A stretch of 64,000 bases of DNA from Alphaproteobacteria bacterium (GCA_017937705.1 JAGBDC010000023.1:2944-66943); one strand, 5' to 3'; shown: positions 1 through 64,000, numbered from the stretch's first letter. Numbers and translations: made by a program. The notes: a model not told the origin generated them from the sequence alone.

Positions 1-2
1 TT

Positions 3-227
3 CCCAGAGGACGAGCCAGATGCGGAAGAGCTGAAAAAACTCAAGGTTGTGTTTTATATATTATGAACCCGCAAAGGCAAGATTTAAGCGGACGTGATTT
101 TTATGACTTGGCTGCTCAATTAACCGGTCGTCAAAGATTTATGATTGAAACCGGAAATATGAGATATGCAAGTACCAAAATACAACCTGGCGGTATTGCA
201 CAGATAAACATCCCTCCGTTACAATAA
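3..227 (+). CDS. 3' end of hypothetical protein (truncated by window edge)
   Basis: Frame open from base 3 to TAA at 225-227 (PRGRARCG...INIPPLQ*), directly followed by a terminator. Confidence 0.7.
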   Translation, partial: PRGRARCGRAEKTQGCVLYIMNPQRQDLSGRDFYDLAAQLTGRQRFMIETGNMRYASTKIQPGGIAQINIPPLQ

Positions 228-254
228 AAAAACTCCCTTATGGGAGTTTTTTTG
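228..254 (+). terminator. Rho-independent terminator
   Basis: aaaaaaactccc-ttat-gggagttttttt hairpin with T tract. Confidence 0.8.
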
Positions 255-334
255 TAAAAATCTATACTTTAATCTTGTATTAAATATAGGATATAGGTAT
301 ACTTTCATCTATAAAGTTTAGGATAGCCAATAGT

Positions 335-913
335 ATGAATTTTTCACTTTTAAAAAGCCATCAGTTTGGGCGTTCAACCATTGAAATTTTAGGGGTACTT
401 GCAATCATCGGAATATTGAGTATTACCGGAATAAGCGGTTATGCTAAAGTTATGGAAAAAATGAAAATCGATAACACGATAAATGAAGTCGCAACAATAA
501 TTCGAACCATTAAAAATTTTTATAAAGATCAGAAAGACTATTCCGCATTAGAAAATAAAAATATTATTTCTTGGGGTGTTCTGCCCAAAAATATGGTTAC
601 CGGCACGGAAACATTAAGAAATCCTTTCAACGGCAATGTAAAAATACGTTCAATCAGCTACAATTCGGGTTTTGTAATTGTGTATAACGGTTTGCCTAAA
701 AAGGCTTGTGTTGCTGTTGCCTCCGTTGATTGGGGTAACAGTATAACTCACTTATTTATTTCTCCCAGTGGCTATGAATTACCTCGTTATTTTCCTAAAT
801 ATTTGGACAATGGAGAGCATGATGCTACTGAGTTACCTTTACCTGTTGAACATGCCGTAAAAGATTGTTGGTGTACCCATTCCACATGCGGAATTGCTTT
901 CTTTTTCAAATAG
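335..913 (+). CDS. Type IV pilin / pseudopilin (PilS-like)
   Basis: Class III signal G|RSTIEILGVLAIIG (Glu+5, hydrophobic helix), NPFNG motif, C-terminal cysteines. Confidence 0.8.
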   Translation: MNFSLLKSHQFGRSTIEILGVLAIIGILSITGISGYAKVMEKMKIDNTINEVATIIRTIKNFYKDQKDYSALENKNIISWGVLPKNMVTGTETLRNPFNGNVKIRSISYNSGFVIVYNGLPKKACVAVASVDWGNSITHLFISPSGYELPRYFPKYLDNGEHDATELPLPVEHAVKDCWCTHSTCGIAFFFK

Positions 914-914
914 C

Positions 915-1517
915 TTACACAATATCAATATCGAGCAATTTACACATAAAAACTTCAGCATTGTGTTTTGTTTCACTACTGCCGGAAATATGTATTCGAT
1001 GATTAGGATTACAAATATATGCCCCAATATCAATATCCGCAAAATCTTTAAACATTTGAAAATGGCGAATCGCTCTAAAATTTTGTTCATCTAACGAATA
1101 CAACAAACTAAAAATACCTTTGCTATAATATAGTCGATAATTTACTATGTCAAAATTTGAACTTATCGGGATTATAACAGAATCAGAAACACCATGATGA
1201 GTGACGGACAGAAATAAAAACATTTCATTTTGAATTTTGGTAACCGACATCTTACACCAGTTTTGTTCATCAATTCTCCCCATTAAACCAAACTGACATA
1301 ATTCTTCTATTCTTTCCGGTTTTTGCCATCTTATCGTTAATTCAAAATCTCCTGAGTATTTTGCAAAAAAGAAATGTCCGTTATTTTTTTTCACATTATT
1401 GCGTTTATCTTGCCAAAAATCCGTTTCAGATTGAGCCTTTATAATCAATGCGCCGGAACTAAAACTAAATTCCGGCTCATTATACCAATCAAAATTTCTA
1501 ATTGTATCCAAATTCAT
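915..1517 (-). CDS. DUF1349-like beta-sandwich protein
   Basis: WYNEP...TDFWQ...NGHFFF...QFGLM...NWCK motifs. Confidence 0.7.
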   Translation of the reverse strand: MNLDTIRNFDWYNEPEFSFSSGALIIKAQSETDFWQDKRNNVKKNNGHFFFAKYSGDFELTIRWQKPERIEELCQFGLMGRIDEQNWCKMSVTKIQNEMFLFLSVTHHGVSDSVIIPISSNFDIVNYRLYYSKGIFSLLYSLDEQNFRAIRHFQMFKDFADIDIGAYICNPNHRIHISGSSETKHNAEVFMCKLLDIDIV

Positions 1518-2449
1518 TAAAAATTCCTGACATTCTCATCCGGCAATTTTTCAACGGCTTTTTCAAGTTCAGTATTTTTTTCTCGGGGAGGAATAATTTT
1601 AAGAACCATAATTTGATCTCCAACCCCCTTAAAATTATTCAAACCTTTGCCTTTTAAACGTAGTTTTTCTCCACTTCTGGCGTAAGGAGGTATTGAAACA
1701 GCAACTTTACCGTCAATAGTCGGAACCACAATTTTCGCTCCCAAAATCGCTTCTTTTAAGCTAATTGGCAAATCCATAACTACATTTTGTCCATCAAGAC
1801 TAAAATAAGGATGTTTTTCAACATTTAATGTTATCAAAACATCACCTGATGCTCCTCCCATGTGCCCTGGCTTGCCAAGTCCTTTTAATCTCAATGTTTG
1901 ACCATCAACAGTTCCTGCCGGCACTTTAACATTGATGTTTTTGCCGCCGATATTAACCTGTTGTTCTGAGCCTTTTACCGCAGACAAGAAGTCTATTTTC
2001 ATAGTATAGGCAATATCTTCACCTTTGCGAGAACGCCCTCTTCCTCCTCGTGCACCAGCTCCGCTGAAAGCTGAAAAAATATCTTCTCCGAAAATAGATG
2101 AAAAATCAAAATCGGCTCCGCCTCTTCCTCCGGCTGATGAAGTATAATGAAATCCGTTAGCTCCGTTAAAAGGATTTCCTCCCCCTCCGAAACCGCCACC
2201 GAATCCGGCTCCGAATCCGGTTGGCTTACCATCGCTGTCTATTTCATTATTATCATATTTTTTTCTTTTAGCTTCGTCACCTAAAATATCGTAAGCTGCG
2301 GAAATTTCTTTGAATCTTTCAGCCGCAGCAGGATTATCTTTATTTACATCCGGATGATATTTTCGGGCAAGCTTGTGATAAGCGGTTTTAATTTCCGCTT
2401 TACTTGCCGTTTTGCTGATACCTAATATTGAGTATAAATCTTTTCCCAT
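1517..2449 (-). CDS. Class II DnaJ (CbpA-like) co-chaperone
   Basis: J domain with HPD, G/F-rich linker, DnaJ C-terminal domain, no CxxCxGxG zinc finger. Confidence 0.9.
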   Translation of the reverse strand: MGKDLYSILGISKTASKAEIKTAYHKLARKYHPDVNKDNPAAAERFKEISAAYDILGDEAKRKKYDNNEIDSDGKPTGFGAGFGGGFGGGGNPFNGANGFHYTSSAGGRGGADFDFSSIFGEDIFSAFSGAGARGGRGRSRKGEDIAYTMKIDFLSAVKGSEQQVNIGGKNINVKVPAGTVDGQTLRLKGLGKPGHMGGASGDVLITLNVEKHPYFSLDGQNVVMDLPISLKEAILGAKIVVPTIDGKVAVSIPPYARSGEKLRLKGKGLNNFKGVGDQIMVLKIIPPREKNTELEKAVEKLPDENVRNF

Positions 2450-2512
2450 TTGATAACTTTTAATCTAATAAATTTTATATCCTTTTAGATATATAGTTTT
2501 TTATTTTATCAA

Positions 2513-2950
2513 TTACAAGCGAACACAGTCAAAAGTTACACGACGAGATTTTCCGCTATACACATTTATCTTACGTAATAAAGCTGTGCGATTTCCTTTT
2601 TCACTGCAATAACGTGCCGCTAACGGCATTAACTCATCCACTCTTATATCTCGGTATTCATAAGTGACAAAGTTATCACTACCATCTTTCACGGCAATAC
2701 GACGCAAAAATGTTTTATAATCTTCTTTACTGTTTTTTGCAGATGTTTTTGCAATGACTTCATCGCTGACGCAAGTTGAATTTTGTTCCACAACATAATA
2801 CTTCGTCTGCTTATTTTCCGTAACCTCAGTAGTTACTTGTGCTTTATAAGTGTCGGTGGTATTGTTTTTATTACATAAAACACAAGACTGACAACCTGTC
2901 AAAAAAACACAAAAACCCAAAAACGCCAAATTTATTTTTTTCATTTTCAT
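2513..2950 (-). CDS. Hypothetical lipoprotein
   Basis: Lipobox LTGC after hydrophobic stretch. Confidence 0.65.
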   Translation of the reverse strand: MKMKKINLAFLGFCVFLTGCQSCVLCNKNNTTDTYKAQVTTEVTENKQTKYYVVEQNSTCVSDEVIAKTSAKNSKEDYKTFLRRIAVKDGSDNFVTYEYRDIRVDELMPLAARYCSEKGNRTALLRKINVYSGKSRRVTFDCVRL

Positions 2951-2956
2951 CCCTTT

Positions 2957-3259
2957 TTAATCCAGCAATTCTTGCAATTGTTTTCCGGCATTTTCCAATA
3001 TTTGCAAAACTTTACGATTCTTCGAATCTTTACGACGACTATTATCCAGTTGTTGTATCATTTCATATAATTCACGATTAAATTTTTCGTTTTCTCGTAA
3101 TTTTTCCATTTTTCTGAGATGCTCTTCATCATCAATTTTATAATCAGCCACTGCCTTAACAACAGCAAGGTATTGTGCTTCTTTACTGGAACTATATTGT
3201 GCATTTGCATCTCCGGCAGTAAGAATTAACGCAGCTAAAATAACAGGTAATATCTTCAT
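2957..3259 (-). CDS. Hypothetical exported protein
   Basis: Signal peptide ending ANA; GAGGG RBS upstream. Confidence 0.65.
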   Translation of the reverse strand: MKILPVILAALILTAGDANAQYSSSKEAQYLAVVKAVADYKIDDEEHLRKMEKLRENEKFNRELYEMIQQLDNSRRKDSKNRKVLQILENAGKQLQELLD

Positions 3260-3348
3260 AGTTTTCCCTCGCTCTAATTTTGTTATTGAGTTTGTTCTCA
3301 GTATTAATATAATACAAATAAAAAAATTTTACCAACAATTTTAGGGTT

Positions 3349-4332
3349 ATGACAATGAAAAAAACTATATGGGCCTTATTTGATGATCGCATGGGCAGTA
3401 TCGGACAAGCAAAAGGCATTTTACAAGAACTTAAAAATGATTTTGATATTGTAGAAAAAAAGATTGTTTACACAAAGTTTGCCGCTTTGCCAAACTTCAT
3501 AAGAGGCAAAAACTTTTTAATCGGTGTTGATACAAAAGCTTCGGATAGCCTAAAAACAAATGATTATCCTGATGTCGTTTTATCTATCAGCCGCAGAACA
3601 GCTCCGATTGCTCTTTGGTTAAAACGAAAATCAAAAAACAAAACAAAAATTGTTCAACTTATGTTGCCGGGAAAATACGGATTAAATGAAATGGATTTAG
3701 TTGTGATTCCGGAACACGACCGAGGAAAAGTTGAAGGCAGTAATTTAATGTATATTACCGGCTGTCCTCACCGTATTACCGAATCGTCTTTAGCTGAAGC
3801 AAAAGAAAAATGGGAAAAAGAATTTGCATCTTTACCTAAGCCGTTAACTTCTGTCTTTGTGGGCGGTTCTATTAAAAACAAACCTTTTACCGATGAAAAT
3901 GCAAAATTGTTAGCAGAAGCTATTGCAAAAGTTCAAAATCAAGTTAGCGGTTCGATTTTGATTACATCTTCTCGCAGAACAGGAAAAGCGGCCGAAGATA
4001 TTATAATGGAAAAAATAAAAGGTATTCCGGCATATACATATCTATGGGGTGAAAAGAAAGAAAATCCGATTATGGGTTTTTATGCCTGTGCCGATTATAT
4101 TATCGTTACCGGTGATTCTGTATCAATGGCCTGCGAATCGTGCGGGACAGGAAAGCCTGTTTCAGTATTTACCGGAAAAGGATGGCTCACATCAAAGCAT
4201 TTGCGTTTTGTAAAATCTTTGGTTGATGGTAAATATGCCATAAACGTCAACGAAGGTAACATTGCCGATTTTGAACCGGTAGGAAAATTAAATCCATCGG
4301 TAGATGTCGCGGAAAAAATCAGAAAATTATAA
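3349..4332 (+). CDS. ELM1 / DUF1022 family (GT-B-like) protein
   Basis: DLVVIPEHD, ITSSRRT, NPIMGFYACADYIIVTGDSVSMACE motifs. Confidence 0.85.
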   Translation: MTMKKTIWALFDDRMGSIGQAKGILQELKNDFDIVEKKIVYTKFAALPNFIRGKNFLIGVDTKASDSLKTNDYPDVVLSISRRTAPIALWLKRKSKNKTKIVQLMLPGKYGLNEMDLVVIPEHDRGKVEGSNLMYITGCPHRITESSLAEAKEKWEKEFASLPKPLTSVFVGGSIKNKPFTDENAKLLAEAIAKVQNQVSGSILITSSRRTGKAAEDIIMEKIKGIPAYTYLWGEKKENPIMGFYACADYIIVTGDSVSMACESCGTGKPVSVFTGKGWLTSKHLRFVKSLVDGKYAINVNEGNIADFEPVGKLNPSVDVAEKIRKL

Positions 4333-4385
4333 ACAAAAAAAGAGCAAGGAAAAAACCTTGCTCTTTAATTTTGAGTATTACCGAC

Positions 4386-4895
4386 TTATTTTTTATCTTC
4401 GTCGGCAGATTCTGCTTCATCTGTTTCGGTTTCATCTGCAGTTTCATTAACAGCCTCCGCAACTTTTTCCACAATCTTTTTGTTACGATTGAGGAAAATA
4501 TCACGAGTTCCGCTAATACCAAGCATTACACCTAAACCTGTCAGCAACTGTGGCCACTCAACCGGATCAATGTCAAAATAAGGATAAATCATACAATTGT
4601 TGAAGTAGCCCATTGCCAGAGCCCAACCAATTGCAACTATCCAATAACGTTTTCCCAGTGAACCGACTTTGCCATCTACCTTTGTTGTTTTGTCATCGGG
4701 TTGTTTTTTCAAGCCGATATCACGAGCACCGCTGATAGAGAGCATTACAGCTAAAGCTGTCAACAAGTGACTCCACTCAACTGTTTTGATGTCAAGATAA
4801 GGAGCCAACACACAGTTGTTGAAAAATCCTAAAAATAGGAACCATCCGATTGCCGGAATCCAGTAGCGTTTACCGGTTACAAGAATCTTTTTCAT
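4386..4895 (-). CDS. Membrane protein with two tandem 3TM-holin-like repeats
   Basis: Two copies of KRYWIxAIGW...NNC..P...VEW..LLT.L.VML.ISG.RDI; acidic tail; alternative start 4919. Confidence 0.6.
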   Translation of the reverse strand: MKKILVTGKRYWIPAIGWFLFLGFFNNCVLAPYLDIKTVEWSHLLTALAVMLSISGARDIGLKKQPDDKTTKVDGKVGSLGKRYWIVAIGWALAMGYFNNCMIYPYFDIDPVEWPQLLTGLGVMLGISGTRDIFLNRNKKIVEKVAEAVNETADETETDEAESADEDKK

Positions 4896-5029
4896 ATCTA
4901 ATAGTTTTTTAAAAATCATTTATACAATAAACAATATAATGTTTTTCGTCTTTTTTGTCAAGTTTAATATATTGGAAATTGTTGCATAAATGCAAATATA
5001 TTCATAATATATGGAAGAGGAGACTTTTT

Positions 5030-5836
5030 ATGGATAACTTTACTTTAGCATTTATTTTGACATCTTTTGCCGGTTTAGCAACGGGTATCGGTGCATTCAT
5101 GGCGATGTTTGCAAAAAAAGTTAACGCTCGTTTTTTATCTCTATCAATGGGGCTGTCTGCCGGCGTAATGATATTTATATCTCTTGCGGAACTATTGCCG
5201 GAAGCTCAAAAAACGCTATTTATAAAATGGGATAAATTTAGTGGAATAATTGCATATTCTTCATTTTTTACCGGAGTAATCTTAACCGCTATTATTGATA
5301 TGATTGTTCCTAAAATGAAGAATCCTCACGAAGTTCATCGCTCTAAACACGATTTAGATGAATTGAAAAAAAATCGCCATCACCCTCAACAACTTTTAAG
5401 ATTGGGTATTTTTACGGCTATTGCTCTTGCTTTACATAATTTTCCTGAAGGTTTGGCCGCCTTTTTATCGGCAATGTCTTCTCCGACAATAGCTCTTCCG
5501 ATTATTATTGCTATCGCCATTCACAACATACCGGAGGGAATTGCAGTTTATGTGCCGATTTATTATGCAACCGGTAGCAAGAAAAAGGCCTTTATATATT
5601 CCTTTTTATCCGGATTAGCCGAACCGTTGGGCGGTGTTGTCGGATATTTTTTGTTAAAGCAATTTTTGGGAGAAACAATGTTTGGTATTACCTATTCTAT
5701 GGTAGCCGGAATTATGGTTTATATTTCTTTTGATGAATTGCTTCCGACAGCAAAAGAATATGGTAATCACCACTTATCTGTTTTGGGCTTGTTTATGGGA
5801 ATGTTGATAATAGCAATAAGCTTAGCGATATTATAA
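5030..5836 (+). CDS. zupT: ZIP family zinc transporter ZupT
   Basis: HNFPEG and HNIPEG motifs, SGLAEPLG; RBS GAGGAG before ATG 5030. Confidence 0.9.
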   Translation: MDNFTLAFILTSFAGLATGIGAFMAMFAKKVNARFLSLSMGLSAGVMIFISLAELLPEAQKTLFIKWDKFSGIIAYSSFFTGVILTAIIDMIVPKMKNPHEVHRSKHDLDELKKNRHHPQQLLRLGIFTAIALALHNFPEGLAAFLSAMSSPTIALPIIIAIAIHNIPEGIAVYVPIYYATGSKKKAFIYSFLSGLAEPLGGVVGYFLLKQFLGETMFGITYSMVAGIMVYISFDELLPTAKEYGNHHLSVLGLFMGMLIIAISLAIL

Positions 5837-5921
5837 ATCCAAGATAAATGATATTTTAGAAAAGGAAACCCCCTCGCAACATAAGTCGCAAGGGGGGATA
5901 TAAAATCAAAGGATAAAACCT

Positions 5922-6170
5922 TTATATCTTTGCCCATTCTACAAGTTTTCCCCACAAGGTTTTTAACTTTTCTGTAATTAGAGCTAAAAGCACAAACATC
6001 CAAAACGATACGGCAATAACTCCCAGAATGCCGAAAATTACTCCAGGTACTACCCAGTTACACAATATTGAAATAATGCCAACGGGGATACATAATGTTA
6101 AAGCGATGATTGCTACTAAAGATGGGTTATTATCCATCCATAAAATGAGTTTTTTAATTGCATTTCTCAT
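5922..6170 (-). CDS. Small two-TM hypothetical protein
   Basis: 82 aa ORF with two hydrophobic segments. Confidence 0.5.
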   Translation of the reverse strand: MRNAIKKLILWMDNNPSLVAIIALTLCIPVGIISILCNWVVPGVIFGILGVIAVSFWMFVLLALITEKLKTLWGKLVEWAKI

Positions 6171-6258
6171 AAGATTTAGGTTAATTTATATATAATTATT
6201 TTTAGGTTGATACAGTTATAGGTTATTTTTTTACAAAAATCAATACTTTTGTCTAATT

Positions 6259-6852
6259 TTAAGTTTTTTGTTTTAAATACATATATAATGTTGAATAATC
6301 AACTTTTAGCATTTCCGCTATTTTTGTTTTTTTGATATTCTGTGCTAATAAATTTTCTATCAACTCCTCTTTACCGGTCAGCTTATTAGTTTTATTTTTT
6401 GTACCTTTATTTCTACCGATATGTCTTCCCTCGGCTTTTAATCGTGCTAAACATTGTTTTGTGCGTTGAGAAATTAAGTTGCGTTCTATTTCTGCTGACA
6501 ATCCAAAAGCAAAGGCCAAGACTTTTGATTGTATATCACTTCCTAATCTGTAATTATCTTTTATAGTCCATACTTGACAACCAATATTCATACAATGGTG
6601 TAATACAGACATTATTTGTAATAAATTACGACCGATACGACTTATTTCACTTGTAATTAGTATGTCATCATCTTTTAGTTTTTTAATTAACTTACCTAAT
6701 TTTCGTTCTTCTAATGGCTTTTTTGAGGAAATTGTTTCTTCTATCCATTTATCTATATTGAGATTATTAGCACTTGCAAATTGTTCTATCTCAAATTTCT
6801 GATTTTCTTGATGTTGTTTATCTGTTGAAACTCTAATATACGCATAAATCAT
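6259..6852 (-). CDS. Serine DNA invertase/resolvase, Mpi family
   Basis: YIRVST catalytic Ser, SEISRIGR, WTIKDNYRLGSDIQSKVLAFAFGLSAEIERNLISQRTK, C-terminal HTH. Confidence 0.9.
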   Translation of the reverse strand: MIYAYIRVSTDKQHQENQKFEIEQFASANNLNIDKWIEETISSKKPLEERKLGKLIKKLKDDDILITSEISRIGRNLLQIMSVLHHCMNIGCQVWTIKDNYRLGSDIQSKVLAFAFGLSAEIERNLISQRTKQCLARLKAEGRHIGRNKGTKNKTNKLTGKEELIENLLAQNIKKTKIAEMLKVDYSTLYMYLKQKT

Positions 6853-7091
6853 AACTTATCCTTTTAATTTTGTTTATTAAAAAGATGAGGTTAAGATATT
6901 TTCTAATATATTGAAAATAAAGGAACAATTTTATTCCATATTATATTTAATTAATTTAGTGTCAATTTGTTTTTCGCCCTTATTCTTATCATTGCTTGAA
7001 AACATCAATTTTTGCATCATCAATACAATCTCTTATTTTATTCTGCTTTTCCATGGAGAAAACCGTTCAGTTTTTTACAATGGAGATAAAA

Positions 7092-7559
7092 ATGTATTCG
7101 TTTAGCTATTGGAAAAATTATCTTGAAAGAAAAGGTGTTTCTTTTAGTGAAGAACCTTTTATTCCATTTATGATATTATGGATGTCATATAACAGTTTTT
7201 ATAACAAACTAGATAATCGTTGCGGAGATAGAAGAAAAGCTTGCAAAATCGGAGAGGATGAAAAAGCGATAGAAATATTTGAACGACGCAAAAATAATTT
7301 TTTGAATGATTTTAAAAATATAGCACAAAACAGTGATGTACGTTTATGCGTAATCAATATGCAAAACAGGAATCGTAATGTTTATTTTGATAATAATCAC
7401 TGTGATATCAAAGACTTTTTATCCGCAGTATATCAAGTTCGTTGCAATTTATTTCATGGAGATAAAACGCCATATTGGGATGCCGATGTGAGATTAGTGA
7501 GTTGGGCATATAATTCTCTTTATGCACTATTACATGAATATAAGCCTGATTTATTTTGA
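7092..7559 (+). CDS. Putative HEPN-domain protein
   Basis: FMILWMSYN helix and YQVRCNLFHG (R-x4-H); GGAG RBS before ATG 7092. Confidence 0.6.
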   Translation: MYSFSYWKNYLERKGVSFSEEPFIPFMILWMSYNSFYNKLDNRCGDRRKACKIGEDEKAIEIFERRKNNFLNDFKNIAQNSDVRLCVINMQNRNRNVYFDNNHCDIKDFLSAVYQVRCNLFHGDKTPYWDADVRLVSWAYNSLYALLHEYKPDLF

Positions 7560-7605
7560 CAAGCAACTTAAACAAGACAAATAAAAAATTAGGAGAAAAC
7601 TTAAT

Positions 7606-8031
7606 ATGAAAAAAGATACAGTCCTATTTATTTTGGCATCTGCTCTATGTATAATTTGTATTGGAATCCATAATATATCCAAATCCATAAATATTGATAG
7701 CTCAAATATAGAAAAAGATAATCCGAGCAATAAAGGATATGTTGCACATATCGATTGTATATTCGGAATGATTGGAGGTTATGCCCAAGTTCCTGTACAA
7801 AGTTGCGCAACAAATAGCGAAATTATTATAGTTAATAGCAACCGCTCCAGACAATCATATAATGAATATCGTATTCCTGACACAATCTACTTACCTTCAC
7901 ATTTTCGAATGAGTATTTGGAATGGAAGCGATAAATATACATTTGTAATAAAAATTATCGATAGTGGAACAAATAGTGTTGTAGCAGTCAGAGAGATTGG
8001 ACCTACCTCATACGATATTGTTCAAAACTAA
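7606..8031 (+). CDS. Hypothetical membrane-anchored/exported protein
   Basis: N-terminal hydrophobic segment, AGGAG RBS. Confidence 0.65.
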   Translation: MKKDTVLFILASALCIICIGIHNISKSINIDSSNIEKDNPSNKGYVAHIDCIFGMIGGYAQVPVQSCATNSEIIIVNSNRSRQSYNEYRIPDTIYLPSHFRMSIWNGSDKYTFVIKIIDSGTNSVVAVREIGPTSYDIVQN

Positions 8032-8072
8032 TATAAAATATATGAAAATACATCATTGAGAAAGGAATAAAA

Positions 8073-8690
8073 ATGTATAAAATTTTAGCTGTAATTGTTT
8101 TTATAATATCAATTATTGCTTCCTATTTTATTTTCAAGGGAGGTAACTATATTGGAGAAATTCAATCGGTCGGAGGCAGAACTCTGGAAGAAGCTTATTA
8201 TAATGGCTTAGGTCTTGTGTATAAAGGCTTGTCTTTATTCGTACTTACAACAGGTATTTTCTTTTCATCGTTTTTATATCGTTTTAGTCATGATGGTAAA
8301 ACAAGTATAAGCATTGGTAATTTTTCTTCTTTATTCTCTAAATTTCAAATTAATAAAAGCAATATACTCAAAGGAGAAGATGATAAAAAAGAAAACAACA
8401 TTCGTCCTAAAATTAAAAAATTATTATTTATAATAATCGTAATCGTTACATGTTCATATATAGCATATGAAACTATTAATTTATTTATTGATACATTTCA
8501 TTATCAAAGTGCTGTAGAAGATAATATTAAAGCTACCCAAGAACACATGTCTGTTGATGTATATAGACAATTTAAGCGACTAACAACAAAACAAAAAAAT
8601 ATGTTTAATAATCTTCGTGTGGAAAAAAACATGTTACCAAGCGAAGCCCTTGCCGTAGTAAAAGAAATGATTAAGTCAAATCGGTTATAA
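8073..8690 (+). CDS. Hypothetical membrane protein
   Basis: Three hydrophobic segments, AAGGA RBS. Confidence 0.65.
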   Translation: MYKILAVIVFIISIIASYFIFKGGNYIGEIQSVGGRTLEEAYYNGLGLVYKGLSLFVLTTGIFFSSFLYRFSHDGKTSISIGNFSSLFSKFQINKSNILKGEDDKKENNIRPKIKKLLFIIIVIVTCSYIAYETINLFIDTFHYQSAVEDNIKATQEHMSVDVYRQFKRLTTKQKNMFNNLRVEKNMLPSEALAVVKEMIKSNRL

Positions 8691-8710
8691 TCCCATATAA
8701 ATCTTATAGT

Positions 8711-8746
8711 AAAAAGGGTTTGAGAAATATTCTCAAACCCTTTTTT
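8711..8746. terminator. Bidirectional terminator
   Basis: aaaaagggtttgagaa-atat-tctcaaacccttttt between converging ORF and tRNA-Ala. Confidence 0.85.
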
Positions 8747-8750
8747 GAAT

Positions 8751-8826
<76 letters not shown>

Positions 8827-8994
8827 ATGGTTAAATTTAATAATAGGTCGATCGCTTGTTCAAGCGCCTTGGGTGTCTAACCTCTCTGCGGTTGCTGTCG
8901 CTTCCCTTGTTCGGCAAGACAGCCAAGATGTTGCAGACGAAAACCACCCGTTGGGGTCGTTTTCGCTTAGCCATCCCAGCTGAGCTATAACCCC
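8827..8994 (-). other. Structured element upstream of tRNA-Ala starting with an exact copy of tRNA nt 1-21
   Basis: 8974-8994 identical to 8806-8826; GC-rich nested stems in between. Confidence 0.7.
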
Positions 8995-9006
8995 GTAACT
9001 TGGTTT

Positions 9007-9035
9007 TTTATAGTAATATTTGCCTGTATTGTCAA
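9007..9035 (-). promoter_or_regulatory. Sigma70-type promoter for the tRNA-Ala unit
   Basis: Minus strand TTGACA-17bp-TATAAA. Confidence 0.75.
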
Positions 9036-9102
9036 GTTTTATTTAAAACAACAAAATCCCCTTCTGTAATAAAGGGGATTTTATAATAAGTTACAAAACT
9101 AC

Positions 9103-9351
9103 TTATTCAGCAGAGTTGTATTTGTCTTCAAGCTCATCGATAAAAGCTTCGAGTTCTTTACTCATCGGGTGAATCATAACCGGACGGGCAATAATCTCAT
9201 TGATGATACTCTTGTTAGGCATTACCTTAGGAGTTACATCTTTGCGTTCATCGTATGACTTTCCGCATTCAACACAAAAAAACTTGGTTTCATCTCCGTT
9301 AGTTTCAATAGAAAACTTGAGATTACCTTTTTGAGCTATAAATTTTCTCAT
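9103..9351 (-). CDS. Hypothetical protein
   Basis: 82 aa ORF with a single CxxC, followed by a hairpin terminator (~9053-9082). Confidence 0.6.
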   Translation of the reverse strand: MRKFIAQKGNLKFSIETNGDETKFFCVECGKSYDERKDVTPKVMPNKSIINEIIARPVMIHPMSKELEAFIDELEDKYNSAE

Positions 9352-9416
9352 AAAAATTGGAATAAAAGTTATTAATTGTCTTTAATCTACCTATTTATAT
9401 TTTGTTGTCAAATATT

Positions 9417-9848
9417 TTATTCAGCAGTCCATTTCATTAAAAACTCTTCTTCCCCTGTTGTTTCATCTGTTTGTGTTCCGCAAACCTTAAAGCCGTGTTG
9501 CATATAAAAACGCATTGCTTCGGTATTTTTGCGATAAACTTTCAAATCCAAAGTTTTATGTTTACGACGCAAAGAATTGAGTAACATCGAGCCTATACCC
9601 TGCCCTTGGTGTTTTTTATCAACGAATAATGCTCCTATATGACTTCCGTTTTGAAGACTCACAAAACCAAGTTGTTTTCCGTTATTGTCCCAAACATAAG
9701 TTTTTGATGAAGGAAGATATACATTGCGAACATCTTCGGCAAGATTTTTCCAATGATTATCATTTACAAAATTGTGCGAATCAACACTACAACGCAACCA
9801 GAGCTTTGTCAGAGCTTCCGCATCTTCAGTTTTATATTTTCTCAACAT
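9417..9848 (-). CDS. GNAT family acetyltransferase
   Basis: LFVDKKHQGQGIGS motif A; N..A..FY..HGF. Confidence 0.85.
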   Translation of the reverse strand: MLRKYKTEDAEALTKLWLRCSVDSHNFVNDNHWKNLAEDVRNVYLPSSKTYVWDNNGKQLGFVSLQNGSHIGALFVDKKHQGQGIGSMLLNSLRRKHKTLDLKVYRKNTEAMRFYMQHGFKVCGTQTDETTGEEEFLMKWTAE

Positions 9849-9852
9849 TTAT

Positions 9853-11841
9853 TTAAATATCCAAATCATCCACAAATTTAGCACGTTCTACTATAAACTT
9901 AAAACGCAGTTCCGGATTTTTGCCCATAATTCTCTCTACTTGGCGACGGGTTTCAAAGGCTTCTTCTTTTCCCTCTTCCGTTCCCGTATCCGGTAACATA
10001 ACTCTTAACAACGTGCGTTTTGTTTTATCCATTGTTGTTTCTTTTAACTGTTGGGCACTCATCTCTCCCAAACCTTTAAAACGGCTAATATCAGCTTTTG
10101 CATTACCTTTCAAGACTTTTTTTAAGATATGCTCTTTATCGTCATCATCAAGAGCATAATAGTTCTTGCCTCCGGCGGCTATCTTATAAAGCGGAGGGGT
10201 GGCAATAAACAAATGTCCGTTTTCGATAAGACGAGGCATTTGTTGATAGAAAAAGGTCATCAGCAACGATGTAATATGGGCTCCGTCAACATCAGCATCG
10301 GTCATGATAATTATTTTTTCGTAGCGTAGATTATCTTCCTTATAATCATCTTTAATTCCGCACCCGAGAGCTTCTATCATATCTTTAATTTCTTGATTTT
10401 GAGCAATTTTATCAAGAGAAGCAGCGGCAACGTTCAATATTTTTCCGCGTAAAGGCAGAATCGCCTGCGTTGCTCTGTCTCGTCCCTGTTTTGCAGAACC
10501 TCCCGCAGAATCTCCCTCAACAATAAAAATCTCGGTATCTTCGGCAGAATTACGAGAACAATCAGCAAGTTTTCCCGGAAGACGTAGGCGTTTTGTCGGA
10601 GTTTTGCGAAGTTGAACTTTTTCTTCTTTCTTTTTGCGACGAAATTCTGAACGAGCAATAACATAGTCTAACAAAGCGGAAGCATTTTCAACATCGGAAG
10701 AAAGCCAGTGGTCAAAAACATCTTTTACAGCTTGTTCAACTAATTTTGTTGCTTTACTTGACGTTAATTTATCTTTTGTTTGTCCCTGAAATTCGGGATC
10801 ACGAATAAACACTGATAACATTATGCAAGCATCACTTAAAAAGTCTTCGTTCGTGACATTTGAGGCTTTTTTGATATTTGCCATTTCGCCATATTCTTTA
10901 AGCCCGCGTAACATTGCAGACTTAAAGCCCATTTCATGAGTTCCGCCCTGCGGAGTAATGACTGTGTTACAATATGAATGGCAAAATCCGTTTTCATCTT
11001 CTGGCCAAGTAACCGCCCATTCAACCTTTCCTTCGTCATTAGCAAGTTGAGACTCGCCGGTAAAAGCTTTACGGTTTACTGTTGTTCTACTGCCAATTTG
11101 ATAATTTAAAAAATCTTTCAAACCATCCGGAAAATGCAATTCATTTTCAACAGGAGTCTGCTCACCTTCTCCTATAAGTTCGGGAGCACATTTCCACATA
11201 ATGTGAATACCTTTGAACAAAAATGCTTTAGAACGCGCCATACGATATAGCTTATTTGGCACAAAGCAACAATTTGTTCCAAATATTTCCGGATCGGGAC
11301 GGAAAGTAATACTGGTTCCGCGACGATTAGAAACAGGTCCTACCAACTCCAATGGCCCCAAAGGCTTTCCTTTTGCGTAGCATTGACGATAAAGCTTTTT
11401 CTCTCTTGCTACTTCGATAGTCATGGTTTCGGACAATGCATTAACAACTGATGAACCTACACCATGCAAACCGCCGGAAACTTTATATGCCCCTCCCCCG
11501 AATTTTCCGCCGGAGTGAAGCATTGTCATAATAACTTCCAATGCGGATTTATTCGGATATTTAGGATGTGCATCAACCGGAATACCACGTCCGTTATCAG
11601 TAATTGTTAAAGAATAGTCAGCATTAAGAGAAAGCTCGATTTTAGTTGCATAACCGGCAACAGCCTCATCCATTGAGTTGTCCAAAATTTCTGCTGCCAA
11701 ATGGTGTAAAGCTTGTTCATCCGTACCACCGATATACATACCTGGACGAGCACGAACGGCTTCTAATCCTTCCAATACTTGAATATCTTGAGCTGAATAT
11801 GAGCTTGTAGCGGTTGTTCCGCTTTCAAATAAATCCGTCAT
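9853..11841 (-). CDS. parE: DNA topoisomerase IV subunit B
   Basis: VLEGLEAVRARPGMYIG, GHKL ATPase, EGDSAGGS, PLRGKILNV, MTDADVDG; 662 aa without the GyrB insertion. Confidence 0.92.
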   Translation of the reverse strand: MTDLFESGTTATSSYSAQDIQVLEGLEAVRARPGMYIGGTDEQALHHLAAEILDNSMDEAVAGYATKIELSLNADYSLTITDNGRGIPVDAHPKYPNKSALEVIMTMLHSGGKFGGGAYKVSGGLHGVGSSVVNALSETMTIEVAREKKLYRQCYAKGKPLGPLELVGPVSNRRGTSITFRPDPEIFGTNCCFVPNKLYRMARSKAFLFKGIHIMWKCAPELIGEGEQTPVENELHFPDGLKDFLNYQIGSRTTVNRKAFTGESQLANDEGKVEWAVTWPEDENGFCHSYCNTVITPQGGTHEMGFKSAMLRGLKEYGEMANIKKASNVTNEDFLSDACIMLSVFIRDPEFQGQTKDKLTSSKATKLVEQAVKDVFDHWLSSDVENASALLDYVIARSEFRRKKKEEKVQLRKTPTKRLRLPGKLADCSRNSAEDTEIFIVEGDSAGGSAKQGRDRATQAILPLRGKILNVAAASLDKIAQNQEIKDMIEALGCGIKDDYKEDNLRYEKIIIMTDADVDGAHITSLLMTFFYQQMPRLIENGHLFIATPPLYKIAAGGKNYYALDDDDKEHILKKVLKGNAKADISRFKGLGEMSAQQLKETTMDKTKRTLLRVMLPDTGTEEGKEEAFETRRQVERIMGKNPELRFKFIVERAKFVDDLDI

Positions 11842-11986
11842 CTTTAACCTTTGAAAACTTTATAAAATCTGCCCATAAATTAGACTAAAACTCTATGCTT
11901 GGCAAGGTATTTTTATAAATTACCCAATAGAAACGATCTATCATTTTACAAATAAACTATTACTTGGATTAATGACTTCTCTTTTT

Positions 11987-12239
11987 GTCATCAAGAAAAG
12001 CGATAGCGACGTGGTAATCCATAGAGGTTATAAGGCATATATTTTCTAGATTGCTTCGCAAGGACTTTGTCCGCTCGCAATGACAATTTTTTCTGTCATT
12101 ACAAGGAGCGGTAGCGACGTGGTAATTTCATTTCTGCACTGTCATTGCGAGAAAATTTTTAATTTTCGTGGCAATCCAGTTAAAAGAATATGCTTTTTTG
12201 TTCTGGATTGCTTCGCAAGACTTCGGCGCTCGCAATGAC
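11987..12239. repeat. Cluster of GTCATTGCGA...GCAATCC / GGATTGC...TCGCAATGAC palindromic (REP/MITE-like) repeats
   Basis: Units at 11987-12084, ~12095-12128 (half), 12141-12239. Confidence 0.8.
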
Positions 12240-12240
12240 A

Positions 12241-12271
12241 AAAGGAGGCAAGTAAAAACTTGCCTCCTTTT
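12241..12271 (-). terminator. Terminator of autotransporter 1
   Basis: aaaggaggcaagt-aaaa-acttgcctccttt. Confidence 0.85.
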
Positions 12272-12297
12272 GTTGTTAGTTACCATAGAACTGGCTT

Positions 12298-15200
12298 TTA
12301 CCAACTGTAGTTTACACCGGCACCGAGAGAGGTGGCATCATAGTCTGAGCCGAAGGTGTAGTTTGCCCAACCGTAGGCTGACCAGTTGTCATTGAAACCA
12401 TAGTTGCCGCCGATTTCAATTCTGCCTAAGGTTTTATCATCAATAGTATCAACTTTACCAAGTTCGGTTATGTCTATTTCATCGCCATCAACCAAGGTTT
12501 GAACTACACTCGGTTTGACGTACAATGAATAGAAACCGTCATCGGTATATTGAGTATGAGCAAATTTTGCTCCGGCCTCCAATTCAACTTGTTTCAAGTC
12601 GTTATATTCTACTGTTTTACCGGCACTGTCGGTTGCATCATCATAGCTGATTTGTGAGTAGAATACACCTAAACTCGGGGTTACCGATAAGGTTCTGCTT
12701 AAAGCATAGTTATATCCACCCTCAATACTTCCGCCAAATTCTATACCGTCAGTATCAGCGGATATACCGTCATCGGTTTTGATTTCGGCATTTTGCATAC
12801 CACCATAAACAGTTGCAAAAGCATACCAGTTATTATGGTCATAACGATAATATAAACCGGCTAAATAACTGTCGATATCAATTTCACTTCCGATTGTAGA
12901 GTAATATTTTTTGCCTTTACCGTCCATTTCGTAGTTACCTTGACGATATGATGCGAAAATACCGAGTTTGTTATTTAAGTCATGTTGAATATCTGCACCG
13001 GCTTCAATACCCCAGACATTAGCATCAATCTCTACCGGAGCTTCGATTGTTAAGCCATTGTAGGTTGTATCTACCCAAGCATTATGAAAAGCTTTGCCAT
13101 CCCAGTTATAGTCATAGAAACCGCACCCTGGACAGAACAAACGATTTACACCAACCTTACGCATAATATTATAAACCATGCCGTTGGTTTGAGCTAAACC
13201 GGCATTCGGCAAAGTCTCAAATCCGATGATTTCAGGTGCTACTTCTGTTGGACCGTCAGGTTGATAATCCGGATTTTCTTTAGCATCAGATTCAAAATAC
13301 CATTTGTTCTCATTTTCAGAAGAACTTTGATGTTTCACTTCATACATATACGGACTTTTATATACACGAGAGATTTCGAAAGATTTCTCATTACCCGTGC
13401 TATCGTTTACGGATTCCGCAAAAACAATTTTACCATTGAGGTCATCGTTTGATGTCGCATGAACAACGAGTTTTGTTGTTCCTTCAACATTACCGTCAAT
13501 AGTCAATTTATCTGATTTCATTTTAACTGGATCAACATCTATATGCAATGTTCCGTTATCAGAATAAAGACCTGATATTTTGATTTCATCAATTACCAAG
13601 TTGGCAAAATTTAAATTACCGCCGATCATATTAATTTTATTAAAATTATAGCTTGCAATTTTGTCACTTATACTAGAAAGCACAACACGTCTTTCCTGAT
13701 TGCTTTTAGCCGATGAAATTGTAAGATTACCGCCGTTAATATTTAATTCTCCGACATTTTCGATTGTAGAGTTAACAATAACTTCTCCGTCGCCCTCTAC
13801 TGTCAGTTTGTAGCCTTTGTCACCATCAATACCATCATTGAAGATAATTTCTCCGCCATTGACAGCAGAAAGAAGTAAGGTAGATGAACTACTGTTGTAT
13901 ATATCATTGTCTTTATCATTTGCCATATTTCCGCTGAAAACAGATTGATAATTATCAGCAACGATTGTTAAATCTCCGCTATTATATATAGCACCGCCTA
14001 AAGCTGCTTTACCTATTGCTTTATTATTAGCAAACGAACTGTTAGTTAAAACTCCATCCACAGCATTCGCAATGGCTCCGCCCATAGCTGTACCATTATC
14101 TGCTTGAGATATGTTATTTGTAAAAGTAGCATTTGTTATTTCAAATGATTTCTGATCTACTCCTCCGACAGCAGCTAATGCTTCTTCATAAGTTGCAAAA
14201 CCGCCAAAATCTTGGATAATTGCATTAGTATACATTTCAATAAATTCTTCTAAAGTAACAATATTACCATCTGGGTCATAGAAATTACCATCTGAAGCCT
14301 TTAACCAATCAGATGAAATATTTTCTCCCAACCCTAAAGGGTTAATAAAAATAAAAGCAATCGCCCCACCGGTCGAATCATGATCAGTTGCAATAGCTTT
14401 ATTGCTATCAAACTTCACATCATTAAAACTTTGTGTTTTTGTAGTATAACCAGCAAACAATGTCAAATACACAGGACCAATAACATAATTCGGGTCATTA
14501 TCAACAGTTGCTTCAATTTTTATAATATCGGAATAAGAAGAACTGTATATAGCACCGCCTTCGGCACTTTTTCCTTGAGCTAAGTTATTATATATATTTC
14601 CGGAAATATTTTTTACGTTACTCAATTCGTTACCATATAAGAAACCACCCATGGCCGAATCATCTGTAGATATAGCTTTATTTCCGCTGATATTTTGTGA
14701 TTTTATGGAACCAATTTCACTCATATTATAAATTGCACCACCATAGGCATAACCACCTGAAGACGTAGCATAGTTGCCGATAAAGTCTCCGGTAATGTCG
14801 CTAATAGTTGCGTTATTTCCATTAGAAATAGCCCCACCGTAGGCATAACCACCGGCAGCAGATGCATAGTTCCCGATAAAGTCGCCGGTAATATTGCCGA
14901 TGGTGCTATCGTAATTAGAAATCGCTCCGCCATAGACAGTACCACCTGAAGCATAGTTGCCGATAAAATTACCGGTGATATTGCCTATACTAGCATCATT
15001 ACCATTAAAAATTGCACCACCCCAGACATAACTACCTGAAGCATAGTTGCCGATAAAGTCTCCGGTGATGTCGCCGGTAGTACCACCACTATTATAAATC
15101 GCACCGCCATAGCCATAACTACCTGAAGACGTTGCATAGTTACCTATAAAGTCTCCGGTTATATCGCCGATGGTGTAATCGTAATTATAAATAGCTCCAC

Positions 15201-17742
15201 CATAAGCAAAATTACGCGAAGACGTAGCATAGTTGCCGATGAAATCGCCTTTTATATTACCGATGGTCGTGTTTACAGTAACCGAGCCGTAATCATAGGC
15301 ATAGTTAGCAATTGCACCGCCATAAGCAGCAGATGGACTTCCGTTAGTAGATGCGTAGTTTCCTATAAAATCTCCCTCTATATCGCCGATGGTCGTGTTT
15401 ACAGTAACCGAGCCGGTTCCCGTTGAATAAGCATAGGCATAGTTAGCAATTGCACCGCCATAAGCAGCAGATGAACTTCCGTTAGCAGATGCGTAGTTTC
15501 CTATAAAATCGCCTTTTATATTACCGATGGTCGTGTTTGCAGTAACCGAGCCGGTTCCCGTTGATTTAGCATAAGCATAGTTAGCAATTGCACCACCATA
15601 AGCAGTAGATGAACTTCCGGTAGATGCGTAGTTTCCTATAAAATCGCCTTCTATATCGCCGATGGTTGCTGTTGATGTACTGTTAGAAGAACTTGATGTT
15701 TTCATATAGTTAGCAATAGCACCACCATAGACTTTATGATAACTGCCGGAAGATGTAGCATAGTTGCCGATAAAGTCTCCAGTTATGCCCGTAGTAGCGC
15801 CGATGGTTCCACCGCTATTATATATAGCTCCGCCACCGCTTGTTAAACTGCTGCTACTTGTACCGCTGCCGGAAGATGTAGCATAGTTGCCGATAAAGTC
15901 TCCGGTAATGTCGCCGATGGTACCACTACCATTATTATAAATAGCACCACCATGAGCATTACCACCTAAAGCATAGTTGCCGATAAAGTCTCCGGTGATG
16001 TCGCCTATACTAGCACCAATAGCATTATAAATAGCTCCACCATGAGCATAACTACCCGAAGACGTAGCATAGTTGCCGATAAAGTCTCCGGTAATATCGC
16101 CAATAGTTGCTTCGAATTGATTAAAAATAGCACCACCATCGACAATAGATGAACTAGATACATAATTACCTATAAAGTCGCCGGTGATGTCGCCGATGGC
16201 GCCATCACTATTATAAATCGCACCACCATAGACGATACGACTATAACTTCCGGTAGTAGATGCATAGTTGCCGATAAAGTCGCCGGTGATGTCGCCGATG
16301 GTGCCCTTGTAATTATAAATAGCACCACCATGAGCATTACCACCTAAAGCATAGTTGCCGATAAAGTCTCCGGTGATGTCGCCGATGGTACCACTATTAT
16401 AAATAGCACCGCCATAGGCATAACTACCTGAAGACGTAGCATAATTACCGATAAAGTCACCGGTTATATTACCTATGGTGGCGGTACTACCACTATTATA
16501 AATAGCACCGCCATAGGCATTACCACCTAAAGCATAGTTGCCGATAAAGTCTCCGGTGATGTTGCCAATACTACCGGCATAATTATAAATAGCACCACCC
16601 AAGGTAGCACCACCTGAAGCATAGTTGCCGATAAAGTCTCCGGTAATGTCGCCGATGGTTGCTATACTACCACTATTATAAATAGCCCCCCCATAAGCAA
16701 AACTGGTTGAGGTTACACTATTTCCAATAAAATCAGCTTTTATGCTTATACTTGAATTGTCTTTATCGTAATTATATATTGCTCCACCACTTGAAGTTGA
16801 ACCTGAGCTTATATTACTAAACACTACATCAGTTACATCTGAGGTTGCCAAGGTATTATTAATTCTTTCTGAAATTGTAGAATATCCGTTAGGTGCGGAA
16901 TATGAATATTGAAAATATTTTGTTTGATTGTTAGGTAATTTTACGGCAATAACATTGCCTTCGTCTTTTTTAGTTTCATCTACTTCGGTCCAAGAAATGT
17001 TTGAACTTGTGGATAACTTGTCCTTATTTATATCTATTTTATAATATTTCGTGGTCAAGTTGCCATCTGCATCAGCTTCTTGTGTTGTAAAATTATAATC
17101 TGTTTCAGAGCCTGTGCCATAAGAAAAGCTACTATTAGGAATTGCATTTGTATTAAAACTATATTTTGTACCATTATACTCAAAAATACCGTTTGTATCT
17201 TCTATCAAACTTCCGGCGGAAGTTCCTGCTAAAATACTTAATAAACTTGCATCATCTCCGCTCGGTATAAAATAATATACAACTCCGTTTATTGTTACTT
17301 CTTTCGCACCTTCGGGAAGTGTGTTTTCACCTAATTCGGTCAAAGCATAATTTCCGCTCAAACTTCCGGATTCAGTTTTTAACATATCAAGTATGGGATT
17401 TAGTGTTACGGTAGATTTCACTGCATATTGATAATATCTTGTATCTTCATTTGGTAATTGTACTGCAATAACATTGCTTTCATCTTTTTTAGTTTCATCA
17501 ACTTCGGTCCAAGAAATGTTTGAACTTGTGGATAACTTGTCCTTATTTATATCTATTTTATAATATTTCGTGGTTAAGTTGCCATTTGCATCAGCTTCTT
17601 GTGTTGTAAAATTATAATCTGTTTCTTTACCTTCGCTATAAGATATAACACCATCTTCTAAAGTCGGCTCTAATGTTATAGCCATCGCTGATGTTGATAA
17701 AAATGTGGTGGCTAAAAGAATGGGGAATGCATTGTATTTCAT
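12298..17742 (-). CDS. Large autotransporter adhesin with Pmp-like GGAI/FxGN repeats
   Basis: Signal peptide; about 20 GDFIGNYA...GGAIYN repeats; C-terminal beta-barrel ending GVNYSW. Confidence 0.9.
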   Translation of the reverse strand: MKYNAFPILLATTFLSTSAMAITLEPTLEDGVISYSEGKETDYNFTTQEADANGNLTTKYYKIDINKDKLSTSSNISWTEVDETKKDESNVIAVQLPNEDTRYYQYAVKSTVTLNPILDMLKTESGSLSGNYALTELGENTLPEGAKEVTINGVVYYFIPSGDDASLLSILAGTSAGSLIEDTNGIFEYNGTKYSFNTNAIPNSSFSYGTGSETDYNFTTQEADADGNLTTKYYKIDINKDKLSTSSNISWTEVDETKKDEGNVIAVKLPNNQTKYFQYSYSAPNGYSTISERINNTLATSDVTDVVFSNISSGSTSSGGAIYNYDKDNSSISIKADFIGNSVTSTSFAYGGAIYNSGSIATIGDITGDFIGNYASGGATLGGAIYNYAGSIGNITGDFIGNYALGGNAYGGAIYNSGSTATIGNITGDFIGNYATSSGSYAYGGAIYNSGTIGDITGDFIGNYALGGNAHGGAIYNYKGTIGDITGDFIGNYASTTGSYSRIVYGGAIYNSDGAIGDITGDFIGNYVSSSSIVDGGAIFNQFEATIGDITGDFIGNYATSSGSYAHGGAIYNAIGASIGDITGDFIGNYALGGNAHGGAIYNNGSGTIGDITGDFIGNYATSSGSGTSSSSLTSGGGAIYNSGGTIGATTGITGDFIGNYATSSGSYHKVYGGAIANYMKTSSSSNSTSTATIGDIEGDFIGNYASTGSSSTAYGGAIANYAYAKSTGTGSVTANTTIGNIKGDFIGNYASANGSSSAAYGGAIANYAYAYSTGTGSVTVNTTIGDIEGDFIGNYASTNGSPSAAYGGAIANYAYDYGSVTVNTTIGNIKGDFIGNYATSSRNFAYGGAIYNYDYTIGDITGDFIGNYATSSGSYGYGGAIYNSGGTTGDITGDFIGNYASGSYVWGGAIFNGNDASIGNITGNFIGNYASGGTVYGGAISNYDSTIGNITGDFIGNYASAAGGYAYGGAISNGNNATISDITGDFIGNYATSSGGYAYGGAIYNMSEIGSIKSQNISGNKAISTDDSAMGGFLYGNELSNVKNISGNIYNNLAQGKSAEGGAIYSSSYSDIIKIEATVDNDPNYVIGPVYLTLFAGYTTKTQSFNDVKFDSNKAIATDHDSTGGAIAFIFINPLGLGENISSDWLKASDGNFYDPDGNIVTLEEFIEMYTNAIIQDFGGFATYEEALAAVGGVDQKSFEITNATFTNNISQADNGTAMGGAIANAVDGVLTNSSFANNKAIGKAALGGAIYNSGDLTIVADNYQSVFSGNMANDKDNDIYNSSSSTLLLSAVNGGEIIFNDGIDGDKGYKLTVEGDGEVIVNSTIENVGELNINGGNLTISSAKSNQERRVVLSSISDKIASYNFNKINMIGGNLNFANLVIDEIKISGLYSDNGTLHIDVDPVKMKSDKLTIDGNVEGTTKLVVHATSNDDLNGKIVFAESVNDSTGNEKSFEISRVYKSPYMYEVKHQSSSENENKWYFESDAKENPDYQPDGPTEVAPEIIGFETLPNAGLAQTNGMVYNIMRKVGVNRLFCPGCGFYDYNWDGKAFHNAWVDTTYNGLTIEAPVEIDANVWGIEAGADIQHDLNNKLGIFASYRQGNYEMDGKGKKYYSTIGSEIDIDSYLAGLYYRYDHNNWYAFATVYGGMQNAEIKTDDGISADTDGIEFGGSIEGGYNYALSRTLSVTPSLGVFYSQISYDDATDSAGKTVEYNDLKQVELEAGAKFAHTQYTDDGFYSLYVKPSVVQTLVDGDEIDITELGKVDTIDDKTLGRIEIGGNYGFNDNWSAYGWANYTFGSDYDATSLGAGVNYSW

Positions 17743-17771
17743 CGGGAAATCTCCGGTTTAGTTTAAACATA

Positions 17772-17862
17772 ATTAAACGTACATTTATTTGGAACACGAT
17801 TTTTCTTCTGCAAGCCTTGGTTTTTTGTCTTGATTTTTGACTCAAATAAATGTACGTATAAT
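17772..17862. promoter_or_regulatory. Inverted repeat pair upstream of autotransporter 1
   Basis: acgtacatttatttg (17777-17791) / caaataaatgtacgt (17843-17857), perfect 15 bp, 51 bp apart. Confidence 0.6.
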
Positions 17863-18010
17863 CGGAACACGTACACTTATAACATATTGTTTTAATGTGA
17901 GAAAATTTTTAACACTTCCCCAACAAACCTCAAAATGCTCTTATTTTTTGCATTTTCTTGTGAAAAATACTTCTTTTTATTGCAGATAAACTCAGATTTT
18001 TTCCTTTCTC

Positions 18011-18230
18011 GTCATTGCGAACGACGAAGTCTTGTGAAGCAATCCAGAATAAAAAGGCTTATTATTTTATACTGGATTACCACGTCGCTATCGCTCCTCG
18101 TAATGACGGGATGGGCTGTAGATTGCCACGAAAATCAAAGAATTTCTTGCAATGCCAGAAAAACAGAAGCCTTCCCGTAATGATAAGAAATAAAATTGAT
18201 TGTTATGTTGTTGATACTTTTTGTAATGAC
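18011..18230. repeat. Second cluster of the same palindromic repeat family
   Basis: Full unit 18011-18107 plus degenerate halves; near reverse complements of the 12 kb cluster. Confidence 0.8.
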
Positions 18231-18284
18231 GAAAAAGACACCGAGTTAAAATCGGTGCCTTTTATTCGCATAATGACATTTTAT

Positions 18285-21044
18285 CTAAAAATTATATTTT
18301 ACAACCAACATTCCGCTTTGTGCATTATATTTGTTTCTGAATGCTCCGTTATATTCTAATGATAAATCCCAATCATTAAACGATGCGGTCACACCAACTC
18401 CGGCCTCTACACCAAAACGGGATAAGCGTTTGCGGTCAACCTGATATCTTCCGCCTCCGAAAACACCTACTTCTGCAGCGCCCTCATCGGCAACTAAATC
18501 ATAAGTTGCGGCTAAACGAAGTGTCGGTTTAATTGTATAATCAGACGTTTTATACATATCTTTTGAATATTTTATACCGGCAACCGCGGTTAAAATATTG
18601 TCATCTTTTTGACTGATATGTTGTGCTCCGTCAAAATATGAATCGGCATTTATATTAATGTAACGCAATCCTGCTTCCGGTGTAAATCCGTTATAATATT
18701 CATAACCGGTCATAACTTGAGCATAGTAAGATTTTACATCAAATTTTCCGCCCAAATTAATACCCATAGCTGTTTTGCTTTCTTTATATTTTCCTAAACC
18801 ATAGCCTAACATCGAATTTACATACCAAGCAGATGGTTGATATTTTCCGTAAATAAAGAAATTATGTGATTTTACGTCAATATCTCGCCCGAATGAATCG
18901 CCGTTTGTGTCCATGTAACCATAACCGATACCTAAAATGGAATTGTGAGTTAAATCCATATCATATCCGACAGCAAAGCCATTTGTATCAGCGCTAAATC
19001 CGTCGTTTTGCGAAGTTCGTTCTTGTTTTGCATGTGCGGTAACACCTTTTACCCATAAACGAGATTCCGGATTTAGTTTATTATCATGCATACGATTTGA
19101 CGTAATTCTGGCAAGAATATCTACGTTTTCTCTTGCAACTCCGGAAATAATTTGCGAATTTGTCGGTGCTGTTTTTCTGATTTCTCTAAAGGCTTTTGAA
19201 CTATTTCCCGACTGTATTGCATCTTTTAAGGCTACTGCTAATTCTTGACCTTTACCACTTCCGTTTTCTGCGGCATCAATAAGACTCAATAAAATATCGG
19301 CTTCTTGTTCAGATGCACCTAAATCTTCGGAAAGTTGTGCCGCTGTTTTGGTTTTGATAGTAACTGTTCCGTCTTTTTCCGTAACATCATATAAATTGTC
19401 CGTTAAATCCCAAGTAAAATCACTGGTAGTTGTGGCTGCAGAAACAATATCGTATACACCTTCTTGGTTTATATCTACATTGATTTTTGCACCATTTACA
19501 TCAAGCTCATCGGCAATGATTTTTCCATATTTATCTTTTCCGCTGACTTTAACATTAATAACGGCATCACTCGTTGCAGATAATAGTTGCGTTTTTAATG
19601 TTGAAACATCATCAATATTAATTTCATCAAAACCGCCTACTTCACCGCTAGATGTCGCACTAATATTTGATAAAGTCAAAACCGATTTACCTTCAACGTT
19701 TTGTGCAGACATACCTCCGGTATTAATTTGTCCGCCACCGGATAAATTCAGGTTTGCATTACCTAAAACTGTTCCGATTTCATATCTTGAGCCGACATAA
19801 ATATTGTCTGTAATATTAATTTCACCATCCGTAATCATATTAATCGTTGTATTGTTTGCAGTTGCTCCTGCTCGTCCGGGACCGGCAATCACACTTCCGG
19901 CTGTAGTGTTCCCTAACACATTGATTGTAATATCATTACCTGAATTATAGGCACCTAATGCTCTAATTTCTTCCCCGATAATAGAATCTTTAACATTGAG
20001 AATAATATCGTTGGTATTAAATAATGTTTGATTCCATTCGGTATCGCCGGCAAACATATTTATACTTGAACCACGAACATCAACTCCGATATTAGAATTT
20101 TCAACATTAACGGTAATGGTACCGCCTAATCCGGCTTTTTCTGTTCCGGCACCGGCAAACATTTGTCCTATAACGGTATTTCCTATATTTGAATTTTTGA
20201 CGTTTACGTTAATGTCACCATCTACATACGAACGTGAAATTGTTCCTACGGCAAGATCATCTTGTGAACTTCCGCTGTTCCCGATAACCGCTCCCGAGGT
20301 AGTAACATTATCCAAACTTAAATTTATATCTCCGTTAACGTTAGTACTTTGTCCGTTTCCGTAAATTGTATTAAATTTAGAATTGGTGATAGAGGTATTT
20401 ACATCGCCATTTGCATTATTTATATATCCGCCGGATAAAATTTTAGCATTAGGTAAATTATAGCCATTCAAAACAACATTTCTTCCGTTATCGTCTGTTT
20501 TATATTCCCCTAAATAAATAGTTCCGCTAACATTTGCAGAAGTATTATCCAGTGTATTATTATTCAGAAATATTCCTCCGCTTCCGCTACCCAGTTTTAC
20601 GGAATTATTGCCGGCAAATACAACCCTGCCGGTTGACGTTGCTGCAATATTTATGGTCTGATCCGGCGACCAATTTTTTAACGTGAGTTGGCTATATCGG
20701 TTCCAACCGATACCTCCGACAACATTGGTTGAAAATGTCCCGTTAAATCCGGATATATCTCCGTCCCATATAACCTGAACGTCATCTGCGGTTGCTACCG
20801 GATAAGCCACAATATTAACAACACCATCTCCGGATAATGTTCCGTTCATTGTTTCATCAACCGTAATTGTCAATGTGTCTCCGCCATTTACCACACAATT
20901 ATCATTTTCTCCGCAAGTCACTGCAGCTGCATTAGCAGGATTTGCCCAAGCCATAAAAATTGCCGCATTAAAAATTGCACATTTAATCAGAATACTTTTG
21001 TATCTTCGAGAAAGAATTTTTATTGCCGTATTAGAATACTTCAT
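18285..21044 (-). CDS. Autotransporter (beta-helix passenger + beta-barrel)
   Basis: Extended basic signal peptide MKYSNTAIKILSRRYKSILIKC...ANA; N/G/T-rich passenger; terminal VKYNF. Confidence 0.88.
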   Translation of the reverse strand: MKYSNTAIKILSRRYKSILIKCAIFNAAIFMAWANPANAAAVTCGENDNCVVNGGDTLTITVDETMNGTLSGDGVVNIVAYPVATADDVQVIWDGDISGFNGTFSTNVVGGIGWNRYSQLTLKNWSPDQTINIAATSTGRVVFAGNNSVKLGSGSGGIFLNNNTLDNTSANVSGTIYLGEYKTDDNGRNVVLNGYNLPNAKILSGGYINNANGDVNTSITNSKFNTIYGNGQSTNVNGDINLSLDNVTTSGAVIGNSGSSQDDLAVGTISRSYVDGDINVNVKNSNIGNTVIGQMFAGAGTEKAGLGGTITVNVENSNIGVDVRGSSINMFAGDTEWNQTLFNTNDIILNVKDSIIGEEIRALGAYNSGNDITINVLGNTTAGSVIAGPGRAGATANNTTINMITDGEINITDNIYVGSRYEIGTVLGNANLNLSGGGQINTGGMSAQNVEGKSVLTLSNISATSSGEVGGFDEINIDDVSTLKTQLLSATSDAVINVKVSGKDKYGKIIADELDVNGAKINVDINQEGVYDIVSAATTTSDFTWDLTDNLYDVTEKDGTVTIKTKTAAQLSEDLGASEQEADILLSLIDAAENGSGKGQELAVALKDAIQSGNSSKAFREIRKTAPTNSQIISGVARENVDILARITSNRMHDNKLNPESRLWVKGVTAHAKQERTSQNDGFSADTNGFAVGYDMDLTHNSILGIGYGYMDTNGDSFGRDIDVKSHNFFIYGKYQPSAWYVNSMLGYGLGKYKESKTAMGINLGGKFDVKSYYAQVMTGYEYYNGFTPEAGLRYININADSYFDGAQHISQKDDNILTAVAGIKYSKDMYKTSDYTIKPTLRLAATYDLVADEGAAEVGVFGGGRYQVDRKRLSRFGVEAGVGVTASFNDWDLSLEYNGAFRNKYNAQSGMLVVKYNF

Positions 21045-21548
21045 CAGAACCTCTCTATTGAAAATTGTTAATCTTACTTTCATAGTCGTAGTTCGTTTAT
21101 TAAAGTCTTTTTACGTTCAATATATATTGTATCAACTTGGTAAAAATTCTAGATAGAATATTGTATTTTATGATAAATATTGTTTTATATAAATAAGTTT
21201 CAAAAAAGCAGTATACATACCATTAAAAAAACTCACCGAAACGGTGAGTTTTTTTAATGGTGCGCCACGTTATAGTGAAAACACTGTAAAATTGAGTATT
21301 AATATCAACTTTTTTATAGAGCACAGTGAGGAAATTTTAGAAATGAAAGAACAGATTAAATTTATTAAAAATATGATAGAGCTTCATATAAATTTGACAA
21401 ATATTTAAATGTTAAAGAAGACACATTTTTTAACATTTTCTCTGTAATTGGCTATTTTCCTAGCGTTTTATTTTGGTGGTGTTTAGGCTGAAATATAAAA
21501 TGTTAAACTTTGTTAGGTTTGGCTATAAAGTTTAACATTTATAACTAA

Positions 21549-22721
21549 TTACTTAATCCCAACATTGCTTGCATATTTTTTGTAACAGGATAAAGCATCA
21601 TCAACTTGTTCTACAATTTCTTCTATTTTTTTAGCATCAAAACCAAAAGGTTCTGCAACTTTTATAAAGTCTTCTTTTGTGATATTTTTTCCTTTTCCGT
21701 TTGCCATTGCTGTTTGTTCACCATTTAAACCATGAGATGGAGTTAAATCGTATGCCGGTGTCATTTTCCAAACATTATCTTTTGTTAACATAAATGAAAA
21801 GTTTTTGCTGTGGTCATCTTTATTGCCGGATTTGATGTTGAATATCATTAATCTGACCATTTTTTCAACTTCACGGACATCTTTGGTTAAAATTGCTGTT
21901 AATTTTAAGAGAGATGTATAGTCTAAAGAAGCAAAACGGTGGCTCGCATGCAACAATCCACATGCTGTATGAACATGAATTTTACCTTCAGTTGTTCTAT
22001 CAAAGCGTTTTACACCAAAATGTCCACTACTATCTTTTGAAGGGAACAAAAAGGTATCAGGCATTTCAATTCCTGCATCCTTAGCCATCAATGAATAAAT
22101 GTATTCTTTTGCTCCGATATCTTTGTCATCAAGAGATGAGTTAAATTTTATTAACCAAGGCTCATAATTTTCTTGTGTAAGGTTTCCGTGAATCAATGTT
22201 TGTTTATCTTTTGAAACAAGTGCTACGATTTTGGGTCTTGCTCCCCCTGAAGACCCATTAAGGCTTAAAAGTTCATCTAAAACTTCTGAACTGTTGCCTT
22301 GTAAAATTTTGCCGGCTTCCATTGATAAAGCATCCAATACTATATCTCCGACAAATTCTTTATCAATTTCGGTTATGGGCTCATACTCTAAAGCACCCAT
22401 AGCATTTAAGCCGATAAGAGATAGTCGTTGCAAAGGTGTGATTGAATTATAACTCAAACCTTTTTTTTGTAGTTTTCTATCTAATAATAAGCACCCCCAA
22501 CCATCAGGAAGACTATCATTAAATACACCGAATAAGCCATCAAAAGTGTATTTTTCATCTTCATAAACTTGTTGTCTTAAAGGAAGCATAAAAGGTGATA
22601 ACGGAATGTTTGAATTAACAAACTCAGGGGCATATTCAAAAAATATACGTTGCTTCTGTTCTTCCAAAACACCTACAAATAGACGGTTTCCATAAGTATT
22701 CAAAAATACATTTAATCTCAT
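21549..22721 (-). CDS. hipA: HipA family kinase toxin (type II TA)
   Basis: Couple_hipA-like N-terminus (DSLPDGWG), SSGGARPK, KRFDR, NKDDHSKNFS, PAYDL. Confidence 0.9.
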   Translation of the reverse strand: MRLNVFLNTYGNRLFVGVLEEQKQRIFFEYAPEFVNSNIPLSPFMLPLRQQVYEDEKYTFDGLFGVFNDSLPDGWGCLLLDRKLQKKGLSYNSITPLQRLSLIGLNAMGALEYEPITEIDKEFVGDIVLDALSMEAGKILQGNSSEVLDELLSLNGSSGGARPKIVALVSKDKQTLIHGNLTQENYEPWLIKFNSSLDDKDIGAKEYIYSLMAKDAGIEMPDTFLFPSKDSSGHFGVKRFDRTTEGKIHVHTACGLLHASHRFASLDYTSLLKLTAILTKDVREVEKMVRLMIFNIKSGNKDDHSKNFSFMLTKDNVWKMTPAYDLTPSHGLNGEQTAMANGKGKNITKEDFIKVAEPFGFDAKKIEEIVEQVDDALSCYKKYASNVGIK

Positions 22722-23017
22722 TTTATTGTTCCTCTTTTGCGTGTTTGGTCAGATTTTTTTTCAAAAAGGCTTTGTGGTTTTTGATTATCCTTAAAAAGTT
22801 CTTCAAAATCATTCATACACCCTAAAGTTAAAGCAATATCAATTAAAGATTTAAGAGATATTTCTCCAAAACGCTCAAAACGCTTAATTGTACCCAAACT
22901 CACACCTGAACGAACAGATAACCCTTGTTGTGTTAAATTCTGCTCTAAACGTTTGGCTTTCGCTTTATAAGCAATATCTTGCATAACTTCTTGCGGTGAT
23001 TTTAATATAAAAGACAT
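22718..23017 (-). CDS. XRE-HTH antitoxin (HipB-like)
   Basis: RLEQNLTQQGLSVRSGVSLGTIKRFE; overlaps the hipA start by 4 nt. Confidence 0.85.
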   Translation of the reverse strand: MSFILKSPQEVMQDIAYKAKAKRLEQNLTQQGLSVRSGVSLGTIKRFERFGEISLKSLIDIALTLGCMNDFEELFKDNQKPQSLFEKKSDQTRKRGTIK

Positions 23018-23046
23018 TATATTATCCCTAATCAATATTTAACAAT

Positions 23047-23072
23047 CTTATAGATATTATATTATCTATAAG
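23047..23072. promoter_or_regulatory. Probable antitoxin operator
   Basis: cttatagata-ttatat-tatctataag perfect 10-bp inverted repeat just upstream of the HTH gene. Confidence 0.6.
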
Positions 23073-23306
23073 AAATAAAATCAAGTAGAAAAGGATAATT
23101 TTTATTATTATCTCAAATTCCACAAAATCCGTTTCACTTCATCATTCGGAATATATTTTTCTGTATCGTTGTATGCAAAGCGGTGATTGATTAGTTTTTT
23201 ATTTGCAATGTAGGAAATGTTAATTGAGTTATCGCCATAGGTTTGGTGATAATGAACCAAAGGCAAGTTTTTATAAGTAAAGCCATTGTTCCAAAGATTG
23301 ATTAAA

Positions 23307-23477
23307 TCATGGATTATTATCTTCATTAAAATCATTGAAATTGCGAACTTTGTTGATAATGGTTGCAATATCCTCACAACTGTTACATCTGATATCTTGA
23401 GTTAAAACCAATACACCTTTTGAAGGATTTGCTCTAACTTCATCGTTTAATCTGGCTATTTCTTGAATATTAGTCAT
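23307..23477 (-). pseudogene. Truncated DUF3768-like gene
   Basis: MTNIQEIARLNDEVR...VRNFNDFNEDNNP* stops where the family normally continues (xGEHDFG); followed by an unrelated C-terminal fragment to 23108. Confidence 0.55.
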
Positions 23478-23985
23478 TTGCACACCTCTCTAATAATGTA
23501 CAAAGGATAAACTCATTTAAGCCTTTATGATTATCGACATAGTCCCAAATATCTTTGCCTTGATTGTTTTTAATATCAACATCGGCATCGTTATTGATAA
23601 AGAACTCAATCAAGCCCAAACGCATCATGGCTTGCAGATGGTTTACTACTTTTATAAATGCAGTGTTGCCGGCATTGTCTTGGGCATTGATATTACTTCC
23701 AGCTTGAAGCAAAAGGTTCAAAGTAGCGGGATTGCTTCGTTTCTTGGCGGCAATCATAAACGGAGTATCGCCTGAAATGTTGCGAGAATGAACATCACCA
23801 CCGTGAGCCAAGAAAAGCTCAATGACCTCCGGCTCATAGAACTCACGGCAGGCGAACATAAAAGGAGTGTAACCGTTAGAATTGTAGGGTTTGTTTACAT
23901 CAGCACCATTTTCAAGCAAAGTTTTGATAGTTGCGAAGTCTTCGTTATAAAGTGCTTTCATTAAATCATTATCGTTACTAACCAT
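23470..23985 (-). CDS. Ankyrin repeat protein
   Basis: LLENGADVN, GYTPFMFA, GDTPFMIA, GNTAFI repeats. Confidence 0.88.
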   Translation of the reverse strand: MVSNDNDLMKALYNEDFATIKTLLENGADVNKPYNSNGYTPFMFACREFYEPEVIELFLAHGGDVHSRNISGDTPFMIAAKKRSNPATLNLLLQAGSNINAQDNAGNTAFIKVVNHLQAMMRLGLIEFFINNDADVDIKNNQGKDIWDYVDNHKGLNEFILCTLLERCAND

Positions 23986-24166
23986 TTGAATCTCCATGAA
24001 ATTGCGGGTAGCTTTAAATTGCCGCCCGGGATATCATGCAAAGATTCAGCTGTCAAGCCGCAAAATTAACATTTTTTCACGATAATGCATTGATTCTAAA
24101 GAATTTCTTTTAAATACAGGTGGTTAAAGGCGTAACATTTTTGGAGGGATATTTTAATATGAGTAG

Positions 24167-24748
24167 TTATTCATATAACTTATTTTCAATAATTTCAGAC
24201 ATAAAATAACGCATATCTTTTCTTATAACATAATTTCCTACCGTTATATAATTGGCAAAAGGCCATGTTACAATGAATGGCAACCAATATAACCGATTTA
24301 CTCTATTTGGAGCTGTTATTGCATAGACTTCCTTACCTTTACGGAAAACATGCATTGTAACATCAACATCATAACTTTCCTCCATTGGAATTAAGAAAAG
24401 TGTATATCCAAGTAATAATCCCATACCATATCTTGTTTGAGGGTCTGTTCCTGCAAAATGTCCTTCAAAGTGGTAGTGCAAATCACCTTGATTAGTTGTA
24501 TAATAAACTTTATCAAAAAACTTTGATTCTTTTAAATATTCTTTGATTGAATTAGCTAATTTTTTTTCATACTTATTCACATTTTTACCAATACTTTCAT
24601 CAAATGAAACAGAAAAAGTGACATCTTTTTTTTCTTTTATTTCATTTCGTGTAGTTTCATAATCTAAAGACACTGAAGGTACTTCTCCAGATGAGTAAGT
24701 TACACAAGATGATAAAAATAATGTAACCAGTATAATAAATTTATTCAT
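24167..24748 (-). CDS. Hypothetical lipoprotein
   Basis: Lipobox LSSC; AAGGAG RBS. Confidence 0.7.
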   Translation of the reverse strand: MNKFIILVTLFLSSCVTYSSGEVPSVSLDYETTRNEIKEKKDVTFSVSFDESIGKNVNKYEKKLANSIKEYLKESKFFDKVYYTTNQGDLHYHFEGHFAGTDPQTRYGMGLLLGYTLFLIPMEESYDVDVTMHVFRKGKEVYAITAPNRVNRLYWLPFIVTWPFANYITVGNYVIRKDMRYFMSEIIENKLYE

Positions 24749-25247
24749 AATTTTCAACTCCTTTAGCCATAAAAACAGCACCTTGATTGAACAAATTTAC
24801 AGAATATGAATGAGTATAAGTGTTATAAGTGTAAAAAGTGGAAGTTCCTGAAAAATTTGCATAACCATAACTACCTGTCACTGTGCCAGAATGGTATGTA
24901 TTATGTGGCTGAGGTACCACAATATTATAGTTAATATTAGTCGACTTTGTATAATTACCATAACGTATCACAACAGTGGCTTTTATTCTTTTAGCTTGTT
25001 CAATGGCTTTCATACTAGAGGACCAGGGACCATGAAATTCTGCCCATCCCAGTATAATGTATCCTTTATCCTTATATTCTTTAATCCTGCTTTCAATATC
25101 TACTGTTGTTATAACTTTTACATTTTCAAAGTTTTTTCTGGGAATGAAGAATGAAGGGTCAACATTATTATCATTATAAAAATCATAAAAGTCATTACTT
25201 GCACATGCTGTTATTGTAAATAAAGAAGCCATTAATATTCGTTTCAT
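24741..25247 (-). CDS. Hypothetical lipoprotein
   Basis: Lipobox ITAC; overlaps next gene. Confidence 0.7.
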   Translation of the reverse strand: MKRILMASLFTITACASNDFYDFYNDNNVDPSFFIPRKNFENVKVITTVDIESRIKEYKDKGYIILGWAEFHGPWSSSMKAIEQAKRIKATVVIRYGNYTKSTNINYNIVVPQPHNTYHSGTVTGSYGYANFSGTSTFYTYNTYTHSYSVNLFNQGAVFMAKGVENYE

Positions 25248-25386
25248 AACCTTACCCTTATTAGACTATCCCATTAATGCTACTTGCTAATGATTAAGTA
25301 GTCAATTAAAAATGTTGAAGTTACTTAATTCTATACTGCTAAAATTACTTTTAATAAATATCTTTATACAAGTAAAAGGACTTGAT

Positions 25387-25695
25387 ATGAAGGTGTTGAT
25401 TGAGACTGTTACAAACCGTAAAGGGTATAAGAATTTTAATGATATTGATTGTTTGAACGAATTTTTGAATGAAAATCACAAAAAGATTAGAAGCTTCAAA
25501 ATCTTATCAGAAGCCTATAACGGTACATTTGAAGACCTTATCCGAGAGATTATGGAAAAGGCAGATTTAGTCTCAAATATGTTACTATATGCATATTTTA
25601 ATATGACCGATAAAAGCAACAAACATAATAAACTACTTAAGGCTGCCGGTCTTGCCGCCGAAATCCAAGGTTTGGTTAGGGGGTATATAAGGTAA
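25387..25695 (+). CDS. Hypothetical protein
   Basis: AAGGA RBS before ATG 25387. Confidence 0.55.
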   Translation: MKVLIETVTNRKGYKNFNDIDCLNEFLNENHKKIRSFKILSEAYNGTFEDLIREIMEKADLVSNMLLYAYFNMTDKSNKHNKLLKAAGLAAEIQGLVRGYIR

Positions 25696-25827
25696 AGTTT
25701 TTTATAAAGTAAAAACTTCACAAAAATAGAAAGTTTTTCTTTTATAAAAGAAAAACTATATAAATTTAGAAAGTTTTTAAGAAAAATCTAAAAAACTTTC
25801 TAATATTGAATACTTTTTAAGATATAC

Positions 25828-26406
25828 TTATAGGCTTTTAGAAGTATGTTTTCTATAAACCATCGCAAGTTCTTGTTGTCCTTCTTTATTTAAGTGGACA
25901 GCATCTATATAAATCTTTGATAAATCCAGTGAGCAAAAGCTCATATAAGCATCTAAATACTTGATTTGATGTGTTTCACACAGTTTTGCCAGTTTTTGAT
26001 TAAATGTTTCAACATCTGCATTAAAACCCCATTTATCCTCATCAAGCCAAGCTTGGTTTGGAAAAAGCTCTTCTCTAATGGGCAAAACGGATTGAACAAT
26101 AATGTTAGAAGCCTTTGTTTTAGCTACTTTTAAGACTTCTTCATACTGATTGATAAGACTAGAAATGTCTATTTGGTTGGGTTTAGGAGCTCCGGACAGC
26201 AAATTGTTAATGCCTACCGCTAAAAACAAAGTGTCATAGTGATTGTCGTCTTGCTTGATTTTGCGTAAAATACCTTCAATCTGTTCGCCATTTTGTGCGA
26301 GTTTCAAAGCTTCATTTCCTAAATAAAGCTCATCAAACCAGCTTTGATTATTGTTGCCATAACCAAATGCAATACTATCGCCGTAAACACCAAATTTGTA
26401 GTTCAT
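25828..26406 (-). CDS. SGNH/GDSL hydrolase
   Basis: GDSIAFG, GINN, DAVHLN motifs. Confidence 0.85.
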   Translation of the reverse strand: MNYKFGVYGDSIAFGYGNNNQSWFDELYLGNEALKLAQNGEQIEGILRKIKQDDNHYDTLFLAVGINNLLSGAPKPNQIDISSLINQYEEVLKVAKTKASNIIVQSVLPIREELFPNQAWLDEDKWGFNADVETFNQKLAKLCETHQIKYLDAYMSFCSLDLSKIYIDAVHLNKEGQQELAMVYRKHTSKSL

Positions 26407-26411
26407 TAGTT

Positions 26412-27311
26412 TTATCCTATAAATAATTTTAACAGTTTTATAAAATATGGGGACGGATTGTCTGTGTTTTGTGACAAACCGTATCCAATGTAGCATAAAA
26501 CCATAAAATCTATTTGTTTTTGTTCTATTTTAGACGTTGTCAGTTTATTGTATTCTGTTAGGGTGTCTATAGCAAGCTTACGGTGTATTTTGTAAAGAGG
26601 AAAAAACTCTTGATATTTAGGTATAACGATTGCATTACCAAAGTCTATAATCCCTTCTAATACATCATCATTTTGAGGGTTAAGTAACAAATTACTTCCG
26701 CTTAAATCATTATGGCAAAAGGCTTTTTCTGTATTTGGTGATGTTAATTTGTAATCGTCTAAATCTATATGATGTTTTAACAAAGCTTCCCTTACTTTTT
26801 TATAATCAAAATTTTCTTTTGTAGTTACATCCAAATTATCAATAGCTTCGTTGGGTTCAGAAATATTGATTTGTGTGTAATCAATTTGATGAATTAAATT
26901 AAAGAAGTTTGCTATGTCTTCAGCCAATTTAACCTGTTGTAGTGGTGCTAAGTTTTGATATAGCACAGCATATTCGCTTTCCGGTCGTCCATCGCAAATT
27001 TTGCCATAAAAACGTCTAGATACAGAAAATGGATGTATTCCGTTAACCAGCTCTATTTTGTGTATTTTATTTTCAAAATATGGTGTTAAATTTGGATATA
27101 TTGTTTCAATAATTGCTTTTTCGCGTTGCATAGTTTGCCAAATGATTTCAGCTTTTGGAAATCGGACAATATAATCATCGGCATAATAAGCCACCGAGCG
27201 TGAACCACTTTGTAAGCGTATGATATTCTTAATTTTTGTAAAACCGCTATCAGCCAAAATTTTACGGATTAAGTCAATATTATTTGCTGTTTCTTGTGTT
27301 ATAAAATTCAT
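26412..27311 (-). CDS. APH/choline kinase family phosphotransferase
   Basis: VRFPK, HNDLSGSNLL (Brenner motif), GIIDFG. Confidence 0.85.
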   Translation of the reverse strand: MNFITQETANNIDLIRKILADSGFTKIKNIIRLQSGSRSVAYYADDYIVRFPKAEIIWQTMQREKAIIETIYPNLTPYFENKIHKIELVNGIHPFSVSRRFYGKICDGRPESEYAVLYQNLAPLQQVKLAEDIANFFNLIHQIDYTQINISEPNEAIDNLDVTTKENFDYKKVREALLKHHIDLDDYKLTSPNTEKAFCHNDLSGSNLLLNPQNDDVLEGIIDFGNAIVIPKYQEFFPLYKIHRKLAIDTLTEYNKLTTSKIEQKQIDFMVLCYIGYGLSQNTDNPSPYFIKLLKLFIG

Positions 27312-27450
27312 TATATTTTCCTATTCGGATAAAACTATATTTAAGCATAAAATGTATTTTGTTAAAAAAACTATAAATTATAGCATAAACTGAACTTTTT
27401 TCTTTGTTTTTTCGTTATATAGCTTGTAAGATGATGATGTTAGGAGATAT

Positions 27451-28185
27451 TTGATGTCTGATGTTATTGAATTTTCTAAAACTACAATAGAAAGTATTGA
27501 TTATTATGTATACTGTTTAATTGATTCTCGCAATAAACAAATATTCTATATTGGCAAAGGTTGTGGTAATAGAGTATTTGCTCACGAACAAGAAGTTGCA
27601 GAAAAAGAGAAAAACAAACGAATTGCGGACATAAAGTCATCAGGAGCAAATGTTCAAAAATTTATCATTAGACATGGTCTAACAGAAATTGAAGCATTTC
27701 ATTTAGAAGCCGCATTGATTGATATTTTCTCTTCAAAAGCTTGGAATGATAGAAATTTATTAAATATTATGGGTGGATATCATTCTCTTGATAACGGTAT
27801 GAAATCAATATCTGAAATTGAAGCCTTTTATTGTGTTGATGATATAACAGAAGAAGATATTTTTCATAATTGTTTGATTGTTAATATAAACAAAACCTAT
27901 AAAACAGCCAAAGATGTTTATGAGGCGACACGAAAAAGCTGGAAATTAAGTGATAATAAAATAAAAGACATTGAGTTGGTAATTAGTGAGTATCACAAAG
28001 TATTTAGAGCTGTTTATAAACCTATTAAATGGCATTCAGAAATTGATGAAAAAGGAAAGAAACGTTGGTTGTTTGAAGGTATTGATGTTTCGTCTCAATA
28101 TTCACAATATGTAAATAAAAAAAACTCATTTAAGATAGATGGTACACGAAATCCTGTTCGTTATATTTGGGGTAAAAGAGGATAA
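27451..28185 (+). CDS. LEM-3-like GIY-YIG nuclease
   Basis: YYVYCLID...FYIGKGCGNRVFAH...EAFHLEAALID. Confidence 0.8.
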   Translation: MMSDVIEFSKTTIESIDYYVYCLIDSRNKQIFYIGKGCGNRVFAHEQEVAEKEKNKRIADIKSSGANVQKFIIRHGLTEIEAFHLEAALIDIFSSKAWNDRNLLNIMGGYHSLDNGMKSISEIEAFYCVDDITEEDIFHNCLIVNINKTYKTAKDVYEATRKSWKLSDNKIKDIELVISEYHKVFRAVYKPIKWHSEIDEKGKKRWLFEGIDVSSQYSQYVNKKNSFKIDGTRNPVRYIWGKRG

Positions 28186-28189
28186 TTTT

Positions 28190-28411
28190 ATGCCGTATGT
28201 AATTGCTTTGATTTGTATGCTTTGTGTCGGCTCGGCTTGGGCTGATATGCGTTGCTCTACCAATTCTTTGGGGGTTACAACTTGTAAAGATAGTAATGGT
28301 AGAGTTATCAAATCTCGCACAAATTCATTGGGCGTTACAACCTACACCGACCAAAACGGTAAGAAAACCAAATGTAGGACTAATTCTGTTGGTGTTACAA
28401 GGTGTGATTAA
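28190..28411 (+). CDS. Small secreted repeat protein
   Basis: Signal peptide (AWA) then three xTNS(L/V)GVT repeats. Confidence 0.7.
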   Translation: MPYVIALICMLCVGSAWADMRCSTNSLGVTTCKDSNGRVIKSRTNSLGVTTYTDQNGKKTKCRTNSVGVTRCD

Positions 28412-28500
28412 ATCGCTACTAATACAATAAAATTGTTGAATCTTTTTATTTCTTATGTTTAGACTAGTTCCATAAGTTATATAGCTAAAAGGACTAGAAC

Positions 28501-28911
28501 ATGAAAAAATTTTCTAAAATTTTATTATTTGTATTGGCTTTGTCTGGATGTGCTAGCATTATGCGTGATGGTTCACAAATAGTTCCAATTCAATCAAATG
28601 TAGAAGATGTTAACATTGAAGTCACAAACTCTCAAGGAGCTGTTGTTTATAAAGGCAAAACACCTGCAACAGTATATTTAAAAACTGCAAAAACAGGTTA
28701 CTTTAATCCTGAAAAATATCTTATTAAGGCATCTAAAAAAGGATATTCAACTCAATATACACCCATAGATTATCATGTTAGTAATTGGTACTGGTTTGGA
28801 AATATTGTATTTGGAGGATTAATTGGTTGGTTTATAGTAGACCCAATAACTGGGGAAATGTACCATTTAGATGAAATTGCTACTGTAAACATGACACCTC
28901 TGTCAGAATAA
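28501..28911 (+). CDS. Lipoprotein (PEGA-like)
   Basis: LSGC lipobox, GKTPA, GNIVFGGLIGWFIVDP. Confidence 0.75.
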   Translation: MKKFSKILLFVLALSGCASIMRDGSQIVPIQSNVEDVNIEVTNSQGAVVYKGKTPATVYLKTAKTGYFNPEKYLIKASKKGYSTQYTPIDYHVSNWYWFGNIVFGGLIGWFIVDPITGEMYHLDEIATVNMTPLSE

Positions 28912-28973
28912 TTAAAATATTAAGGAGTAGAATTTCTACTCCTTTTTTCTATTCCTTATAAATTACTGCACCA

Positions 28974-29489
28974 TTATCTAAACAAATTAGCGATATCTAT
29001 TTCAATTCGTTCCAAAGCGATGAGAAGTGCTGTTTCTCGTTGGTAATTGAGCCAATTTACATCACAGCCTTTGTCAATTAACATCTGAATTACATCTAGT
29101 TTTTGTTCATCAGTCATATTTTCGTTCAAAATCACTGACATTATTGCATTATAGCCAAATATATCGGTTCGGTTGATTTCACTTCCTTGTTCAAGCAGAT
29201 ACTTAATTGGCTCTATGGTAGAGCAAAAGTAGCAAGCAACCAAGAAAAGTGTAGCTCTTCGGCGGTTTATTGGTGTGTTAATTTGGAAGTTTTCTGTCTC
29301 AATCATCTTTTGTATCTCATCAACGCAATCAATGCAAAGCTCCGCTTCGCTTTCATAATTAGCTACCGGAAACACCGGTGCGTTCTTCACTCGCTCGGCA
29401 ATCTGTTCCATTTTCTTTTGCATTTCAGGGAATTCATCAATATGAATTAGTTTTGAATAGGTCTGGTTTTCGGGATTGAAAGTTAACAT
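28974..29489 (-). CDS. Ankyrin repeat protein, probably C-terminally truncated
   Basis: LLEQGSEIN, LIDKGCDVN; ends mid-repeat. Confidence 0.7.
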   Translation of the reverse strand: MLTFNPENQTYSKLIHIDEFPEMQKKMEQIAERVKNAPVFPVANYESEAELCIDCVDEIQKMIETENFQINTPINRRRATLFLVACYFCSTIEPIKYLLEQGSEINRTDIFGYNAIMSVILNENMTDEQKLDVIQMLIDKGCDVNWLNYQRETALLIALERIEIDIANLFR

Positions 29490-29827
29490 ATTTGCTCCTT
29501 TTTCTTCATTACAAATGTATTTATCATTACAACTTGTAATTTTTTATTTTAACAAATTCGCTAAATTAACTGATAAATACATGTGAAGTTAGATAATTGC
29601 CTTTTACTTCATTAATATGTTTTTTAACAAATAAGTGCGATGGGAATTCCTATTGCACTTTTTTTATTTTAAGTGAGTTAAATCCCTTTGATTTCCTTAT
29701 GCTTGCTATTTTAATCAAAACAAATTTTGCTATTATAATAGCTATTTTATTTCTATTATAATTATATTATAGGAGCAAAAAACAGCTCTCAATCCCTTGT
29801 GTATCAACAGTTTTAGCAAAGTGCGGC

Positions 29828-29971
29828 GGAAATATCTGTTTCCGCAAGTGGAAATATCCGTTTCCGCATAAGGAAATAACCGTTTCCGATATCGGAAATA
29901 TTCATTTCCATTTGGCATTTTAGTGGAAATATTCATTTCCGCTGAGGTTTTAGGTGGAAATATTCATTTCC
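29828..29971. repeat. Iteron-like array, six copies of GGAAATAnnnnTTTCC
   Basis: Starts at 29828, 29850, 29872, 29894, 29925, 29956. Confidence 0.8.
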
Positions 29972-30052
29972 GGCAGCATTTTTTGTTAAAATTACAAAGC
30001 GTAAAATTTGCCTATAAATACTCATGTTAAAACACATATTAAAGGAATTAAA

Positions 30053-30538
30053 ATGAGTGAAAGACAAAGAAAGCTCACTATTACAGAGCGTTTAATTTTA
30101 ACATATATCGGCTATAAAACCAATCGCAACTTCAAATTTTTTATGACAAACGAGACGCTGGCAAAGGCGATTTGCTGTAAAACTTCATCAACCAAAGTTA
30201 TGGTCAATAAACTCATCAGAGAGGGGTATTTGATAAAATCTTGTGATGATAAGGGCAGAAGACAATTATCGCTCTCCGGATGCTAATTTACGCCCTTAGA
30301 CGGTGTTAATATGGGTAACATTAAAAAGAATATGCTAAAACACGATGCCCAAGACCAAGAGCAATGGGCAAACTACTATAAAAATGAGCTAAATGAGGCT
30401 CAAATCCGTATCAAATCCCTAGAAAATGAGCGAGATAACTACAAAAACGCACTAGAAACTTTGATGTCCGTTTTGTCATCAAAAGGTATCGATTTGGAGG
30501 ATGTGGAGAGGATGTTAAAAAACTATACTAAAGTATAG
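30053..30538 (+). pseudogene. Winged-HTH + coiled-coil gene interrupted by an in-frame TAA
   Basis: ORFs 30053-30286 and 30311-30538 share one frame, separated by a single stop at 30284-30286. Confidence 0.65.
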
Positions 30539-30559
30539 TAAATGTTTGATTTAGTTAAA

Positions 30560-30588
30560 TTGACAATCGAAATTTTTTTCAATATAAT
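30560..30588 (+). promoter_or_regulatory. Consensus sigma70 promoter
   Basis: TTGACA-17bp-TATAAT exact. Confidence 0.8.
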
Positions 30589-30663
30589 GTATTACGAATC
30601 CGATAAAGCACAATATATTGTTGTGTTATATCAAATCTAGGTTCTGATTGGAGGTTGAGAAAT

Positions 30664-30837
30664 GTGTTAGAATTGTTAACTGTACTATCTTGGGTATCAA
30701 GAGCTAAAACTTGCTATGATATCACTCAAGCTAGAACACCTGCAGATGTATGCTATATTGCAGCGAACTGCGTTTTAACAGAAATTTTGCTATATCAAGC
30801 AAAACAAAACATTCGCAATCAATACTATTTAAGGTAA
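30664..30837 (+). CDS. Small hypothetical protein (57 aa)
   Basis: GGAGGT RBS, GTG start, between promoter and terminator (~30881-30912). Confidence 0.5.
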   Translation: MLELLTVLSWVSRAKTCYDITQARTPADVCYIAANCVLTEILLYQAKQNIRNQYYLR

Positions 30838-30915
30838 AGATTGCTTGAAAGGACTAAGAGTTATGAAAAAGCATAACTAGAAAGAGCGACATTTAGATAT
30901 GCCGCTCTTTTTGTT

Positions 30916-31560
30916 TTATCCTATTAGAGCTAAAAGAATATTATAACAATATTTAACAACTTCGTGATTTTCATCATCTTCCGGATTCATTGTTCCATGT
31001 ACCAAGCAACATCTTGTTTTATATAAAATTTCAATAATTGCAGCAAAAAAGTCTTCATCAGAAACCGTAATTTCTCTTTCAGCAATAGTTATTTTTTGAT
31101 CAAATTCTGCATATTCTGAATCTTCTTCATTATCCAAAGTGATCTCAAATAAATTTATTGCTTTTTTATTGCTCGGAATCTTCACATATTCAAAGGTAAT
31201 ATTGACTTTAACTTGTTCTTCTCTTCTTGTTTCTTCATAAAATAGCGATGTACAGCTATTTAATGCAAAATATAAGCCTGTTAAATCGGTACGAAATGCA
31301 TCTGCTTGTTTAGAAGAGGTATAAAGAAGATTTTCAAATTTATCATATAATTCATTTGTCGGATTGGAGAATACTGTCTGAATGATCTCAATATAATGAC
31401 AATCTTTTTTATTTTTGACAGTCTTTCCTTTTGATGATTTGTATTCGTATTCTGTATACATTTCTTTGTACCAGGAATTAAACCCAACCCACAGTGCTAA
31501 AAAATGAGAATAATAGTCAATGGTTGCTTTTTTACGCCATTCTTCTTTATAGTGTGGCAT
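30916..31560 (-). CDS. Putative HEPN-domain protein
   Basis: FLALWVGFNSWY and YKTRCCLVHG (R-x4-H); TAATG-coupled to the S subunit gene. Confidence 0.6.
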   Translation of the reverse strand: MPHYKEEWRKKATIDYYSHFLALWVGFNSWYKEMYTEYEYKSSKGKTVKNKKDCHYIEIIQTVFSNPTNELYDKFENLLYTSSKQADAFRTDLTGLYFALNSCTSLFYEETRREEQVKVNITFEYVKIPSNKKAINLFEITLDNEEDSEYAEFDQKITIAEREITVSDEDFFAAIIEILYKTRCCLVHGTMNPEDDENHEVVKYCYNILLALIG

Positions 31561-32951
31561 TATAAAGTCACTCCGATTAATTTTAATTGTTCATCTATCC
31601 ATTGCATAGCAATATCTTCGTTTTCTTCAATAGCTTTTTCTACGCCGTGCTTTGCAATTTCAAGAAGTTGTTTAGATTTCTGCATACTCTCGTACATTTC
31701 TGATATTTTTTCTTTTATTTTATTTTGCGTTTCGTTATCTATCCTAGGAAGAATTATTTTAGATAGCTCATCATTGTTAATTGCTGTTAATATCGTGCCT
31801 GAACATCCTTTTTTTAATTGCATCTGACCTACAACAGATTTCATTAAACAGAATAAAGTCTCAGGATTAAATTCATCTGAATGCATTACATAGAAACCAG
31901 TTGAACATAACGCATTATCGTATTGAGGAGTTATCAGAGCAATACTATTCAAAGAACCTTCAATTGAAGAAACAATAACATCTCCAGTTTTAACTATTCT
32001 TCTTGCACGAGTTGGAAGATTTTTGCCTATTTCTAGAGCTGTATCGCTGATGCTACCATTATTATTAATATTTGCTAATTCAATATAAGTATATTTTGTT
32101 TCATCTTTTGGTGAGAAATTCTTATCCCTTAATTTAATTAAATTTTCCAATGTATCCCAACCATGCGGATAAGACTTAATTTTATCAATCAATTCATCAT
32201 ATTTAGGTTGAAAATACTCAGCATCTAAACGATTTGCTGATTGTACATCAGAAAAGTTTTTGATAAATGAAGATTTGCGTTGATGTAGCCAGTTTAGTAA
32301 ATTTAATTTTTTTAATATAAGCTTCTCCGAAAATTGATATGAATTTTCAAAACATTCCTTTAGTTGTGCTGACTTATAAACTATTTTTTCAACATTTTTT
32401 TGTAATCTTAAATTAAATTTAGGTATGAATATTTCTCTAAATTTTGCAGGACTAAAATTACACTGATTACTAACCATAGAATATTTATTAATTTCATTTC
32501 TTCCATATTTTGAATTGAGATATATGGTTAATGTAGAGGAGTTTATCATTTTAACTTTGGGTCTTATTTTAAACAAATATGAAGCGTATGCATAATCCGT
32601 ATTATTAGTGACAATTGCTGCTTTTCCAACATAATTAGGGTTTCCATTTGTCCTACAAATCAATACATCGTCTTTTTTTAGCTTTAACAAGTCATATGTT
32701 TCATTATCTATATAATCACAATATTTTTGTGGTTGCCCGATAAAATAACCATCAAATTCATTCAAGCGTAATATAGGAAAACCTTTTTTCTCATCATTTA
32801 ATTCTTTTGAAGTTCCATATTGCGAGAACTCTATTATATCATTACCAATATATCCTATTTGCCTACTGGGCATTGCAACCCAAAATTCAGCTTCTAACCT
32901 TAAAACAGAATCACCTAAAATTTTATCAAATGAAACCACTCTATTCTTCAT
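31560..32951 (-). CDS. Restriction-modification specificity (S) subunit
   Basis: Two TRD-like halves (DVLICRTNG...VGKAAIV; GDVIVS...CSTGF), RLDAEYFQP linker. Confidence 0.85.
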   Translation of the reverse strand: MKNRVVSFDKILGDSVLRLEAEFWVAMPSRQIGYIGNDIIEFSQYGTSKELNDEKKGFPILRLNEFDGYFIGQPQKYCDYIDNETYDLLKLKKDDVLICRTNGNPNYVGKAAIVTNNTDYAYASYLFKIRPKVKMINSSTLTIYLNSKYGRNEINKYSMVSNQCNFSPAKFREIFIPKFNLRLQKNVEKIVYKSAQLKECFENSYQFSEKLILKKLNLLNWLHQRKSSFIKNFSDVQSANRLDAEYFQPKYDELIDKIKSYPHGWDTLENLIKLRDKNFSPKDETKYTYIELANINNNGSISDTALEIGKNLPTRARRIVKTGDVIVSSIEGSLNSIALITPQYDNALCSTGFYVMHSDEFNPETLFCLMKSVVGQMQLKKGCSGTILTAINNDELSKIILPRIDNETQNKIKEKISEMYESMQKSKQLLEIAKHGVEKAIEENEDIAMQWIDEQLKLIGVTL

Positions 32952-35023
32952 TAATCTTCGCTCCAAAAGCTTAAATTTTCAGATTTTGCAAATTCGATAA
33001 ATGCTTCGGCAATTCCGTCCGATAGCTCACCATTTTGGTTGTGTAAATCATGCTCTACTATGAAGTGCCCGTGTTTATCTGTCCTCTTTCTTCCTGTTTC
33101 ATCTTTAATATAAACATACTCACCAGAATTATCTTTGCCACTTTTTTCTGAAACAGCAAAAAATATCGGATAATCATCTTTATGTGGGCAATAATATTTT
33201 GGATCGGAATTATCATCATTCCATTTTTGCAAGAAAATCACACTTGTTTTTGTTCCTGTGTGTGGCTTGAAAGTATTTACATCTAAACCAATAACAGCCA
33301 AAATTCTTGCTTTGTCTGCAATATATTCTCTGACATCTTTATCTGAAGTATTATTATATCTACCTTGTGGTAAAACAATAGCTAGCCGACCACCTGGACG
33401 AACAAAATCAAGATTACGTTCTATAAATAAAATGTCTCTACCAACTTTATTTTTTTGTTTCTTTGTTCCTTTTTTATCTTCAGAAAAAGCCAAATCATAC
33501 TTTGTTAAAATACGAGTTTCTTTAATATCTCCAGCAAATGGAGGGTTTGCCATTAATAATTCAAATTTGAATTCTTTGTTATTTCCCCTTGTAACTCCTA
33601 ATTCCTTTAAGCGTTCAAATCCTTCTCCATAAACTCTATTCCATTCAATTGATTTTGTATTTTCAACCCATCTGTCATAATCTAATGTATTCAGATGCAA
33701 AACATTAGTATTACCATCACCTGCAATTAAATTTAAGGTTCTTGATACACGAACAACTTTTTCATCAAAATCAATTCCAAATATTTTTAGTATATTTTCT
33801 TTTTGTTCTGCTGGTATATCTGTGTTAGAAAATAGTTTACCTGTAATTTTGAATATTGTATGTACAGGGAAACCGCATGAGCCCGAAGCTGTGTCAATCA
33901 TATGTTCTCCAGCTTTAGGATTAAGCATCTTAACACACATGTCAATTACATGGCGAGGAGTGAAATATTGACCTTTTTCTCCTTTAGCTGATTTGCTTAC
34001 CAAATATTCAAAGGCTTCATCTATTACCTGTAAATTGGAATTAAATAACTTAATGTCTTGAATACTGGACACACAAACAGACAAGTGTGAAGGTGCTAAA
34101 TTTATTTTTGCATCATCTGAGAAAACACCTTTCCATTGTCTTTTAGCTTTATCAAATAAATCTTGTATACGTTTTTTTAATTCTAAATCTGTTTCACCTT
34201 TATTTCTAAACTCTAAGCAACGAAACCTGCAATCATCTACTTGTTTTACAAGTTCTAGATATTTGCTATATTCAAGATCATTTAATTCATCACCTGCTAG
34301 TTCTTCTATTTTCCAATTAATCTTTAATTTGTCATCATTACTAAGCTTTTCATCATAAAGCTTTGTAAAGATTAATTTAAAACATTCTTCAAAAACATCT
34401 ACACCGGCATTGGCGAGGACTTCATCTTCCATATCTAAAATAATTTGCTTTAATGTTTTTCCCTCTTTTAATATTTTATCTTTAATAATTAAATCTTTAA
34501 GAGTAAATTTTTCATCCAATATATCTTTTAGTGTTTGTGAAGAAGTAGGTATTTCTGTTATTTCTTCAAAATAATTTGGATCTTTTCGATTATAATAAGA
34601 TATTTGAGAACCATTAGTCCAAATAGCAATAGATGCACCAGTAGCATTGCAATAGCTTTTTAGCTGTTCTTTACCTTCTTTTTCTTTGTCTTTCTTTAAT
34701 TCTACCACAATATATTCTGTCGTTGGGCGTTCTTTTTCAAAAATGACAATATCCGCACGTTTAACCTCACGCCCAAAATGGATAGCATGCTCAAGTTTAA
34801 TACGAGAAATTTCATAGCCATAATCATTTATGAGTCTTGCCAAGTATAGCTGACGAACAGTTTCTTCCGGAGTTAAAACAATCTCCTTTTTCCGCACAAG
34901 GCATTCAATATAATTTTGTTCTTTACCTTTTATTTCTTTTGTTTTAATTCGAGAAATTAAATTGTTTTTTTCTTCTTGTGAAAAAAGGGAAAGGTTATTT
35001 ATTTCGTTAAATATATTAGTCAT
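32951..35023 (-). CDS. N6-adenine methyltransferase with N-terminal HsdR_N-like nuclease domain
   Basis: PEETVRQ...RADIVIF...VELKK; GQYFTPR; DTASGSCGF; MANPPF. Confidence 0.88.
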   Translation of the reverse strand: MTNIFNEINNLSLFSQEEKNNLISRIKTKEIKGKEQNYIECLVRKKEIVLTPEETVRQLYLARLINDYGYEISRIKLEHAIHFGREVKRADIVIFEKERPTTEYIVVELKKDKEKEGKEQLKSYCNATGASIAIWTNGSQISYYNRKDPNYFEEITEIPTSSQTLKDILDEKFTLKDLIIKDKILKEGKTLKQIILDMEDEVLANAGVDVFEECFKLIFTKLYDEKLSNDDKLKINWKIEELAGDELNDLEYSKYLELVKQVDDCRFRCLEFRNKGETDLELKKRIQDLFDKAKRQWKGVFSDDAKINLAPSHLSVCVSSIQDIKLFNSNLQVIDEAFEYLVSKSAKGEKGQYFTPRHVIDMCVKMLNPKAGEHMIDTASGSCGFPVHTIFKITGKLFSNTDIPAEQKENILKIFGIDFDEKVVRVSRTLNLIAGDGNTNVLHLNTLDYDRWVENTKSIEWNRVYGEGFERLKELGVTRGNNKEFKFELLMANPPFAGDIKETRILTKYDLAFSEDKKGTKKQKNKVGRDILFIERNLDFVRPGGRLAIVLPQGRYNNTSDKDVREYIADKARILAVIGLDVNTFKPHTGTKTSVIFLQKWNDDNSDPKYYCPHKDDYPIFFAVSEKSGKDNSGEYVYIKDETGRKRTDKHGHFIVEHDLHNQNGELSDGIAEAFIEFAKSENLSFWSED

Positions 35024-35264
35024 AATAAAATCCATATTGTGGTTAAGAGCTGTGTAATTTACCATATTGTATACAATTGAATGTTTCTATTTTATTAAGA
35101 AATTAAAAAATATTGTTTTACAGGCAATTGGCTACAAATTGTAGTCAAACCGTTACAAATTGTAACGGTTTGAAATCACCCAATCTCTTTTGCTAGTTTG
35201 TTGACCAAATCCATGTCTTTGCTTTTGTAGGCTTCGAGGCGAGCAAGATAAACTGAAACAAAAA

Positions 35265-35765
35265 ATGGATAAATTATTTGATTTACGTTTAGACGGTGAA
35301 TTGGATAGAGAAACATTTGATGCCAAACGTAACGACATACAATTACAAATGAATCGTTTAAAAAACAAGGTTTCAGCACATGAAAAAGCGGATAAAAGTT
35401 TTGATGAAACAATTTTGGAATTGTTAGATATAGCTACACAAATAGAGTATATTTTTGAGAAGTCGCAAAATATAGAGTTAAAAAGATTATTGCTTAAATT
35501 TGTTTTTGAAAAGCTTACTTTGAATGAAGGGAAGTTGAATTATAAACTAAAATTTCCGTTTAGTGAATTTGTGGATAATAACATTTTGTCGGAACAAGTT
35601 GCAAAATTACACGAACCGATGCAAAAGCAAGCAGAGCAAGGCTTACAAGCAAATAATAACGAATATCTCCAAATTGGGTGTTTGAAATCAATCGAACCGA
35701 CGCAAAGCCTTAAAAATCAAGGGTTAGCAAAAAATTTTGCCAACCCTCTCCAAATTGGTGCGCTA
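35265..35765 (+). pseudogene. C-terminal remnant of a large serine recombinase
   Basis: LFDLRLDGELDRETF...KRLLLKFVFEKLTL...YKLKFPF coiled-coil tail; no catalytic N-terminus; frame runs through att into antisense tRNA (stop 35939). Confidence 0.7.
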
Positions 35766-35842
35766 GGCCGGAATCGAACCGGCACGGGATTGCTCCCAAC
35801 AGATTTTAAGTCTGCAGCGTCTACCAGTTCCGCCACAAGCGC
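35756..35842 (-). tRNA. tRNA-Leu(TAA)
   Basis: GCGCTTGTGGCGGAACTGGTAGACGC, GCAGA-CT TAA AA-TCTGT, long variable arm, GGTTCGATTCC, CCA. Confidence 0.95.
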
Positions 35843-35987
35843 AAAATCTAGGATAGGTTATACATTATTTTTTTATAATTGCAAGACTAAACTTGAAAAA
35901 AATTTAAAAATATGTTTATATCCTGTTGTCCGCACATGACAGAAACAACGTTTCGGTGCTGCGTGACAAACAGAAAGGATAAAATTT

Positions 35988-36722
35988 ATGAAAAAATTTG
36001 ATTTAACTCATCTCAAAAACTTTTTACGCAACAGCATCATTCCTTATGCTTTCCCTCACATTAATAAAGAGGGCTGGAAGTTTGTTGCAGCTTTTGCTTT
36101 AATAACAGCGTTATTAGCATTGTTGTGGGAACCTTTAGGCGTAATCGGTATTGTTTTAACTGTTTGGTGCTATTTCTTTTTCCGTGATCCTGAACGTGTT
36201 ACTCCGCAAATTGACAATGTAGTTGTTTCTCCGGCAGACGGAAAAGTTCAAATGATTACCAAAATTAACGGCCCGAAAGAATTGGGCATGGAAAAAGAAG
36301 AATATACCCGTGTCAGTATCTTTATGAGCGTTTTTAATGTTCACGTAAACCGTGCTCCTGCCAACGGAACAATTACAAAAACATCATACATTAAAGGAAA
36401 ATTCTTTAATGCGACTCTGGATAAAGCAAGCAAAGACAATGAACGTCAACTTTTAGCAATGAAAACCGATTGCGGAAAAGATATTGCATTTGTTCAAATT
36501 GCCGGTCTTGTTGCTCGCCGTATTTTATGTTTTGCTAAAAAAGGAACTGTGTATAAAGCTGGAGAACGCTTCGGTTTAATCAGATTCGGTTCTCGTTTGG
36601 ATGTATATTTACCGGAAGGTGTTGAACCTCAAGTATGTTTGGGACAAACGATGATTGCCGGTGAAACAATTATTGCAAACTTAACATCTTCTGCTCCGCA
36701 AACTATGGGAGAAAGCAGATAA
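35988..36722 (+). CDS. psd: Phosphatidylserine decarboxylase proenzyme
   Basis: [32 protein letters not shown]. Confidence 0.93.
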
Positions 36723-37507
36723 TGGAAAATATCAATTCTAAATTGAAGCTTTCCAAACAAAAGCTTACATCTTTGCCTATTCGAAAAATTATTCCGAATA
36801 TGGTAACAACCTTAGCTGTTTGCGCAGGAATAACATCTATAAAATACGCTATTGCAGATTTATATACTCACGCAATAATTTGTATTTTTTTGGCAGCATT
36901 TTTTGATTTACTTGACGGACGTGTTGCTCGTATGCTCAAAGGCTCAACAAAATTCGGAGCAGAGTTAGATTCGTTATCCGATTTTGTAAGCTTTGGCGTC
37001 AGTCCCGCAATTTTAATGTATCGTTGGACCTTATACGATTTTCCAAAGTTCGGGTGGTTTTTCTGTTTATTGTTTGCTATTTGTATGGCAATGCGTTTGG
37101 CTCGTTTCAATACAATGCTTGAAGAAGAACCTCAACCAAGCTATTGGGATAATTTTTTCATTGGAGTTCCGGCTCCGGCTGCAGCTGCTTTGGGTATTTT
37201 GCCAATTATGATTAGCTTTGAATTTCCTGAAGTCGATTTTTTACGTAGCGATTGGTTTTGCAGTATGGTTATGTTCATTGTTGCAATGCTTATGATTAGT
37301 CGTATTCCGACAATATCTACTAAAAAACTGAAAGTTCCTACTTATATGGTAATTCCTCTAATCGTTATTTTGGTTTTTGGGGCAACTCTTGTGTTTAGCA
37401 TGCCTTGGTTAGTATTGAGTTCATTGTCATTGCTGTATGCCGTAACAATTCCTTTGGGTGTTATGGTATTTCTTAAAGCAAAAAAACAATACATAACCAG
37501 AATATAG
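36722..37507 (+). CDS. pssA: Phosphatidylserine synthase (CDP-alcohol phosphatidyltransferase)
   Basis: DLLDGRVAR...FGAELDSLSD motif; coupled to psd. Confidence 0.9.
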   Translation: MENINSKLKLSKQKLTSLPIRKIIPNMVTTLAVCAGITSIKYAIADLYTHAIICIFLAAFFDLLDGRVARMLKGSTKFGAELDSLSDFVSFGVSPAILMYRWTLYDFPKFGWFFCLLFAICMAMRLARFNTMLEEEPQPSYWDNFFIGVPAPAAAALGILPIMISFEFPEVDFLRSDWFCSMVMFIVAMLMISRIPTISTKKLKVPTYMVIPLIVILVFGATLVFSMPWLVLSSLSLLYAVTIPLGVMVFLKAKKQYITRI

Positions 37508-37589
37508 CTTATTGAATTAAAAAAATAGCGTAAAATGACATCGACAAGAATCGGTGTCATTTTTGTTTTATGTAAAATGATACTCAATA

Positions 37590-38291
37590 TTAAAATAAAC
37601 TGCTTTTTTTGGTAACTACGACTTTTTGATACATTTTACCAAAATATGTTGTTTTCCGCCACTCAAATTGCTGTCTGTCCGTAACATAATCTTTAATTTC
37701 GGTTTGCCACATTCTTTCGGCAAAAGGCTGATATAAACGATTATACATTTTAACAAACCATTTTAGAGGATGCCACCAAACCATATTATTATAATCTATA
37801 AATATAGCTTTTCCTCCTGGAGTAAGTCCGGATAAAGCCTGATTTATCAATCGACTTTTTGCTGGCAAGGGAAGTTCGTGCAACAACATATAACATATTA
37901 CTACATCATATTTTTCGGTAAATGGCTCTAGCGCATCTCGGTTAATAAAATTCATATATGGGTATATAAAACGATATTTATTACGAACATAGCGAAGTTG
38001 TGTCGTACTGACATCAACAACATCATATTTTCCATAAACACCTATTTTGTCGGCCAAATCATTCATTTGTTCACCAAAAGTTACCCCCATTTGCAATACT
38101 TTTGAATGAGATACAACTTCATCAAGCACTGATTTTGCCAATTTATGATTATAGCCGAAACTCAACAGATTTAGCAACCATTGTCTGTCAAACAACTTTG
38201 TAAGACGATTACTTTCATATAACCAACTGTAAAATTCTTTCTGATATGGCGGAATAGGCGCCGGATTTATTGCTATTTTTTTCTTTGTCAT
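37590..38291 (-). CDS. rquA: RquA-like SAM-dependent methyltransferase-fold protein
   Basis: LFDRQWLLN, DVVDV, LLHELP, PGGK.IFIDY, WHPL, QPFA pattern resembles rhodoquinone synthesis protein RquA. Confidence 0.65.
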   Translation of the reverse strand: MTKKKIAINPAPIPPYQKEFYSWLYESNRLTKLFDRQWLLNLLSFGYNHKLAKSVLDEVVSHSKVLQMGVTFGEQMNDLADKIGVYGKYDVVDVSTTQLRYVRNKYRFIYPYMNFINRDALEPFTEKYDVVICYMLLHELPLPAKSRLINQALSGLTPGGKAIFIDYNNMVWWHPLKWFVKMYNRLYQPFAERMWQTEIKDYVTDRQQFEWRKTTYFGKMYQKVVVTKKSSLF

Positions 38292-38292
38292 T

Positions 38293-39039
38293 TTATTGTT
38301 TCCAATCTCCGCTTAAAGCTTGCCAACAACTGATAGCAGATAAGGCTGCTGTTTCTGCTCGTAAAATACGTTCTCCCAATTTTACACCCTTTGTGTATTT
38401 TTTTGAACGTAAAATATTTAACTCTTGTTCACTAAAACCTCCCTCGGGTCCGATTAAAAAAGCAAGTGGAGCCGAAGTATTGCAAAAAGCTTCATAGACA
38501 GGCTGTCCGGCAAGAGTTTCGTCCATATAATAAAGTGTTCGTTTTTCGTCCCAAGTATTTAGCAATTTATCAAAATTTATTGCCTCATCAATTATTGGAA
38601 CATCTAAGCGGCGGCATTGTTCTGCCGCTTCGGTGGCTTGTGTTTGATAACGGGAGGTTTTGACCTTATCGGATATAGAATATTTGGTAATTACCGGAAC
38701 AATTTTTGCAATTCCGAGTTCAGTTGCTTTCTCTATTACAAAATCAGTACGATCTTTTTTCAATGGGGCAAATAACAACCATATATCGGGAACTGCTTCA
38801 AATTTTCTGGTTTGTTCGTTTATTTCAATAATTACCGTTTTTTTGCTTTCTACGAATAAAGTACAATCAAATTCCCCGTCTTTACCATTGAACACCAAAA
38901 TATTATCTCCGGATTGCAAACGCATAACCGAAACAAGATAGTGACTTTGTTCCGATTTGAGTTCTACTTTATTGCCTTTTACTAATTCAACATCGGCAAA
39001 AATTCTGATTTTTGATGTTTTCGGCAATCCCGTCTCCAT
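38293..39039 (-). CDS. rsmE: 16S rRNA m3U1498 methyltransferase
   Basis: EKATELG, EAAEQC, IGPEGGFS, LGERILRAETA. Confidence 0.93.
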   Translation of the reverse strand: METGLPKTSKIRIFADVELVKGNKVELKSEQSHYLVSVMRLQSGDNILVFNGKDGEFDCTLFVESKKTVIIEINEQTRKFEAVPDIWLLFAPLKKDRTDFVIEKATELGIAKIVPVITKYSISDKVKTSRYQTQATEAAEQCRRLDVPIIDEAINFDKLLNTWDEKRTLYYMDETLAGQPVYEAFCNTSAPLAFLIGPEGGFSEQELNILRSKKYTKGVKLGERILRAETAALSAISCWQALSGDWKQ

Positions 39040-39134
39040 AAATAAATTCTGTATAAATATATCAATAAACTTGTGTTTGATTTGATAAGTAATATAACTT
39101 GTGATAGTTAAGTTTTCGTTACGGGAAAATAAAT

Positions 39135-39782
39135 ATGATTATAACAATTGACGGACCTGCCGCAGCAGGAAAAGGAACTTTAGCTTCTAAATTGGCTTTG
39201 AAATATAATTTGGCCTATTTTGATACCGGTATGGTGTATAGAGCTGTCGGACTGGAAATGATTTTAGCTAAAAATTCGCTTGATGATGTTGAAAAAGCTG
39301 AAAAATTAGCTCAGTCTTTAACTTTTCCTCGCATGATTGAATTGTCAAAAAATCCCGATTTTCGCTCTTTAGAAGGGAGTAAGGCGGCTTCTTCCGTAGC
39401 TGCAATGCCCGGAGTTCGTTCCGCTCTATTGTTAATGCAACAAAATTTTTCTCAAAATCCGGTCTTTGCAGACGGAAGCAAAGCTGATGGTGCTATTTAT
39501 GACGGGAGAGATACAGGAACAGTTATTTGCCCGCATGCCGATATTAAATTTTTTGTAACTGCATCTCCCGAAGTTAGAGCTATGCGCCGTTTCAAAGAAT
39601 ACGAATCGAAAGGACAAAAAGCAGATTATCAAGAAGTGTTAGAGCAAACAATAGAACGTGATGCTCGTGACTATGCTCGTGAAGGCAGTCAACCGGCTCA
39701 AGATGCCATTCATTTTGACACATCTGATATGTCTATTGAAGAAGTTTTTGAAAAAGCCTGCAAAATTATCGAAAACAGATAA
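39135..39782 (+). CDS. cmk: Cytidylate kinase
   Basis: IDGPAAAGKGT, DTGMVYR, DGRDTGTVI; upstream of rpsA. Confidence 0.93.
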   Translation: MIITIDGPAAAGKGTLASKLALKYNLAYFDTGMVYRAVGLEMILAKNSLDDVEKAEKLAQSLTFPRMIELSKNPDFRSLEGSKAASSVAAMPGVRSALLLMQQNFSQNPVFADGSKADGAIYDGRDTGTVICPHADIKFFVTASPEVRAMRRFKEYESKGQKADYQEVLEQTIERDARDYAREGSQPAQDAIHFDTSDMSIEEVFEKACKIIENR

Positions 39783-39920
39783 AAAAGTCTTGAAAAATAA
39801 ATATTTATATGTATAAAAGAGCTAGTCTGATAAATATGGTGCGTTATTATCGGATTTTTAACTACGCACAAGTCCACCCTATTTTATCTCGGGTTGGCAT
39901 TTTAGAATTGTTTTATTTAT

Positions 39921-41597
39921 ATGAATACAGAATTTCAAATCCCAGAAACTAATGAAGTATTTGCTGATTTGTTAAACGAACAAATGGGTGAAAAGAGCCT
40001 TGTAGGTTCTGTAGTTAAGGGTACAATCGTAAAAATTACTTCGGATTTCATTATGGTTGATGTCGGCCTCAAATCAGAAGGTCGCATCCCTGTTCGTGAA
40101 TTTGGTCAAAATCCGGAATTGAACCTCGGTGACGTTATCGAAGTTTATGTTGATCGTTATGAAGACAGAGATGGCAATATTGTATTATCTCGTGAAAAAG
40201 CTCGTCGTGAAGAAGCTTGGTTAGATCTCGAAAAAGCTATGAACGCCGGCGAACGCATTAACGGTGTTATCTTCGGTCGTGTTAAAGGTGGTTTCACTGT
40301 TGATTTGAACGGTGCTATTGCTTTCTTGCCGGGTTCTCAAATTGATATCCGCCCAATTCGTGATATTTCTCCGTTGATGGGTATTTCTCAACCGTTCCAA
40401 ATTTTGAAAATGGATAAGGTTAGAGGCAATATCGTTGTTTCTCGTCGTGTTGTTCTCGAAGAAACACGTGCTGAATCAAGAGCTGAATTAATCGACGCTA
40501 TCAAAGAAGGTTCTATCCTTGACGGTGTTGTTAAAAACATTACCGATTATGGTGCATTCATTGACTTGGGTGGTGTTGACGGCTTGTTGCACGTTACAGA
40601 CATTTCTTGGAAGAGAATTAATCACCCAGCTGAAGTTTTGACTGTTGGTCAAACAATCAAAGTTCAAGTTATCAAATTCAATGAAGATAACCAACGCATC
40701 AGCTTGGGTATGAAACAACTCGAAAATGATCCATGGCAAAATGTTGCTGAAAGATTTCATGTTGACGATGTATGCAAAGGTAAAGTTACAAACATTACTG
40801 ATTATGGTGCATTCGTTGAACTCGAAGATGGTATCGAAGGTTTAGTTCACGTTTCAGAAATGAGCTGGACTCGTAAAAATGTTCACCCGGGTAAAATCGT
40901 TTCTACATCTCAAGAAGTTGAAGTTAAAGTTCTTGAAGTTGATGAAGAAAAGAGAAGAATTAGTCTCGGCATCAAACAATGCACAGCTAATCCTTGGGCT
41001 GCTTATGTTGAAGAACATCCGGTCGGCACTGTTATCGAAGGTAAAATCAAGAACATTACCGAATTTGGTTTGTTCATTGGTTTGAACGACGAAATCGACG
41101 GTATGATTCACTTGTCTGACATCTCTTGGGATGTTGCCGGTGAAGAAGCTGTTAAAGAATATACAAAAGGCCAAGAAATCCAAGCTAAAATTATTGACGT
41201 TGATGTTGAAAAAGAACGCATCAGCCTCGGTATTAAACAGCTTACAGAAAATGCTAATGCTACAGCTTTAGATGGCTTCAAAAAAGGTGACAATGTAAAA
41301 GCTACTGTTACCGAAGTTGCTGAAGACGGCATTGTTGTTGAAGTAAACGGTGTTTCTGCTAACATCAAAAAAGCTGACTTGTCTAAAGACAAAGCCGGTC
41401 AAGATTTGAGCAACTTCAAAGAAGGTGATGTTGTAGAAGCCAAAGTTACTTCTGTAGAAAAGAAAAAAGGTAAACTTGGCTTGTCTATCAAAGCTCTCGA
41501 AATTGAAGAAGAAAAGAAAGCATTAGAAGAATATTCTAATACAACTTCAGGTTCTTCTTTAGGAGATGCTTTGGGTGAAGCTTTGAAGAAAAAATAA
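39921..41597 (+). CDS. rpsA: 30S ribosomal protein S1
   Basis: Six S1 domains (DVGLKSEG, AFLPGSQ, ITDYGAF, GLLHVTDISW). Confidence 0.97.
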   Translation: MNTEFQIPETNEVFADLLNEQMGEKSLVGSVVKGTIVKITSDFIMVDVGLKSEGRIPVREFGQNPELNLGDVIEVYVDRYEDRDGNIVLSREKARREEAWLDLEKAMNAGERINGVIFGRVKGGFTVDLNGAIAFLPGSQIDIRPIRDISPLMGISQPFQILKMDKVRGNIVVSRRVVLEETRAESRAELIDAIKEGSILDGVVKNITDYGAFIDLGGVDGLLHVTDISWKRINHPAEVLTVGQTIKVQVIKFNEDNQRISLGMKQLENDPWQNVAERFHVDDVCKGKVTNITDYGAFVELEDGIEGLVHVSEMSWTRKNVHPGKIVSTSQEVEVKVLEVDEEKRRISLGIKQCTANPWAAYVEEHPVGTVIEGKIKNITEFGLFIGLNDEIDGMIHLSDISWDVAGEEAVKEYTKGQEIQAKIIDVDVEKERISLGIKQLTENANATALDGFKKGDNVKATVTEVAEDGIVVEVNGVSANIKKADLSKDKAGQDLSNFKEGDVVEAKVTSVEKKKGKLGLSIKALEIEEEKKALEEYSNTTSGSSLGDALGEALKKK

Positions 41598-41617
41598 TCT
41601 TATTTGATTGTTTTCAA

Positions 41618-41650
41618 CAAAACCCGCTTTGAAAACAAAGCGGGTTTTTT
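41618..41650. terminator. Bidirectional terminator
   Basis: aaaacccgctttg-aaaa-caaagcgggtttttt. Confidence 0.85.
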
Positions 41651-41672
41651 GATATAATATTAAAAATAAAAC

Positions 41673-42818
41673 TTATAATGGTTCGGGAATGATTTTGCTT
41701 CCGTAGGGAGGTTCTGTTTCCATACCTTGCTTCAGATAAGTTTTTTCTACAAAGCCCATTTCCCCGTTATCAATCATAATACGATACCAACTTTTATCCG
41801 GCGTAAAACCGGTTACTCTGACCGTCTGACCTTTTCTACCTTTTTTCAATACATCAAATTTTTTACCCGGTCCGTACATAATATCTGTATTATCAGTCAA
41901 ATGATATAATTTACTATTGTCATTGACATCAATAGGAATCTGATAAATTTTAGAAACAACAACATCATCAACAAATTCGGCTCCGCTATCATATTTGACC
42001 TTCTGAAAATATGTGATTTTGTTTTCTTTTTTCATATATCGAAGCATATTATAATGCTGTACAAACGGATAGGATATTGCCAAGAGGAGCAAAAAAGGAA
42101 TTATATATTGATATAAACGTAATGCCCCAAGTCTCCATTGTGGAATTTTTTTGTTATAAACAGGAACATTTATTTCTTTTAAAAATCTTTTTATAAGTTC
42201 TTGCTGATGTTCATCAGCATAATTCAGTGCCTGTATGGCAGATAACATAGCTTGATTGTCCTTATTTTCTTGATGATATGCAATTGCATTATGAACTAAA
42301 AGGACCAAGTTATCATAGTTATTATTACCAATATTCTTTATATTCCCGATTATTGCTTTGATATTACGCATGAAAGCTTTCGGATGCCACCAACCTAAAA
42401 ACCAATTGGAAAGAGAATAGCGTAAAACTTCTTGCTTAGCTTGGTCATAAGTACATACAAGTTTATCTTCTTCTGCTGTGTATTTTATGATTTTGCCGAC
42501 AATTTTTTGTAGATTTACAACTCGCACTAAAGGATTTTCATTATTAAATTTATCTTTAAGTATGCTCAAATTATTCATATCAGGAAAATTAGATGAGCCA
42601 TAAATTTCGCTCAACAAATCGTAAATCAGACGAGTTTTTTCATTTTTTAATACATCATAAGCCACCGATAATTTTTGAAAATGTTCCATTGCATTTTCAC
42701 TTTTATTCGAATCAGGGTGCCAATGTTTAGCTAAATCACGATATTTAATTTTGATAGTTTGTGCATCTGCCAAACCATCAACTTCCAATATGTTATAGTA
42801 ACCTAGAGAATCTTTCAT
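41673..42818 (-). CDS. Membrane J-domain protein with C-terminal SH3b-like domain
   Basis: HPD J domain, TM helix, GPGKKFDVL...V.VTG...WYRI...GFV. Confidence 0.8.
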   Translation of the reverse strand: MKDSLGYYNILEVDGLADAQTIKIKYRDLAKHWHPDSNKSENAMEHFQKLSVAYDVLKNEKTRLIYDLLSEIYGSSNFPDMNNLSILKDKFNNENPLVRVVNLQKIVGKIIKYTAEEDKLVCTYDQAKQEVLRYSLSNWFLGWWHPKAFMRNIKAIIGNIKNIGNNNYDNLVLLVHNAIAYHQENKDNQAMLSAIQALNYADEHQQELIKRFLKEINVPVYNKKIPQWRLGALRLYQYIIPFLLLLAISYPFVQHYNMLRYMKKENKITYFQKVKYDSGAEFVDDVVVSKIYQIPIDVNDNSKLYHLTDNTDIMYGPGKKFDVLKKGRKGQTVRVTGFTPDKSWYRIMIDNGEMGFVEKTYLKQGMETEPPYGSKIIPEPL

Positions 42819-43615
42819 TTTTCCATCAACTTTCGAGCAATGTTTATTACGTCAGCGGCCGCTTCCGAAGTCGGATAACGAGATATTAAGGGCATTTGAT
42901 TTCTAATTGCATCTCTGATACGGGCATCGCGTCTGATAACGCCCAGTAATGGAGGTGCAATTTTCAAAAAAGTTTGACAAGCCTTGCATAATATATCGTA
43001 TGTACGACGTCCTTCTTGCAAATTATCCGCCTGATTCACTACCACCGAAACTTTACATTTCGGATATTGTAAAGACATAATCTTTATGAGAGCATAAGCA
43101 TCGGTTAGTGAAGTCGGCTCATCGGTACACATAACAATAATATGTCCGGCCATTCCCGACAAGATACGTACCGATTTATCTATACCGGCTCCCATATCGA
43201 GTATAACTTTATCATAACTTGAGGAGAGAAGAGACAAATCTTCTGCCAGAATCTGCAACCTGCCTACAGGCATTGTTGCAAGCCCAGAAGAACCAGAGCG
43301 CCCCGCAATTATATCTATGCGAGCCTTATCATAATGATGAACTATTTGGTTTAGTGTTGTTGTCCCTGTAACCACACAGCCTAAATCATGTGAAGTCATC
43401 AAACCTAATTGTATGTCTATGTTGGCCAGTCCTAAATCACCGTCAAACAATAATGTTTTTTCCTTTAATCCGCTTAAGGCATGGGCTAATGTTATGGAAA
43501 ACCATGTTTTGCCAACACCACCTTTACCCGAAGCTATTGCCAACATATTATTATGAGAAGGGAATATATTTCCTATTTCACTACGTGGTGCTATTCGTAA
43601 CTCTTCACTCATCAA
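42815..43615 (-). CDS. flhG: FlhG/FleN (MinD-like ATPase)
   Basis: ASGKGGVGKT, DGDLGLANIDIQLG, DEPTSLTDAYALIK; directly downstream of flhF. Confidence 0.85.
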   Translation of the reverse strand: MMSEELRIAPRSEIGNIFPSHNNMLAIASGKGGVGKTWFSITLAHALSGLKEKTLLFDGDLGLANIDIQLGLMTSHDLGCVVTGTTTLNQIVHHYDKARIDIIAGRSGSSGLATMPVGRLQILAEDLSLLSSSYDKVILDMGAGIDKSVRILSGMAGHIIVMCTDEPTSLTDAYALIKIMSLQYPKCKVSVVVNQADNLQEGRRTYDILCKACQTFLKIAPPLLGVIRRDARIRDAIRNQMPLISRYPTSEAAADVINIARKLMEK

Positions 43616-43619
43616 TCAA

Positions 43620-44567
43620 TTACTCCGTAATAATTCTAGTTAATGAAGAGCTGCTTATTTTAGCCAAACCATTGGCTATTTTAGAACTTATTCCGGCATA
43701 TTCTATTTGCAAACCACAAATAATTGCCGTTGAGAGCATTGCTCCAATACGACGATTAACGTCAAATTTGAGAGGCAACAACCAATTAGCACCTAAATCT
43801 TTAAAAATATCTGTTACATCAACTGCATTATTTGCGTTCATACCACTGTCTATAGTGAGAATTTTATCACAATTAACAGCTCCGCAAAAAGATTGTAAAT
43901 GTTTTACATCATCAGAATAAAAAGGATTAATTCCGGGAGTATCTATTAAAATCATTTTATTTTCTGATTGTGCAGATAGTATTTTATCAAACATTTTTTC
44001 CGGTTGTTTAATAAACTCAAAATCAAAATTTAGTATATCGGCAAAAGCTTTTAATTGATTATTAGTTCCGGCTCTCACATTATCCACACTGATAATCGAA
44101 ACCGGAATATTGCGAATTTTTGCTAAAGTTGCTAATTTTGCCACTGCTGTTGTTTTTCCACTTCCGTGCATTCCTATAAACATCTTTATATTGCTTGAAC
44201 CGGTAAAAAAATTACCATAGTTTAGAAGACGATTAAATGCCTCGGTTAAAATATCTTTATCTTGTATTATTCTTCTTTCGGAAGCAATGCTTCGACAGGT
44301 GGAAAGAATCGCGGCTTCAGATGTTGACGTAAGTTCATGATAAGCAAGACATTCTCTTATATATGAATCATTATATGTTGAAGAGCTTTCGTATATTTTT
44401 TCCTCTTCATCATATAATATATCCTGAGTATCAAGAGCAGCTATCAACTCCATTCTCCCATCGCTCAAAACAGAAGTCGATATAATAACCGCATCTTCTC
44501 CCAACTCTCTTTTAACTTGGGATAAAATTGATGACATATCTGTTGAAACAAATTTTTTTATTTTCAT
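43620..44567 (-). CDS. flhF: FlhF (SRP-family GTPase), divergent
   Basis: MKIKKF...VKRELGEDAVIIS N-terminus; GxxGSGKTT, DNVR, DTPG, LKFD. Confidence 0.8.
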   Translation of the reverse strand: MKIKKFVSTDMSSILSQVKRELGEDAVIISTSVLSDGRMELIAALDTQDILYDEEEKIYESSSTYNDSYIRECLAYHELTSTSEAAILSTCRSIASERRIIQDKDILTEAFNRLLNYGNFFTGSSNIKMFIGMHGSGKTTAVAKLATLAKIRNIPVSIISVDNVRAGTNNQLKAFADILNFDFEFIKQPEKMFDKILSAQSENKMILIDTPGINPFYSDDVKHLQSFCGAVNCDKILTIDSGMNANNAVDVTDIFKDLGANWLLPLKFDVNRRIGAMLSTAIICGLQIEYAGISSKIANGLAKISSSSLTRIITE

Positions 44568-44812
44568 AAATCGCCACCATCAACTAAAATTTCGGTAAGA
44601 CTTATGCCCAATTCTTTTCCGGCCAGAATGAGTTTTCCTCTAGCAGCCAGCATATCGTTTACATAAATGTCAACGGTTTCTCCAACTTTTTTATCCAACT
44701 CAATAATCGAACCTTCTTTTATATCAACGAGCTGAGCTAAAGTTAACTCTGTTTTTCCGATAACAGCAGATACTTTAACACAAACATTTGCAACAGCGCC
44801 TAAATTATTCAT
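44564..44812 (-). CDS. fliN: FliN (SpoA domain)
   Basis: VSAVIGKT...GSIIELDKKVGETVDIYVNDMLAARGKL. Confidence 0.8.
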   Translation of the reverse strand: MNNLGAVANVCVKVSAVIGKTELTLAQLVDIKEGSIIELDKKVGETVDIYVNDMLAARGKLILAGKELGISLTEILVDGGDL

Positions 44813-45308
44813 TTTCTAAAACTCCGTTCAACTGCTCTCGTATTCTATCCAATATTTGTTCTGTTGAAAAGACCTCTTCGTCATTTCCCCAAATAATTTT
44901 ACATTCTGCAAACGACAAACTACTATCTTTGTGTAAATGAACATGTCCGGAAAATGAATTTTGAATAGCTAAATTTTCCAAGTTATCTTTTACTGAAGAT
45001 ATCGCATTTTCAGGAAGATAAATATCAAGTCTTTTTTGCTTAGCTAAATCTGGAAAGCGACGAGTTATAAATTCATTTATTATTTCATTACTACAATTTC
45101 GTGCCAGAGCCGGAGCTATTTCTGTCAACACCATTTTTATAAGTTTGATATTTTGTTCATTCCTATCTTCTAACAAAATCTGCAATTTTGCATTTATGTC
45201 TTTTAATAGAAGATTATCATTTTGATTTTTATTCAAAGATAAATCAAATACGGGCGTCTTGTCCCCTTCTACAAAATTATCAAATTGAAAAGGCACAAAA
45301 TCTTGCAT
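44805..45308 (-). CDS. FliH-like protein, reduced
   Basis: Position between fliG and fliN; C-terminal DSSL...CKIIWG resembles FliH/SctL. Confidence 0.5.
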   Translation of the reverse strand: MQDFVPFQFDNFVEGDKTPVFDLSLNKNQNDNLLLKDINAKLQILLEDRNEQNIKLIKMVLTEIAPALARNCSNEIINEFITRRFPDLAKQKRLDIYLPENAISSVKDNLENLAIQNSFSGHVHLHKDSSLSFAECKIIWGNDEEVFSTEQILDRIREQLNGVLENE

Positions 45309-46382
45309 TTACCTTCCTCGCAAGGTATCGGCATACGTTCTTTTACAAATATTGACTATCTCTTGTTGAGCCTTTTCTATATCTTTAAGTTTTATCGGCC
45401 CCAAACGAATTAGTGCTTCACGAATTATTTCGGCCTGTCGAGACGGCATTGCGTTATAAAAATGTGCCCTCGCCTGTTCAGAAGCCCCTCTTAATGCAAT
45501 TACAAGAGATGCCTCATTAATTTTTGAAATTAAATTTTGCATATCATTTTGAGACAACAACAACACATCTTCAAAAGTTATAAAATCCTTTTTTATGCTA
45601 TTTGCTGTTTCTTCATCATTTATTTCCAATGCTGATAATATGCGACTTTCCGTATTATCGTCAAAATATCCGAATATTTTTGAAATATGCGGAAGAATAT
45701 CCTTTTCATCTTCTATGTTATCAGCTATGGTTTTGCCAATTACTCCCACCAAATCCGTGTCGGCAGGATGTGAATTTAGCATTTTACTGATAACTTCGGC
45801 GGCAAAAGAATCATTAAACAAAGACAGAACAGCAGCACATTGTTTAGGTTCCAGCATAGACATAACAATCGCAACCACCTGCGGACATTCATTTTTTAGG
45901 TATCTTGCCAAAACTCCGGCATTTAACGAATTTAATTTTCTCCAACTTGATGCTTCCGGATTTCGATGACATGAGCGTAAAACAGAGGCAACTTCGGCTT
46001 CATCAACAAACCGACTTGCAACATTTTCTTTCGGCAATACAGGAAAATCATCCATCTTTATTATCGGCTGTTTTTCAATATTATTTTGTTTGTTTTGTCG
46101 TTTTACAAAAATCAACTTTATTAAAAATAGCAATGCAAGAAAAACAACCATTAAAAGAACAAAAATCTCAACTATTTCCGAAAAACCGGAGCCAACATAA
46201 GACTTGAATTCATCAAATAGCACATACCCCTTGGTTGAACGTAAAAAATCTTTTACTAAAAAATAACAACTACCGCTTCCGCTCAAAAGAGCAAGGCAAA
46301 AAGCAAAACCGCAAGCAAATGTTGCGATAGCACACACAAATGCCGTTATAATCGTTGTTTTATCTAATCTGCTGTTACTCAC
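45309..46382 (-). CDS. fliG: Two-TM anchor fused to FliG middle and C-terminal domains
   Basis: LARYLKNECPQVVAIV (EHPQ motif), FITFEDV, ALRGAS, LGPIKLKDIEKAQQEIV; FliG N domain replaced by two hydrophobic helices. Confidence 0.75.
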   Translation of the reverse strand: MSNSRLDKTTIITAFVCAIATFACGFAFCLALLSGSGSCYFLVKDFLRSTKGYVLFDEFKSYVGSGFSEIVEIFVLLMVVFLALLFLIKLIFVKRQNKQNNIEKQPIIKMDDFPVLPKENVASRFVDEAEVASVLRSCHRNPEASSWRKLNSLNAGVLARYLKNECPQVVAIVMSMLEPKQCAAVLSLFNDSFAAEVISKMLNSHPADTDLVGVIGKTIADNIEDEKDILPHISKIFGYFDDNTESRILSALEINDEETANSIKKDFITFEDVLLLSQNDMQNLISKINEASLVIALRGASEQARAHFYNAMPSRQAEIIREALIRLGPIKLKDIEKAQQEIVNICKRTYADTLRGR

Positions 46383-46442
46383 TCTTTTTCCTTTTTTAAC
46401 TTTTTATTAAGATTATCTTATTTCATAAGTTATTAGAACAGT

Positions 46443-47192
46443 TTATTGCCAGATATTCACAATATTTATAACCGAATCTCTAATTTCGGAAGCTGTTTTT
46501 TCATCGTTCAAACGATGGTTGGCATCTTTTAACAATTTAATCACTATTTTTTCAGATGTAATATATTGAGCATACTTCAACACTTCTTGCCATGGAACGC
46601 TTGCATCTTTCATCCCTTGAATGAGATGAACGGGGCAGTCTATTTTCCATAAATTTTCACCTTCAGGCAAACAAGATGCTTTTGCCGTTTCAATAAATTT
46701 TGCAGTTATTGTATAAGTAAAATCATTATTAGTAATTTTAAAGTATCCGTTTTTATCTAATTCTGATTTTTGTTCGTCGGTGATTATTTTTTCAAATCGT
46801 CTGACAAAATTCGGAGCAGCGGCTAACCCTAACACCCCTTTGATTCGTTCAGGATATTTTATGGCGGTCAATAACGAGAGCCATCCGCCCATAGAAGCTC
46901 CGACCATAACAAAATCAGTTTTCACTACATTCTCAATCACCTCAAAAACCTGATTTTTCCACACTTCAAAATCAGCTTTGGCAAAATTTTCATAATCACT
47001 TCCGTGTCCGGCATAATCGAAACGAACAAAGCCTAAACCAAGCTCTTCACATACATTTTTTACTACCTCAGGCTTATGCCCCCATGCATCGGAACAAAAG
47101 CCATGCAGATAAACTATGGTTAAGTTGTTATTTTTAGGCTCGATATATTCAAAATCTGTTGCAAAGTGAGAATTAAAAGTGTATTTTGTCAT
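46443..47192 (-). CDS. Alpha/beta hydrolase
   Basis: LHGF, RFDYAGHG, GASMGG, D...HRL. Confidence 0.88.
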   Translation of the reverse strand: MTKYTFNSHFATDFEYIEPKNNNLTIVYLHGFCSDAWGHKPEVVKNVCEELGLGFVRFDYAGHGSDYENFAKADFEVWKNQVFEVIENVVKTDFVMVGASMGGWLSLLTAIKYPERIKGVLGLAAAPNFVRRFEKIITDEQKSELDKNGYFKITNNDFTYTITAKFIETAKASCLPEGENLWKIDCPVHLIQGMKDASVPWQEVLKYAQYITSEKIVIKLLKDANHRLNDEKTASEIRDSVINIVNIWQ

Positions 47193-47246
47193 ATTGTTAC
47201 TCTGAAAAGTTAAATTAAACTAACATTAAGGGATTATAGAAATAAA

Positions 47247-48401
47247 ATGGTTAAAGGTAAAGAAGAAAAACCTATAGTATTACAAGTTTTACCCGAATTA
47301 CAACATGGTGGAGTTGAATGGGGAACAATACAAGTCGCCGAAGCTTTACAGCAAAACGGATATACAAATTTTGTTGCTTCTGCCGGAGGAAGGCTTGAGT
47401 ATGAACTTGATAAAATGAAAGTTAAGCATTTTAAATTACCGCTTAAAACAAAGAATCCGATAAAGCTTTATCTGAATTCCCTTAAATTGGAAAAAATCAT
47501 AAAAGAAAACGGCATTAATATTGTTCATGCTCGCTCTCGTGCTCCCGCATGGAGTGCATATTGGGCCGCCAGACGAGCCGGTGTAAAATATATGACCACT
47601 TTTCACGGAACTTACGGACTTGGTCCGAAAGGAATTAAGAAAGTTTATAATAAAGTTATGACTTTCGGTCAGCTGATAATTGCAATATCTACGCATATTA
47701 AAAATCACATGTTGCAAAATTATAATGTTGCCGAATCGAAAATGCGTTTAATTCATCGATGTGTTGATGTGGAAAAATTTTCCCCTAAATCCGTAACTCA
47801 AGAAAGAATTATACGAACAATAAAAGAAAATAATCTTCCTGAAGACAGACCTATAATTTCATTGGTAGGAAGAATTACTCGTTGGAAAGGACAGCATATA
47901 TTGGTCGAAGCAATGTCTATGCTCAAGAATAAAGATGCTTATGCTTTGATTGTGGGGTCTGACCAAGGACGTGTAAAGTATACGGAAGAACTGAAAGAAA
48001 CAGCTAAAAAGCTCGGTGTGGAAAATCGTATTAAATTTATCGGAGAGAGTTTTGATATTCCGGCTCTTTTAATGGTGTCGGATGTGGTTCTTTCAACTGC
48101 TATTGAACCGGAAGCATTCGGCAGAGCAGCTATTGAAGGACAGGCTATGGGCAAAATCGTTCTTGCTTCCAACATCGGCGGTTCTCTTGAGAATCTTGTT
48201 GATGGTGTAAGCGGACGTTTGTTCAAAAGCAATGATGCAAAATCTTTAGCAGAAGCTATGGATTGGGCTTTGAGTTTGCCGGATGAAGAGAAGAAAAAAT
48301 TCTCTGAAGCGGCAATAAAAAACGTACACGACAACTTTACCAAACAAATTATGTGTGATAAAACGATTGCCGTGTATCATGAATTGTTGAAAATGAATTA
48401 A
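47247..48401 (+). CDS. Glycosyltransferase family 4
   Basis: GGVE, HARSRAPAW, GRITRWKGQ, EAFGRAAIEG. Confidence 0.9.
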   Translation: MVKGKEEKPIVLQVLPELQHGGVEWGTIQVAEALQQNGYTNFVASAGGRLEYELDKMKVKHFKLPLKTKNPIKLYLNSLKLEKIIKENGINIVHARSRAPAWSAYWAARRAGVKYMTTFHGTYGLGPKGIKKVYNKVMTFGQLIIAISTHIKNHMLQNYNVAESKMRLIHRCVDVEKFSPKSVTQERIIRTIKENNLPEDRPIISLVGRITRWKGQHILVEAMSMLKNKDAYALIVGSDQGRVKYTEELKETAKKLGVENRIKFIGESFDIPALLMVSDVVLSTAIEPEAFGRAAIEGQAMGKIVLASNIGGSLENLVDGVSGRLFKSNDAKSLAEAMDWALSLPDEEKKKFSEAAIKNVHDNFTKQIMCDKTIAVYHELLKMN

Positions 48402-48419
48402 GTTAAAAGGAATAAAAAT

Positions 48420-50351
48420 ATGGTTGCTATTAAATTACCAGACGGTAGTGTTATGGATTTTGAAGGCAGTGTTTCAGGACTTGAAATTGCCAACAAAATT
48501 AGCGCCGGTTTAGCAAAAAATGCTTTAGCGGTTAGGGTTAATGACAAATTACAAGATTTAGATACCACAATCACTACAGATGCAACCGTAACCATCATAA
48601 CCACACGTGACAAAGAAGGATTAGAGATTATTCGTCACTCATGTTCACACGTTATGGCAGAAGCTGTAAAAGAGTTATGGCCCGAAGTCCAAGTTACCAT
48701 AGGACCGGCTATTGAAAACGGTTTTTACTATGACTTTTCAAGAAAAGAACCTTTTACAACCGAAGATTTTGAAAAAATCGAAGCGAAAATGCATGAAATT
48801 GTAAAACGTGACGAAAAAATAACTCGCAAAGTTTTGCCGAGAAATGAAGCTATTGAATATTTCAAATCCATCGGAGAACACTATAAAGTTGAGCTGATTG
48901 AAGATTTGCCGGAAAGCGAAGTTATTTCCCTGTATTCACAAGGTAACTTTACCGATTTGTGTAGAGGTCCTCACGTTCCGTCAACCGGAAAAATAGGTGA
49001 TGCCTTTAAATTAATGAAAGTTGCCGGAGCCTATTGGCGCGGTGATGCAACTAAAGAAATGTTGCAACGCATTTATGCTACCGCATGGGCAAACAAAAAA
49101 GATTTGGATGCATATTTAACAATGCTTGAAGAAGCTGCCAAACGTGACCACCGTAAATTAGGCCGTGAAATGGATTTATTCCATTTTGAACCGGAATATG
49201 CTCCGGGGGCTGTTTTCTGGCATGATAAAGGGTATCGTGTATATCGAAAACTCATTGAATATATGCGAAACCGCCAAGAAAACAACGGATATGTAGAAAT
49301 TGCAACTCCTCGCATTATGGACCGTGTTTTGTGGGAAACTTCCGGTCACTGGGACAAATATGGAGCTCATAACTATTCCGGTAAAACTGAAGATGATAAA
49401 ATGTTTTGTGTAAAACCGATGAACTGCCCGGGCGGATTGTTAGTTTATAAGCAAGGTATAAAATCATATCGTGATTTGCCGTTGCGTATGGCTGAATTTG
49501 GTATGGTTAATCGATATGAAGCATCCGGTTCTTTAATGGGATTAATGAGAGTTAGAGAATTTACTCAAGACGATGCGCATATCTTTTGCACTCCGGAACA
49601 AATGGAAGAAGAATGTATTACAACCTTGAAATTGATTTTGGATATTTACAAAGATTTCGGTTTTGAAGACGTAAAAATTTATCTTTCTACTCGTCCCGAC
49701 AGCATTTATAGAATTGGCTCAGATGAAATTTGGGATTTGTGCGAAAATGCACTGTCTAATGCGTTGACATCTCACGGATACGAATTTGAAATTAATGAAG
49801 GCGAAGGCGCTTTCTATGGCCCTAAACTCGAATTTATTTTGCGTGATGCAATCGGTCGTGAATGGCAATGCGGAACAATTCAGGTTGATATGAACTTACC
49901 TCAACGTTTTGATATTTCATATATCGGCGAAGACGGAGAAAAACATCAGCCGGTTATGTTACACCGTGCATTGTTCGGCTCTATTGAACGTTTCTTGGGT
50001 ATTTTGATTGAAAATCATGCCGGCAAACTTCCTCTGTGGTTATCTCCGGAACAAGTTGTAGTTGCTCCGATTGTCAGTGAATTTGACGAATATGCTCAAG
50101 AAGTAACTAACAAATTACGTATGGCCGGCCTGACAGCTAAAGCGGATTTGCGCAATGAAAAAATCAACTATAAAGTCAGAGAACATTCTTTGGCCAAAAT
50201 TCCGGTAATTGCAGTTGTCGGAGCTAAAGAAAAAGAAAACGGAACAGTTACTGTGCGTCGTTTAGGCTCTGAAAAACAAACTGTTATGAAGTTAGATGAC
50301 TTTATAACATCATTGGTTGAAGAAGCACAAATGCCTCATATCAACGAATAA
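48420..50351 (+). CDS. thrS: Threonine--tRNA ligase
   Basis: TGS domain, DLCRGPH, RDHRKLG, KPMNCPG, GAFYGPK. Confidence 0.97.
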   Translation: MVAIKLPDGSVMDFEGSVSGLEIANKISAGLAKNALAVRVNDKLQDLDTTITTDATVTIITTRDKEGLEIIRHSCSHVMAEAVKELWPEVQVTIGPAIENGFYYDFSRKEPFTTEDFEKIEAKMHEIVKRDEKITRKVLPRNEAIEYFKSIGEHYKVELIEDLPESEVISLYSQGNFTDLCRGPHVPSTGKIGDAFKLMKVAGAYWRGDATKEMLQRIYATAWANKKDLDAYLTMLEEAAKRDHRKLGREMDLFHFEPEYAPGAVFWHDKGYRVYRKLIEYMRNRQENNGYVEIATPRIMDRVLWETSGHWDKYGAHNYSGKTEDDKMFCVKPMNCPGGLLVYKQGIKSYRDLPLRMAEFGMVNRYEASGSLMGLMRVREFTQDDAHIFCTPEQMEEECITTLKLILDIYKDFGFEDVKIYLSTRPDSIYRIGSDEIWDLCENALSNALTSHGYEFEINEGEGAFYGPKLEFILRDAIGREWQCGTIQVDMNLPQRFDISYIGEDGEKHQPVMLHRALFGSIERFLGILIENHAGKLPLWLSPEQVVVAPIVSEFDEYAQEVTNKLRMAGLTAKADLRNEKINYKVREHSLAKIPVIAVVGAKEKENGTVTVRRLGSEKQTVMKLDDFITSLVEEAQMPHINE

Positions 50352-50352
50352 T

Positions 50353-50392
50353 AAAAAAATGCCCTTATTGATTTAATAAGGGCATTTTTTTA
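50353..50392. terminator. Bidirectional terminator
   Basis: aaaaaaatgcccttatt-gattt-aataagggcattttttt. Confidence 0.85.
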
Positions 50393-50435
50393 TAACTTTA
50401 TTAAAATAATCTCATCATAAAAGATAATTTAAAAA

Positions 50436-51713
50436 TCAAAATACGTGTTTTCTAGCTCTTCTATACCCTTTTTTGACAGCTTCTTCAACGGTAAAAGCAT
50501 AAAAATCACCATCTTCTTTATTTACTTTAGTTCTATCATATTGTTGATCCATAGGCAAATGATAAATTTTAGTTGGATATCCATATGTGTCATAATTATT
50601 ATTGCATTTTATACGAGGAAAATCTTGCATCATAAAATTTTCTTTAATTTTAACACCTAGGTAGTTAGCAAATTTTTTCCCAGTTTCTGACAAGTGTATA
50701 TTTGTTACTAACAAAGGAATGACTTCCTCTTTTGTTTTATTATTTTCAATTATGTACTGAATCGTTGTTCCATATAGCTGAGCAATATGCTTTTCATGAA
50801 TTAATTTTTCCTGAGACCAATATTTACATTGTATTATATATGTTTTTTCTAATTTATGTGCTATTATATCTCTTCCTAAATCATTTAATTTTTGTTCAAT
50901 TCCAATTCTTTCAACCTCAAAACCTTGTTTTTCCAAATAATAAGAGCAAAACATTTCATAATCTCTACCTATATCCCATTTACTTTTTTTATTAGATTTT
51001 ATGTAGTTATCAAGAGCTCGTTGATTTCTAATATCTTCAGGTAATTTTTCATATTCATCTTTATCTAGCCATAACGAAACTTCATCACTTTCATCTTCTA
51101 TATTATCAAAATTATTTTTACATATTTCTAATGAATTAGGTTTATCTACATAAATGTCTATTTCAGGAAAAATACTCAATAAATATTCATACTGATATTC
51201 TATTCGTTTTTTTTCCTCAATACATTGCTTTGTTATTTTTTTTAATTCTTCTATACGAAGGGCTTCCATGTGTGCTGGGTGTTTTTTATTATGTAAACAT
51301 TCAACTGAATTAGTATAAATAAATGTTTCTAAATCAGCAGAAAAAACTGCCAAATTATTTATCCCTCTATTCATATTTTCTTTGAAATCATTTAGAGCAT
51401 TTGCTAGAATCTCATTTTTTCCTTTAATTTGCTGTTTTTCTCTAGCAAGATTGTCTATTTTCTGCTTTATTTTTAATAACGGAATATATATTTTACTTAG
51501 TTCATTAACCCTTATAGTATTGTCAGAATCATGAGCAAACGCATTGATTGCATCTATAATTTGTGTAACTTGCTGTTTTTCTCTAGCGAGATTGTCTTCT
51601 GCTTTTTGACAATCATATTGAATAGTATTGATGTACATAAATAAGGGGATACCAACAACTATCAATAAAAATATTATAATTTCCAAAACTGTCTCCCTCT
51701 TAAATTTACGCAC
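50436..51713 (-). CDS. Membrane-anchored Mrr-like restriction endonuclease
   Basis: N-terminal TM, coiled coil, GRDYE...DLGRDIIA...IIQCKYW, C-terminal IYHLP...EEAVKKGYRRA. Confidence 0.75.
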   Translation of the reverse strand: MRKFKRETVLEIIIFLLIVVGIPLFMYINTIQYDCQKAEDNLAREKQQVTQIIDAINAFAHDSDNTIRVNELSKIYIPLLKIKQKIDNLAREKQQIKGKNEILANALNDFKENMNRGINNLAVFSADLETFIYTNSVECLHNKKHPAHMEALRIEELKKITKQCIEEKKRIEYQYEYLLSIFPEIDIYVDKPNSLEICKNNFDNIEDESDEVSLWLDKDEYEKLPEDIRNQRALDNYIKSNKKSKWDIGRDYEMFCSYYLEKQGFEVERIGIEQKLNDLGRDIIAHKLEKTYIIQCKYWSQEKLIHEKHIAQLYGTTIQYIIENNKTKEEVIPLLVTNIHLSETGKKFANYLGVKIKENFMMQDFPRIKCNNNYDTYGYPTKIYHLPMDQQYDRTKVNKEDGDFYAFTVEEAVKKGYRRARKHVF

Positions 51714-51913
51714 TTATTTATATTATAATAAAAAAAGAGAAAAAAACAATAACAAGCTTATACCTCCTATTGAATTGTCTAACTTATTGAGGGCGATTTA
51801 ATAATGCCATTTTTAGCCCTTATAACAGTATAAATACTAAAAATTTTGACTTGGAAAAGGCGTAAAAATATGTTACACTTATGTTACATCAGTAATATTT
51901 TGTGGAGACAAAT

Positions 51914-52987
51914 ATGAAGTTGAGTGTATCAGATTATCGTTGGATTCTCCAAAATTGCAGTCTTATCGTCGGGCAGTATAAAGGCAAGCAATATGTTGTT
52001 ATTGAGCCTAAATATCCTAAGCATAAAAATAAGCTAAATCTCATTTTAGGAAAACACCAATTTCCGACTTTAGAAGAATGGAACAAAATGTCCAAACCTC
52101 TTCATGCCAAAAGAAAAGAAGATGACATGCTTCGTCATGATATGGCTGTGCGAAAACTTTCGGGATTATCTTTGGAAAAACTGGAAAGGCTCAACGATAA
52201 ACAACGCTTGGAAATTTTGGATTCTTTGTTGGTTGATGTTATAGGAAAAGATGTTGAAGCATATAAATTAAATATGGAAACCGTAGCAACTTATAAAGAA
52301 CAAATAAAATCTCTATTATTCGGTATCACTCTTCCAAAAGATTTTATAGACCAAGAACAAGCCCGTTGCTCACAATTTTGTAACCGTTTGCAAAGTGTTC
52401 CTCATCTTAAAGAATATTTAGAAAACTGGCCTAAACTCGAATTTAATCAAAGAAAAGAATTATCCCAAAATATTTTAGACGTTTTTAACTCAACATATCA
52501 TACAAATATCGAATTAAAATTTTTTACAACTGAAGAATGGCGACAAGAACAAATTGCAAAAGGGCTTAATCCTGATGAAAGAGTGATGTCAACCGGATAT
52601 GCCGATGATAATGTTATCCATATAAATAAAGAGCGAATGTCAACCTGCGATAATATGGCAATTCCGGGCTTAATTTATCACGAAGCCTTACATATTGTTC
52701 AAGATAGAGAAGATTGGTCTCGTTTTCCTATGGTTGAAAAGCTGTTTGAACCCAAATTTCAATATTTGGCCTTTGATCAAGAAGACTTATATGTTATGAA
52801 TCCGATAGAAGTTCATGCTTATGGTATGGATGAGCATATAAGCGAATTTTTACAAGAAAAAATGCAGATAAAATTTATTGACAGTTCATATTCTCCCGAG
52901 TTGAAAAAACAAGTTAAAGAAACGCAAGAAAAAGCTCGAATTATGTTGAAACATTCTATGTATAGAAATAATAGTCAGGGTAAATAA
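51914..52987 (+). CDS. Hypothetical protein with zincin-like HExxH motif
   Basis: LIYHEALHIVQ...NPIEVHAY; GGAG RBS. Confidence 0.6.
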   Translation: MKLSVSDYRWILQNCSLIVGQYKGKQYVVIEPKYPKHKNKLNLILGKHQFPTLEEWNKMSKPLHAKRKEDDMLRHDMAVRKLSGLSLEKLERLNDKQRLEILDSLLVDVIGKDVEAYKLNMETVATYKEQIKSLLFGITLPKDFIDQEQARCSQFCNRLQSVPHLKEYLENWPKLEFNQRKELSQNILDVFNSTYHTNIELKFFTTEEWRQEQIAKGLNPDERVMSTGYADDNVIHINKERMSTCDNMAIPGLIYHEALHIVQDREDWSRFPMVEKLFEPKFQYLAFDQEDLYVMNPIEVHAYGMDEHISEFLQEKMQIKFIDSSYSPELKKQVKETQEKARIMLKHSMYRNNSQGK

Positions 52988-53055
52988 TTTATTTTTGCAA
53001 TTATATTTTTAATGAGGTAGATTATATCTATCTCATTTTTTATGGAGTATATATA

Positions 53056-53652
53056 ATGAAAAAATATATTTTAGGAGTTTTGGCAGTAATGTTAACAACG
53101 AATATGGCTCAGGCTTTAGAAAAACAACTTCCGCAACCGGATAAAAGTGGTGGTTTGCCATTGATGGAAGCTTTACAACAACGCAGAAGCGGAAAATTTT
53201 TTATAAAAAAAGATATTGATGATAAAGTTTTGAGTAACATTTTATGGGCGGCTTATGGTGTAAACGATAATGAAGGGCGAAGAACAATTCCGACAGCAAT
53301 GAATCAGAAAGAATTGGAAATATATATTGCCGATAAAAACGGTGTTTGGGTGTACGATGCCGATAACAACGCTCTGCAACAAATATCCGATGAAAATATT
53401 TTGAAAGCATTCAGTTCGCAAGAGTATATGGAAAATGCTCCTTTAGTATTAATTTATACCGGTAATAAAGAAAGTAACTATGTTGAAATGCACGCCGGTT
53501 CTGCTTATCAAAATGTGGGACTTTATGCTGCTTCTGCCGGACTTAATAATGTTGTACGCGGATATTTTGATAAAGAGCAAGTTGCAAAACTGATAAAGTT
53601 GCCGGAAAACAAAAAAGTTATTATTACTCAAGCAATCGGTTGGGGAAAATAA
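53056..53652 (+). CDS. Nitroreductase family protein with signal peptide
   Basis: EALQQRRS, LSNILWAA, RRTIPTA, QNVGLYAAS. Confidence 0.85.
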   Translation: MKKYILGVLAVMLTTNMAQALEKQLPQPDKSGGLPLMEALQQRRSGKFFIKKDIDDKVLSNILWAAYGVNDNEGRRTIPTAMNQKELEIYIADKNGVWVYDADNNALQQISDENILKAFSSQEYMENAPLVLIYTGNKESNYVEMHAGSAYQNVGLYAASAGLNNVVRGYFDKEQVAKLIKLPENKKVIITQAIGWGK

Positions 53653-53701
53653 AATATTTCTTGCAAAATTAAATAAAAGTCGTTAAAAGTTAAAACGGCT
53701 T

Positions 53702-53792
53702 GGACAGGTGGCCGAGTGGTCGAAGGCGCACGATTGGAAATCGTGTGTACCTCCAAAGGGTACCAAGGGTTCGAATCCCTTTCTGTCCGCCA
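53702..53792 (+). tRNA. tRNA-Ser(GGA)
   Basis: GGACAGGTGGCCGAGTGG, CACGA-TT GGA AA-TCGTG, long variable arm, GGTTCGAATCC, GCCA. Confidence 0.96.
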
Positions 53793-53829
53793 TTTCTAAC
53801 AAAAAACCTCCATTTACGGAGGTTTTTTG

Positions 53830-54438
53830 TTATTTAGGAATAAGATACTTACTAGGTAAAGCTATAAAATCGTCCAGTCTGCCTACAAAATTATGGTCAG
53901 CATTTTCAATTATTTCCAGTTTGATATTATCCCTTTTAATCATTGTAATCATTTCTGCATATTTGTATGAGGGATCTAAGGTTCCGTATACTAAAATAGC
54001 CTTTTCTCCGTTAAATTGATTTAGTCCTTTTTTGATTTTATGCCAATTAGTAAAAATTGGCATATTTATTAAGAGCATTCTTTTTATTTGAGGATACAGA
54101 TGAGCATACGTTGCTCCGATATAACCACCGTTAGATAACCCCATATAATAAATTTTATAATCCTCAAACTCTTTTTGTTTGCAATAATCTTCTATGACTT
54201 TTATGGCTTGTTCTAATGGATTTGATTTACGAAGAGGATTAGAAGAGCAAATAACTGTATAACCGTAATTTTTGTTAATGTTATTTGCTATTGTTAAATA
54301 CTTATTTTGATAGCCATACATAGAACCATCTTGTCCTGCTTTAATAAACAAAACTGTATTATTCCCCTCTATAATACCATAATTTACTTCTTCATTATCA
54401 ATAGTTTTACTGAAGATAATATCAAAATTACACAACAT
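53830..54438 (-). CDS. Alpha/beta hydrolase
   Basis: GLSNGG nucleophile elbow, GTLD, ADHNF. Confidence 0.75.
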   Translation of the reverse strand: MLCNFDIIFSKTIDNEEVNYGIIEGNNTVLFIKAGQDGSMYGYQNKYLTIANNINKNYGYTVICSSNPLRKSNPLEQAIKVIEDYCKQKEFEDYKIYYMGLSNGGYIGATYAHLYPQIKRMLLINMPIFTNWHKIKKGLNQFNGEKAILVYGTLDPSYKYAEMITMIKRDNIKLEIIENADHNFVGRLDDFIALPSKYLIPK

Positions 54439-54769
54439 GAGTTAAATCTCCAAAAGCCGGCGGATTTTCAGGAACCTTGGATGTATCATTTGTTTCAATA
54501 TAAATCTCCAATCTCTCTGCAAGAATCTTACACCCTTCATTAAATTGATCAATATTTTCAAGAGTTGGTCTAAAAATTTTTACATAATCAGCGATATACT
54601 TGCCTCCATAACTTAATTCATATTTATAGTAGCTTTCATCCATTTTTTCTAATATAGCAAAGCATTTACAATCCTCAGATGCTTGCACACGCCTTTTAAG
54701 TCGTAGAAGAAAATCAAGATATTCATCAGGTGTTGAGAAAAAGCTCTCTATCAAATTATGCTTTGTCAT
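54428..54769 (-). CDS. Hypothetical protein
   Basis: AAGGA RBS; overlaps hydrolase start. Confidence 0.6.
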   Translation of the reverse strand: MTKHNLIESFFSTPDEYLDFLLRLKRRVQASEDCKCFAILEKMDESYYKYELSYGGKYIADYVKIFRPTLENIDQFNEGCKILAERLEIYIETNDTSKVPENPPAFGDLTHVV

Positions 54770-54933
54770 GTTTTGTATCCTTTTATAAAAAACAAATATG
54801 AAATTTCTTGCAATATACATGTATTATTTTTCCATTACAATACAGATAAATTTTAAAATGCCATAATTTGACATTTGTTTAACTGTTTTTAAATTATCGG
54901 TAGTTATGCTTTATAAAAAAACAGGGGGTGCTT

Positions 54934-55884
54934 ATGTTTTATCAAAAAACTCAAAAAATTCTCGATTTGGCTCTTTGGATGCAAACCAAAGAAGGTGGTG
55001 TTTCTATTGCGGACATTATGAAAAAATGTAACGTATCTAAACGAACAGCCATTAGAATGAAAGATATGGTAAAAGCTCAATTTCCGCAAATTATGGAAAT
55101 ATCAGGGGCTCGTAATACCAAAAATTGGTCGATTCCTCGAGGAACTATCAACAATTATATCAGTTTTTCGCTAAATGAAATAAATGCTTTACAAAATGCC
55201 ATAAAACTAATGAAAAACAAACTTCCTGAAGATGTAGAATCATTAGAAAACGTTATGCATAAAATTAAGGCAACAATGAATAGTGATATGCTCAATCGCA
55301 TAGAACCCGATGCCGAGGCTTTGCTTGAGGCAGAAGGATATGCTCTTCGCCCCGGACCTAAAATTAAAGTTAATAAAGAATATATAGAAACATTAAGAAA
55401 TGCTGTAATTGCTTGTAAAGTAATAAAAATAAAATATAAATCCAAAACAAAAAACGAATGGAGAACTGTTCACCCGTATGGTTTTCTTTATGGAAATAAA
55501 CACTATTTGATTGCTTGGCATACAAAACGCAACGTAATGTGTCATTTTGATTTGAATAATATACAAAATATTGAAGTACTGAACGAATATTTTGTTCGTG
55601 ATACCGAATTTTCTTTAGATAAATTCAGTAGTCAGTCTTTTGGTGTATATCAAGAAGAGCCTTTTGATGTTGAATGGTTGTTTGATAAAGAAGTTGCATC
55701 AGAAGCTGAAAAATATATTTTCCATCCTTCTCAAGTGACACAATTAAATGAAGATGGAAGTTTGACTGTTACATTTCGAGCCGGTGGTGCACGTGAAATG
55801 GACTGGCATCTCTACACTTGGGGAAATCACGTAAAAGTGATTAAACCAGAAGATTTTGACGAACGAAAAATTTGGAAAGATTAA
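54934..55884 (+). CDS. HTH-WYL-WCX transcriptional regulator
   Basis: N-terminal HTH (VSKRTAIR), RTVHPYG...HYLIAW, C-terminal WGNHVKVIKP. Confidence 0.88.
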   Translation: MFYQKTQKILDLALWMQTKEGGVSIADIMKKCNVSKRTAIRMKDMVKAQFPQIMEISGARNTKNWSIPRGTINNYISFSLNEINALQNAIKLMKNKLPEDVESLENVMHKIKATMNSDMLNRIEPDAEALLEAEGYALRPGPKIKVNKEYIETLRNAVIACKVIKIKYKSKTKNEWRTVHPYGFLYGNKHYLIAWHTKRNVMCHFDLNNIQNIEVLNEYFVRDTEFSLDKFSSQSFGVYQEEPFDVEWLFDKEVASEAEKYIFHPSQVTQLNEDGSLTVTFRAGGAREMDWHLYTWGNHVKVIKPEDFDERKIWKD

Positions 55885-55974
55885 AGGAAACGCACCTAAT
55901 TTCTTCTTCTGTAACAATTTATAACCTTTGTTGATTTGCTATAAACAAACTATTGAATCATACTCGTAATTGAA

Positions 55975-56550
55975 TTGATGGAGATTATAAAAATGAAGCA
56001 TGGAAAAAATTTTATACTGGGTGAATATGTAATTATTAAGAAACCAGATTTAATGGATATTGGCGATAATGTAAGAATAGCCGATTTTTGTCGTATATCT
56101 TCGGCTTGCAAAATCGGTAATGATTGTGAAATTGCTCCGGGAACATATATTGCCGGAGGCGATGGAGAATACACTTTTGAAATGGGAAGTTTTTCAAGTT
56201 TAGCCGCCGGTGTAAAAGTATGGCTATCAAGCAACGATTATGTAAATGAGTTGGTTACACATTCGGTTCCTGAAGTCAAAGAAATCAAAGGAAATGTTAA
56301 AATGGGGAAATTTACCGGTATTGGAACAAATTCGGTAGTTATGCCGAATAATGATATTCCGGAAGGTGTTACTATCGGCGCATTAAGCTTTGTTCCATCA
56401 AATTATAAGTTTGAACCTTGGACAGTTTATGCTGGTCAACCTATTCGCCCGATAAAAAAACGTAACAAAGCAAATATTATGCGTACATTAATGAAAATAG
56501 GCTATATTGATGAAGATTTTTTAGATGAAAAACAACTATGTGCCGAATGA
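55975..56550 (+). CDS. Hexapeptide-repeat acyltransferase
   Basis: IGDNVRI, IGNDCEI, IGTNSVV, VTIGALSFV, YAGQP. Confidence 0.8.
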   Translation: MMEIIKMKHGKNFILGEYVIIKKPDLMDIGDNVRIADFCRISSACKIGNDCEIAPGTYIAGGDGEYTFEMGSFSSLAAGVKVWLSSNDYVNELVTHSVPEVKEIKGNVKMGKFTGIGTNSVVMPNNDIPEGVTIGALSFVPSNYKFEPWTVYAGQPIRPIKKRNKANIMRTLMKIGYIDEDFLDEKQLCAE

Positions 56551-56669
56551 AAATTTTAGGTCGTTTATGCAAACGACCTTTTTTATTACTATATTATAAT
56601 TATCAAAATTTTAAATGTTTTGTCATTATAATTGTTCGTCAAAAAAAGTTGTTAATAAAGGAAATATAA

Positions 56670-58592
56670 ATGCATGCAATCCATCCGTTGATTATTGATT
56701 TAACATTGATATCCATTTATGCCGCAATCATCACATTAATTTGTAAAAAACTAAAACAACCTACGGTTTTGGGATATGTTCTTGCCGGAATTTTAGCAGG
56801 TCCTTTTTTAAGTTTTGTTCCTACAGTTTCCGATAAAGCAAATTTAACTTTATGGGCTGATATCGGAGTAATATTTTTGCTATTCGGACTAGGATTAGAA
56901 TTTAGTTTTAAAAAGATGATAAATGTCGGAAAATCAGCATTAATTACATCAAATGCAAATATATTTTTTATGTTGTTTTTAGGATATAATACCGGTTTAT
57001 TGCTCGGATGGTCGGTAATGGACAGCTTCTTTTTGGGAAGTATGATTTCTATGTCGTCAACCACAATTATCATTAAAGCTTTCGAAGATTTAAATATTAA
57101 AAAACAAAAATTTACCGATTTGGTTTTTGGGGTATTGGTAGTAGAAGATTTAGTAGGAATTTTACTGTTGGTTTTATTGCCTACCATTGCACTGGGTAAC
57201 GCTATTGACAGCAAGGAACTTTTGTTGAGTACCGCAAAATTGCTTTTCTTCTTGGTTCTTTGCTTTGTTATCGGCATTTATCTGGTTCCGAGTTTTTTGA
57301 AAAAAATTACTCCGTTGCTTAATGATGAAATGCTCTTAATTATATCTATCGGGTTATGCTTCAGTATGGTATTATTAGCAACATCTTTTGGGTTTTCTTC
57401 TGCTTTGGGTGCATTTTTAATGGGGTCAATATTAGCAGAAACTGCTGTTATTGAGAGAATAGAGAAAAACATGAAACCTCTCAAAGATTTCTTTGGTGTG
57501 GTATTCTTTGTGTCGGTGGGTATGATGGTTGACCCATCCATGTTTATAAAATACGCTTGGCCGATTTTAGTTATTACAATAATCGTTATCATCGGAAAAG
57601 TTATTTTTTCTTGTTTTGGTTTCCTGTTTTCCGGCGAAACTTTAAAAACATCGCTACATGGAGGTTTTTCATTGGCTCAAGTAGGCGAATTTGCATTTAT
57701 TATCGCAAGTTTAGGTATGAGCCTGGGTGTCCTTTCAGATCAAGTATATCCGACAATTGTTGCTGTTTCCGTAATTACGACATTTTTGACTCCGATGATG
57801 ATAAAAGCTGCCGGACCTGCTTATAAATATTTGAAAAAAGCATTACCGGATTCAATCAGTAAAAAATTGGAACATACAGCTATTGCTAAGGAAACAAAAA
57901 TAGAAGAACAACACTGGAAACTGTTGTTCAAAAACTATTTCATTCGTTTGAGTTTATTCAGTATGATTTTATACACGGTCATAATTGTTTCTACATACTT
58001 TATAAAACCGTTTATTCACGGATTAATGCCTAATTTGCCGGCAAGAATTACCGTTACGGTAATAACTTTATTACTTATGGCTCCATTTCTAAAAGCTATG
58101 ATAGGTTGGGAAACAATTTTACCGATTTTTGTGCGAGAAAAAATTGCACAATTTTTATGTGTATTTACTCATGAAGATAAAAAGGATGAGAAACGGAAGT
58201 CCGTAATTTCTAAAATTGAAGAAAAACTCGGAATATGCAGTATCTATGACAAGGCGATTGAAGAAAAAAATTTCTTTATTTCAAATCATAGTGCTGCTGC
58301 TGTTTATTATAAACTTTGGACAGCGAAAAAAATTAATCGTATTCCATTGATTGTAATGACAAGTTTTCGTTTAGTTATGGTTTTATTTGCCATTTCTACT
58401 GTAGTTCATCTATTCTTGACCGAAAACCCAAAAGTGACTTGGGGATTAGTTATAATCTCAATTATGGTACTATCCCAATCCAAATGGCTGTTTAACCAAT
58501 ATATGAAAATTGAAAAACAATTTTTAACAAATTTAAAAGGTGATAGAAAAGTTGTTGAAGATTCATCTTTAACTAACGAATCTGCTAATTAA
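56670..58592 (+). CDS. CPA2 cation:proton antiporter
   Basis: QPTVLGYVLAG, FLLFGLGLEFS, SSTTIIIK, EDL, QVGEFAF. Confidence 0.88.
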   Translation: MHAIHPLIIDLTLISIYAAIITLICKKLKQPTVLGYVLAGILAGPFLSFVPTVSDKANLTLWADIGVIFLLFGLGLEFSFKKMINVGKSALITSNANIFFMLFLGYNTGLLLGWSVMDSFFLGSMISMSSTTIIIKAFEDLNIKKQKFTDLVFGVLVVEDLVGILLLVLLPTIALGNAIDSKELLLSTAKLLFFLVLCFVIGIYLVPSFLKKITPLLNDEMLLIISIGLCFSMVLLATSFGFSSALGAFLMGSILAETAVIERIEKNMKPLKDFFGVVFFVSVGMMVDPSMFIKYAWPILVITIIVIIGKVIFSCFGFLFSGETLKTSLHGGFSLAQVGEFAFIIASLGMSLGVLSDQVYPTIVAVSVITTFLTPMMIKAAGPAYKYLKKALPDSISKKLEHTAIAKETKIEEQHWKLLFKNYFIRLSLFSMILYTVIIVSTYFIKPFIHGLMPNLPARITVTVITLLLMAPFLKAMIGWETILPIFVREKIAQFLCVFTHEDKKDEKRKSVISKIEEKLGICSIYDKAIEEKNFFISNHSAAAVYYKLWTAKKINRIPLIVMTSFRLVMVLFAISTVVHLFLTENPKVTWGLVIISIMVLSQSKWLFNQYMKIEKQFLTNLKGDRKVVEDSSLTNESAN

Positions 58593-58629
58593 AAAAAATG
58601 TCCATCTGTTGATGGACATTTTTTCATCT

Positions 58630-61600
58630 TTATTCAAGTAATGTTTGTGCGGTTACATAGTCTATTTTACCGCTCCCCAGAACGGGGATATTTTTGCAAT
58701 ATATAACTTTTTTGGGCATCCATAATTCACTTAACCCTTGATTACGAAAATATTCACGTATTGTCTTTATATCGGCATTTTCTTTGTTGGTAAGCAGAAC
58801 AAGTTGCTCCCCTTTCTTTTCATCAGGCTGAGTCAGAACTCCTTGTAGTGTTTGCGGATAGAGTTTATCCAAAACTTGTTCAACCGCAGTTAGGGATACC
58901 ATTTCTCCGCCTATTTTAGCAAAACGTTTAACTCTGCCCTTTATGGTTACATATCCTTCTTCATCGATTGATACAATATCTCCGGTATCATACCATCCAT
59001 TCTCTAGAGGTTGTAAAACTCGGGGAGCATCATATTTCATATAACCTTGCATTATATTATCGCCTTTGACCCAAAGCTTTTGTCCTTCCTCTACTCCTAC
59101 GACTTTTTCAAGACGATATTCTATTCCCGGCATAATTCGTCCGACACTGTCTTCTTTAAAATGCATAGGGGTATTTATAGTTATAACCGGAGAAGTTTCT
59201 GTTGCCCCGTATCCTTCCAAAATTCTGATACCAAACTTTTTCATCCATAATTCTGCGGTTGTTTTTTTCAATTTTTCACCACCGATAACCGCATATTTAA
59301 GCGAGAAAAAGTCATACGGATTGGCCATTTTTCCATATCCGGCAAAAAATGTATCGGTTCCGAAAATGACCGTAGAAAGCGAATCGTAACACATTTCAGG
59401 TACAATTCTATAATGTAGCGGAGACGGATAAAAGAAAGTTTTTACTCCAAATAGAATCGGCAATAAAGTTGCTACGCTTAACCCGAAAGAGTGAAACATC
59501 GGCAAAGCATTAAACACAACATCATTTGAATTAAATGGAATTACACTTGCTATCTGATAGCGATTAGCTTGTAAGTTTCGGTGTGATAAAAATACGGATT
59601 TCGGAGCACCTTCCGAACCGGAAGTAAACAATATTACAGCCGTTTTATCCGCAGTATGAATAGGATGTTTTTTAAAAATATAGTCTTTTATTGCTCGCAA
59701 TTTAGTAAATAAAGATATTTGTTTTGCAAAATCTTCCAGATAAACAATATTTACTCCATTATCTTTTATTGATTGTTCTATTTTTTCAAGCTTAGCTTGT
59801 TCTATAAATGAACGAGATGTTATAATTGTCTTTAGCTCTACTGTTTTAAGAGATGAAATAAACGGTTTTATTCCTAATGTAAAATTGAGCATTGCCGGAA
59901 CTTTATCAGCATATTGCAAAGCAAAAAAGCTGACCACATTAGCCAACACATTCGGTAGCATTAATCCTATTCTTTTTTCTTTAGAAAAGGCTTTTTTATA
60001 TGCTGTTCCGAGAACATAACTCTTAAATAAAAACGACTTGTAACTTTGAGGTTTTCGGTTTATATCTTCGGCAATAATATGATTTTTACCATAAACATAC
60101 GCTCCATCCCACAAAGAATTAAATATATTTTCATTAATTTTAGATGTTTTGTATATCATCTCCGACATAATATCATAAAGCTTTTGTGATACAATTTTGC
60201 GATATTGACGACGAGAAACATTTTCTTCAATTACAAACTTTTTAGGCTCTAAAATATTGAGTGAAATATGCGGAAAAAATTTAGTTCTCATTTTCTTCTT
60301 TAAATAAGAAAATTTAGAGTATTGAGCTCCATTTATACGAACAGGCAATATTTTTGCTCCGGCTTTTTGTGCAATAATCCCTGCTCCCTCATAAATTTTC
60401 ATCATTGAACCGGTTACGGTAATTCTCCCTTCGGGAAAAATCATAATTTTTTTATTTTTCTTCAACTCTTCAATAAGACTGCGAACAGATAGAGGACTGC
60501 GAGAATCAACCGGATAAAAATCGACCAACAATTTTATAATCGGCATAAACCATTTGCGTGTCCAATCAGTATTTATTGCAAAAGTAATTCGTTCCGGCAT
60601 AAATGCAGCTATCAATACACCATCTAAAAGCGACACATGGTTCGCAACAATCAAAACTCTTTTTCCTGCTTTGCGAAAGTTGCTTAAACCGGTAACTCTA
60701 CTATGGAACAAAAATCCTAATATACTTTGTAATATTGAGCGTGGTAAAGCTTCAGGCAAAAGCGAACAAATATAAAAAGCGACAAATGTACTTATTATAG
60801 CCATTGTTAAAAACAGATTAGGTAATCCCAAACCCATAGATAAGAAAACAACTGCAAAAACAGCAACACCCACCATTCCTAATGAATTAATGATATTATT
60901 GCCGGCAATAACCGTTGCAACGTGTGATTTAGGAGCACGATACTGCATAATTGTATTTAACGGAACAATATATAATCCTCCCCAAAAAGCCAAAAAGAAC
61001 ATACTAAAAGTCAAACCGATGGCATGAGGTTGACCAAAAAACTTTATAAATGTTGTTTGTTCATCAGGTGTAGGATAATCTTTGGTAAAGAGATATATCA
61101 AATACATACAAAAGGCCATACCGATTGCCGATAAAGGAATATATGTAGTATGAATAAAACCTCTTGAAATTTGATTACACGCAAAAGAACCAGCAGCAAC
61201 ACCGATAGAAAATAAAACTAAAAACCACGTGATTACGCCTTCAGAAGCATTTAAAATTTGGGTACAAACAGGATAAACTTGAACTGCAACCAATGCCCCG
61301 ATAATCCAAAACCAAGATGCTCCTAAAATACTTTGTAAAACTACGGGGTGTTTGCGTAAGAATCTAAAATTATCAATTGTTGATGCTAAAATATTTTTTC
61401 TGACTTTCAACTCAGGTCTTGGGGCGGGAGCATTCGGAATAAACCACGAAGAAATTATTCCTACGGCTGCCAAAACAATCAATACGGCGATAGAACTTTC
61501 TATCGGCAGTAAAGTTCCTAAAATCAGTCCTAAAAGTATTGCCATATATGTTGTAGCTTCTACATAAGCATTACCGGTTATAAGTTCTTCCGGTTTAAGT

Positions 61601-61983
61601 TGTTGCGGCAACAATGAATACTTAATCGGACCAAAAAATGAGGATTGTGTTCCCATTAAAGCTAAAATAGCAATAAGCAAATGAATATTGTTAAAATAAT
61701 ATGAGATAGCAACACCTATCATCAAGAGAAGTTCTGTAATTTTTAATCCTCGAGCTATTTTATTGCGAGAATATTTATCAGCTAATTCCCCTGCTACAGC
61801 AGAAAATAGAAAGAAAGGCAAAATAAATAATCCGGCAATGACATTTGATAAAACAGCCGATTGAGCAGTCATTTTAATTGCAACCAATGTTAATAATGCA
61901 TTTTTAAACAGGTTATCATTAAATGCCCCCAGAAATTGAGTAATCAATAAGGGCAAAAAGCGGCGTGTTTTCAGCAGACTCAT
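58630..61983 (-). CDS. aas: LplT-like MFS / acyltransferase / acyl-ACP synthetase fusion
   Basis: TQFLGAFNDN MFS, NHVSLLD and FPEGR (PlsC), FTSGSEGAPK, GYGATE, YDTGD. Confidence 0.9.
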   Translation of the reverse strand: MSLLKTRRFLPLLITQFLGAFNDNLFKNALLTLVAIKMTAQSAVLSNVIAGLFILPFFLFSAVAGELADKYSRNKIARGLKITELLLMIGVAISYYFNNIHLLIAILALMGTQSSFFGPIKYSLLPQQLKPEELITGNAYVEATTYMAILLGLILGTLLPIESSIAVLIVLAAVGIISSWFIPNAPAPRPELKVRKNILASTIDNFRFLRKHPVVLQSILGASWFWIIGALVAVQVYPVCTQILNASEGVITWFLVLFSIGVAAGSFACNQISRGFIHTTYIPLSAIGMAFCMYLIYLFTKDYPTPDEQTTFIKFFGQPHAIGLTFSMFFLAFWGGLYIVPLNTIMQYRAPKSHVATVIAGNNIINSLGMVGVAVFAVVFLSMGLGLPNLFLTMAIISTFVAFYICSLLPEALPRSILQSILGFLFHSRVTGLSNFRKAGKRVLIVANHVSLLDGVLIAAFMPERITFAINTDWTRKWFMPIIKLLVDFYPVDSRSPLSVRSLIEELKKNKKIMIFPEGRITVTGSMMKIYEGAGIIAQKAGAKILPVRINGAQYSKFSYLKKKMRTKFFPHISLNILEPKKFVIEENVSRRQYRKIVSQKLYDIMSEMIYKTSKINENIFNSLWDGAYVYGKNHIIAEDINRKPQSYKSFLFKSYVLGTAYKKAFSKEKRIGLMLPNVLANVVSFFALQYADKVPAMLNFTLGIKPFISSLKTVELKTIITSRSFIEQAKLEKIEQSIKDNGVNIVYLEDFAKQISLFTKLRAIKDYIFKKHPIHTADKTAVILFTSGSEGAPKSVFLSHRNLQANRYQIASVIPFNSNDVVFNALPMFHSFGLSVATLLPILFGVKTFFYPSPLHYRIVPEMCYDSLSTVIFGTDTFFAGYGKMANPYDFFSLKYAVIGGEKLKKTTAELWMKKFGIRILEGYGATETSPVITINTPMHFKEDSVGRIMPGIEYRLEKVVGVEEGQKLWVKGDNIMQGYMKYDAPRVLQPLENGWYDTGDIVSIDEEGYVTIKGRVKRFAKIGGEMVSLTAVEQVLDKLYPQTLQGVLTQPDEKKGEQLVLLTNKENADIKTIREYFRNQGLSELWMPKKVIYCKNIPVLGSGKIDYVTAQTLLE

Positions 61984-62057
61984 AGTATTTTCCTTGATAA
62001 ATTTTCGCTATAAGCATAAAACATTATAAGTTTGCGAGTGTCAAGGAATAAAGAATA

Positions 62058-62735
62058 ATGACCGAAGAAGAATTAAAAAAATGGATTGTTGAAAATAGTG
62101 ATAAAGAATATCAAAAATTTGCTTCATCATTGTTGCCTGATGTAAAAAATATTTATGGGGTTCGTTTACCCAAATTGCATAAACTTGCAATAAAATTGGC
62201 CAAACAAAAATGTTACATAAATAATATATTATCACCCTGTTTTGAAGAGATAATGTTACAAGCTTTTATTATCGCAGAAATGCAATGCTCGGATGAAGAA
62301 AAACAACGAACAGTATCTGATTTTATACCTAAAATTGATAATTGGTCTGTTTGTGACAGTTTTTGTTGTTCTTTGAAATGCGTAAAAAACAATCCTCAAT
62401 TCTGGTGGAAATGGTTACAACAATTTATTTTTTCATCAAAAGAATTTGAAATCCGTTTTGGAATAGTAATGCTGATTTTTTACTTTACTGATTCAAATTA
62501 TGTGCCGCAAATTTTAAACATTATTCCTTGTGTTAAATCAGATAAATATTACTCAAAAATGGCAACGGCGTGGTTAATTGCCGAATGTTATATAAAACAT
62601 CCTGATTTGGTTATTAACTTTTTAAAAAATAATAATTTGCCTGTTGATGTACATAATAAAGCCATTCAAAAAATTTGCGAATCGAAACGCATAGAAAAAG
62701 AAATCAAAAAACAATTAAAAGAAATGAAAAAATAA
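62058..62735 (+). CDS. DNA alkylation repair (AlkD-like) protein
   Basis: GVRLPKL, IDNWSVCDSF, YYSKMATAW, NKAIQKICES. Confidence 0.8.
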   Translation: MTEEELKKWIVENSDKEYQKFASSLLPDVKNIYGVRLPKLHKLAIKLAKQKCYINNILSPCFEEIMLQAFIIAEMQCSDEEKQRTVSDFIPKIDNWSVCDSFCCSLKCVKNNPQFWWKWLQQFIFSSKEFEIRFGIVMLIFYFTDSNYVPQILNIIPCVKSDKYYSKMATAWLIAECYIKHPDLVINFLKNNNLPVDVHNKAIQKICESKRIEKEIKKQLKEMKK

Positions 62736-62775
62736 GAGACGGAAAATCCGTCTCTCAATTTTAAGGCACAACAAC

Positions 62776-63336
62776 TTATTCGTCGTCGTCTTCATTATCG
62801 GGTGAACTTGTTGCGTTTTTCTGATGCTCGCATTTAGGAGTTTTGATAGAAAACTTTCCTCCTAAAAGCTTTACTCCTTCCAACGAAATATCACGTCCAC
62901 CGGATATTACCAAAATAATCAGCAAAGCACTGGTAAGATTATCCCAGTTAACCTCGGTAATTGTAGGAGCTAATGGCCAAACAATGCAGTTCATAATAAA
63001 ACCGCCTACTAAAGCCCAACCGACAACCGGTATCCAATACCTTTTAATTGCTTTTCTGAATGGTTCACACTCGGGATCATTACATTCGGGCATAGTCTTT
63101 ACCGATATTTTTCCTCCCAGCCACTTGATTCCGTTGAGAGTAATATCTCTGGTACCGGAAACAATAAGCAAAATAAGGAGAGCTCGGTTAAGATTATCCC
63201 AGTCGATAATCCGCACATTGCCGGATATGGCCGGCTGAACGATACAATTGATTACATACCCGATAGCGAGAACATAACCGACTGCCGAAATCCACAACTT
63301 CTTCGTTATGAATTTCTCCATTACATTTGTATTCAT
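62776..63336 (-). CDS. Membrane protein with two tandem 3TM-holin-like repeats (paralog of 4386-4895)
   Basis: Two copies of WIxxVG(Y/W)xL...NCIV.P...W.NL..ALLI...SG.RDI. Confidence 0.6.
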   Translation of the reverse strand: MNTNVMEKFITKKLWISAVGYVLAIGYVINCIVQPAISGNVRIIDWDNLNRALLILLIVSGTRDITLNGIKWLGGKISVKTMPECNDPECEPFRKAIKRYWIPVVGWALVGGFIMNCIVWPLAPTITEVNWDNLTSALLIILVISGGRDISLEGVKLLGGKFSIKTPKCEHQKNATSSPDNEDDDE

Positions 63337-63453
63337 ACTATTGAGATTTTATATATTAATAATTTTATCTGATACTTAAAAGATGACATCTCAAAACATT
63401 TTTGTCAAGTTTTTATGACAAAAACTCCCGAAATTTATTCGGGAGTTTGTTTT

Positions 63454-63999
63454 TTATCGATTATACTGACTATTGTACTGCATAGTACGAGCTTGAACAA
63501 CATCGTGAACGTGATCTTGATTATTTGAGCCATACCATTGTTGACGCAATGACTGTGGGCTATGAACAGGAGTTAATTCTCCGTCAACATAATCAAGTCC
63601 TATACTTTTTACATCTTTAGAGAATTGTTGCATCCAACGTTGTTCAACAACTGTCGGCTCATATCCGTTTGCTATACGTGCTTGCATATCCCGATATACA
63701 ACGTCTCCTCCTTCTATATTCTTAAACAAATTGTCAAGTTGTTTATTTACCTGATATTGGTTTCCTCTAATCGCTCCTCCCAGATACTCCTCATAAGATG
63801 CATTATCACTCCATTCATGAGTTGCTCTAATATGTCCACGAATATCCGTACGCAGTGGAACATTTTTAAGATATCCTGTATCTAATTCCGGATGACCTGA
63901 GCCATGGTCGATAAAGGTATAATGACCTTTAACTCCTTGATATTGAAAAATTCGGTGTTGAGTATCAACTTCTCCAACCGGATCATAAATTTGGCTCTC
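63454..63999 (-). CDS. 3' part of hypothetical protein (truncated by window edge)
   Basis: Frame of the 63454-63729 ORF stays open to 63999 (ESQIYDPVGE...QYNR*); terminator at ~63419-63448. Confidence 0.7.
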   Translation of the reverse strand, partial: ESQIYDPVGEVDTQHRIFQYQGVKGHYTFIDHGSGHPELDTGYLKNVPLRTDIRGHIRATHEWSDNASYEEYLGGAIRGNQYQVNKQLDNLFKNIEGGDVVYRDMQARIANGYEPTVVEQRWMQQFSKDVKSIGLDYVDGELTPVHSPQSLRQQWYGSNNQDHVHDVVQARTMQYNSQYNR

Positions 64000-64000
64000 T

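Follow-up and report, generated by a model that had tools for sequence, protein, structure and literature searches.

Flagellar rotor-ring and FlhF–FlhG genes retained in a gut alphaproteobacterium without a flagellum

In polar flagellates, FlhF binds to FliG, FlhG binds to the N-terminus of FliM, and FlhG acts on FlhF (PMC12826062). The same text assigns to FlhG an enhancer motif, which is a DQAxxLR helix with a catalytic glutamine, and a C-terminal tail that forms the membrane-targeting region of the protein (PMC12826062). Mutants of Campylobacter jejuni in flhF, flhG, fliF, fliM, and fliN make minicells (PMC3228812), and a later study adds mutants in fliG and fliY (PMC6946799); mutants in fliH, fliI, and the T3SS form no minicells, and the C ring localises FlhG (PMC3228812, PMC6946799). 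Engineered fusions of FliF to FliG are reported to still form rings in Salmonella and Vibrio, and in Salmonella such a fusion supports motility (PMC10941966, PMC11481574). SflA, which is described as Vibrio-specific, crosses the membrane once, contains a DnaJ domain, and works together with FlhF and FlhG (PMC7226244). What the C ring, FlhF, and FlhG do apart from motility has hitherto been investigated only in flagellum-building cells, where motility and non-motility roles are inseparable. The genus described here provides a natural separation-of-function set: it has lost the parts for secretion, axis, and torque, and it keeps the FliG–FliM–FliN–FlhF–FlhG interaction network under selection. 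The literature searched (most subscription journals and supplements lay outside its coverage) contained no C ring retained without a flagellum, no natural FliF–FliG fusion, and no description of the J-domain protein encoded at this locus.

Organization of the locus

The window is the whole 64,000-nucleotide stretch of DNA analyzed, which is derived from an Alphaproteobacteria bacterium (GCA_017937705.1, JAGBDC010000023.1:2944–66943). The host of the module is a gut bacterium without a flagellum. Positions 41,673–46,382 contain six co-directional open reading frames on the minus strand, which are separated, from gene 1 to gene 6, by 0, −8, −4, +4, and −4 nt. The preliminary description of genes that abut, overlap, or lie 4 nt apart is thus reproduced exactly by the coordinates of the reading frames, and the Pfam and NCBIfam assignments agree with its gene identities. 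The alpha/beta hydrolase gene upstream of the module stops 60 nt before gene 1, and the computed gap is an AT-rich intergenic leader (46383–46442, minus strand). As had been proposed, there is no full fliF upstream, and neither flhA nor flbD separates fliN from flhF; none of the three genes lies within the module locus. The gene order fliG-fliH-fliN-flhF-flhG matches the ancestral order of a flagellated sister genus, in which the arrangement is flgE-fliF-fliG-fliH-fliN-flbD-flhA-flhF-flhG-x-dnaJSH3.

A scan of positions 41400–46700 for sigma-70 promoters and terminators gave no excess over shuffled sequences, with 21 sigma-70 sites compared to 22.6 expected. Near-identical contigs from a library of metatranscriptome type fall on portions of FlhG and on the two ends of the operon. 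One run of RNA type and two untyped runs contain small fractions (0.07–0.27) of the operon in short contigs of low depth, and a contig from an RNA-library run spans positions 46329–46442, which correspond to the leader and the start of gene 1. These contigs provide a weak hint of expression of the operon, with DNA carry-over being a possible source.

Reduced FliG, FliH, FliN, and FliM

Gene 1 (45309–46382, minus strand) encodes the protein FliG*, in which the Pfam domains FliG_M (3.1e-13) and FliG_C (3.5e-27) both score above their cut-offs. By contrast, the FliG_N score of 16.9 bits stays under its cut-off (25), and the match falls on the M domain. The place of FliG_N is taken by residues 1–127, which comprise two transmembrane helices identified by hydropathy (TM1, residues 8–37, and TM2, residues 62–97) connected by a loop of approximately 25 residues, and a disordered linker that leads to the M and C domains of FliG at residues ~128–356. 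The AF2 model of FliG* has a pLDDT of 70.9 overall and of 80–95 in the M and C domains, and its best Foldseek matches are FliG MC structures (4fhr_B, E 3e-9).

FliG* was aligned with fusion proteins from clade C of the genus and with FliF and FliG of the sister genus. Members of clade C have a natural FliF(RBM3)–FliG fusion, in which RBM3 is the only ring-building domain kept. In the window form the periplasmic domain is gone too, leaving two transmembrane helices and the loop in comparison with the RBM1, RBM2, and RBM3 domains of FliF. The alignment shows that the part of FliG* predicted as its membrane tether derives from FliF, whose two transmembrane helices now anchor the M and C domains of FliG directly in the inner membrane. 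Therefore, a stub of the MS-ring protein is present after all; the earlier notion of a membrane-tethered FliG without an MS ring holds for the tether and for the absence of ring domains, but not for the absence of any part of FliF. Like the engineered fusions from Salmonella and Vibrio, the natural ones combine FliF and FliG in one chain. Unlike them, they occur in cells without a flagellum, and FliG_N and the tail of FliF are deleted; RBM1 and RBM2 are missing as well in clade C, and the window form lacks everything periplasmic in FliF. The RBM3-only fusion could be a minimal ring-forming unit.

TM1 and the loop of FliG* (13 of 30 invariant columns) form an invariant, Cys-rich segment. The charged residues of the torque helix of FliG, which we take to be the positions for torque and stator contact, are partly lost: the arginine and one acidic residue are kept in FliG*, and the next two acidic positions are changed relative to FliG of the sister genus. 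The change in the window protein affects an aspartate, and clade C has lost the arginine, together with decay of the EHPQ-like motif.

The 167-residue-long FliH* encoded by gene 2 (44805–45308, minus strand) is matched only by the NCBIfam FliH model, at 1.6e-5 and far below the cut-off, and has no Pfam match. Alignment with FliH of the sister genus, which bears the Pfam FliH domain, shows that FliH* keeps the invariant N-terminal peptide F-x-F-D-N-F ... L-D-L-S-x-N and the C-terminal domain, and that about 80 central residues are missing; a tblastn search gave 29% identity to residues 110–225 of FliH from genome G036. Canonical FliH combines a FliN-binding N-terminal peptide with a central coiled coil and a C-terminal domain that binds FliI. 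The N-terminal peptide survives in three arrangements: inside FliH*, as a 59-residue mini-ORF, and fused to FliN. FliN itself (gene 3, 44564–44812, minus strand) is 82 residues long and consists of the SpoA/FliMN_C domain only (PF01052, 7.8e-20, 71 bits against a cut-off of 23.8).

The six genes named in the preliminary description are real; however, the module is not confined to them. Other contigs of the same genome, beyond the window, encode a shortened FliM (FliM*, on contig C11), accompanied by a protein of the DUF6468 family, and another copy of FliN (FliN2). The Pfam FliM model does not match FliM* in this genome; the identity of the protein was confirmed by hhalign (98.9%, E 1e-17, over 263 columns), and its best Foldseek matches are FliM chains. 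FliM* contains the N-terminal EIDAL-type motif recognized in the alignment, a CheC-like middle domain, and a C-terminal SpoA domain. It is present at the second locus in all 22 loci examined (21 relatives and the genome of origin), and the DUF6468 gene adjoins it in 21. The dN/dS of FliM* is 0.13–0.19 in the clade of the window and 0.26–0.49 in clade C, where selection is more relaxed.

FlhF, FlhG, and the J-domain protein

Gene 4 (43620–44567, minus strand) encodes a short, 315-residue-long SRP-type NG GTPase with the beginning of a B domain. Pfam recognizes SRP54 (1.3e-24), and the best NCBIfam match is FlhF (TIGR03499, 3.7e-36), whose score of 125.6 bits does not reach the equivalog cut-off (174); synteny identifies the gene as the ortholog of flhF in the sister genus. 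In the alignment, the G1 motif GSGK[TS] is invariant, G4 has the form K-x-D, and G3 reads D-T-P-G in 8 of 12 sequences, that of the window included. FlhF has been lost from clades B and D.

The 266-residue-long product of gene 5 (42815–43615, minus strand) is a MinD/ParA-type ATPase, according to Pfam and NCBIfam, of the FlhG/FleN type. It resembles FleN and FlhG in its intact deviant Walker A motif and in its best PDB matches, the first of which is FleN (5j1j, 1.4e-38, aligned to residues 8–254 of the 285-residue chain), with FlhG of Geobacillus matched as well. Unlike those proteins, which run on for approximately 30 residues, the window protein stops four residues after the last aligned position, and this C-terminal membrane-targeting tail is missing across the whole family alignment. 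A second difference concerns the N-terminal enhancer helix: the window protein starts inside the motif and keeps the pattern that ends in L-R, without the glutamine that is kept in the sister genus. The sequence identity of FlhG is 69–97% within the genus and about 70–73% to three flagellated sister genera. Where FliG is gone, the identity falls to 31–47%, and the Walker A signature is degenerate.

Gene 6 (41673–42818, minus strand) encodes a protein with an N-terminal J domain (Pfam DnaJ, 1.6e-18), a cytoplasmic domain of ~160 residues, a single transmembrane helix at residues 230–253 predicted from hydropathy, and an external SH3b-like domain (SH3_3, 1.8e-5, just under the cut-off). Residues H34, P35, and D36 of the HPD motif are invariant in 22 sequences. 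Full-length homologs, and with them the pair of FlhG and the J-domain protein, are retained in 35 of 36 genomes of the family, and the genes of the pair are adjacent in four of the four FliG-less genera examined. The HPD, transmembrane, and SH3b features attributed to the module protein are present, and its pairing with FlhG is family-wide, in flagellated and non-flagellated members alike. Vibrio SflA similarly combines a J domain with one membrane passage and has a functional link to FlhF/FlhG; however, the J domain is C-terminal in SflA and N-terminal here, and the outer domain is of TPR/SLR type in SflA and SH3b-like here. This comparison is at the level of architecture, and a sequence relation was considered for the J domain alone.

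Since FlhG has no membrane-targeting tail, it probably depends on protein partners for contact with the membrane. Such partners may be the scaffold formed by the C-ring proteins and the neighbouring J-domain protein. A co-fold of FlhG with residues 1–232 of the J-domain protein, both supplied as alignments, scored 0.00 and gives no answer either way. Throughout the family, FlhG without the membrane-targeting helix is paired with the J-domain/TM/SH3b protein, which represents a candidate new class of partners of MinD-type ATPases.

Retention of the module without a flagellum

The genome of origin (1.58 Mb, 99.15% complete) has no match to FlhA, YscJ_FliF (PF01514), FliP, Flg_bb_rod, or Flagellin_N, and searches for FliI, CheW, and a chemotaxis system found nothing. 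The export gate was represented in these searches by FlhA and FliP. The genome encodes one MotA_ExbB gene compared to three in the flagellated sister, and no extra MotA. Searches by tblastn with FliF, FlbD, FlhA, FlgE, and the fliM neighbours of the sister genus were empty. Among the 28 species sampled from the genus, not one has FlhA; by contrast, a FliG-like gene is present in 26 of them, and one of the two misses is due to a contig break. No complete flagellar regulon was found in the cell, which had been described as possibly non-flagellated. The retained proteins resemble the MS-ring/C-ring switch complex in the M and C domains of FliG, the motif, middle fold, and SpoA domain of FliM, FliN, and the N-terminal peptide of FliH; orthologs of their genes lie in syntenic positions in flagellated sister genera. 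The differences from the switch complex are the absence of FliG_N and, in the window form, of the ring-building domains of FliF, the partial loss of stator-contact residues, and the lack of an export gate, rod, hook, filament, FliI, stator, and chemotaxis input. The N-terminal motif of FliM is kept even though the chemotaxis system is absent.

The retention of FliM*, FliN, FliN2, and the FliH peptide, when every secretion, axial, stator, and chemotaxis part searched for is gone, suggests that the remaining rotor-ring and FlhF/FlhG parts do another job. The best explanation, to which we assign a probability of about 0.6, is that the locus forms the centre of what is left of the network for polar-flagellum assembly, now independent of a flagellum and selectively kept as a scaffold, tied to the membrane, that would regulate the pair of FlhG and the J-domain protein. 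The locus would be kept because its parts still work together, rather than as a decaying relic. FliG*, FliM*, FliN, and the FliH peptide may assemble on the cytoplasmic side of the membrane into a scaffold that resembles a C ring, probably at a pole, on which FlhF and FlhG would act as they do in polar flagellates. Several observations weigh against this reading: some lineages dispense with parts of the module, motifs tied to the canonical function are eroded, FliM* is more relaxed in clade C, and one congener (G002, with a completeness of 92%) has no part of the module. The output could be a flagellum-free spatial function of the pair, such as organization of the pole, envelope, or division. 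The scaffold genes would persist as regulators or anchors of FlhG and would be shed stepwise where FlhG adapts. If the scaffold assembles, a role of the C ring besides turning becomes directly testable.

It is conceivable, although we put this forward tentatively and with some doubt, that the rotor/switch complex has been exapted into an autonomous non-rotating organelle of the cytoplasm, a C ring anchored to the membrane and composed of the natural FliF–FliG fusion, FliM, FliN, and the FliH peptide, which would serve as a polar organizing platform in bacteria that have long been flagellum-less. FlhF and the tail-less FlhG would run such an organelle, and the J-domain/SH3b protein would connect it to the cell wall.

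A Campylobacter-like control of cell division, in line with the division-site role proposed at the outset, is unlikely. The remnant C ring would gather FlhG at the poles and block polar Z rings, as in Campylobacter, in a cell without a Min system. MinE is present in none of 36 genomes of the family, MinC was not found in the genome of origin, and the retained gene set closely matches the genes implicated in minicell formation in C. jejuni. The likeness to C. jejuni would consist of a non-motility role of FlhF, a MinD-like FlhG, and proteins of the MS and C rings where MinCDE is lacking. However, Campylobacter has working flagella and the FlhG described here lacks the C-terminal membrane-targeting tail. 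Furthermore, full-length, high-scoring MipZ (275.9 bits) is encoded in the genome of origin and in 23 of 24 sampled congeners, so that these cells have the division-site system usual in alphaproteobacteria, which weakens the proposal of a Campylobacter-like role. The missing MinE and MinC would by themselves be strong support, which the presence of MipZ reduces. Sister genera without FliG, FliM, and FliN also still keep FlhG and the J-domain protein.

It is improbable that the module places another envelope machine, such as a type IV pilus/T2SS-like or VirB-type T4SS apparatus, through FlhF and FlhG. The genome does encode a GspE/PilB-like ATPase with a PilC/GspF-like partner, two PilT-like ATPases, and VirB10/VirB11; however, the pilus and T4SS genes have no synteny with the module, nothing ties FliG, FliM, or FliN to them, and such machines are common in genomes without the module.

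It is quite improbable that the genes are mere leftovers of a lost flagellum, without function and still awaiting decay. In the 22 loci of relatives examined, the order of the main locus is kept and all frames are intact. The dN/dS ratios of unsaturated close pairs are far below 1 (0.02–0.19 for all six genes in the clade of the window): they are 0.07–0.19 for FliG*, 0.05–0.17 for FliH*, 0.02–0.06 for FliN (0.34 in one pair of low divergence), 0.04–0.14 for FlhF, 0–0.03 for FlhG, and 0.05–0.12 for the J-domain protein, which indicates that the parts of the module are under purifying selection in close pairs. The genes are also retained across divergence to 28–45% amino-acid identity, at which dS is saturated, and have acquired new conserved features in the invariant Cys-rich TM1 and loop and the independent re-packaging of the FliH peptide. 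The decay envisaged in the preliminary description is thus not seen as dN/dS near 1, but loss within the genus does occur, stepwise, and erosion is seen in the motifs for stator contact and in the enhancer motif. FliG is absent from 8 of 23 sampled genera of the family, and these eight lack the whole set.

A complete but highly divergent flagellum or T3SS that was missed is highly unlikely, because, although the escape of FliM* from the Pfam FliM model means that divergent parts can hide, FlhA (0 of 28 congeners), FliP, rod, flagellin, and FliI, which are among the most conserved flagellar families, were not matched, and tblastn with the sister-genus proteins was empty.

Graded reductions across the genus show which parts of the module depend on which. 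One genome (G020) keeps only FliG*, FlhG, and the J-domain protein. In clade B, FlhF and the N-terminal motif of FliM are missing, as is most of FliH. The motif was considered as a mark of FlhG binding and rejected, since clade B keeps FlhG without the motif and without FlhF; therefore, the motif follows the distribution of FlhF, or of full-length FliH, no less closely than that of FlhG.

The six-gene locus in a genome without a flagellum

Six open reading frames lie on the minus strand of the window, from 46382 to 41673, with intergenic gaps of 0, -8, -4, +4, and -4 nucleotides; an alpha/beta-hydrolase gene upstream ends 60 nucleotides from the first of them. Domain searches identify the products, in order, as FliG* (357 residues, with the middle and C-terminal domains of FliG and without FliG_N), FliH* (167 residues, with a weak FliH signal only), FliN (82 residues), an SRP-type GTPase with FlhF as its best match (315 residues), the MinD/FleN-type ATPase FlhG (266 residues), and a protein of 381 residues, called here the J protein, that begins with a J domain and ends with an SH3b-like domain. 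Hydropathy places two transmembrane segments at the N-terminus of FliG* and a single one midway along the J protein. The reading frame calls, computed gaps, and domain searches agree with the layout and gene identities of the preliminary description. A weak hint of expression comes from RNA-library contigs that match portions of the operon.

The genome that contains the window (G000; 1.58 Mb in 34 contigs, the window being on contig C18) is 99.15% complete with 0.49% contamination. Every genome compared is metagenome-assembled, and the close relatives of G000 are Alphaproteobacteria from animal guts. Searches of G000 for FlhA, YscJ_FliF, FliP, the rod motif, flagellin, and CheW gave zero matches, and tblastn queries with FliF, FlbD, FlhA, FlgE, and the products of fliM-flanking genes from a flagellated sister genus did not match it either. 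FliI was not found among the ATPases of G000, which are atpA, atpD, and rho, whereas a flagellated sister genome encodes an additional FliI; MotA_ExbB genes number one in G000 and three in the sister. The absence of a flagellum suspected in the preliminary description is supported: fliF, flhA, and other flagellar parts were not found in G000 or, as judged by FlhA, in its congeners. FlhA is encoded by none of the 28 other species of the genus and a FliG-like gene by 26 of them. One of the two negative species is represented by a contig that begins inside flhF (G005), and in the other (G002, 92% complete) no part of the module was found. A first sample of the family contained four other genera with FlhA, FliM, and a canonical 340-residue FliG, and four genera with neither FliG nor FlhA. 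A larger set of 201 genomes covers 23 genera of the family; 14 of these genera have a canonical FliG of about 340–350 residues, eight have no FliG, and aberrant forms are restricted to the genus of the window.

Origin of FliG* and extent of the module

The flagellated sister genome G036 has the gene order flgE-fliF-fliG-fliH-fliN-flbD-flhA-flhF-flhG-(552-residue unknown)-dnaJSH3, and the ancestral order deduced in the preliminary description was therefore right. The separate fliF, flbD, flhA, and 552-residue genes are gone from the genus of the window. The 552-residue protein (L037:5249-6907), encoded between flhG and the J-domain gene, belongs to no Pfam family and is missing from G000; possibly it served as a landmark specific to the flagellum and disappeared along with it.

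In clade C of the genus, the "FliG" proteins from the ten loci examined are 460–484 residues long, and all three that were tested against Pfam contain YscJ_FliF_C, FliG_M, and FliG_C. A profile of the ten proteins matches RBM3 of FliF from the sister genus (residues 227–414 of that protein) with a probability of 99.5% (E 3e-23), the clade C version being internally shortened, and the periplasmic piece has transmembrane helices on both sides. The clade C proteins are natural FliF–FliG fusions from which FliG_N and the FliF tail, along with RBM1 and RBM2, are missing. In FliG* of the window the periplasmic piece has shrunk to a loop of about 25 residues, in which two conserved stretches align to the last RBM3 strand and to the R-G-D-containing segment before the second transmembrane helix of FliF. 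The short alignment is suggestive, but not proof, of a FliF origin of this part of FliG*. The preliminary description of a membrane-tethered FliG without an MS ring holds with respect to the tether; however, the clade C fusions and the loop alignment indicate that the tether is itself a remnant of FliF.

The AlphaFold2 model of FliG* contains helices 8–34 and 65–93, a disordered linker (94–127), and confidently predicted FliG middle and C-terminal domains, and its best structural matches are crystal and cryo-EM chains of these FliG domains. An alignment of 23 short-form FliG* sequences has 30 invariant columns, of which 13 are in the segment 7–53 and include cysteines of the first transmembrane helix and the loop; this makes the membrane part more than a passive anchor. 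The invariant or near-invariant cysteines of the first helix and short outer loop are C17, C24, C29, and C39. They are accompanied by aromatic residues, a pattern that is unusual in a simple anchor; model confidence is low for the loop helices. A database search found the short form at full length in 15 clusters, the named ones being "hypothetical protein", and the other matches were ordinary FliG proteins covering only 54–69% of the query. In genome G007, the FliG*-FliN-FlhG stretch occurs on both contig C75 and contig C102 with identical scores, through either true duplication or an artifact of assembly.

The module extends beyond the six genes in the window. A weak Pfam match to FliM in a congener (G017) led to a locus next to uvrB in which a gene for a 292-residue FliM-like protein precedes one for a DUF6468 protein. 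The corresponding locus on contig C11 of G000 (L047:7066-9766) encodes a 275-residue FliM*, a 145-residue DUF6468 protein with a transmembrane helix, and a 130-residue transmembrane protein, and is followed by uvrB. Comparison of FliM* with the FliM profile of the sister genus (probability 98.9%, E 1e-17, 263 columns), a predicted fold whose top Foldseek matches are FliM chains of the Salmonella C ring (AlphaFold2, pLDDT 69.6), and orthology of the locus to the fliM locus of the sister confirm that FliM* is FliM. A FliL-sized gene and two further neighbors of fliM in the sister have no counterpart in G000. FliM* is present in all 22 second-locus regions (21 relatives and G000), and DUF6468 adjoins it in 21, the exception being a 3.3-kb contig. 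Upstream of FliM* in G000 is a divergently transcribed gene for a 284-residue protein that, like the 130-residue protein, belongs to no family; the DUF6468, 130-residue, and 284-residue genes are kept beside FliM* in most congeners. A second small FliN of 81 residues, FliN2, is encoded on the minus strand of contig C21 (L048:8325-8570) directly upstream of the lipid A/Kdo genes DUF374-waaA-lpxK. A FliN of this kind is encoded in flagellated sister genera too, and it was found in no other clade of the genus than that of the window. FliMN_C domains number three per genome in flagellated sisters and in the clade of the window, two in most genomes of clades B and C, and zero in G020, G013, G002, and the FliG-less genera.

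Stepwise reduction and selection

A combined tree of FlhG and J protein, rooted on G036, and a midpoint-rooted tree of flanking housekeeping genes agree in separating clade C from the rest of the genus, where the six-gene state of clade A is paraphyletic with respect to clades B and D. In the four loci of clade B, flhF has been lost and fliH is cut to a 59-residue reading frame containing the N-terminal peptide only; FliM* lacks its N-terminal motif in the three sequences examined. This motif is kept in all eight clade A and eleven clade C sequences despite the absence of CheW. Clade D (G020) retains FliG*, FlhG, and the J protein only, and the contig of its sister G013 ends right after FliG*. 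Four clade C genomes (G023, G018, G010, G021; loci L027, L030, L031, L036) have no separate fliH; instead, a single reading frame joins the N-terminal peptide of FliH to the FliN domain, an arrangement independent of the 59-residue mini-FliH of clade B. The contact of this peptide with FliN is established in other species. The peptide is invariant with canonical FliH, and its preservation in three packages within the genus argues for selection on the FliN contact.

Ratios of dN/dS were calculated by the Nei-Gojobori method for the window against two close relatives and for those two against each other (dS 0.26–1.2). In this trio they are 0.07–0.11 for FliG*, 0.09–0.17 for FliH*, 0.02–0.06 for FliN, 0.04–0.05 for FlhF, 0.02 for FlhG, and 0.05 for the J protein; the genes on either side (thrS, glycosyltransferase, and hydrolase) give 0.007–0.07. 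Other close pairs reach 0.19 for FliG* and 0.14 for FlhF, and one low-divergence pair reaches 0.34 for FliN. The ratio of FliM* is 0.13–0.19 in the clade of the window compared with 0.26–0.49 in clade C, and that of DUF6468 and the 130-residue gene is 0.05–0.10, with DUF6468 at 0.08–0.10 in the close pairs. Simple decay, for which the preliminary description named ratios near 1 and patchy loss as signs, is made unlikely by values far below 1 in close pairs, although stepwise loss within the genus is present. In comparisons between clades, dS reaches saturation and FliG* is as little as 28–45% identical; the genes have therefore stayed intact long after the loss of the flagellum. Synonymous divergence of 41673-50351 from the related locus L014 is uneven (dS 0.26 for thrS and 0.89 for FlhG), which hints at recombination or strong codon-usage constraint in the flanks.

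Putative function of the FlhG–J pair and its scaffold

The retained set is exactly the cytoplasmic-face network of polar flagellates: the middle and C-terminal domains of FliG, FliM with its N-terminal peptide, FliN, the FliH peptide, FlhF, and FlhG. All the parts searched for that secrete, extend from the cell, rotate, or sense have been lost. The available part of a 2025 review (PMC12826062) describes binding of the FlhF N-terminus to FliG and of FlhG to the FliM N-terminus, stimulation of FlhF by the glutamine of an N-terminal DQAxxLR helix of FlhG, and a membrane-targeting sequence formed by the C-terminal tail of FlhG. FlhG of the window lacks the glutamine. Its closest solved structures are FleN and Geobacillus FlhG, whose chains run on for about 30 residues beyond its end, and this tail is missing throughout the family alignment, also from the members with flagella.

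Full-length homologs of the J protein and FlhG-like genes each occur in 35 of the 36 family genomes. The genes of the pair are neighbors in each of the four FliG-less genera examined, as they are in the flagellated G035 at a site apart from the flagellar cluster. The HPD tripeptide of the J protein is invariant, and the clusters that make up the wider family of this protein are unnamed and belong to Pseudomonadota. FlhG is 69–97% identical within the genus and about 70–73% identical to that of three flagellated sister genera, and its deviant Walker A motif is intact throughout the genus. In the FliG-less genera, FlhG identity is 31–47% and the Walker A signature is degenerate. The FlhG-like partners of the J protein in loci L040, L041, and L043 (FliG-less G030 and G034, flagellated G035) lack the signature lysine or carry it at a shifted position. 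Downstream of the pair in G030 and G034 lie tgt and a gene resembling those of LOG/lysine decarboxylases.

The module probably forms a membrane-anchored C-ring-like scaffold, its assembly, localization, and output all being predicted, on which FlhF and FlhG without a membrane-targeting sequence would act. The flagellum-independent job would be that of the FlhG–J pair, with the scaffold staying as its regulator or anchor and being shed piecewise where FlhG changes.

An output in cell division like that of Campylobacter would fit the retained gene set. According to the available parts of two studies, C. jejuni mutants in flhF, flhG, fliF, fliM, and fliN (PMC3228812), and also in fliG and fliY (PMC6946799), form minicells, whereas fliH, fliI, and T3SS mutants do not, and FlhG is localized by the C ring (PMC3228812, PMC6946799). 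MinE was not found in the 36 family genomes, nor MinC in G000. However, full-length MipZ is encoded by G000 (C21:60778-61539, 275.9 bits, on the contig of FliN2 and about 15 kb from it) and by 23 of 24 congeners sampled, which makes a division output unlikely. A role of the module in positioning pilus-like or type IV secretion machines of the genome, for which contigs C19, C25, and C11 (L074-L077) encode a GspE/PilB-like ATPase with a PilC/GspF-like partner, two PilT-like ATPases, and VirB10/VirB11, is possible but improbable.

In the literature searched, the coverage of which was incomplete, no description was found of a natural FliF–FliG fusion, a C ring retained without a flagellum, or the J protein. 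The systems closest to the proposed scaffold and FlhG–J pair are the canonical flagellar switch complex and the division role of FlhG and the C ring in C. jejuni. The clade C fusions are natural counterparts of the laboratory FliF–FliG fusions of Salmonella and Vibrio described in the available part of PMC10941966. The J protein resembles Vibrio SflA, which according to the accessible text of PMC7226244 is bitopic, has a DnaJ domain, and works together with FlhF/FlhG; however, SflA has the reverse topology and a TPR outer domain.
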